From Pocillopora damicornis (taxonomy: Eukaryota), in contig NW_020846063.1 in the NCBI RefSeq assembly GCF_003704095.1, positions 620,001 through 684,000 on the forward strand: a stretch of DNA of 64,000 bases, in the 5' to 3' direction. How positions within the stretch are numbered: the stretch's first letter is position 1; the number at the start of each line of letters is the position of its first letter. Positions 1-64,000 of this stretch are shown here, in pieces. The notes beneath the pieces are model-generated. The model ran no database searches, had not been told where the DNA came from, and worked only from the letters and a program-made list of their open reading frames with translations. The translations under genes and the position numbers were made by a program.

Positions 1-307
1 AAGCGTTACCGTTATCTTATCGTGTGACACAGTTAGCCGTGATTTCTCGGAAGCTTGTAAACTCTCGAAACCAAGCTAAACTTTACTATCCCGACCCTTG
101 TTATAACGAACTGGCAGCCTGTCCAGTGAGCGCATTGAACATGAATAATAAAATTAAACGAATCAGCTGTTGAATTTGAGAACAATAGGCCATTGATTGA
201 ATCACTGTCACGTGACAAGGTGGACTTTGCTAGAAAAATTCTTCAATCAATGTTGACGTCCCAGTTGGTGTTTCTAGGAAATCACTGATACCTCACAGAC
301 GACAAAC

Positions 308-3300
308 ATGCAGAAATCCCAAACGCGGGCCATTGTTTTGCCTTTTTGGACGTTTGCTGTCCTTGTAACGGCACTAGTTGGCCTATTCCCAGCGTTACTG
401 TATTGTATTGGTGAGATTGTAGTGCTGAAATCACGCTTTGAGCAACAACAGCAGACAATCGAGTACTTAGAAAACGTCACAGCGCATATTCAACGCAGAA
501 CTGTGGAAAACGATTTCTCGAGCGGCGAAACGCAAGAGGCTTACCAGAGTTCCAGGCTTACCATGAAATGGAAGGTTTGACGTTTTTACGTTTCCTTGGT
601 TGACAATTTTTATTTTGAACGACCTCGAGGTCTTAGAAACCGGTCGCTCAATTATACACACAATTGTCAAAGCTTGGCAGCTACTTAGGAACGCAAAGCA
701 CAATTACTCATTCTTTATCGGGTTTACACAAGACCTTAACGTTAATTGAAATCGTTTCTACACTAACTCAGAGTTAGTCCACGTAGGTATCTACAAGAAA
801 ACCAAGCTAGATATTTATTTGTGGAAAACTAAACGTCATTTCCGCATTGTACATTGTTTAGGAAAGCGAAATACGACTGATGAGACAGAGGAGGGACACT
901 GGTTCACGAAAAAATGATTCATGCCGCTGCAGGCGAGGTAGATATATCACTGAGATTTTCATCCAGTTTATACAAAACTACAAAATATAACAAAAAGAAT
1001 GGGACTAGGCGCAAGTCAATATCGGCTTGGGGTGTTATTTAGCAGCCTTAGATAGAGGGCTAGTGCATCGAGTTTATAAAATCCCCTCTCCCCCCCTTTC
1101 CCTGCCCAACACCCTTCCCCTTTTGTAAAGAGTCTGGGGCGCGAGAAAGTAGCAATGTTCATTCTGAATGAGAAGACAAGCAGCCAAATAAGCGGTCCAA
1201 AAAGCCCAGGGTTCGTGATAAAATGATAAAAAATTGGCCATACATATTTTTGCTTAAAACACTGTTTCTCGGCAATGAGGCATCCTAGAGGCACACACAA
1301 ATTATGCTTTTCCCTGGGAACAGACATTTCNNNNNNNNNNNNNNNNNNNNNNNNNNNNNNNNNNNNCCCCCCCCCCCAACGACCTTCGGCTCCAGTTCAA
1401 TTGCATTCCTAGCAGTTTATTCCTTACTCTAGCGTTTCACTTTTTCCGTCTAAATACACAGCCTACAAGAAGAGATTTGTAAAATGAGGCACTTCTTCAA
1501 TTGTTCGCATAATGATTATTTTGCCTTTACTCGAGCTGTTGGCTGAAGTCCATGAAAAGCTTATTTCTCGGAAGTCCTCTCTTACATCAAAAATCGCTTT
1601 TTGAACGAGGTGTGAAATTCAATCCTGCGACAGCCCTAAAATAAGAAAGCTGTTCGTTTTGCAATTAATTCTAAAAGAAAGGAAAAAAAAAGGTTTTACT
1701 TGCGACCTAATTTGCTTTTTATAACTTTCTCTGGATGATTCAAATTTTGTTGTTATGATATACAGTTACATAACTTGAGGTCAGGTATTGGGTCACTTTG
1801 GATAGTGGTTTATTTTGAAACTATATATATCGAAACAAAGCTTTATTAGCTTACCAAGGATATTGTTCCTGTAAGACAATACAGTTCAGATGTGGTCTGG
1901 CACGTTCTTGACCTTGGAGTCTCAATTCTAAACAATGTCTAGAAGCAATATCAATTTGCCTTGCAAAATTAAAATTCTGTTTTGAAAGCAGCTCTTTTTG
2001 ATAAAGACTATGGTTTAAGCTTCATGTACCAAAGAAAGTGAGGTCCTATAAAATGAGTCTTAAACGAATTTTAATGTCAGTTTATGCATGTTTTGGTACT
2101 TCACGTAATGACTTAAACGTCACGTACTGTAAGGGATAACTTGTCACGTGAAACAAAAAATACGGAGTGACCAGACACGTATATTCACGTTACACAAGTC
2201 TTTCTGTAAAAAAAAAGTTTTTCTATTTTAGGTCGTAAAGGAGAGCGGGGACCAAAAGGACAGAAAGGTGATGTTAAATGAAGGGGGGAAGTTGATGTTA
2301 TAATTTTGAAAAGTCATCCTTAATCGTACGAATTTCATATCTATTTTTCCATTCACACAAAAGCTTAAACGTGTCTTAAAGCAGTTTTGTTAAACACGAT
2401 TTAAATTTGTTTTCTTCATAGAAGCAGCTTAAACCGATGTTTGTCGACTTCAAATTTAGCACATTAAAGTACAAGTTAGTGACTACTTGAAGCCGATGGA
2501 AAATTCAGTTTTTCAGCTCTCTGTATCTTATTTTCATTCAATTAATCCGGATTTAACTAAACATGTCTTACTAGAGTGAATGGGGTATATGAAACTTAAG
2601 ACTGTTGTCAGAGCCAGCAAAGCAAGTGCTTAAATTATTCGTATATTTGAGCGCGAGTCTTTTTAATGTTTACAAATAGACACGCGCGGACATACGCAAA
2701 GAGGACATTTATCCTCGCGGTATCTTTTCCTATGTGTGCGCCTTTGTGATTCGCTTGCTGTTTAAGCGCATGACTAGGATGTAATTAGGAGTAGCCTCTA
2801 GGTCAAGATCCTGTGTAGAAACTTGTTATATTCAATTCAACAGAGGCTCTAATGTGTGTAAATAACAATCTGCTTTTTTTCTGTGCAGGATCGACCGGAC
2901 GAAAGGGAAGGGCAGGTAAAAAAACTTGTTTTTCAAAACTAGAAAGAAAAAGTACTTGTATCTCTTTTAAATACTGCATCCAGTTACGATTGTGGCGGGA
3001 AAAATATAATTTGTTGAGTAACCTACAATCTTACGAAATGTTGTCATGGTCATGAAAGATCAACACCACCATGATCGTCATCATCACCAGCATCATTATC
3101 ATTATCGTTAGCGGATCCCTTTAATCAACAACTTGAGTAGAACGTGTATACATATCATACAGGCGCGGTTACCGAACCGAAAGCACTTTTCTTATTCGTT
3201 TCGTTTTTTTTTTTTCCTCAGGACCGAAAGGTGACACGGGAGCACTCGGCAACACTGGACCGCCGGGAAGGGATGGACAGAAAGGGAAAATGGGTACGTG

Positions 3301-5049
3301 CGTTGTGTTTACTTTAATTAGTAATGGCAGCTCACCAAGACTGCCGCTAGGAATCTTGTCTAAAGCTTCAGATGGTCTCATACCACCGTTCCTTACTTTA
3401 AAATACTAGTCTTGATCGATCCCCTCAAGATAAGATATTTTCTCTTCTTAAGACATTCAAAAACAATGGACGAATAACCTCTTACCTAGGTCTCTATTGC
3501 TTCTCTTTCAGGTGAGCGAGGAGAGCCTGGGCCTCCAGGTAGTGCAGAAGTCTCTACTGGGCACCTACACAAAATATATGATAGCTCTGATTAAAATTTT
3601 TTCTTGGAAATGCACCATTCATCAGTTCCACTTACCATTTCATATAAAAAAGCGGCTGTCTCGTCAAGTGCGTAATTCAATCTGAATAGGAATGACACAC
3701 ATGGCACATTTTGTGGACTAAAACGAAAAAACCGGAGCAAAATTTGAGAAAACGAGCCACATAAAGGCCAAGTTTTTTAACTTTTCCTGTTTATCTTTTC
3801 TTATATTACTGCACTGAGTGTTTGCACACCAGTCATAAGTGTAATCAAATGGTTTTTATTGACAATTTCTTTGCCTTTACGTTTAAAACAGGACAACCAG
3901 GCTCAATGTTTCGGGTGAGTGTTTCTTACAATATATTGATGATGATATGCCTCTTTTTTCGCCCATTGGTTTTGTACTAAATACTTAAACACTAACTCTC
4001 TGCGGGTGATTTTTCTTAATTTTAAATTTTAAGTCTTGATGATACCACTAAGATTATCCTGCTTGAATTCATTTCCTCAAACTTTTGTTTGTATCTCAAT
4101 TCAGTCCACAGACTCGGCTCACATCGTTGGTTATGGTGAGCACATAAATCCCCCAAGAGGTACAACAAAATGTTAGTGTTAATCTCTTTTCTATTTTCTG
4201 GGTTTTTGTGAACGTGCACTATATAATAGCCTCGAAGTTACGCATAATTATTTTTAAGGCAAAGTCGAGTTGACTTACAACGTCAGGCGATCTGATCATT
4301 GCGAACTGTGAACAACCTTCGTTTTTAGCGCGCAAAGGAAAATCCTTATCATCGATCCTTCAAAGGCGATGTTATTAGAGAGATGACATTAGGAATAGGT
4401 ACTCGTTGAAATCATCAATTTCCCTGAGTCATGGTGAAATTATGATGATTATTCATACTTGTCTTTTAACTTTTACAAATTCAAATTCTTTCCTAGACGC
4501 ACATGGGGTGAGAGAGGAGCGGGGGGGGGGNNNNNNNNNNGAAGGTTCCAGCGATAGCATTTAACCTCCTATCTCCTCCGTACCCCTAGCAACGCCCATT
4601 GTACCAATTTTGAAATTAACACCCTCTTCTCTCTGCTCTCCTCAGTCCACCGCATCACGAACTGGAAACTAGGCCACATAACCGGTAGTATCAAATTCGT
4701 CAGCAACAGCTTCCTTGTGATTGGCACAACTGGCTACTACTTCGTGTACAGCCAACTCTTCTATTATGCAGGGGACACTCTCCTTATGGGCCATTACACA
4801 TACATCAACGAGGAACCGGTCATGCGCAGTCTGAGCAGTGTCGTCAGCGAGGAGAGAAAGTACAACACGAATTATCACGGCGCAGTGTTCATGCTCAGAA
4901 GCGGTGACAAAATATCTGTGCGCATCCCGTTCACAAAGTCCTACTTCATGCATAAGGAAACCAGTTATTTTGGTGCTTTCCTTATCAGCCCCGTGTTAAA
5001 CACGACCAGTTTTGTTCGAACGACTAACACAACTCAGGATTTCCCATAG
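308..5049 (+). CDS. EDA: Ectodysplasin-A-like TNF-superfamily ligand (type II TM, furin site, collagen stalk, TNF homology domain), about 328 aa
   Basis: Phase-consistent exons 308-574, 862-937, 2232-2267, 2889-2915, 3222-3293, 3512-3538, 3892-3914, 4105-4159 (alternative donor at 4135), 4646-5049; total 987 nt. N-terminal TM FWTFAVLVTALVGLFPALLYCIG; furin RQRR and CRC in exon 2; 20 uninterrupted Gly-X-Y triplets; TNF motifs SAHIVG, GYYFVYSQLFY, GAVFMLRSGDKISV, SYFGAFLI. The symbol reflects architecture only; orthology is untested. Confidence 0.88.
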
Positions 5050-5504
5050 AGCGGTTTTCAATCGAGTGTTGAAAGTTAAGTAATGCGGAAATGAAATGTT
5101 TTTTTTTTACTTCGCACCGTGATTGATTTGAAAATCTTGTTCCACTCTCTCGACCAATGAGATGAAAAACAAAAACAAATCGTTGACTTGGCATTCACCT
5201 TTTCCCCAGCTCGCCTCAAGCAATTAAGGTGGGGGAGGGGGGGATTGGAAGATTTTGGGGATCACATGCTTTTCAGGGAGAGGAGATAGGTGTGAAAAAC
5301 ATTACAGAGCTAAGGGAGGATCAGGTAAATTTATCGTACAAATACCAAAATCTTCCGAACCCCCACCCCTCAGGGGATAAATAAAGACATGTCCCTAAGC
5401 TTGTTTTTACATCAGATTTTCATTTCCTCTACTACTACTTTGCTTTGATTGGCTGTTGTCATTATTTTGGTTTGGTTTTAGCGACACTCGATCGAAATGC
5501 GCAA
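5047..5504. mobile_element. MITE with imperfect TIRs (tagagcggttttcaatcgagtgt ... acactcgatcgaaatgcgc), with a second repeat nested at about 5225-5400
   Basis: Imperfect terminal inverted repeats. Related copies at about 15600-15872, 35570-35840, 43295-43510 and 44150-44400. The nested segment (attacagagc...ggtaaat...aaaatc...gataaataa) recurs at about 14560-14680. Confidence 0.6.
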
Positions 5505-8500
5505 TGACCTTGAAGTACAAGTTATACGTTCATTTTGTAGACTTAAATGTTTGAAACTTTATCTAGTAACAAGTTTATCAGCAGAGTTTCTATTACTTGA
5601 ATAACGTCACATACAGAAAGTCAAAAGTGTTAGGAAAGGGAAAAGTTCTTTTTCATAGTGCACTGTTCAACTCAAATATAAACAAATCTGCGTTTGCGAA
5701 TACTTCTCGCAGGCGGACACCTGCTATATGCATACGACGATTATTTTACATTTTTATTTGCTCTTTGTGACGTGCAAAATTCCCTACCAAGTGAAGGAGA
5801 CGACAACATATTACTTCGGAAAGTTGGAAAAAAATGGAAAGAATAAGCCAGTTAGAATGGTGTAGATTTAAAAAAAATTCTAATGAGATTCTTGAAAACG
5901 TACTCCAAAGTTTCAAGATTCCAAAAAAAGCGCAATAGTTCCTTCAAGTTCCCAAACTTAAGAAAAAAAAAGTTTCGGTGGTCTTTGACAACTGAATTTC
6001 GATTTTCAGGTTACTTCTCGCATGTTACGTTCTGCAGTTATCACAATATACAAAAATAAGAAATTATTACAATAGTTTTATGTCTTTAAAACATGACCGT
6101 ATTTATTTTGGCGGACGTATACAGTGCACGTGTAATCGTTCAGTTGCGTGATGCAAACGTTAATAGCATCTCCCCTTCCCACCCCTCGTGAGGAGGTGGA
6201 AAGGCGACGGGGAGGGCCTGAGGAAGGTTGTGCGTGAGTCACATCAAGGGTATGCGTCAATGTTTTTAGTATTGTTGTTCTTGAGGTCATCCAACTTTAA
6301 GGTCATCTTCGTTGTCTGTATTTACAGTAACGCACAATGCTTGTGACCCTTACAGTGAACAAGTTATACGTCTGCCAAAAGAAACACGGGACCTTAATAA
6401 TGTTTTAAAATTATCGAAGTATGCGTAAGGTGCCTAGTAAATTGCAAGGAATTATATACACATATATAATTATATACAATATAATTATATATTTTTGAGG
6501 GAAAATCTTGCAGAATCAGTTGTAAGTTTTGGTGTTGGTATATCTTGCAAAAACTTAAATTGGTTTTAAATGAGGGGTTTGTCAATACAGAGTAGAGGAG
6601 ACCTGTCGGTTTTGATAACCGTCATTCGGATGATTGCACACTAATTAGAATTCTGTTGTAAATAAACACATGTAAATGCCTACCATCACAAGTTTTACAA
6701 GGGTGTGTGCCTTCACTTGTCACGCTAGGCATAACAGAGTATGACCTAGTGTTTCGTTTTATTTTCACTATCATTAGAAGCAAATTAATTGAGGTGAGAA
6801 AATTTAAGGGTGAGGTTACCCACAAGAATACGTATACGTCGGTTGTCCCTGTAAAAAAAATCCAAGGAATGTTGCGGGCTCCGTTGTTCTTCAAGACCAG
6901 AAAAATTACAGAAGCAGAACTTGCGTAAGAGCCGGGGAATGCGTTGTGTTGCATAATTTAGCATGTGTGCTTTCAGTTCTCATTGCTCTAACGAAAATAC
7001 ATCTCATTTTTTTCTCTGATTTTTCTGTCTCTCCGGGCGAGAGGTACAATGTGTTTATATTTGCATGCAACAGAAGGATAAACCATTTTATTTTTGCTTA
7101 AGAAAAAGTTCTATCGCAATTTGAAGGCAGGGGGTTCATACCCTGACAGAGCAGAAGTCATTTCCGCACGTTTTCGAGCGATGAGAATGTTCGTCCCTTC
7201 TCTCTCCCACATTACTTTTTTCACTCTTCTTCCTTTGATGTTTGTGTAATGTTTGACGATTTTTACTCTCTCTTGAGCTCAAACAAAGGAGGATTATATT
7301 TCTCATTTAAACGCCTTCTTTCGTCCTAAAATCTTCGTAAAATCAGCATTTCGGTAATTTGCTCATTTTCAATCTGCATGTTTGAGGTTGAGAACGGAAA
7401 GTATGATTCAATTCCCTTTTGAACATGGAGTTGAACTTCTTAAACAATAATCAGCACGTTCATAAATAACTTTACTGCGATTACAATCGATTGTAGACTT
7501 GCAAGCAATATCGAGTTGTTTGTCACGCAGAAATTAAAGCTTACGTTAGCATAATAATGTCTCTTGTGATCTTTTGCGGAAAGATGGTGCTGAGATCGCT
7601 AAAATTTTGCTTTTAAATAGACTAGACAGTGTTTCTATGGCAAACGGTTTTCACGTCTTGGAAGACAACAATTTTATAAACAATTCGATGGTCAATGATA
7701 ATCACAACCGTATTTGTAATAACAAATCGAACGAAACGAAGGCAACTGTTAAGAGTTTTTATCGACGATAAATGCAAAAAAAAAGAATAATTCGTGAAGT
7801 ATTATGTTTTTCTAATCGAACAACCGTGCAAATATGTAAGAGTTCGACGAAATAAATTATCTATCTTAAGACAGCCCGAGAGTTTGCTGTAAAAGCCTAA
7901 AACGAAATAGAGACCGTTAAATGAGGACCGGACGTTTGAGACAGTCGAACCTAGCGAAGTTTGTTCGTGACTGATAAGAGTTTCCGCCCAGAACACTTAT
8001 ATGTACACCGCATTAAGATTCATAAACATATCTTACCTTGAAAACACTTCAGCATTCATGTCCTTTTGTCAGAAATTAAGGTAAATTAGCCCTTTTTACC
8101 TCGTGTACGAGAAGACGAAATACATATGTGCTGACAAAGTACATTCCTCTAACTTGGGTGGGGGATTCCCCAATCAGTTGATGGTCAATTATTATTTTAT
8201 CCGAGGGGTACTGGGTCCATCAAGGGGCTGGAGATTATTTGTAAGCAAAATTTTTTAAACTTGCCGGCTTTCAGCGGGATTTTCAGCTCCACAGTTCAAA
8301 GAAAATCATTAATTTGTTGAAAGAATAGGAACGTTTGAACCAAAAAGCGATGCGTTGAGATCGACGTGGAGAAAAAGGGTACGAAAGGTTTGAATGAAAG
8401 ATCGAATTCAAGTGCGGAAATAGGTATTTTAGGCGCCCGGTCTTATTCAAGAGACAGAATATAATTTTCATTTCGATATTGATAGAAAATAAATCTCTTC

Positions 8501-8597
8501 ATTTCATTTTGGAAGAAACCAATGACGTGGCCGACACCGACTAAAAAAAAAAGTGGGAATCAATCGCATAGATTTGTCCATTAGACCACATTTGGAA

Positions 8598-8758
8598 CTA
8601 ACTAGACGTTATATAAACGTCTTCATATAAACACACACACAACCCACAATTCCTCTAATCGCTCTGACGAAGGGCTAACGCTCGAAACGTCGGCTTTTTT
8701 ACTCTTTACGGCGGCCAATTTACGTTTTCAACTCAGTTGTTAACGCTAACTAGACGTT
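8598..8758 (+). mobile_element. Penelope-like retroelement terminal fragment with 13-bp target site duplication
   Basis: Flanked by direct repeats ctaactagacgtt (8598-8610 and 8746-8758). Same family in reverse orientation at 29635-29695 and 32205-32439. Confidence 0.7.
8661..8696 (+). ncRNA. Minimal type I hammerhead ribozyme motif (Penelope-type)
   Basis: gct-CTGACGA-a-GGGC-taac-GCTC-GAAA-cGTC-ggc: core CUGANGA and GAAA, 4-bp stem II, palindromic ACGU stem III, GUC cleavage triplet, short stem I (GCU/GGC). Confidence 0.65.
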
Positions 8759-9098
8759 TGCATGCATGGCTTAACACACATATAAGATCGAAATGACATT
8801 TAGTTCAATTCGCTGACACATTCTGAGACACAAATTCAGGTTATTTCCGCCTGGGCGATGGCATTGGTCCCCTAAAATTTGTATAAAGTTGTGCTTAAGA
8901 AACTAGGCTTCGACCTTTCATGGGGCTCGAAGCTCACCCTAACACGGGAGCTCTTTGTTCCACCCCGGCAGATTTGATCACAAATGACTAGTATGAGAAA
9001 TTAATCTTTTTAGACCAACGGATGAGTGTTGAGTCAATTCATGCAGATTATAACTAAAAAAAAGGCAAAAACAAAAACATTTCATGCAGTTACGTTCG

Positions 9099-9322
9099 AT
9101 ATCAGAGATAAAGGAAGTGTAAGTCAGTCTTCACTCATCTTCTGATTTCTCTCCACAGTGTACTACAAACTCCTGATGAGATTGAAACTTCAAGAATTTG
9201 CCAATTTTGAATATCAGAGATACAGGAAGTGTGAGTCAGTCTTCCGTCATCTTCTGATTTCTCTCCACAGTGTACTACAAACCCCTGATGAGATTGAAAC
9301 TTCAAGAATTTGCCAATTTTGA
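9099..9322 (+). repeat. Two tandem copies of a 112-bp unit
   Basis: atatcagagata...ttgccaattttga starts at 9099 and again at 9211 with few mismatches; CTGATGA at 9173 and 9285. Confidence 0.9.
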
Positions 9323-11235
9323 ATCGAAGCAGCAAAATCTCAGAAGTGATATCAAAAGCTCTGGCAAACTGTCAGGAGAATTAAGAGTTTGACGGTGGAC
9401 TATTTAGAGCATTCACGCTGTATTGTGATCCTGTCTTACCCGCTGAACTGGACTGAAATCTTTCGAATTAATTAAACGTCGCGCATTGATTGGTTCGTAC
9501 AATTTTATTGTGACGTTTATTTGAATAGAGAAACCACTTTCACTTTCTATTCCTCGTTCCGTTCATCTCTTTACCATTACACCCTTTGAAGGGCTAAGCG
9601 TTTTCTCGATGTGTTTAAAGAGGCAAATTTAGCATCTGTATAATTTAAGTTATGGTTGTCTCTTTTTTCTTTTGAGGTTGTTAAAATGTTCTTTGGAAAC
9701 TGTGGTTAAAGATAAAAGTGAGTTTAAAGAACTAAAAATAAGGGCAGTCGCATGTCACCGCTTGGTTGAGTTTCTCAGAATAATAGTAATTCATTCATGA
9801 GCAGGACCAAAGGTAAGCACTTCTTTCATCATGATATGATATAACTTATTAAATTTCCTACGTTTTAGGACATTCGAAGTAAAAAAAGAAACCAACTACA
9901 TCCGGAACCCGTCGAGTACCATGCGATGAAACGTTCCTACAAGCTAAAAGCGATCGACTAAGCGATTTGTAGAATTTGGCCATTTCCGGGCTGTTGCTCA
10001 CGCAATCAAAGCTTAAAGTTTTTCTTCTGTTATTGTGTTTTTCTCTTTCCAACAGCTAGCATTTATTCCATTTGTATGCTACAGATTTGACAGGTTTCAC
10101 AGGAGCTGAGCTAGGGTCTTGAATGATTTATCTTACAAAGAGTTTACTTTACACAACAACGCTGTGCTGTAGAAAATGTCCTTTCAGTCAGCTTTGAATG
10201 CACTTTCCAAGTATTGTTTTAAGAAATCGGCTGTTGATAGAAAGAAAACGATTTCATGTGCTTTAAAAAATATTTTTTTTTAACGAAATTCCCATTATCA
10301 AGCTTGATACCTTTCATCAATCATTGGTTTCTAAGAAATAATGAAAAATTTGCGAGTGCGCACGCGTTATCTCATCTACGGTTTCCGCCAGTTCAGTTTA
10401 GTATCATGAAAATTCAAATATCTCACTCTGGCTTAAAAATTCAACTCATAGCTAAATCCTTATCTGGTTTGAAATGTAGTTTGCATGCGAAGTTTTGAAT
10501 TGATCTTGTGTGGAATTGGTTCTCCGTCCACAATCCTGCAATCCATTCTGGTTGAAATTTTCCACGGTTGACAGCGCTAATCGACAAGGTCGGATACGAA
10601 CTCTTCTTTGGAACCATTAAGCTGGTGTGATTAATCTGAACGCGTTGGTCCTATATACTGAAGGTTTCTTGCTTTCTACGACTTTGAAATGATCTCTAAC
10701 GTGGCAACGCAAAGCTCGAATACATGTAATGATATGCATAAGGAGCTCTGTGTACTAATTAGATAGGTTGCAATTGACTAATGTGAAATCATGCATTTCT
10801 TTTCCTTCCTTAATTTCGTGATTCAATCCGTTTACTAGAAAAATCCACTGTGCGATGAAATGGCCTGTGACAGCTACAAGCTGACAATGTCTTACGTTTG
10901 ATATACACATTGTTTTGATCTTCCATTGTTATCTTTGTTAGCTGAGTCAAAGGTAAACATTAAGCCACTTTGCATAATAATACTTAGGTAGCTCTAGGCT
11001 TCTCAGAAATCGTAGCCTTTCGGTGAAAATAGATGTCAAAATGGAGTCCGCAGCCCTCATGAAACCATGACTCAAAAATGATGGCGTAATAAACATTGGT
11101 CACGTGTCCAATGTTGTATGCGGCAGAGCAATCGGTGCACGTATCGTAATTCAATGAAATTCTTCAGCTTCCTTGAGATATATAAGTCAAAAGCAGCAGA
11201 CACGACGGGTCATTTTCAAGGAAATACGGAACGCG

Positions 11236-14200
11236 ATGATTGAACTACGACAGGACTCTCTCCAACAAAGCAAATCTCTTCGATGGATCAGCATTTTGCT
11301 CGGTGCTATTCTTGTTGCTCTTGGTATACACTCGTACGTCTTGATCCGAAGAGATTTCAAAGAGCATTCGTTATCCTCAGAATTGAAGGAGCTGAGAAAA
11401 ATGGTGGAGGAATTGTCTTCCAAAGTAGCTAAAACAGAGGGAGAAAACGAGAATTTAAGAGAAGAGCTCTTTAACACAGAGGTAAAGTTAGAGAACTTGC
11501 AGTAGAAGTTTCCAGATTTTCTCTTTCCTTTCTTCAGGCAAACTAACAGAGTGACTGCCCAAACTTGAAGTATATCCTAAAAGTTATCATCAAGTCTCTT
11601 GACATCGATAAAATTCGAACTACGATTTATTCAACTCTTTTGTTTTGCATCTTGCAGATCTCCCGCCAGCGAAGGAATCCTAATCGTAAGTAATGATATA
11701 GTTAGTTTTGCATAATGGTAATTTCGAATGTCGGTGAGTGGTTGATTAGTGCACGGCGGCGAGTTCACGTTCGAGTCAACAAGTAGTTCTCTGTCCCCGA
11801 CCTTTGGTCAAAAATAAATCCGCGTTGTCATATTAAAAATCTTTTAGCTTTTTTCAGCTATTTACTTCTCACGCATGCTCCGTAAACGCGATCATTAACA
11901 GTGAATATCTTTTTATAACAGAATACGTGATTATGTAAAGTCTATTGCAGATGGCTGCATGTTTTGTCCTACTTCCGTGTTTTCAATGAAACAGAGTTTA
12001 CGAAAAAGTTATTCGGTTTCATGTGTTAGGTGAAAGGATAAGGTCACAATAAGATAAAAAAAAACCTTGCACAAACATTGTTAATGATTTTTTTGTAAAG
12101 ATCTTCAACACTGTGATATTTTCATGTACTTCCAGCGCATACTGAGTGGAACAAATTTAGTTAACCATTTTCTAATTCAGCTGAAAATTGGGTTTCTTTG
12201 ACTACCAGTGCCATTTGAAGATTCGTGTCCCGTGAGACAAAAAAAGATTAACACTGTGGTCGAGTCTAAGTACTTCTGTTAAAGCGCTCTACAAACCACT
12301 ATCAATGAAATACAACGCCAGTGTCATAGCTGAGCATGCTCAGAAGACCTCTTGAATACCATACTCACCGGGAATTACACCGGAAAGTCGGTTTATTTTT
12401 GGGCCTATAAACAGATTACTAAAGATCCGAAGGCCTAGTCGATGTTGAAATTTGATGTGAATCGGATCATATTAAATGTTGTTGGTTTGCAGCCAGCTTT
12501 GATTTTGCACGAGCTATTATCAACTTCCTGCCATTAGAATCCATACATGTTCCTTTTAGAAACGCGATTTCAGTTGGCGGTAACATTTGTTGAAAGATTT
12601 TGCTTTAGACGGAAGGAAACGACTGTTTTTCGCCGCGACCAGAACATTTGTTGAAAGCAATAAATGATAAATGAATTAAAAAAAAAATAAAAAAACATTC
12701 GAAAACATCCTGTGTTCCTAAGTAAACGCAAAGAAGATTCAAAGAAAGTCCCTCTCGTTCCATCCACTAAAACTACGAAAAACCATTTGCTAAGAGTTAG
12801 ATAGAGACAGTTTGGCGTATTTTCAGCTCGATCTTCGTGTTTAGAAAGATGTGAAAGAAAGGTATTTGTTTATCGTGTCACGAGCGTGAGTTAACCGAAA
12901 AAGTCTGAGTCCTCATGAGTAATCGAACCTCAGTCCGCTGTGCAATTTGCATTGTTTGGAAAAGCACATGTTGATCACACTAACGTATCTATCGATTGTA
13001 TCCAGTGTTATTCTTTGCCCAACCCAAATAAACATAGAAATATTAATCGTCAGTTAGAGTAAAAAAAAACCACATGAAAAATGTAGAAGGTTTAATACAT
13101 ATCTATTTCGTACCACAATAATTTCACGTTGCAATTCCCAGAATTCAAACGTTTGAATCCTACTGTAACGATGAAATTGTATCATTCTTGTCATACAGAT
13201 CACCCTTGCCATTTGTTGAAGCACTGCAAGAAAAAACACCATAAAACTGCTGAAGAAGGTATGCATTCCTTACCAATTTAATTGAATTTGTTTGCTCAAA
13301 TGGGGTTAAATCAGACAACTCTTAAAGCACAGAGCCGAATGATTCCCAGCTACTGTTTGATGTCACTCATGATCTCAGTGAAGCAACGTAAAATAAATAT
13401 ATAATGTGTTTAATAGATGTGTTTGGTCGGTCGTGTATTATTAGGATTTTTAGAGACGAAGCGAAGCATTATCACTAATGTGTGATGCACTCCACATGTA
13501 CTCAGTAATTATGAGGTGCTTATTTAAGATAATTAAAATGATTTAAAATCTAACTTGAACACACGCACCGCATGTTAATCATATAGAACAGATTCCTAAT
13601 ACATACTCATATTTTTTTTCAATTTAGGATTAAATTGCACTTTGGTTATGAAATGCCAACCAGAAGGTACATAGACAAGTTGTTATCTCTTTTTTTATAA
13701 GACGATGGAAGCTTTAATTTAACCATACATTTCAGCAAGCAATATGACAAAGAGGCACACCACTTCAGCTCATGACGATTTTGAGTTCAAACGCATCACT
13801 TAGCACAGAAAAGATATGATCTTTAGGCAGATTTCATCAACGTACGTAAGCGAACTTTCTTACTCAGCAGCTAGGAAAATAGTCCTTGATATCGGTTTGA
13901 CCGAAAAAACTAAATCTCGCTCTCTCTCTCTATAAAGTATTTAGTTAACAAAAATACCAGTATATGGAGGAAATGCACAGAACCCTTTGGTAGCCGATTC
14001 GAACACAGAATCTCTGTTTAGTTTTGGGACTCGCCTCCCGAAAGTTGCAGTAACTTTGCAGGCCTTAAGAAATACTTTAAAATCGCAATTGATAGTAGTA
14101 TGCATTAGCTGTGTTATCAGCCAATACGCACGACACTAACTTTTTCCAACGCTAATTTTTTTCAGCATTTATACATATGTCTACAGTCGGCTTAGACAAG

Positions 14201-15156
14201 GACCATATCCAAAAAGTGTTGAAACAAGGTACCGTTATCCAAGATGTGTAATATAGTTGATATTCAGGCCTTCATGTAAGAAAGATTGTATTGAGATTCG
14301 TATATTTCTTTTTTATTTCTTTTCTTTATCCTATTAATATAATGATGACTCGTTTTCCAAGACAGAGATATAATCGTGTTGCCTTGTCTGAATGCGTAAA
14401 TATGAGTTTTAATTTCTAGAGAGCATACGTTTTTGCTTGAACCGGAAGTTAAACATAAGAAATCATTTACATAAGAAATCCTTTACACGTCGCTAACAGA
14501 GTGAAAAGAGGGACTATAGAAAATATATAATTAAAAGAATGACTGCCAATTAACTACCAATCAGGAGAAAGGTCATACGAATATTACAGAGCCTTAAGGG
14601 GAATTAGGTAAATGTTATCATGACACAAATAAAATCCTCAGACTTCCCCTTGGGCGATAAATAACAGCCAGTCTCTTAGGAAAAGACACACAATTTTCTA
14701 TCAGGATTTTCCTGGTGTCGTTCAATTCGAAATGTCCTTTTTCTTTCAGGCAATCGAAAAACTCTATTGTTTTGGGGCAAGTACGATCCACTAATAGGCA
14801 ACAAAATCAAGTCACCTGACGGGGAACAACTCTTTTTTGAACTAGAGGGCTGGTACTCAGTTTATTTGAATCTCAGAGTAAGTGCGAACATAACCGAGGT
14901 TAAAGTTGTAAATGTCAATGGAACAGGAGAGATGTCTTTCACACCAATACCCTCAATTGACACCAGCGGTAAATATTTTGGGACTGTTCATATATCTCGA
15001 CTACTAAAGATATCCAGGAACACTAAATTGTCTGTTCAAGTGGTGTTCAAAGCTAAGGGAAAGGTCCAAGAAGACCCTAAAGAGTTATTTCCTAATTGTG
15101 GAGGATCAACTTTAACGAGGCAAGAAGACAACTTTGGAGCTTTTCTGGTGAGTTAA
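11236..15156 (+). CDS. Divergent TNF-superfamily ligand (type II TM, coiled coil, furin site, Cys/His-rich stalk), about 285 aa
   Basis: Exons 11236-11481, 11658-11685 (ISRQRRNPN), 13199-13258, 13628-13666, 13827-13841, 14166-14228, 14750-15156; total 858 nt in frame. TM WISILLGAILVALGIHSYVLI; strand A QPFIHM; EGWYSVYLNL; C-terminal DNFGAFLVS. The internal micro-exons are less certain than the first and last exons. Confidence 0.78.
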
Positions 15157-15599
15157 ACAAAAACCACACAACCACGAGATGAACGTGGCTTCCATTTTCT
15201 ACCGTCATTTTGAAGAGGGATGGATCACGGCGGTAAAATTCCTGATGGAATTAAATTTTAGTAAACACTCTCCTTTTGGACGAGGGATTATTTCCTCGTT
15301 AACATGAATGCTGTTAATGACGACATAAGCCAAAAGAGCAGGTCAAACTAAGTAATCGGTCTCAATATGAATATAATGTGAAGGGTATTATCTGTGAAAT
15401 CAGTCTGTAAGTTAATAACAAGAGAAAAGAAAAGTGGAATTAACAACTTTTACATCTTTGACTTTGCAAGCTCTTTGGATTTATTGAAATCAATGATTGT
15501 AGTTCTATAGTTCTGTCATTTGTGCTTAGTTATGTTAAAATGCTGGACTCGTAAATTGTGATTTTGTTGTAAGTTATGTAAATATGCAATCCTTTGAAA

Positions 15600-15872
15600 T
15601 CGAGCACGTTTTGATTGATTGTCGAAAAACCAAAACTGAAGTTATTGTGAGAGCCAGTCAGAACAAATAGAACATGAATCACGAGGGGCTGACTAAAACT
15701 CTAAGTCTCTCTGGAAGCGCGGTAAAACGAGAGTGATCGAGTCGCCATTCGGTTTTCGTCTAACATCTGATTGGTTAAGAGAATGGCGCAAGTTTTCCCG
15801 ACCAATCAGAGCAAAGTAATGCAGAAACAAAGCGATCCCGAATTACTTTCGACACTCGATTGAAATTGGTTA
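15600..15872. mobile_element. MITE, same family as 5047-5504
   Basis: Inverted ends ttgattgattgtcgaaaa ... tttcgacactcgattgaaa and an internal tctgattggt/accaatcaga inverted pair. Confidence 0.55.
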
Positions 15873-16639
15873 AAATAAAATGATTGTAAATACAGCACCA
15901 GGCAGACTCACCCAACGCGGTAACGAGGTGTTTATGTCGTTCCCACGGTATGCACTGCGTTGTCCTGAGGACAAGATAATTAGGATGGAAGTGAGAACAG
16001 GTAGCTTATCTGTAAATATAACTTGGGGTTGACGAGTCATCGAATCCAATCCATGACTGAATGAAAAATGATCTGTAAACATGACCAATAAACAGTTTAT
16101 TTTACATCAGAACTGTTCTCTAGTTCTTCTGAGGTTAAACTTAACCAATAAACAATCATTAAGAAAATTCACAAAAAAACAGCACCATACATGAACGGTT
16201 TAGTCTTTTATTTTCTCCTTGCCTCCCTTCCCTTCCTCCAGTCTTGGTTTGTCCCTCTTGCTGAATGCTGGATTCTTAAGCAATTTGAAACCTGTTATAT
16301 TTTATTTGACATAAGAAGCTTAGTCAAAGAAAAACTCATCTTTTCAATTGTCAATTCAAGTTGGTGTTTCATGTGCTATTGGCCGAATTACAAGTACACT
16401 GATCAATAGACTATGCTCTACGAAAATTGGACCAACCTCTAAAGTGAACCTTAATGAAATTCCTTAGTGAAATAATAAAGGGATTTTTTTCACGTACAAA
16501 TTTTATGCAAATTTACTTTTATCAAATGATTGTTTGTAAATCAAGCCTCGCTTCTGCTTCGAGCACTGAAAATTATTGTGTTCAGAGTAAGGATCGTGTA
16601 CATAATTATTAGTGCTTGTCGTTCCATTTGCTTGACTTT

Positions 16640-19600
16640 TCACATCCATGGAGTCCAAGCCCCATTCTCCCTCGCTACTCTCCTTGCCTTTGGGTCACTT
16701 GGCTTGTTAGCAGGCGGCACTAAACCCTTCATGTAATACTCCAATCGATCTTGAAGTTCCTTCAGCTTATCTGGGCATTTTTTGCTGAGGTCATTCTTCT
16801 CATACGGGTCAGCGGTGATGTTGTACAGCGCAACATTGATGGTTGGAACCGGGGGCTAAGATAAGGTAGGAAATCAGTCATTCAGTTCAACAAATCATTC
16901 AGACTCAAAAAATACAGTCACATTAAGAGGCACTGGAAGATAAGTTTTACATATGAAATACAGAGGTTTATGACTCAGCTCAAGGAAACCTTAAAAAAAT
17001 GCTGATAAAGTTACACTGGCTGTTCAACTGTACGATTTGAACTGTTAGATAATTACATGTATTTTTGACCAAAAATGGACCTGTAGCAGGCTCAGTTTGT
17101 TAAATGCTCAATATCTCACACTCACATCATTCAAATCCTGTAGCAAGTCGGTCCACGAGTCTACTTCAGAAAAATTCTTCTCTTCCGGAGGGATGAAGTA
17201 CGAGATATTGGGAACTCCCATCAGAAGTTTCATGTCTCCTACACGAAGACCAATGCCTTGATACGCAAAACCGAGTTTACTGTCGGGGAAAGAGGGACTG
17301 TCTATATTGTGAAGGATCTCTGTACGTGGAGAGGCCTCGCCATTTGAAATGGTTTTCCAAACGTCATAACCGTCGAGGGGCTGATCTTCGTGATTAAGAT
17401 GACCACCTAAATAAGGAAAAGTCACTTCACATACTTCACGTTGAGTAATTCACGTTAGGCAATTCACATACAATACTTCGCGTACTTAAATAAAACGCAC
17501 ACTGTCAGTTACTCTCTTTTCAGCGGTTCTTTTCGATGTCACACAAAGTTCCCTCAAGTTCCCCTACGTGACATCCTAAAGAACGGCTGTGAATCAGACT
17601 GGCTTGTAGTTCAAAGAAAAACTACCATTTAAAAGCACAACGCGCGAAATATTTCGTTCAAGGGGCAGATAAAACTTCTACAGTTGTATTGCACAGAGTA
17701 AGCTGTTCCAATAAGCACACCCACGCACGCTCTGCACTTGTCCTTACCAGCAAGATTAACCAATGTGGGGTACCAGTCGGTCACATGAATAAGCCCAGTA
17801 GATTTCACCCCAGTCCTAGACAGCATTTTTCCGTAAACGAACCCCACCCCTCTGATTCCTCCTTCCCATAGAGTGTCCTTACGTCCTCTCAGGGGGTAGT
17901 CATATCCACCATTTTTTGGCACCCCTCCATTGTCAGTACTGAAGATCATTAAGGTGTTATCCCATAACCTTCAAAGAGCAGGAAATTAAGTAAATTCAAA
18001 ACCTTGTATACCAACAAAATGTGAATTAACTTTATAATTATCATTTGTCATTCTTCATTCTTCTTTCATCATTCCGTGACATCTGCTTCATTAGCTTTTT
18101 TATTAACAAGAAACCCATAATTTATCATTTATCCCCCCAAAAATAATACTTGAGTGAATGAAGATGTAAATAAATATTCATCTTCTTGTCACCTGAGGTA
18201 GGTTCCAGTACTAAAATCATATTTATTTAACTTCCCTCCAATATAAGGTGGATAGTCTGCCTGTCTGCCATTTGTATACTCCTAAAGGTATCCCCTGTAG
18301 TTACCACATCCCTAAAACATCTTGTAACATCAAGCAAAGACAAATCAAAGGTTTGCCTTGAAAATTTTAAGCAAGTTTTGCTTGTTTTTCTTTCAAGAAC
18401 AAGTTTAACCTATCCCTGAACCATTGTAAACACATCCACTACAACTTACCTCACCCTTTCCAGTACCTTAACATGTAACATCCCATAAACTCTGGGCTTG
18501 AAAGTGATACCCCTCTGGAAGATACTTGCCATCATTCAAATGTTCCCTCCTTTGAGGGCCTTGCTTGTCAAGGGAATTATGGCTGGAAATGCTTTCTATT
18601 TACAGAACAAGGAAATATACACATACCCTGCCTCTTTAAAAGCACCTGTTATATTACCAACTGCTTCATCCATGATATCCACCATCCCAGCATAAGTCCG
18701 TCTTGTTGTGTCGTTTATAAAGGAGTACTTATCTACATATTGTTTAGGTGCTTGGACTGGAGAGTGGACATTTTGGAATGCCATGTAAAGGAAAAGGGGA
18801 CCATTTGATGCATCATGTGATTTGACAATATGCTCAGCTCGCTGAAAAAGTGTCGATCAATAACAAAGGCAATTAATAATGATGAAGATAAAAAGAATGC
18901 TGATCTTTCTTTCTCGAGTGTAGCACTTATCTTAAATCGATCAACTCATGGTGTGAAGAGAAAATCAGAAATTACACATGAATAAACAATCAAACCAAAC
19001 ATTTCAAAAATAAATAGAAATGCAGTGATTACTGCAAGTTTACTGATGCAACATAACAAACACATACCCATCCAAATTTGACAAAATAATTGCATGGATT
19101 TTGTTGAGCAGACTTGAAAATTTTTCATCTAACTTATGAATGTTTAGGCATCTTTGACTGCAAACATTTTGGCATTCTTTTTAAACACACATGATTCACC
19201 TTTGTAAAAGCATTAATAGAGTATGTCTCATTCATATCCCTAACAATTTCTTTGTTGTCTCTGAAATCAAGAAAATGACTAAGGACATGCGTGTAATGAT
19301 CCTCTGCACCATTGTAAAAGCCATAAAAGGTATCAAAGCCTCTGTAGGTAGGAGTACTGTCCCAGTTGTAGAAACCAAGATGCCACTTGCCTATCATGTG
19401 GGTGCTATATCCTAAAAATAAAACAAGAACAACAAGAAGAGCAACCCTTTAGTGTTTAATGGGAAATTTGCTTAACAAAATATGCCAACAGGTAGAAGAG
19501 CAGGGAGACAGGGAGGGAGGGAGGGAAGGGCTTTAAACATCATCAATTTAAATTTTGGAGGCAGAGCACTTCTATGTTCTGGGACATAAATTTTCTCTGT

Positions 19601-20895
19601 TGAGGTAAAAAATTGGTTAACCTTTCTACAAATTATTTCAAAGGGATGATGCTAAGCAAAATGATGTGGTTTAGAAGTTTTTTTCTTCAACAAGTGCCTT
19701 GATTAGCTTGGCTAGTGTGTCATACACCCCCCTCACCTTCCAAACAACTCTACAACCTATTAAATATGTTGACAAAGTCATCAATAAGCTGGATAAAATG
19801 AATTATTGACCACTTAACAATTATATATATCAAACACAACCCAGTTTTGAATTTGAAATTGATTAGGTCACTTATAGTTAAATTTGAACAGAATTGTTAA
19901 CATAACACTCTCAAGAGAAGGTTGGATTCATAAATACAGAACAAATTCTTACCAACTTCCTTTAGCTTTTGTGGCAGTGTAGTGATATTTAACGGCAGAC
20001 CAAATGGACACCCAGTATGAACAATTCCATGCTGCATTCCTGAAAAGAAATAAATTGTTCTACCTCTACATTGCAATATTAATTCTCTTAACTACATCTG
20101 CACTGATTCTATGAATCATAGTAAGGAGAAATTACATGACGACATATCAACTCTCAATTTTACATACTTCCCTGTGCAAGAAAGAATATCTAGAGTTTCT
20201 AATATACATTTCCATCTAAATCTTCATTTATAAACTGCAAAGGACTTAACTAATCTATGTAAATACCAAAAGAAAATTTAATATTTATGATAGCGCATGA
20301 TTATTGTCACATTTCAATGGAAAGACCCTTTTTTAACTTTCGGTTTGTCTATCACATCATTCACTTTATGCAAGGATTTCTATACATGTACTTATGTTTG
20401 TTTCAAGTTGGAAAGCTGAAATCAGCATTTGTTGAGCAGAAACAAAGTTAAGCAGGTGGTGAATTTATTGCAGACCAGCCCTTGGGTGCAAGTGGCGTGG
20501 TGGTCGTCACATGATGTTTTCGAAAAATAGTAATGGGAAATTGAAGGAAATATCGCCCTCCCAGCTTTAGATTAGGAACAATAGTGTTAAAACTAGCCAA
20601 AAATCCACAGCAAACTGAAATCACACCAACCAAGGTGAATCGGGTATCTTCCAGACATCAATGCTCCTCTGGTTGGAGAGCAAATTGGTTGGACGTAGTA
20701 ACTATCCAGAATTACTCCTTCTTTAGCTAACTTGTCAACATTTGGGGTTTGAATTTTCGAACCATGGAAGCCTACATCACTCCATCCAAGATCATCCACC
20801 AAAACAAATAAAATGTTAGGTCTAGATGCAGCGGAGGTGACGAATATGTGGAGAATCGTCGAAGCAAGGAAAATAAAAAAGCTCACGGCAGACAT
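16640..20895 (-). CDS. ARSB: Arylsulfatase B-like sulfatase, copy A, complete, about 498 aa
   Basis: Exons 20895-20631, 20039-19953, 19411-19200, 18841-18627, 17968-17748, 17406-17126, 16855-16640; total 1497 nt. Signal peptide, [13 protein letters not shown], formylglycine motif CSPTR, GKWHLG, STDNGG, WEGG, C-terminal GAWTPWM. Belongs to the ARSB/I/J group. Confidence 0.92.
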
Positions 20896-20999
20896 TATTG
20901 TCGCTGAAGAATACCAAAATTGGTTGAGTTGTCACGCTATGTCACGCTATCTCCTTTTAGTCTTCAAATGACATTATTTAATCTAAGCTTCGCAGATAG

Positions 21000-21799
21000 C
21001 TGTGTTACAACTGTCTTTGTCTCTCCTACAGCATCATGGCTCACAAAAGTTCTAATTATTATGGATCAAAGTCTCTTAATACCCAATGGAAGGATCTGAG
21101 TCGCTCGGTAAGTTATCTTTTGAACGAGCACGAGGAACCAACGCCGAGGGCGGAAAGTCTTGGGCACATTTGGTGAACAGTTTAGAACGTATTCACTGTG
21201 CTGATGGAAGCTGTCGGGAGAAATTTAAGTTAACGGAAAGAAAGTATCACTGTAGAAGGTATGTAAAAAGCTGGCTAACACTTCTAGCGGACTTATGTTC
21301 CAACGCGTCGTTATCCTAATATCAGTAATATGGAGTCCAATTCAATAGATTTATCTTGCTTTCTTTATCATCTGAGGAAGAGATTGGAAGGAAAATAGTT
21401 GAAAGAGGTAAAATTAATCCCAATTATCAATTCTTCATCGAGTTGTTGCAGTAATCTCTCCTTGTAAACGTTCAGCCATATAATAGTAAGTAATTAACCA
21501 AATATCATTATCAGCCCTCTACTGTGGGTCCACACTTTTCAGATTCTTGTAGGGGAGTGATAGTAATAGCAGTGGCAATAGTAATTTTTTTCCTCCGGGA
21601 GGGGGAGGGGGCACTCAAGTCACTTAGGCTGGGTGACAGATGTAAAAACATATTAATGTGTAAGGAATGTCACATTTCCATTTCCATAACATCAAACTGG
21701 ATTATCCATAAAATGTTGCAACCATTTGAAACTCTGTTGGTAACAGGAAGTATCTCTGAATTTAAGATTTGTTCCAAGACTTGTTTTTGGTTGAATTCA
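21000..21799 (+). pseudogene. Duplicated, frameshifted copy of FYVE gene exon 1 (21036-21258) plus part of intron 1
   Basis: Highly similar to the reverse complement of about 30990-31770. A 13-bp deletion (gattaagacaggg) shifts the frame before the FYVE motif; RKHHCR has become RKYHCR. Confidence 0.85.
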
Positions 21800-21942
21800 N
21801 NNNNNNNNNNNNNNNNNNNNNNNNNNNNNNNNNNNNNNNNNNNNNNNNNNNNNNNNNNNNNNNNNNNNNNNNNNNNNNNNNNNNNNNNNNNNNNNNNNNG
21901 CAGTAGGCTCAGTTTGTTAAATGCTCAATATCTCACACTCAC

Positions 21943-24900
21943 ATCTTTCGCATCCTGTAGCAAGTCGGTCAGCGAGTCCACTTTAGAAGAATTCTTCTCT
22001 TCCGGAGGGATGAAGTACGAGATATTGGGAACTCCCATCAAAAGTTTCATGTCTCCTACACGAAGACCAATGCCTTGATACGCAAAACCGAGTTCATTGG
22101 GGAAAATGGGAATGTCTATATTGTGAAGGATCTCTGTACGTGGAGAGGCCTCGCCATTTGAAATGGTTTTCCAAACATCATAACCGTCGAGGGGCTGATC
22201 TTCGTGATTAAGATGACCACCTAAATATAGCAAAAGTAACTTCACGTACTTCACGTTGAGTAATTCACGTTAGGTAATTCACTTTAAATACTTCACGTTC
22301 CTTACTAAAACACATATTGATAGTTACTCTCCTTTGCAGCGGTTCTTTGGAATGTCGCACAACTCTCCCTCAAGTTCCCCTGCGTGACATCCCAAAGAAC
22401 AGCTGTGAATGAGGCTTGCTTGTAGCTCAAAGAAAACAATAATATTAGCAACAATAAAAGTATTAATAAAATTCCCCCCTTGATTGTCTGGACTGACAGA
22501 GGTTCTATCAACATGAAGACGTAACAGGCTTTGTCCTCATTTGACTTTCTATCTTGAAAGCAGACATGCAAGGATGAATTCAAAAGATTCAAATAGGCTT
22601 TAGGTGGAAATGTATTTTCCTTAAAATGCGAACCTGGGTGGAGGCTCCCAATCTTCATGAAATTCAAGTCAGCCAACAAATGAACCCATGAGAGGTCTAA
22701 GTAGTGTCCATTTTTCATATACTCTTTAAAAGCACATCACCCAAAATATTTCATTCAAGGGGCAGTGAAAACTTTTACAGTTGTATTGCACAGAGTAAGT
22801 TGTTCCATTAAGCACACCCATGCACTTGTCCTTACCAGCAAGATTAACCAATGTTGGGTACCAGTCAGTCACGTGAATCAGCCCAGTAGATTTCACCCCA
22901 CTTCTAGACAGCATTTTTCCATGTACGAACCCCACCCCTCTGATTCCTCCTTCCCACAGAGTGCCCTTACGTCCTCTCAGGGGGTAGTCATATCCACCAT
23001 GTTTTGGGACCCCTCCATTGTCAGTACTGAAGATCATCAAGGTGTTGTCCCATAACCTTCAAAGAGCAAGAAATTGTTAAGTAAATTCTAAACCTAGTTT
23101 GCCAAGAATTATCATTTGTCATTCTTCTGTGATATCTGCTTTTAATTAATAGCTTTTCTATCAACATGAAACCCATAATGCTCCTCACATGAATTTTTAT
23201 TTATCCCTCAAAAATAACACTAAAGTGAACAAAGACATAAATAAATATTCATCTTCTCAGTGCCTGAGGTAGGTTTCCAGTACTAAAATCATATTTATTT
23301 AGCTTCCCTCCAATATGATGTGGATACTCTTCCTGTTTGCCAATTGTTTACTCTTATATTTATCCCCTGTGGTTAGCACATCCATAAAACATCTTGTAAT
23401 GTCAAGTGAAGACAAATCGAAGGTTTACCTCTAAACTTTAAGCAAATTTTGCTTGTTTTTCTTTCAAGAACAAGTTTAACCTATCCTTGGACCATTGTAA
23501 ACACATCCACTACACCTATCCTTACCCTTTCCATTACCTTAACCCTTAACTCCCATGAGTGACCAGGACAGAATTTCTCCTTACAACATCAATACAATAT
23601 CAAGCAAACAAGTGATGAGAATAAAGAAAAATATTAATTAGGGGATTATAAGTTGATCCAATTTTTCAAGTTCTCCAAACCAACATCTCAAGAACTGTTT
23701 AGCTGACTGTAAGGAGAATTACCAATTAGATCTTTGGACTCAAAGTGTTAACATGTTACATTCCATAAACCCTGGAGCTGAAAGTGACACCCCTCTGGCA
23801 GATACTTGCCATTATTTAAATTTTCCCTCCCTTGTGGACCTTCCTTGTCAAGGGAATTATGACTGGAAATGCTCTCTATTTAGGGTAAAAAGGATATACA
23901 CACATACCCTGCTTCTTTAAAAGCGCCTGTTATATTACCAACTGCTTCATCCATGATATCCACCATCCCAGCATAAGTCTGTCTTATTGTGTCATCTATA
24001 AAGGAGTACTTATCTACATATTGTTTAGGTGCTTGGACTGGAGAGTGGACATTTTGGAATGCCATGTAAAGGAAAAGAGGACCATCTGATGCATCATGTG
24101 ATTTGACGACATGCTCAGCTCGCTGAAAAAGTATTGATCAATAACAAAGGTAATTGATAATGATAAAGATAAAAATAATGCTTATCTTTCTTTCTTGACT
24201 GTAGCTCATATCTAAAATCAATCAACTTGTAGTGCGTGAAGAAAAAAACAGAGATTACACCTGAATAAACTATAAAAACCAAACATTTCAAAAATAGATA
24301 GAAATGCAGTGATTACTGCAGGTGCACTTGCAACACAACATACACATACTTATCAAATTTGAAAAAATTGTTGCATGGATTTTGTTGGGCAGACTCAGAA
24401 ATTCTTTTATCTAACTTATTTATGATTAACCCTTTTACTCACAAGATCTGATTAGTAAGTCTCCCCTCCAGCTGCTAGACAAATCCTTGTTAATTAGTAA
24501 TGAGAACTTGGTGTTAGATCGAGACAACTTTTACATGATAAGTTTGAATATTCTCATTAGCTGTTTGCTGACTAATGTAAGGATATTATAGGGAGAAGCT
24601 GCATGTTGATCACTTCTGGGAGTTAAAGGGTTAAGTGCCTTTGAATGCAAACATTTTGCCATTCTTTTTAAACACAAATGGTTTACCTCTGTAAAAGCAT
24701 TAACAGAGTATGTCCCATTCATATCCCTGACAATTTCTTCATTGTCTCTGAAATCAAGAAAATCATCAACAACATGTGTGTAATGATCCTCATCGCCATT
24801 GTAAAATCCATAAAAGGTATCAAAACCTCGGTAGGTAGGAGTACTGTCCCAGTTGTAGAAACCAAGATGCCACTTGCCTACCATATGGGTGCTGTATCCT

Positions 24901-35300: not shown

Positions 35301-37480
35301 GGATAGCTGTCGCGTGGAAGCTTAGTTCTCCCAAGTAGTTGGTGATGATATGGTTTGGCCCTGTATTCCCTTTGTAATTCTGGAAAATGAACACACTCTA
35401 ACCATTTCAAGGTGTACTATACTAAAGAAATATATCCTGCTCTGGGATTTTGACTCAAAACATGACCCTAATTCTAGCTGTTTCGCGATAAAATTGCCAC
35501 AAGTTTCACTGTATAGCCTCTGGGTGAAAATATGGCACTCAAACTGAATCACGGCGTAGTCAACGTAGCAATTATCTCTAAAGAGTCGAAAGTAATCCTT
35601 TATTATCCAGGATTATATTCATTTTGCTTTGCTTTATCATTTATCAAAAATTCAAGTTTCGCCACAACCTCCGTCAACCAATCAGATGCAAAACTTAAAC
35701 TAAACGCGAATTGGTCTCTCGAGTTTTTCCGCGCCTGAAGCAGTGCGCTTGTGATTCAAGATATCTTTCGGCTCTTTAGGTATTTTCCTTCTTTTCAATT
35801 TTACTTCTCTATGGTTATACGACACTAAATTAAAAGCGCGGTGAATTTCGGATTTCATACCCAGCTTCCTCGCTCGATTGTGTCATCGCTGTCTTTCAAA
35901 ACAAGAGTCTCGAAGTAAGATCTAGACTGCGTTAACTCTTTTAACTCCCAGAATTGATCAACATTCTACTTCTCCCGATGATATCCATGCATTACTCAGC
36001 AAAAAGATAATGAGAATATTCAAACTTATCCGGCAGGAGTTGTTATTTTGATCTAACACCAAATTCTCGTAACTCAGTGATTTAATGTAAAAGGAAATGT
36101 GAAGCACCTTGACGAGAGAATTAACAATCAGATCTTGGGAGTTAAAGGTTTAAATTGGTGTACATCTCTGTGTATCATATCTCAACAACTGTCCGTTACA
36201 TTTCTATTAAAAGCTACTACGTACCGCAACTCGTCCAAGTTGGCTAGTAACATTCTTCCATCCTAACCCCAGGGAAAACGCTAAGTAGTACTTTTCTGTC
36301 CAGTTGTCTTGCAATGGATCGGCTTGAGTTTTAATTGCTTTGACGTTCTCTTTTCGTCCAAAGTTTACTTCCAAGTACTCTCCAAGGCTACTTTTAGCAC
36401 TTCTCCAACACGAGGAGCCATCAAACCGCGCCTTAAAGGCCTGAAAGCCTGGTACTTCAGAAGAAGCAGTGATTTGACCGTCCGTTATATTGCCATCCTT
36501 CATTCCCAAAGGTCGATACGGAGCCGAACAGTCCGTAGGTGATACTGAGTCTAGCAAAATAAAGTTATAATTCATGACGAGTAAAATACAGAGTTACGGG
36601 CACCCACATTGTCATCATTATTAACGAGCCTTGGGTGGTAGGTTTTTAAATATTTAGTTCCTCTGGGGGAGGGGAAATTGAGTAGGGGTGGAGGGGGAGA
36701 GAAGGACTTTCACTCCTGCTCCTCCTCGCTTGCTGAAAGGAAAAAATGTCACTTACTTTCCTGATCAGTCATTTGTATTCAGAATCAAAATCGATTTTCC
36801 AAGTTCTCACCTTCACAAACTGGTCCAAAGAATCCTTCTTTACATGCACACTTGAATCCTGGGTAGAAATCAGTAGAAATACAAACCCCATCGTTCATAC
36901 ACGGTGAATTATCACAGGGTCTATACGGTCGATGTAAGTTATCTAAATACACCGTATCACTCGAATAGACAAAATACTTAGGCTCAGCACTCAGACGAGA
37001 TGCATTGTTCAGCTCGCATAGTTGATAAGTGTACTTGAAGTTAAGACTGAAGCATTGTGGGTAATTTTGGCAGGCGGTGATACAGGTGATCAGGCCTACT
37101 TGTGACATCATTCGATACACGTGACTGATGAGAGAGTGCCCAAAGATAGAATGAACATCTTGACAACCGGTTTTTCCAGTTTGACCGGCAACAGGTTGAA
37201 ACAGGATGAGAAGTATACAAGTTATCCAAGTCTTATTCTTCACGTCGGAAAAGATACTGTGGCCCTGAAAAAGTGGCAAAATCTCAACCTGTTATTAAAA
37301 ATGAGAGGTTTTGGGGTTCCCAAAACTCAGGAAAATCAGATTAATCAAGAATTTGACCAAAAAGACCGCATTTAAAACTGAAATTTCGTTTTACTAGTGA
37401 CTCACCCGAAACCACCTCTTCGGCTGTCGGTCGTGTAAGAAACAATTTGCTGGCTTTGCAATATTTGCAAAATTGAGCAT
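35239..37480 (-). CDS. PAN/apple - EGF - F5/8 type C (discoidin) protein, paralogue A, about 331 aa
   Basis: Exons 37480-37406 (tentative first exon), 37264-36811, 36550-36225, 35379-35239; total 996 nt. CITAC...CFSLNF...CELN (PAN), PCMNDGVC...FKCACKEGFFGPVCE (EGF), PLGMKDGNITDGQITASS...IRIYP...LRLELYGC (F5/8C). Confidence 0.85.
35932..36153. mobile_element. piggyBac-type TTAA MITE (intronic)
   Basis: ttaactcttttaactcccag ... cttgggagttaaaggtttaa; same family as 24426-24634. Confidence 0.7.
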
Positions 37481-38738
37481 TTTGGTATAACATAAATTGT
37501 CATGCTTCAGAAATTTAGCAGAAAGTAACATTGTTTTAGCGTGAATCAAACAGTGAATTGACACTTTTCGTTAGTAAGAAGAGGCGGAGTAAATCATGAT
37601 ATAAGCCATGAACTTACCAAAAGAGATGACAACGTCATCCCCTGAGAAAATTGAATCATTGTCTATTGGTGTAAATTAATGACCTGAAAAATTTGAGCGG
37701 CTCGAAAACATTTCCTTCGATGAAATCCAAAATTCGTTTTCCGAGATGAAGTTGTGTTGGATTTAGCTTATCACTTTCTTTTAGTTTCAGTTTTGATTGT
37801 CAGTTTAATTGTACAGCCTTTTACAGATTGTACAGATGCCCCTCTATGACCCAATGGCAGGGTAGCAATTTACAAGATATCTCAAATCGTATACTAAGTT
37901 AATTAAATCCTTTTCAGGAGGGACATCAATCGTCAATCAACAAAAGATACACTATGGTGTACGTTGGTTTTTTATTTCATTTGGTTGAGTGACCGGAAAT
38001 TTTCTGGTATTGACCTAATGTTACAGGTGTTAAAACAAAACGAAGCAGCAAGGTGACTGAGTTCGATGTAGTTAACATTGTTACTCTTGAAAGTATCAAA
38101 GCAATATGGCTAGATATATTTTTAACGGTTTTAGGACAACGTTGTTCACAGATGGGCACAAGACAAAAGTGGATAGCGAACTAAGACAAACAAAATTAGC
38201 TTTCTGAAACTCAATATTTGAAGATTCAGCCATTTCCATCGATAGAAGTTATTCAACGAAACTAGCACTATAGCCAGGCGTAAAAGCATTTCGAATGAAA
38301 ATCTCTAAAAAATTGGAATTGTTTGTATTGAGTATCCATCCAAAACTGTAGTAAAGATCCCTCAGACTCTATGTCAATAACCTTTGAAGAGAAATTCCAC
38401 CTGCTTTTAACTCGCCTTTCTTTGGTGTTCTAGTTTCATCTAACTTGTTACAGCTTTTGTTATTCGACTTGTGTAAATTCCAATTCCTCTTCTTCCAATG
38501 AGACATTCACGGCACTCTTTGGATGCGATTCAACTAAGAAACTGTCTTGTCATGTCGTTCTGAAAATAGCATCTCACTTCCAGATGTGGTCAACATCAGA
38601 ATATTTAAATACTTCTGAATGGTTAATGACTAAACAGCAGAAGAACTGAGTTACTCAAATTCGCGTGTGCATATGTGGGAATCTTGAAATTTCGCTCGTT
38701 CCGGAGCCTGGGAACTGATGATGCTTTCTCGTGATTTT

Positions 38739-41037
38739 CTATGAGCCAAAGACGTCGCACCCATATAATTCAGTGCGCATGGCTGGTCGTTGTTCCCAAC
38801 CAATGGGGCGAATTCTTAACGCTATACATCGGAATGGTTTGCTAATTAGGTTCTTCACATAGCCATTTGCGTTTTTGTTTCCTGGGAAAACCTTTTCAAT
38901 AAAGGGAAAACAATTATTAAGAGTCGAAAATATATTCCTGGGTATTTCGCGTGATATAAGCAGCGGATCACCAGTTTGGTTGTGGTCGTAAAAAATCTTA
39001 CGACACAACTATTTTCCAGTTGAAAGAAAATTGTCCAGACGATTACATCTTTCTAGCTTGCCTATCTGGCGTTTTTTCAGCGCTAGATGCAAAGCGAAGG
39101 AAACAGAGCTTCGAATATTGGCAGCGAATCCATTCCGCCTCTCATAATTTCGTGCCAAACTTCTCGCGATTTCGTGGCATGTTCTCTCGGTTTCACCCCT
39201 CAACACCTCAAAGCGCAAAAAAAGGTCACCAGTTACGCAAGCCGGTATTTCCTCCGCCTTTGATCAACTTGTAAGCGATTCTGACTCAATCAGAATGTTA
39301 ACTGCTCATAGTAATCGATAAAGCTTAAGTTATTCACTGCAGTAAACTACTTCATATGTCTAAGGCACGTTAGACATGTTTTAAGCGAAAAAAATTATGC
39401 TAAAAAATCTTCCTCGACCTATGATTAACTTGACTCATTTAACTGGTTGGAAATGAGCTTCCATGAGAGTATAAACACTAAAATTCCTACCCTCCTACTC
39501 GCGCCATCTTTATGTTTCATCCAAGTTTTTTCATCTTCACTGTATTCAAGAAAATATTGTTTCACCCAGCAGTCTGGCACTAGGTCATTTGCATCTCTCC
39601 AGCCTTGCGTGGCTACTGCTGTTATGAGTTTCACAACAGAAAATCTAATCTTTACAGAGGAAATACAAGATATGTAATTTGCTGCTAACATATCAATATA
39701 TTTTTGAGTTAAAATTATAACGTTTTCACACACGTCGACAAAGTAAGAAGGCTGATAAAGAAGTCTATACATTTAACTAAGACATCGAGTTGGCCGTGGA
39801 AGGTCTGGGTACGAGACTATCCCCGCTCTTTCAGCTTCTTTATGTCATTTATTCACCCATTTATCTTTTAAATTAAACGACCAAAGGAGTAATGATTACC
39901 TCGTTTGAAATATCAAGCTCACACCAATAACCAGTGAAATAATTACTTCGTTTAAAACCTACCTCCAAATATGGATCCGAATCGTTTCTTAACGCTCGCC
40001 ATCCTCCAGGCTTATAAATACGACCGCTGGCTGGTGGGCTGTCGGGTTCAGACGATGATGCAGATATTGTAAAGCTGCGTAATTTGTCATAAATACCCAG
40101 TGCATCACCATCGCAATCTATGGCAAAGCAGAAAAAAAATATCAAACTTTTTTTCTCAGTAAAGGTCCATATGCACACGGTAGTGCTCCCGCAACAGATT
40201 TCAGTCAATATCAGAGTCCGTATTTGGTTATAGAGATATTGACACAAATCTGGTTCGCCTTTTAACGCATTTGATTCACAATCATAAAACCGTGAAGTGA
40301 CCACTGGCAGTGCATGGCTGATCTGAACTAAGAAAGTCAAACACGTCACGAAAAACTCAACGTAAAAAAAGAAAACTGACTGAGACTGAAGAGTCGGAAC
40401 AAAACCGCGATCCAGGTTGTAGTTTTCCATGTGATCGGTTATGAGGGAGTTGCAAGTTCTTTTTTTCTGGACCGATCAGAGAAAGAATTTAAGCAAAATC
40501 GAGGATATCCCCGGTATTTTGAAAATCGGTTGAAAATGGATGTAGTTTGAGTTACTTGTGATTCGACGTAATGATAGTTTTACTTGATAGCATGATTTTT
40601 GTCTTACCTTGGCAGCTATTTCCACTGTACTTTGATGGGCACTGACACTCGTACCCAGGATTTTTCGTCCGTAATACGCATTTGCCACCATTTTGGCACG
40701 GAGGGTGCACGCATGCGTGATAGAGGCGATAAAGATTGTCAAAATGCACCGCGTTTTCTCGCGGTAAGAGGTTTTCAGGATGCGACAATCTGGTGCCCTT
40801 GTTCAGCTCACAAGATTTTGTGGAAAACAAGTAATTTGTACTGTAGCAGTCTGGGTGTCTCTCACACTTTGCTTGGCACTTTTCAACAGACGAAGTTACT
40901 AACACGGCTATCACGTGACCTTCTAGAGCGCGGTTTGAAACTGATTGCATAGTTCGGCAATATTGCTCACCGGCGAATATTGTTCGTAAAAACAGGCAAA
41001 TGCAGTATAAAACGAAGCAGTTTTCTTCCAGAGCCAT
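38739..41037 (-). CDS. Secreted PAN/apple - EGF - F5/8 type C protein, paralogue B, about 298 aa
   Basis: Exons 41037-40608, 40117-39963, 39649-39491, 38891-38739; total 897 nt. Signal peptide, CQAKC...CYSTNY...CELN, PCQNGGKC...YECQCPSKYSGNSC, ITAVATQG, VFPGN, MRTELYGC. Confidence 0.87.
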
Positions 41038-44000
41038 TTCCAATAACGTTGGATGGATGCGATACCTACAAACGACCAAAATAACATTGAATTCGCTTTT
41101 GATTCCAAATACACGAGATTCTGCACTAACCGGTCAGATTCAGCGGTATGTTAGTCCTCTCTCTTCTGATTTTTATCCCTTGTAATGTTTTTTTCCTTTT
41201 TTTTTCCACCAATTTCAGTAGAATAGTCTCCCCATCTTTCATTTAAAATCAGAGAAACTAAGGATTTCCACTGCCATCGCTTCGGAACCTACTAAAAGAG
41301 AAAGCAACTGATTCTACAAAGCTGCTCTTTTTTAATACACACCCTCGACAATGGAACATTAATCTATATGTAAATTTGATATATCTTCAGTGCCTGTCTT
41401 TTTTGAAGATTAAACATTTATGTCAGTAAGATGACCACGGCCTCTATTATTGGATCTTATTGGTATGATTAGATCAGGAGAAACTTGCTCTGTTTTCAGA
41501 CATTAATTGTACATTTTCGTCATTTGCAACTTCAAAAAATTAAAACCTGCGTTATGATATTACCTTGTTTTGAAAGGTTGCAATAGAATTTTGCGGAAAT
41601 GCAAAAAATTGTGACCGAAAATGCATCTGTCTCTATACTTATCACAAGTATTTAATTGAAAATTATAATAGATTCTCTTCACAAGCAAGAATTGCACAAA
41701 AAAACTGCACCACTGTTCACTAGATACTTACTGTAAGGGGCACAAAACTGATTCTGGTTTATGTAGAAGACATCTTGCATACATCGTCCCTACATTTTGG
41801 TTTTACATGCATTTCATATCCCAAACGACAAATTCAAAACGAGTTCAAAGACAGCTTTATGTGTGAAATAAACTCCCTTTGGTTGGGATTTCCCTTTCTA
41901 ACACATTTAACCGTACACGGCCACGAAAATTGGTTTTTAAAAGAGAGTCGCATTTCTACCACGAAACAGCTATGAAAACCACCTGCTATGTAGAAGAACG
42001 CTGGTAATAAAAGGAAGAAAACGCGTCCCAAGTTCTGCATACTGCTCTATGATGCATTCCTTCATTTCTGAGTATTACCCTGCAGTGTTATTTTTGCTCT
42101 AAATTCATATTGATCTCGACTTACCTGAAGAGAAAAAGGCCAGTTGCTGTCTGATATATGAATGGGTTCAATGAAACAGTTAGTATCACAGTTCAAAATG
42201 GCAACTTATTGCTGTACTTCTTTACCACTTTGACGCAAATGACTTGCAGACAAACTTGTAAGTTGTATGTAGATGGAAAGATCGCCAATGAAAGTTTTCA
42301 TTATTTATTTGCAAGTCCTCATGCTGTCATTTCATGGATCATATTTCAATTAATTCTAAAAGGAAAACGATTCACTTCACTTGCGGCTGGTTAAACTCTT
42401 TGAATTTTTTAGGTAAACAAAATGTAATTAAGCGCACGGGTTTGGTGTACAGCTCCAATCTATCTGCATCCTTCAACTAAACAGCATTCATCACACATAA
42501 CATATTGCAAAGTCTGATATTAGGATAATCATGAACTGAGTCAATGAGATAGGAATGTTCCAATTTTAGCCAGTAAGTAAACTTGACTATCTATTTCTAG
42601 GAAAATGAATTAGCTGGACAAGGTTTGACATGTTTATGTGATATATATGCCTACGAGGAACCGGAAGAAACAAAAAATACCTAAAAATTTGCGTAAAAAA
42701 TATATTCCACAAATTCAAAGACAGGGTGTTTATTCTTTGATGAATTTTCCACTGAAGTATTGATTTCTTGAGAATAACCCTATTTTTCCAGTCGTGGTTC
42801 CAGAAGCCTAACAATTTTTCAGCATCTTTCCTCCGTTCAGACAAGGAACACTTTAAATCTAAGTGATCAAGGCGACGTCAGTCACTGAAAATGAAAATAC
42901 TGTTCTATTTGATCAATGTTCTGACTGATTTCATAAATGATTGACTGAATGATAAAATGTTTTCTTTCTTGTTACACACCCTGACGTCAAAAAGCAGCCC
43001 GCGTCGAAAGTCAGTAGGAAGAACTTTTCGCAAAAAGGTGACCTGCGCGGCTGGCAGTTTTTTTGTATACTTTGACGGTTTTTCGTGCGAGGTTCAACCA
43101 CCCTTTTGAGGTATGAGTCCAAGGCTTTGTCAATCTTCAGTGCTGAAATAACAAAGCCTTTGTTGGGAGATAATTTAGAGGAAACACACGTTATATTGAG
43201 TTTTCACGATATTCAATTCTTTTTACTCGTGATCACTACATCCCAGCAGTACACAACATAGTAGACTCTCCGTCTTCCGTTTACACAAAGGTGTTCTAGT
43301 TGAGTGTCGAAAGCATTCTAGGATTGCATTGATTTTGCTTTTATTACATTTATCACTTTGCTCTGATATTGGTTTCGAAAAACCACGCCACCTTCTAAAC
43401 CAATCAGAAGTAAGACGAACACTGATCGGGAACCGGCCATACTCGAACGCTTCGAACCTCTCAGCCTCTGATTTCTCACCCAGATTCTCTGCCGAGCTAA
43501 AGCGCATTTATGAAGCAACGTATGTAGCTTGAATGTAGCCCAACAAGAGAGTTAAACATGCTTCGGATGAAGAACAGTTGAACAGAGGACTAATGACATT
43601 TGTGGCACAGAATTAAATATCTTCTTTTGTTCCAGTTGGCCATTGAGATTACGGTTTAACAACATTCAAAGTGGAAGTGAAAATTCACGATACTTTGAGT
43701 AGCAGCTCCTTAAGATGGAAAGAAAGGGTTGGCAATGATCTACAAATGCACTAGCATGCCCAGAAATTACAGCTTGAGGCAATCAACGTGTTACGTACAG
43801 AATCGTTTATTACCTCTATCAGGATTCTACTAGGATGCCCAGAAATAACATCTTACAATTAGATCTTAAGGTAATCAGTGGGTTGCATTTACAGAATCGT
43901 TTATTACTTCTATCAGGATTCAATTCTTTGCAAATAAAAACTTCTGTACAGTCCCTGCCCACTTCCCTACCCCCTACCCCCTACCCCCTACCCCATGGGA

Positions 44001-45430
44001 AAATCTACTTCAGCTACTTCTGATAACTAGGACACATACCCAGACCCCTTCGGATCTTAAGTCCAACGCACTGAACATCAAGTAACTGTGTCTCACTAAG
44101 GAGAAGAAATTTGACAATAAATAACTTGAGGAATTTTCAATTTAGGGTAAAAAGAAACCGTAAAAATGACTAAGTCATTTGTGATCTGACAAAACTAGCA
44201 CAATCCTTTCAACCATTCAGAAGCAGAACTAAAACCAACTGTCTCTTTCTCACTTGCATTTTTATGAATAGAAGGCATTAACATTCTCTTAATCAGATTT
44301 TTCCATCAGTTCCTGGAGACATTTGTTTTCCTTCTAACTGGCCATTGCAATTAAATATGTTTTTTTCTGTTTTACCAGACTAAAGTGAAAAGCACTCAAA
44401 AATAGTAAAAAATAAATATTACTATGTGCGGGCTCTAGCTATTCAAAATAAATAAAAGGTGCCTTCCCATTTCATATTAACAAGTGCTTAGCTTATAAAT
44501 CACACTGTGCAGTTCATTATTAAAACAGGACCACCAACAGTTCCTAAAATGTCTGCTCTTGAACAGTAACATGGATTATGTTTGAGGCCGCAATCCAAAA
44601 CAAAATTAGTGGACACTTTGTGCCTGAATAATACACTACAGGCATCATCACAGAATACAGATATTTGTACCAAGTCATTGTTAAAATAGTCACCTCCTAT
44701 TCTGCATTGCTTTTTTTAGCAGAAGGTCACAGGCAGTGAGGTGGAGAGGGGGAGGGGGGCAAATAGATTATGGTACTAAGGTCAAAAGGAATACAAATAA
44801 CATAAAGTGGGGGTGAAAATGTCCATGCATGAACAACTTCACTGCTGATTGTAGCCTTTTGTGAAGTTGGGGACATGCTTCATTTCACTACTGCTGTAAC
44901 TTTCTGTCTAAGGCAGAGGTGGTGTCACTCACACCCTTTACAAACCAATATCACTACTATAACTTTGTCTTAAAGGCACAAGTGGCATCACTCATGCCCT
45001 TTAGCAACTGATATCACTATTAACATCAAATGTACAGAGTTGAGACTTTTGCATGACTTGATCATATGACCCAGTCAATCATGGAAAATAGTTGAGGTAC
45101 AAAACAGCACAAAATGAAAAGAGGTTGATGAATCAGTAAGACCTCCAATTTTGAAGTCTCATATATAAATGCAAGATTTTTCTATCAATTTAGTGATACA
45201 ATTAACAGCATTTGCTAGGAAGAAAAAAAGTTGCTAGATGACTTCATGCATACAAATTTGTAACAAACATCAAACTTTCAAACTTAGCTAAAATTTTGCA
45301 CAGAAATGCTTGTGCCTTCTAAATTATTGCATACCATAGCAACCTTTCATGATCCACAAGGCTGTGATCAAGTCATGCAGGGGTCTTTTTATTTCAAGTG
45401 TCCATAATAGTTCAATGAAAGTTCAGCCAT

Positions 45431-48074
45431 TCAATTAGATGGCATTTTCTGTTTCATTAACTTCCAGAAGCTTGGTGTCATGATGTCCTTCCCTTTGAAC
45501 GACTTGGTTAAGAAACTCCCAGCCACCATTCCATTTGGGAGCTGTGTTGCTCCTCCATTCCGTCCAAGAGGCAGGGCCATGGCTGCATTACCAGGCTTGT
45601 ATTCTTTTGGGCGTTTGCTTTCATTGAGCCGTTTGATATTTTCAGCAACTGCATCTGTAGACAAAATACCAATAAAAAGTAAGTTGTGATAAATACTGAT
45701 GACAGTCACAAAACCTGCTAAATAGGTTTCCTTTAGGAGTGGGAGTGTCATGACCAATTTTGCATGCGAAATGTCCCTCCCTTGATTACTTTTTAACATT
45801 TCCATCAAAATCAATCAGAGATAGTTACCCATTTTAAGACATATTTAAGGTAAATTACAAGGTCTCCAAAATGGTCATCTTGGACATTAATACTGTTTAC
45901 AACAACAAATCCTTAAAGTTTTAACTAGAAAACAAAATCTGTACAATCATCATTTAGTTATCATTTATTACCATTTTTTTTTTTAAAGATCAAGCTTACC
46001 AGCATGCAGTTTTGCAGTGTACGCTAGTTTCAATTCAGGGGTGTTGTTACAATCTCCAATAGCAAACACATTTTCAATCTCTTCCACTTGAAGGAATCTG
46101 TCAACTTTAAGACTTCCATTCTTTTCCATCTTGTCTGAGAGTTTGGATTGGTAAGCAACTGAATTGACCTTGAGTCCAGTACAGCGGAATACTAGATCTG
46201 CAGGCACACTGGTTCCCTGGTCGGTAGTAAGTGTCACTGGCCCTGTAATCCACGGTTTGTCTGAATCAAACTGTAAATGAAAATCATTTTCATAAAGTTT
46301 TCAGTAAAAAGTAACTAAAACTCAATTTTAGTAGAGCTGAGGGGAGTGTAAAAATCAAGCACCAGAAGTAGTAGGAATATACAGAGACATTGACAAATTC
46401 CTCTGGAAACATATTTGGCCTAAAGTTTCCAAAATGATAGTTTTTGCAACTCAACTCACATTCAGGTCATCCATGTCAACTCGTTCCCCAAGGACTGTCT
46501 CCACTTTCAGAGCCTTCATTCCATCCTGAATCTTTTTAACAAACTTGCGTGACAATCTGTCATCCAGTATTTGCTCCCTGTTGTGCATTAGTGTAACTTT
46601 CTTGTCTGGGAAGTCTGAGGCTAATTCACCAACTAACTCTACTCCCACAGGACCACCACCAATCACAACAATTTTGTTACTCTTTGCCACCTGAAAATGC
46701 ACAAACAAGATAAAGTGGCTCCCTTCTCTCACACCTTCTTTGTTGCACTGTCAAAAATTAATTTACTGTTTTTCACCATGGTATAGACTGTTAAATAACA
46801 AAATTAAGACCTAAGTATTGAAGAAGTAACTACACCCACCGTTATTGCCTTGTAAATGCCATTACTTGTGTTTTAAATTACTGTCACATCTTAAGTGCAT
46901 ACAGTTAATCTTGAATAAGCTACTTTATAAATACAGGCCACCTATACTTCAAAATTATCAAATAGACACAGGGTGACAGTTTCATCGCACTCTTTTGGAA
47001 CAGAACCATAAAAGAGTATCATGAAGTTTTAGGTTCTGAAGCATACCTGGTCGGCACAATCTCTGTAGAGCTTTTCAGCATCTTTCATGCTTGTTCCAAG
47101 GGGAACTTTACCTGTAAAAAGTGGAGGGAAAATTTTTTAACACTTCCTTTATTGTGATTGTTAAGATGTACAAAACAAATGAACTTTGGTGTTCTCCTAA
47201 AGAATTAGTAGACAAAGATATCATACTTTGTTGAATCAAATATGCAATACCAACGAACTAACAACAAAAATGTGAACATAACTGAAATTTCTAAAAATGT
47301 TTGGTGAGTTATGGCCATTTATAATGGAAATCAGGATACAAATGCAAACCACTGAACTACAAACAATATTGTTATTGCTCCTCATTTACTAAACTAATTG
47401 TCATTTAACACAAACTGAAGTAGAATTGGATTGATTAAAATGCCTTTATTACTGGACAAACATGCCTGAAATCTGTCTATCCAAAATTTCCCTGTATCCA
47501 AAATTTCCACGTATCAGCCACATTTTTTTATCACATTGGATATCAAGATTGTGTCAATAGTTTTAAACAAAAAGCATGGCAGCGAGTATTTCAATCAGTA
47601 TAGATCTCTCACTTTTATTTTCAGGTTAAAAATTATCTGCCAAATAAATACAATACACATGCGAGCATCTGGAGCTTTGCAATTATACACCAACATGCTT
47701 AAATACACTTTACCTGGAAATGGTACAGATGAGCCACAAGCAAAGACAAGATAATCATAACTGATTTCTTCACTGCTAGCCAGTGTCACAGCCTTTCTGG
47801 AGATGTTGCAACTCACTACACGATTCTTTACAAAGGACCCATGCTTTAAAACACCTTCATAAGGAATCAGAGTCTTGTTGACAAATGCTGGTTCAACAAT
47901 ACACCGTAATCCTGCCATGTTGTGATGGAAAGCATCTTTAGGATCAATGAGAACGACCTTGCAGTAGCTGTCCAAGTCTATCGCAAGCTTCACTCCAGCA
48001 TAACCACCGCCTACTATCACCACCTGACAGCTGTGCTTTGGTGCTGATGATGACGAGGAAGAAGAATTCCCCAT
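45431..48074 (-). CDS. AIFM2: Apoptosis-inducing factor 2 / ferroptosis suppressor protein 1 (FAD/NAD(P)H oxidoreductase), about 383 aa
   Basis: Exons 48074-47714, 47111-47047, 46690-46460, 46270-46000, 45654-45431; total 1152 nt. Myristoylation start MGNSSS, VVIVGGGYAG, DAFHHN, IVVIGGGPVGVE, NVFAIGDC, KSFKGKDI. Confidence 0.93.
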
Positions 48075-50139
48075 CACATATGCGTATAATGTGCACTCAT
48101 ATGGAACCTGAAAATGAATGGATCCATCAAATACTTTGTTTGTATGAGGGAACAAACTACCAGGGGCTCATATCATGTCAAGACATCGCACAATCATGAC
48201 AGCAATAATCACAACAGTGACACACATCAAAACATTAAGAGAAAGAGAACTCATCTCTATCTTTAGATTACAATTTCTTCAAGAGCAAGATTTAATCAGA
48301 GTGTTAAATGATAGAAGATAACATTTGAAAAGGACATAAAAAGATAATTTCCACTCAAAAAAAGTTCTAAGGATCACATTCTCAAAATACCTAATAAGTG
48401 ATAATTTCATAAAATAATTTTTGAAACATACCCAATCTGGGAAAGTTTTTAGAGCTAATTAAACCAATATGCTCTGCCTCTATTAAGCTCATTTAAAAAT
48501 CTTTTATTTCTCTGTGATTTCATCCTTGATAGTTTGCGAGATCATGTCAAAAGACCAGACACACACCTGTTAAAACTGGGCTAAATTCAGGGAATTTTCA
48601 ATTGTTGCATTCATTTTTGAGGTAAGTAAGAATTCTGCAGTCACTTCAGAAAAAAGAAACAAACTTTCTTGTTGATTAACCCCTCAAGGAGAATGGTTTA
48701 AAGTTGAAATTTTCTGCCAAGAGCAGCTGGTTGAAAATGTTTATTCCTGCATATTGCAGAATTAATAAAATATCCCCAGTTTTCCTAAACTTTACTCATG
48801 GAAAACTGATGGAAAGCTTCAAAGAAAAGATACCATCTATTGAAAAACAGTACTCATAATGTTGCACTTAATTATAGGAGGCTCTTTTTAGCAATTGCAT
48901 TTATTGTAAAGCTATTGAAAAAATGATTTATTTTAAATTAAATAAAATCCATCCTTATCACTGAAAGCTGTTGAAATCACTCTTAAAAACAGACTGCTGA
49001 AAGTAAGCAACAGTCATTGAACAATTAACTGCTTTGTTAAAAAATGTTTTGAATTCCAGCAAAGCTTTTGTCTTTTTTTTATGTAGGTTATATACATCTG
49101 TATATTTAAATGAAACACAACAAAAGTATTTGTGATTACAGTTTTCTAATCTTTACACCAGTTTCTTGCATTGTTTATGGATTCTTTAATTCAAAATGGC
49201 TTATATAAATTATGGGCTCCACTGGGTTGAAAAAAAGAAAGTATGTGTTACATTTAAAATCTTCTAGCTCTGCTCAGTTGTCATTTAACTTGAATTGGCT
49301 GATAAATCAATAAATTAAAACCTATTACGTGATTTATACAAATAATTAAATCACTTCTGTACATATTTACCCAACTAATGCTGTGAAGAAATTTGAATTT
49401 GATTGGGTGATGAAACCTTTTAGCAGAAAAAAAGTCAAGTTCTCGTAATTGTCACAATTAAGTATCTAAGTTTAGTTCCTCCAAATCTTCCAATCTCCAA
49501 GAGGAAAAATACTTTGATCTTCTTTGAAGAAGCAACATCATATTATCAAAATGTTTGAGGTTGCCACCTACGCACCGAGGAATCCAAGAATAGACCTAGA
49601 TTTACCAACACAAATAAGGCTGCATGCATAATTTATGACAAACGTACAATGTCTGTTGAAGAGAGACATTGAATATTGCTGACGAATGGCAAATGACATG
49701 ACCAAAAAATGGGTAGAAATAGTGTTAGGAATTTTTTACCCTGAAGATTCCAAGTAAGCATTGATATAAGAGTAATAATAGCAGAAGGTGTGTGCATTAT
49801 TAAATTGTATGCAAGTATGCATGAGACGCCCTCATGAAATCCAGACATTTCATTGGCAAAACCCGATCAACTGTATTCTTGCTCACAAAATTAAAATCAA
49901 AAACTTATGTACTGTTGACCTGGATTTATACTTAGAACCCTCACAGAGCTTGGATTTCTTTTATCACATATAAAGCCACTAAAATTACAGGGAATAGCTT
50001 TCTTGAACCTCTTCTGATTTTGTGCCCGGTCATGGAAAAATAATAAAAACAATTTCATATGTGTGCACGGAGACTTGAACTGTTTCATCATCGGAAGGTA
50101 TTGTTCGGTGGATAAGAACCATATCATCTACTTGATAAA

Positions 50140-50400
50140 TTTCTTACCTTAAAAGCAGCTTCGAGTTATGTCTGGGCTCAATCGAACCACTAAATCTTCT
50201 CGAATGCTTCGTTCGCCTAAGAAAGCCTTAGAAGGATAAACTTGACAGCTCCTTTAAGTCGACGCTGAGCCCGCAAGGAAAATGCCTTTGTAAATAACAA
50301 TAACGCACGCGTAATAACATGTGATGAATCAATATGGCGGACGGTTTGCTTTCGTTGATTGCCAATGGTAGTAACGCCTTATTTCTAGGTAATGTCACAA
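50140..50400. promoter_or_regulatory. Probable bidirectional promoter between AIFM2 (-) and EMSY (+)
   Basis: Locally CpG-richer. Candidate minus-strand donor (cttacctt, about 50143) and plus-strand donor (ctag/gtaatg, about 50389) point outwards; YY1-like aatatggcgg at 50331. Confidence 0.5.
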
Positions 50401-51120
50401 TCTGTCACTTTACTTCTACGGTTGTTAAATGATATTGTGATTTCACGTCATTTTACCCTCATTGTGCTTCGTTGCAATGTTTCAAACGAATTCCATTCAA
50501 ATTTGATTCACCCGCGGGCCAGAAACCAGCCATCGAAGATGTGGAGTGAAGTTTAATAACCTGTAACTTGGAGCTCTTATATCAGGCTCAGAATTTAACC
50601 CTTCATTGTTTGACTCTTCCAAGTAGAATTATTGATAACAGAAACACTAGAAATTTCGAGAATTTTGGCTTTAAAGGTCTTAAAAAGTTGAGTTTTGTTT
50701 TTGCGAAAACCTTCTCCAAAGTCGAAGAAGACAGCTGATCTTCATTGCTTTGTTCACATTATTTGTAATACCGAGGGGAAGTGAGCAACACGCGGATGAG
50801 TGCAATTATCGATGCTTCAAATTTTTATATTTGCACGTGCTGTTGGTATTAGAATTAAACTTGGAATGATACTGATTTTTCTACTCAAACGTTATTTAAG
50901 ATAGCGTAATTTCTGAACTTTTGTGATCAGCTGTAGACTGGAGAAAGGTTTTCTTCTGTGCTACTTTCGTATCTTTAGAAGATCAAGAGTTCTTTTGATT
51001 TTGCTTGGACTTTATTTGATTGAAAACATTATTTTTAAAAGGGGTCAGGAGATTTTAGATTTATATTTCTCTTGGTCAAATTTCATGCTTGATAGGGATG
51101 GTCAAGATTTTGTAAAGGAA

Positions 51121-54100
51121 ATGTGTGCAGAAATGATGGATGTTAGTCGAGATGAAGCCAAGCGGATTCTCAGGAGGCTTGGTAAGCTGAATTTGTATTT
51201 TTGGATTTTACTTTATATCTTTCCTGCACATTTGTATGATGCTTGACAAGTCAGACTATACTGAAATGACTTGAATACTTATTTTCAGAGCTAGAGGCAT
51301 ATTCATCCATCATCAGTGCTTTCAGGGCCCAGGGAGAGTTAAGTCGGTGAGTGTGGAAGTTATGTTTTAGCAATAAATAGTTGTAATGTCAAGAATTGTG
51401 GAGTCAAGATTCAGAGATCTTTTTGGGAAAATGCTGAAACTGTGAAGCCACTAGGTCATAAACCTTTTAGATTTGAATTAAATCAATCATACACTATGTC
51501 TGCCATGCATTTCTAATTTTTTAAGCTTTGAGAATTTGGTGTGAGTTAAACAATGGCTCCTTTTTTATCATTTGGGTCTCTTCTTCTGACAATTTTGCTT
51601 AGTAATGTAATGGTATTGTTAGGAGAGATTTCTGATTGATATCATTGAGAGTGAAAGAGTTTGACTGCTATGAATAACTTACCTTGAACAATAGAGTAGC
51701 CTTTCATTCATTCCATCCTTAATTTCAATATACCAAATTACCTTAAAATAAGCTGTTATTTTTTTTAACGTCTTGTAAATAAAGTCTACACCTTTGCCTT
51801 TTTCTCCATATTGAAATCCATCATTGACTGAATATTAACAGGGCTAAAAAGAAGATCTTGCAAGATCTTGGAACTCAGCTGAGGTAATGGTTTGAAAAGC
51901 TATATTGCAATTTTCTCTACATTTCTTACATATAGTTAACCACTGCAAAGTTAATTGTATTGTTTAAAACTTATGTGAAGATCTTTTTTTTTTTCCGACA
52001 GTATTTCAACCGAGCGTCACAGGGCTGAAGTCCGAAGAGCCTACAGTGATGATAGACTTGGCATTGTGGCTGAGAGGTACAGAAATAATTAAGCACATTG
52101 TATCAAAATAAGTAATTCTGTCATGAGTTGCTATCCTCACAGGTAGGACAAATAGGCAGATAGTTCACAAAAATAAGTTTTTTTAGGGCAAGACACTCGA
52201 CTCTTTCAGTGAATCTCTTCACCCTGGAGTATAAAGGGATGTTGGTAAACTGTTAGCCAAACCTGACAAATTGCAGACAGTATTCTGCGATGGACAACAT
52301 CTTGTTGAAGAGGAGAAACAAAACTCTTAATCACTCATGGCCAAATTCTAGCAGTAACAGACTATTAGTCTGTCATCCTTATTGTTGTCTGATCTGTTAC
52401 AGAATCAAGTTCCTTTGACAATTTTTAATAGATGTCCAACACCTACTGTTTTACCCACAATCTAGACACTTTTCTCTCTTATACTGTTCTAGTATTTATG
52501 GTGCAGGCAGCTGTGCAGAATGGGCAGCAGAGGGGAGAAGGCTTGTACCACTCATGCCACGCCTTGTTCCACAAACAGTGTTCAGCTCCTCAGCAACTGC
52601 TGCTGCAAATTCTGCAGCTGCAGCAAATGCTAAACTTCCTGTTTCATCAGGTAATGTAGGGGGTTAATCCACTCTGATTTTAAACCAAGCACAGTCTACT
52701 AAAGTCATCCAAAACAAAGTTTTTAAGAGAAACCCAAACAATAAGAATTTTGATTTATTTTGTCATTCGCAGAATATTGTTGATTTCTATCTAAAAGTGT
52801 GATCACTGTCATGGCTTTAGCCTGGTCAGTTACAATCAATGACAAAATTGTGAAAACATTGCCATCTGGAACCAATAATCTCAAATGAAAAAGGAAACTG
52901 ATTCTATTATCAATTACTCTATGTCCTCCTCTTCTGATCACTGTTGTTCGTAAATTATTTCTTGCTACTTTACTCAGGGCAGAGAGCTTAAATTCAGATT
53001 TATTCAGTTGTAAATACAATCTTTGCACATATATTGGGTATCAAATAACTTTTATTGCCATATCAGGTTCAGATTCCAATGACCTGCTTTACTAAATTCA
53101 TTGAGTTGGATGGTTTTCATTTTTCTGTTTTAGCTAATAAAGCTGGTAGTAGTTCAAGTGCATCTGTTAACACATCATCTTCACTGACAAGCCAGCAAAA
53201 TAGTAAGACCACGGCAGCCGTAAAACAACCTCAGACAGGTATCCAAGATCTGCTGTACAATTCCTATCCAAGATCTGATTGTTAATTTTTGCCTTAAGCT
53301 GATACATATTTCCTTGCAAATTATTTACCAGAATTTGGTGTTACTCATCAATATAACAACTTCTACCTGATTAATTTGAGTATTCTCATTACCTGTTTAC
53401 TAAATAAGGTATGTATATTATTGGGAGAAGTTGCATGTTCATCACTTCCAGGAGTTTAAGGGTTAAGAGATTTGGGAGATATATTAGGATATATACTCTA
53501 GCTGGTAGGTACATCTATAGCTGTTCCCATGACCTGTTTGCCAGATGATGTCATGATATTCTGATACATGCCCAGATTCTAATCACCTCTGGAAGTATTG
53601 TTGGTGGATGTAGAGATGCCAACTGATTGTTTTTCAAATTAATTGTATTTATTTCATTCCATAGGTGGAACTTCATGGATGTGGAGGAGGCCACTAGACT
53701 GTTTTTAAAATTAATCATTTTATTTTGTTCTATAGGTGGAACTCCATCAAATGATGCTGATGCTTATGATGATGATGATGGAAAGCCAAAGAGAAAAAGA
53801 CGTTTAAGCGTGACGAGCCTCAACAAGCCAGTTACAAAAGTGACCATCCCCACCCCCTCCCTGGTGTCAAAAGCTTTCACCAAACAGACCACATCAGTGA
53901 GCACTATGACTAAGTCTGGTAAATCTCTTGGTCCAGCAGGGACAATCAAAGCTGTCCCACGTACCACAAATCTTCCTGCATCAGCAGCACAAGTAAAACT
54001 ACTCACCAAGACGGTGGCAGTGTCCCAAACCAAGACAATCCTGAGCTATAAGGCAATGACATCGACAACATCATCACCTGCAAAAGTCCAAACAGCTGTG

Positions 54101-57100
54101 ACACAGTCGTCACCAAAGACTCAAACAAAAACTGCATCTGGAGTGCCCCCCAAGACAGTGCTTACTTCAAAAGCTCCATTGTCCACTGCAGTGAAGAATG
54201 TCTCGACAGGAGCTTCAAGTCCAGTAGCCACTGCGAGTCCTGCTGGACTGACACTCAAAACTGGTTTGACAGCAGCTCAGTTAGCGGCAAGACACAAAGT
54301 GAAACCTGCAGCTGCCAGATTCAAACCTCTTCCAGGAACTGTGAAGTTCAAGTCAGTCACACCAGCTACTATGGGAACCTGTTCCACTGTTACTATGGTA
54401 ACACCCAGTCCTAGTTCTCAAGCCTCCTCTACCTTACCTGTGTCAAACACACAGCCAGTTGTCCGTGTCATTCATGTTCCAGGAACTGGAGGTGTTGGTG
54501 GGAGTAAACCTGTTGTTGTCATGACAACAGGTCTCAGTAAAACAACTGTCGCTGGTGTGGTTCCTGGAAGCAGTAGTCCTTCTAGTCTTACAAAGGCAAC
54601 TTCTCAGGTAAGTAATAAATAGTCTTATTTACAATTTTTTCTCACCGGCCCAACATTTACAATAACAAACATTTCAACAAACAAGGAAGGATCATCTTCA
54701 AAGCAGTGACAACACATGATAATAGCTGCAGCTTAATGAAAATGAGATAACTTGTGTGGTACTCACTCATACAATGTACACCTGTAAGCATCCACACAGG
54801 TAAGATTTTCCCTTCAGATCTGCTTCCTTGTCAGTCGAACATGATTTCTTTTTTCCTGTTTTGAGGTTCTACTGTATGAATTTAACCCAGATTATAATTT
54901 GAATTTATATTAAATTTACACTCTCTGATAATTTTGCTCTTTGATGGGAGAAAGTAGGGCCCTGCTGGATGGGTTGAAAGGTTGAAAGTTCTGGGTGCAA
55001 GCCTTGGCTGGGTCACAGTGTTGTGTTCTTGGGTAGGATACTTTACTCTCACTCTGGCTCTCTGGACCAAAGGTTAAATTAAATTTATACCAAGGGAACT
55101 CCCAGGAGACCTCACAAAATGCTGGGTGTATAACTTGGAATGGAAGGGTATTTCATACAAGTGGAATATTAGTACTCTTAGTGGTTTCACCTCATGGAAA
55201 ATGGCTATAGCAGCCATGTTAGTCTAACCAATATGGGATATAATGTACGTTTTTTTATGTATGCTGTATTAATAGGTGGTAACTCAAAGCACCTCAGTGA
55301 ACAAAGCAGTAGTCACAACTGCTGGCACAGTCACATCCCAAGCTCCATCAAAAACTCAAGTGTCTAGTGCTGTTACTCAGTCAGTTTCGTCAGCATCCAA
55401 AACAGTTGTTATGACAACCTTAGTAGGTGGTGCAAAGAGAGTGGTTCTGTCTGTGCCAGCCCCTTTACAACCTGGTTCCAATATCGTTCCATCCACATCC
55501 TCTCAGGGGCTAGTGATAACCAAGACACAAGGTAAGTATAATTGTTTTAGTCACTCAGCTGTGCCCCCTCCACAGGGATTGTTTCAGCCTTCTTAGCCAA
55601 AGCATTGAATCATGTAGCCTTCTGTAATAGATATATGTAATTAATGGTTGGTAAGTGTGGTTTTTTCTGTTATTCATTGCCTTCTCTGATATTTTATTAG
55701 GGATCCCTCTGACTTCCTCATCAGCCTCTCACTCTCAACCTGTTTCCAAGAAAGATGCCAAAACATCACCAGCATTAGCCACTGTCTGTCCTAAATCATC
55801 TCCAACACAGATCGCACCCAGTCTGACAACTGCAACTGTCACTACACAGGTGAGATCAAGACCCCTCCCTACTATTCTTCCTGCTCCTCCAAAACCATCA
55901 ACTGTGGCTCCAACTGCTGTTTCCAATTCGGGCAACATTAGGAAGCTTCCAACTATCTTACCAGCGCCAGTTAAGAATGTTCCAGCTGTTATTCCAACTG
56001 TTCTGGTTCCTGTGGCTACTGGAGTAACTGCTCACACTGCATCACAGCTGCAGTCTTCAGTGCCAATAGCTGTAAATACAGCTGTCTCTCAGGGTGTAGC
56101 AGCTTCAGTTTTGCCTCCTGACAAAGAAGGGGAGCAGCCCTCCCCTGGAGTACCAGAAAGACAAGATTGTGGTCTTGATTCTACAGATCAGAGTAATGCA
56201 ACCATTGAATCGCAATGTTCAGACATAATGGAAAACTCTAAGACACACGTTGCAGTGAGCTCTAAATTGGCAGTGACAAATGAAAAAAACGTTGTGACTG
56301 AATGTGATAACAATACGTCATCAGAGGATGATTCTCTTCTAATTTGTTCTGAAACAATTGACAATGCAGGCTGCAACATACCTGAGGTACCATCAGCTGC
56401 GGAGTTTTTCAAAAATATTGCTGAAAGCAAACCTGTTAAAAATCCAGCAGATAATGGTGCTGAGGAAATGCCACAAACTGTGGAAGACTGCCAAGAAGCA
56501 GCTGTAGATCCAGTATCTTTACAAGATGGTGGAGTCTCTCTCCTGGATATAGATGGATCAAATGTGCAGAAAGTACCAACTAAAGACATAGAGACAGCAG
56601 GAAATTACGCTAAGAAATCCATGGAAAATGTTACTGTTCAAAGATTGGATGATTCTAGTGGAATATCTGATTTAGTAAAAGATTGTTTACCTGGAAATAT
56701 ATATTCAGAGTCTTCACAAGTGGATAATGAGGATGAGAATTCTTTTAAATTTGACTTGGAGTCAGACGTTCAGTCATCACTTCAAGGTGTTCAGGAAGAT
56801 GATCAAAATGTGACTGGGACATCTGCAGAGGATGGGCCTCCTGTGGAAAATGCCCTTCAAATAATTGCAAGCTTTGTGGAAAGCATGGAAGGAAGTTCAT
56901 TTGAAAAACATGAAGAAGTAAAACATACAACAACAAATGATCATCAGCTTGATGATTCATCAGGATTTTTAAGTGAATTACCATCCTCTAGTCAGGAAAC
57001 CCCCATTCTTGTTCCTAGTGCATTTACATTGGAGGAAAAAACAAAAGACGCAACTGAACCATCACCTACTGTGTCACACTCTGGAAAGATCATTGATGAA

Positions 57101-59957
57101 GGACAAAGCCTGAGTGTTTTGTCACAATCTGAAGATGATAGTTGGGATGTTTCTGACGCACCCATTGATGTTTTGTCAACATCCACAAGTAGTTCTAACA
57201 GTATCCCTGAAAGCACATTGGAGCTTACAGAGAAGGAAATGAAGGCTCTTGAGGCTTTTGGTAGTGTTAGAACCAGTGGAAGGAAGAGAAAACCTCCTTC
57301 ATCTCTTGATGTGTCACCACCAAGACAAATTAGTGGCTGGGTGCGTGGTGCTCTCAGGTTTGTTAATTTTATTGGGTGGATCTGTTGATCACATAGACTA
57401 TAAATCATCATATGTTCAAGGGAGTTCCATGATGATTTGATAATCTGCAAAGTAGGAAAAAGAAGCATGCTACAGTAATGTTTTAAAATCTCATTTGCAA
57501 TCCATCATCTGCTCCCTCAATTTTCTCTGTTAACTACTTCCTAGCTCATTTGCATTTCTTTAGCTTCTCCTTTCCTTCTGAAGACAATTTTAAAAGAAAA
57601 ATGACCCAAAATAAATGATGACAGAGCTCCCTTAAACAGTATCTTAAGTGGGGATTTCCAAAAAAAGATGGTTACTGGCAGTCTACCAGCACCTATGAGA
57701 CCTCTTACAGGTACCACCATCTATTTAGCCGGCAAGCAGGCTCTTGTATTTTGGTTTTGCTGTATGGCCCCTTTGCCAAGTACAGCTGCCTACTACACCA
57801 TTGGCAGCTGCTTATGGTAAAGGTTACTGAAACCCTTATTTGAGTAATTTATCTATTAAAATGATTTATTCTAACAACTTTTTACTCTATCATGATCTTG
57901 CGATATTGGTCAAATTTTGTCATCCAAAGTGCTTTCAGAGTCATCACTGTTTTTGAGATGGTTTTGTGCATGATGAATTAGCCATTGGTTATATTGTAGT
58001 TATTGAGTGTTTCATTAGATATTAACTGATCCTGATAAAGCTATGGTGACATTTCCTCAGCCTCCTGCAGAAAGTTGCCAGCTATCGTGGCCAAGGAAGA
58101 CGGAAAGGTGATTTCAGTGCTGCCACTTGGTTCCTCAAACCAGGTAAAGTAGACTGACAACAAGTAATAAATTAACTAGGCTAAAAAAGAGATCCCAAAT
58201 GAATCTTTTGTTCTTTGCAAAACTCACATGCAAATGATGAAGGAATGCACTTTTGGACAGGGCCAAGCTTGGATGGGTTATGGAAACTTGTGATGTAATG
58301 AATTTTTAGTTGCATCCTTCGTACAGTGAATTGTATTTGTCTTCTTAAATGTTTTTTCTCATCAACTTGCTTCTGTTCATCCTTCAGCTTTGTTAATCAT
58401 ATAATGATAAGATCTATTAATGTTTATATAATGATTGAAATTGACATGTTTTCCTATGGGATTATTATCAGCATCTGAATGCCTTTTTGTCATACATCCC
58501 TCTTATGAATCAATCTACTGTACATTGTGACTTAGCTGTGTTGTTGATGTTGTTGTTGTTGTTGTTTTTTTAGTGGACCCAGTTGATGCACCTGGCTACT
58601 ACAAAGTAATAAAAACTCCCATGGATTTTGGAACGGTTAGAGTGAAACTAGAGGTTAGTACCATTACCTACTGTCTGTTGCAAGACTTTTTTTGCATGAT
58701 TATATCTGATTGGCTCATGACAGATATTCTTTCTGTCAAAACTTCTGCTGCCATTCTGAAAGTGGTCAAATATTTGAATATAAAATGTTTATACACATTT
58801 TTTCATTAGAAGACAACAGTTTAAATAAATGTTATTATGTTTAATTTCATACTTAAGTGGTAAGTAAATGGTTTGAACCACCCCCAAACCCCCCCCCCAG
58901 GCACAAGCAATGGTCAAATGCCTGTGGGTTGTTTAGACAGGGGGAAGGATGTTGAAGCTTTGAATTGATTACTGATGGAATAATAATATATGGTTGTGTT
59001 TTTTTAGTCTGGGAAATACCAGGAGTACAGTGAATTTCATTCTGATATGCTGTTGGTGAAGTCAAACTGTTTAAAATACAACCCTCCTGGCCATCATGTC
59101 CGACAGGTCAGTTGAATTCTGTCTTATTTCAGGCAAAGGGAGGACTTTTTCAGTGATTGCATAGATTTATCTAAACTTAGGAAGGGAGTGTGAACTCAAG
59201 ATATGTTTGCAAACTGGCAACAGTTACTGTGTCGGGTTTGCAGAAATTGCAAGAATTCTCTCGACTATCGTAGTTATTCATTGATTAGAGGTCATGTAAA
59301 CATGGAAGAAACCCTCTATTCTATTAGTGTTTCTGGAATACCTCTTAAAAATATGTCTAAATCGAAATTGTTACAGCCTTGTTAACATGCTAAGTGTTGC
59401 AGTTTTTCAAACATAATGCAAAAATTTTAATTCTATTCTAAGTTACTTATAAATTCTCTTTGCAGGACTGTGAGGAAGTGTTCAGGTTTTATGAAGCAGA
59501 GTATGCAAAAATGTTAGAGAGATGGGAAAAGGTAACAGTTCTGTGAAATGTTTTATGCATATTTTTTCAATGTAGAGTAACTTTATACATGTTAATGATG
59601 AATTGTGCATATTACCAAAGGGGTTGTCTTTGGATTGGCATTCTGAATGTAGGAAACATTTTTTTTTCCTGTCATGCATTGTCAAGTTGCAGAGGTTACA
59701 ATTAACAATTCTGTGGGTATGCAGACATCTCTAGTATTCAACATACAAATTGTGCCTGTTAATTAAGAATGAAATAAAAAATTTGATATTTTCAGTAACA
59801 TAATTATATCCCTTTTTGTATTTAATTTTCAGTCCCATTTTAGTTAATCAATAAACACCATTCTGAACTGGGGAATTCATTTTATTTTCAGTGTCATGTA
59901 TCTCCTGCTAAAAAACCAAGACAAGCATCAAAGACAGAATTACCTGGCAGCATGTAA
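51121..59957 (+). CDS. EMSY: EMSY-like chromatin regulator with N-terminal ENT domain and C-terminal bromodomain, about 1225 aa
   Basis: 14 phase-consistent exons: 51121-51181, 51289-51346, 51842-51883, 52002-52076, 52493-52650, 53134-53238, 53736-54607, 55276-55531, 55701-57357, 58061-58143, 58574-58653, 59008-59106, 59466-59531, 59892-59957 (3678 nt). ENT region SRDEAKRILRRLELEAYSSIISAFRAQG...ISTERHRAEVRRA...EGRRLVPLMPRLVPQT. Bromodomain WFLKPVDPVDAPGYYKVIKTPMDFGTV...NCLKYNPP. Confidence 0.9.
52180..52330 (+). mobile_element. Degenerate SINE relic (intronic)
   Basis: gggcaagacactcgactct...ctcttcaccctggagtataaagggatgttgg resembles the central domain also seen at 54975-55130. Confidence 0.4.
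53255..53466. mobile_element. Degenerate TTAA MITE (intronic)
   Basis: caagatctgattgttaatt...agaatttggtgtt...cacttccaggagtttaagggttaa, colinear with 24426-24634. Confidence 0.65.
54975..55200 (+). mobile_element. tRNA-derived SINE relic (intronic)
   Basis: B-box-like gggtgcaagcc followed by cacagtgttgtgttcttgggtaggatactttactctcac. Confidence 0.45.
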
Positions 59958-61804
59958 AAGATGAATTGATCATTTTCCTCAAATCATCAAATGTTGTCTT
60001 AAAAAAACTCATGGAAGTTCCTGAATTGTTCATTTTACAAAGTCTAGCAGCAAATTGTTGTATATAAAATGTAATTTTATGACATACTTAACTCTGTGTA
60101 TAAAATACTTTTTATGCCTTGTCTTGTTTAAGATGTACATTTGTTGAGTTTTCTGGTGGACATGATGCATTTAAAGGTTATGTTATATGGCTGTTAACTG
60201 ATAATAAAAAAAGAGTATTCAGACAAAGGACTACCCAGTGTTGTCCACTCAGCCAGAAGTAGTAGTACTTGTCATTATGATTGTCAATAATGTGATTGAT
60301 ATCAGTGTAAGAGGGTTTCTTCTATGTTGCTTCTCCAATTGTGTTTAGTTTGCATGTCAGTGAAATGTACAGTAATGCACCTTTTTAAATACTTCAGATT
60401 GTTGGTCTGCCCAATGTTTGCCATTTGTTAAGGCAAGTAAGTCTTCTTGCTCATGACAAAATTGGAGTGGCATTGATAAACACATGTATTATGAAAAAGA
60501 GAGTAATTCATAGCCCATAACAAGTGCCTAGTGAAGGTTTTAAAGGAGGTTCTTTTAAAATTTTCTTCCAGTATCAGCAGAGATTTTTGACTGAAAATTG
60601 ATGCTACAGCATGTTATGTTACCTAGTTACACTGAGAAAGCAGGTAAAACAGTCTGCTGAGTATTTTCAGGATGTTGTTTGTGCAAATTTCTTGAAATGT
60701 GCTCACTTATTGTAAGTTTCCTAAATTTTGTACATAATTTGCTGACTTATGACTTGAGGGGTTAGATGTGGGAAATCTTATTAAATAAATACAGAATTCT
60801 GTTTTGCACTGTTTAACCAGCAATGATTTTAGCGATGATGGTATGTGTTGTTGAATACAAACCGCTTCATGCAACTCATCAGCATGTTGGTGTGTTCAAT
60901 GTAAAGGGAAACAAAAGAGCCAATGTTGAATGCTTTTCTGACATTTCATGTCTAAGCTTAGAGCATTTCCACCTTTACCACTTTTGTCCAGAGAAGACAA
61001 ATCAGGTTCAGATCACAAAAAAATTCTCTTCTGGACTCTAATTTCTAGGGGCAATTTAGGGCAGTAATAACAATTAGTGTGTATCCTTGCTTTCTGTGTC
61101 TTGAAGCTGTTAGGACATTTCCTACTCCTGGGTGGGAATTTAGGTGAGGTACTCTTTGGAATTCTCAAAAAGGGTGTGCTGCCCAGTTTTCGCATTATGA
61201 CACAATTTCAGACAAAATTGGCCACCCTCACTTGGTTCTTAAATTTTTTTTTTCAAACAGTTACTCAGTGTAAGTAATTCTAACCAAATTCAAACTTTTG
61301 GTGCTTCACATTAATCAAAGTAAAAAAATATAATGAAATAAATTCATGCAAGCTTTGGGATTGTTCACACTTTATTTCATGTCAGCCTCAGGCGTCATTG
61401 TCACACTCTGAAAAATAGTTTAGTTGTCTTTTAAAAAAAAGTTGCAAAAATTCAATTCTAAAAAGAAATTAATTCACTCATTCAAAGCTGCAGAAAGTAT
61501 TTCAGCAGGCTCTAAGGTTTTTTTTTAACAGTCATATAGAAACTACATATTTACTGTACATTAAGTGGAAAGAGTTTACTTTATTTCCTCTTACAGCACA
61601 GAAATATATTGAGGTGCAGACTTTTAAAGTCATAAGAAAAATGAAAATTGCTTTTTTGAAAAGAAAAAAACAAAAATGCAAAGGTAACACACTTCAAATT
61701 ATCACACTTGTCTGATATAAAATCTTTTGTACAATTAAAATGGTATTATAAAATGATAAATCTTAAACGTTGCACTCTCATAATTCATAAATTAATTACT
61801 GCCA

Positions 61805-62950
<1,146 letters not shown>

Positions 62951-64000
62951 CTAAAAAGAATAATTTTAGTCATTGTTATAGGTTAATAAAAAATAACAAA
63001 AATACTTGAACTGTGGCCAAGGAGATTAAAACTACTTGATAATGTGCCTCAGAAAATTGATATATATTCAAAAACAAATTTTTTTTTCAGAAATATCCCA
63101 CCTGCAAAAATATTCGTGTGTATCGACTAAATTTAGCAGTATAACATTCTAAACAAGAGATAACTGAAATGGACTCAAATTGCTGTTCTCTGTTTCATTC
63201 CAATGTCATTTCCTTTTCCCAAAATTTGATCGCCGTTCAATTCATGGATGAACTTCAGGCTTTGTTCACTTAAGTTTTTGGTCTCAGGACTCCATCTTTA
63301 GAGCCTTGGAGACGCGGGTTGAAAGCACGTCCAATTAGGTTTCCCTTTAAGGACGAAGAGCATTGTTTGTTTGTAAATTAGCATAGCTAAATAATTTCTT
63401 ACGTGCCTCGACGCGTTGAGAAAAATGTGCTAATGAGATTTCAACATTTTTGGACATTGCTTCGCTTTGTTCCATCAAAATTTCCATTTCAAAAGCAGTA
63501 AACAATATTCAATGAAGACAAAGCTGTATTCTAACGCGAGCATATTATTTCGATGACACGGGGAAGTGAGTTCATCATTTCAATTAGTAACTTGACTCTG
63601 AACAAACAGGAACAAACTGCAAAAATTTACCCGTCGTGTTTCAGCTGGCGTGAAAACATCGAAATACCTTCGCGATTTTCGACAATTCTGCGCGAAATAA
63701 AGCACTAAAGTGGTGTAATGGTACAATAATCTTAAACAGCAGGATGCCATGAAATTTCTACCAGAGAGTGGACGATTAGAGCCAACGATTCCTTTCGCAA
63801 TTTTAACTACTTTGCAACAAACATCAATTCATTGTCAATACAATACACGCTAATCGCCCGTAAAATTAGCAACTATCCGGCCATCTGCACGTATTTCTTC
63901 TACACCCCAATCTGTGCTTAAAATCGTCCAAACACAAACCTCTTTTGAATATACTATCTAATCAGACAGAGAGTTCTCTACGTCTGTTTACACAACTTTA

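Follow-up and report, generated by a model that had tools for sequence, protein, structure and literature searches.

In mammals, EMSY forms a complex with KDM5A and SIN3B at active promoters marked by H3K4me3, and this complex resembles the fly Lid/Sin3 complex (PMC10578193). The binding of EMSY to HP1, BRCA2 and the KDM5A/SIN3B complex is known for mammals only (PMC10578193), and nearly all EMSY experiments concern the vertebrate protein, which in the light of the present analysis is a derived, reader-less form. Proteins with an ENT domain are also known to work with bromodomain readers: plant EML1/2 act with the BET protein GTE4, and a kinetoplastid ENT protein is found in the BDF3/BDF5/BDF8 complex (bioRxiv 10.1101/2024.07.25.605061; PMC9279504; bioRxiv 10.64898/2026.03.22.713544). 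Here we describe an EMSY-like gene of the stony coral Pocillopora damicornis, found in a stretch of 64,000 nucleotides (the window, to whose positions all coordinates refer), in which the ENT domain and a bromodomain are joined in one protein.

Results

The 14-exon, phase-consistent frame that the original prediction had drawn from the ENT domain to the bromodomain was reproduced by an independent exon model (Table 1). The CDS of 3678 nt keeps its phase across all 14 exons, every intron is GT..AG and the only stop codon lies at 59955-59957. A related coral protein, P0291 (1195 aa), is colinear with 12 of the 14 exons (tblastn), and the S-P-x-x-K-K tail of exon 14 is conserved among orthologues.

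Table 1. Features of the EMSY-like gene in window coordinates
Feature	Position	Strand	Remarks
EMSY-like gene, CDS span	51121..59957	+	14 exons, 1225 codons; phase and splice-site check
Exons 1-4, ENT domain	51121-51181, 51289-51346, 51842-51883, 52002-52076	+	
Exon 5, EGRRLVPLMPRLVPQT segment at 52530-52577	52493-52650	+	HP1 chromoshadow-binding region of human EMSY
Exons 6-9	53134-53238, 53736-54607, 55276-55531, 55701-57357	+	linker 53134..57328
Bromodomain	57329..59531	+	exon 9 end and exons 10-13
Exons 10-13	58061-58143, 58574-58653, 59008-59106, 59466-59531	+	
Intron 9	57358..58060	+	interrupts first bromodomain helix
Exon 14	59892-59957	+	basic C-terminal tail (SPAKKPR), then stop codon
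3'UTR	59958..60390 at least	+	probably ~370 nt more; RNA contigs

The EMSY-like gene is transcribed as one mRNA. RNA evidence came from Logan contigs of four runs (X1, X6, X8 and X12) belonging to four studies, a type of record from which isoform proportions are not readable. These contigs contain GT..AG joints at 54607/55276, 55531/55701, 57357/58061, 58653/59008, 59106/59466 and 59531/59892, the last of which is carried by four RNA runs; the 58143/58574 joint was deduced from contiguous record positions (X6 record 11), a poly-T/GTT repeat at 58534-58578 being skipped in the alignment. The original prediction had proposed RNA across the 57357/58061 junction as a check and transcripts ending before 58061 as its refutation. 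The splice is present in contigs from all four studies (X1, X6, X8 and X12; joint aligned as 57352/58056, cut +5), which run on past 58061. X6 record 11 (4578 nt) extends from exon 7 through exon 14 into the 3'UTR and reaches 1262 nt 5' of 54400, which corresponds to the remaining 1163 nt of CDS and a leader of ~99 nt. At the other end, 59890-60390 is unbroken in X1 record 3 and in X6 record 11, the latter going 368 nt further. Intron 9 is also found in unspliced contigs (57380-58085, 57328-58061, 57328-57665 and 57700-57997) at a depth of 3-8.

At the N-terminus, Pfam and PDB matches to EMSY agree with the ENT domain and conserved RRLVPL segment recognized in the original prediction. As expected of EMSY, the protein begins with an ENT domain (PF03735): Pfam scores exon 4 alone at 20.8 bits, a match that is partial because the domain is divided over four exons, and the same exon matches the solved EMSY ENT domain (PDB 1uz3/1utu) with an E of 2e-5. 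Exons 1-4 are matched by EMSY orthologues (tblastn), whose own ENT domains score 72-88 bits. Directly after the ENT domain comes the conserved HP1 chromoshadow-binding segment RRLVPLMPRLVPQT, also characteristic of EMSY; exon 5 matches residues 79-127 of human EMSY (PDB 2fmm_E) with an E of 1.5e-14 (phmmer), and EGRRLVPLMPRLVPQT is identical to the human protein over 16 consecutive residues. Searching with exon 5 returned 170 library proteins at E<=0.001, and the named matches were almost all EMSY or EMSY-like. Exons 5 and 9 each have a single match in their own genome, and exon 12 has one weak second match (E 9.7e-4), which is another bromodomain. By these sequence comparisons the gene is a single-copy orthologue of EMSY in a stony coral, and Pfam and PDB domain matches, together with the joined RNA, bear out its description as an EMSY homologue with a built-in bromodomain.

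Between the EGRRLVPLMPRLVPQT segment and the bromodomain lie ~950 low-complexity residues, by composition rich in Ser/Thr/Val/Ala/Pro and acidic residues and containing basic KRKRR/GRKRK patches. No Pfam family was found in exons 6-9. The P0291 counterpart of this linker is predicted to be disordered (pLDDT <50 over most of 129-1058), and the identity of exon 9 to P0291 is 47%, versus 79-93% for the bromodomain exons (tblastn).

The Pfam Bromodomain family (PF00439) is matched by exon 11 (25.5 bits) and exon 12 (28.9 bits), each above the 21.7 cut-off alone, and orthologues score 60-86 bits. The PVD..APGYY..PMD loop and NCLKYN were found as originally reported. The pocket Tyr is encoded at 58597-58599 and the pocket Asn at 59080-59082; they align with Tyr97 of BRD4 BD1 and Asn433 of BRD4 BD2, numbered from the 2oss and 2ouo offsets, respectively. 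Over 29 orthologues, 22 columns of the bromodomain region are invariant, including the pocket Tyr and Asn, and the PMD motif and the hydrophobic residues around the pocket do not vary either. The coral protein keeps 22 of 22, of which 21 are seen in exon peptides and the remaining one is a split-codon Val at an exon joint. Since all these positions are kept, acetyl-lysine reading by the EMSY-like bromodomain is likely.

We examined the fold on an AlphaFold2 model of P0291, 79-93% identical to the bromodomain exons here. Helices at 1059-1183 (pLDDT 85-95) form the left-handed four-helix bundle (Z, A, B, C) with ZA and BC loops. In Foldseek the top bromodomains are those of BPTF and BAZ2A (TM 0.8-0.92, rmsd 0.8-1.3 A), with BRD4-BD2 just behind (rmsd 1.6 A). 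The ZA region reads W-F, compared with W-P-F in BET-type domains, and ligand preference may differ. The P0291 helix at 1065-1078 runs across the point where exons 9 and 10 are joined, and the invariant Trp1066 is encoded in exon 9 here. The first bromodomain helix thus straddles the 57357/58061 splice, and the bromodomain exons do not form a gene of their own.

In tblastn, the ENT exons and the bromodomain exons are both matched by full-length EMSY-like proteins representing 20 clusters, whose names place them in Cnidaria, Echinodermata, Hemichordata, Cephalochordata, Mollusca, Annelida, Nemertea and Myriapoda. All 12 invertebrate proteins put through Pfam, Trichoplax and Lingula included, have an N-terminal ENT and a C-terminal Bromodomain match above the cut-off; they come from Placozoa, Cnidaria (three further classes), Echinodermata, Hemichordata, Cephalochordata, Mollusca, Annelida, Brachiopoda and one myriapod. 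Precomputed Pfam assignments give the pair in EMSY-like proteins of Trichoplax, octocorals, hydrozoans, a scyphozoan, echinoderms, hemichordates, amphioxus, molluscs, annelids, a nemertean, a brachiopod and a millipede. Among the best 120 profile matches, all invertebrate proteins have PF03735 and PF00439 and all vertebrate proteins PF03735 alone. As the original prediction had stated for vertebrates, no bromodomain was found in EMSY of lamprey, hagfish, gar or tetrapods (ENT only). Caecilian EMSY likewise has ENT only by Pfam and no Bromodomain; a MAFFT alignment of its C-terminus to the bromodomain was discarded as spurious. EMSY of two insects and a spider also has ENT only, with no bromodomain.

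Predicted proteins with this ENT/bromodomain layout come from dozens of species in at least 10 phyla, and the layout is already in public annotation, as 'EMSY-like' in RefSeq and 'Bromo domain-containing protein' in UniProt. The search for ENT and bromodomain co-occurrence across Metazoa, which the original prediction had recommended, thus found the pairing widespread in invertebrates, and the novelty claimed for a third arrangement does not survive this annotation: the layout is neither new nor lineage-specific, and the original prediction's refuting condition of an already documented architecture applies in part. No paper describing the animal ENT-bromodomain fusion was found in the literature searched. 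Because the layout occurs in most invertebrate phyla, it is the ancestral animal form lost by vertebrates rather than a new invention, one of the two origins that had been proposed. The domain distribution supports an EMSY with ENT and bromodomain in the ancestor of, at the least, placozoans, cnidarians and bilaterians. We infer a second loss of the bromodomain within arthropods, in insects and chelicerates, separate from that in vertebrates.

Discussion

Our data settle the annotation of this locus: it holds an ordinary EMSY orthologue, single-copy and expressed, with a length of 1225 residues. We consider it highly probable that this coral EMSY keeps the ancestral layout of ENT, LVPL, disordered linker and bromodomain on one mRNA. 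By analogy with mammals and flies, a KDM5 demethylase / SIN3-HDAC complex and HP1 are probably scaffolded by the ENT and linker regions, and the bromodomain probably gives this complex a direct hold on acetylated nucleosomes and hence on active promoters. The repressor scaffold with its own reader, as the original prediction had it, is a presumed function. After loss of the bromodomain, recruitment presumably passed to trans partners, for example ZNF131 or the bromodomain protein ZMYND11/BS69.

The unspliced contigs over intron 9 allow two other accounts of the transcripts. They occur at low depth in three of the four runs, and a reading frame continued into the intron stops at 57386-57388, as would be expected if EMSY ended in exon 9 and a small bromodomain gene lay downstream, the joined RNA being an occasional read-through or an assembly chimera. 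However, contigs with the 57357/58061 joint have a depth of 24-65 in all four studies, comparable to flanking exon contigs; the codons for the first bromodomain helix and for the invariant Trp lie 5' of intron 9; exon 10 enters in phase 2, without an ATG in its 27 in-frame codons; and the same protein is predicted across phyla. Two adjacent genes are therefore very improbable. Retention of intron 9 could instead yield two regulated products, the full-length reader and a bromodomain-less, vertebrate-like form: it is the sole intron spanned end to end by contigs in the stretch aligned (in three studies), and its retention gives 10 extra codons and then a stop. The depth of the retained intron is low, however (3-8 vs 22-52), and contigs cannot separate nuclear pre-mRNA from a mature isoform; we judge such regulation unlikely.

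That only coral or cnidarian EMSY acquired a bromodomain exon block, as the original prediction had allowed, could be suggested by the absence of the domain from vertebrate, insect and spider EMSY taken alone, but orthologous C-terminal bromodomains are present in Trichoplax, echinoderms, hemichordates, three amphioxus species, molluscs, annelids, a nemertean, a brachiopod and a millipede. Run against an HMM of this domain, they reach 113-224 bits (a truncated Bulinus model, 52 bits), and the best human bromodomain reaches ~85 bits on a related full-length profile. This spread refutes gain in this lineage, to which we give practically no weight. Atypical bromodomains usually lack the pocket Asn. 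An intact fold that does not read acetyl-lysine, serving protein-protein or non-histone docking or reading another acylation, would fit the W-F form of the WPF shelf and a ZA loop a few residues shorter than in BET domains; the invariance of the pocket Tyr/Asn, of the PMD motif and of the hydrophobic residues around them argues against it, and we find it quite improbable.

Beyond the ancestral layout, a broader model is offered only tentatively, and we think it more doubtful than probable. EMSY would have been born a self-targeting scaffold, its own bromodomain guiding the KDM5/SIN3-HDAC eraser complex to promoters that are acetylated and active; the vertebrate stem on the one hand and insects and chelicerates on the other would have dropped the reader independently, and trans-acting bromodomain or zinc-finger partners would have replaced it. 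Coral intron 9 retention may additionally switch the reader off, and the animal cis fusion together with the plant and kinetoplastid trans complexes may point to a functional unit of ENT and bromodomain that is both ancient and general, which we did not find described as such in the literature searched. The underlying facts are already in public protein databases, and the gain is one of interpretation, not discovery. An ancestral EMSY with a conserved predicted reader provides a testable idea of how the original EMSY/KDM5/SIN3 complex was targeted and suggests which trans partners may stand in for the reader in vertebrates.

The closest known proteins are computer-predicted invertebrate EMSY-like proteins, such as those of Dendronephthya gigantea (XP_028412808.1), Branchiostoma floridae (XP_035692520.1), Acanthaster planci (XP_022098664.1) and Trichoplax (TRIADDRAFT_60216). 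They share the order of parts (ENT, LVPL, disordered linker, basic patch, bromodomain and a short SP..KK tail) and all 22 invariant bromodomain-region residues, and differ only in linker length and sequence, with 25-30% overall identity. Vertebrate EMSY (human C11orf30; PDB 1utu, 1uz3 and 2fmm), orthologous by profile search, shares the ENT domain, the 16-residue HP1-binding identity and the low-complexity body but differs by the absent bromodomain. BD2 of the BET proteins BRD2 and BRD4 gives the best PDB single-domain sequence matches (E ~1e-22 with the orthologue profile) and has NC.KYNPP.H in common with the coral bromodomain. Unlike BET proteins, the coral protein has one bromodomain, no ET domain and W-F for W-P-F; BET-family membership was rejected, no second bromodomain or ET domain (PF17035) being found in the exons here or in 12 orthologues. 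A plant EML-type protein was rejected as well: plant EML has an Agenet/Tudor reader, whereas no Agenet/Tudor match was found in any exon here or in any orthologue tested. In plants and kinetoplastids the ENT domain and the bromodomain lie on separate polypeptides, whereas the animal EMSY-like gene fuses them in cis.

Results

The EMSY-like gene lies in AT-rich animal DNA, and three-frame reading together with inspection of the DNA resolves it into 14 exons (Table). A script check showed that all of its introns are GT..AG with pyrimidine-rich acceptors, that the phases agree, and that the coding sequence of 3678 nt carries a sole, terminal stop, giving a product of 1225 residues enriched in Ser, Thr, Val, Ala and Pro. 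A near-copy (ccatagGTGGAACTTC) of the exon 7 acceptor (ctatagGTGGAACTCC) lies 71 bases upstream of it; since use of the upstream copy as acceptor leads to a stop, it is probably a decoy that remains from a small duplication.

Similarity searches used single exons or database proteins as queries, and the structure was modelled on a database orthologue. Exon-peptide searches of the coral's own genome assembly (234,350,878 bases, 4393 contigs) showed that the gene is single-copy. The Pfam ENT model gave no match in this assembly, nor did the controls; as four short exons share the ENT domain, this null result is uninformative. Rfam detected no RNA family in the window.

Coordinates of the EMSY-like gene, its internal sites and neighbouring features
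Feature	Position	Strand	Description
Open frame	31150-31827	-	FYVE zinc finger start, 28.3 bits, barely over cut-off
First of two similar exons	36785-37276	-	PAN domain, then EGF-like domain
Second of two similar exons	40552-41076	-	PAN domain, then EGF-like domain
Pyr_redox_2 exon	47595-48152	-	Pyridine nucleotide-disulphide oxidoreductase, N-terminal part, 37.5 bits
EMSY-like gene	51121-59957	+	ENT domain to bromodomain
Near-copy of exon 7 acceptor	53659-53690		Probable decoy
Exon 7 acceptor	53730-53760		
Intron 9	57358-58060		Between exons 9 and 10
Stop in retained intron 9	57386-57388		
Pocket Tyr codon	58597-58599		
30-base piece	58940-58970		Within intron 11
Pocket Asn codon	59080-59082		
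Overlapping RNA contig	60206-60390		In EMSY 3'UTR, entering from the right
Convergent gene	60206-62950	-	Hemingway/CFAP97 exon 62741-62947, Pfam PF13879, 50.5 bits

Among the neighbours, the Pyr_redox_2 exon and EMSY are in a head-to-head arrangement, the exon lying some 3 kb ahead of the EMSY start codon, and the two PAN/EGF-like exons look like a tandem repeat in one gene or two paralogous genes. A contig of X12, one of the RNA-seq runs, reaches into the EMSY 3'UTR at a depth of 379, so the 3' ends of EMSY and the CFAP97-type gene may overlap.

Exon 4 matches both the Pfam ENT model and the solved human EMSY ENT domain. The match of exon 5 is to residues 79-127 of human EMSY as solved with HP1 (2fmm, E 1.5e-14); EGRRLVPLMPRLVPQT, in the HP1 chromoshadow-binding region, is identical. 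The Pfam Bromodomain cut-off is passed by exon 11 alone and by exon 12 alone, and both have PDB matches to the BRD4 and BRD2 bromodomains. By the chain offsets, the pocket Tyr falls on BRD4 Tyr97 and the pocket Asn on BRD4 Asn433. In an alignment of 29 ENT-bromodomain orthologues the bromodomain region has 22 invariant columns, all kept in the window (21 in exon peptides plus a split-codon Val), and among these invariant residues is a Trp whose codon lies at the 3' end of exon 9.

RNA contigs from four RNA-seq runs of four studies were compared over 54400-60390; the public runs containing this stretch are labelled as coral or marine metatranscriptomes. All four runs contain GT..AG joints at 54607/55276, 55531/55701, 57357/58061, 58653/59008, 59106/59466 and 59531/59892. 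The joint 57357/58061, singled out in the original prediction, is therefore real. A single 4578-nt contig of run X6 carries exons 7, 8, 9, 10, 11, 12 and 14, exon 13 being implied by both flanking joints, and its further 1262 nt 5' of 54400 equal the remaining 1163 nt of coding sequence plus about 99 nt of leader. The original observation of an EMSY homologue with a built-in bromodomain is confirmed.

Intron 9 is the sole intron within 54400-60390 covered end to end by contigs, unspliced in three of the four runs at low depth (3-8 versus 22-52 for exon 9). Its retention would add 10 codons before a stop and yield EMSY without the bromodomain; the unspliced RNA may come from pre-mRNA or from a minor isoform that lacks the bromodomain, between which contigs cannot distinguish. 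In two runs the 30-base piece of intron 11 sits inside RNA contigs that are otherwise unrelated, flanked by a loose end on either side, and it is probably a short repeat common to other transcripts.

An AlphaFold2 model was made of P0291, a 1195-aa orthologue from a related coral, which is colinear with 12 of the 14 window exons and shares 79-93% identity with the bromodomain exons. In the model the ENT helices occupy 10-81, most of 129-1058 is disordered, and 1059-1183 forms a helical bundle (pLDDT 85-95), which Foldseek matched to the bromodomains of BPTF, BAZ2A, BRD4-BD2 and BRD2-BD2 (TM 0.8-0.92; rmsd near 1 A in the best matches). Helix 1065-1078 crosses the point where exons 9 and 10 join and, with the invariant Trp in exon 9, argues against two separate genes.

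A search with exon 5 of 1.84 billion cluster representatives returned 170 proteins, and by tblastn 20 full-length representatives match the ENT and bromodomain exons of the window alike. Representatives with both domains come from Cnidaria (Dendronephthya, Hydractinia, Sanderia), Echinodermata (Acanthaster, Lytechinus, Antedon), Hemichordata and Cephalochordata (Ptychodera, Branchiostoma), Mollusca (Liolophura, Haliotis, Mytilus, Mya, Pinctada, Plakobranchus), Nemertea and Annelida (Tubulanus, Owenia) and Myriapoda (the millipede Chamberlinius). Pfam placed an N-terminal ENT and a C-terminal Bromodomain, each above cut-off, in 12/12 invertebrate proteins tested, including Lingula, Strongylocentrotus and Trichoplax (ENT 30-97, Bromodomain 1846-1916). 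Among the best 120 matches of a profile word search, all invertebrate proteins are PF03735+PF00439 and all vertebrate proteins PF03735 only.

Discussion

The simplest history is a fusion by the placozoan-cnidarian-bilaterian ancestor at the latest, with later losses on two occasions: one between the amphioxus split and the lamprey/hagfish-gnathostome split, and at least one further within arthropods. The spread of the layout across invertebrates and the ENT-only vertebrate proteins support the view, one of two offered originally, that it is ancestral and was lost in vertebrates. Even at E 10, an HMM of the EMSY bromodomain found no match in lamprey, hagfish, gar or caecilian EMSY, in the proteins of a damselfly, a cricket and a spider, in a further protein nearest to spider EMSY, or in one sea-cucumber model. 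MAFFT did set part of caecilian EMSY under the bromodomain, which gave rise to a few "invariant" columns; a cryptic vertebrate remnant is rejected because the HMM matches none of these vertebrate sequences. Gene fission in vertebrates, instead of loss, likewise finds no support: among PDB entries, no human bromodomain scores like an orthologue on the orthologue profile, the best single domain being BRD2 BD2 with 85 bits, against roughly 200 bits for full-length EMSY bromodomains on a separate domain-only HMM, a scale not strictly comparable.

At active promoters marked by H3K4me3, mammalian EMSY is part of an EMSY/KDM5A/SIN3B-HDAC complex, whose recruitment ZNF131 helps and which resembles the Lid/Sin3 complex of flies (PMC10578193). 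Given its invariant acetyl-lysine pocket, the ancestral EMSY bromodomain would most likely itself have docked a KDM5A/SIN3B-HDAC-type eraser complex on acetylated chromatin. The identical LVPL segment makes HP1 binding plausible.

The original prediction called the layout a third arrangement; RefSeq, UniProt and the precomputed Pfam tables already list it for dozens of species, so the coral gene is a further member of a known though unstudied kind. The literature searched, which covers few subscription journals and is thus weak evidence of absence, nowhere describes an animal protein with both ENT and bromodomain. We regard the coral EMSY as a useful evolutionary footnote to EMSY biology rather than a new system. 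In Arabidopsis, an ENT protein and a bromodomain protein meet in trans in the GTE4-EML1/2 complex (bioRxiv 10.1101/2024.07.25.605061), and the kinetoplastid BDF3/BDF5/BDF8 complex also includes an ENT protein in trans (PMC9279504; bioRxiv 10.64898/2026.03.22.713544). The animal ENT-bromodomain EMSY, in contrast, joins the two domains in cis, a fusion that fits a recurrent partnership.
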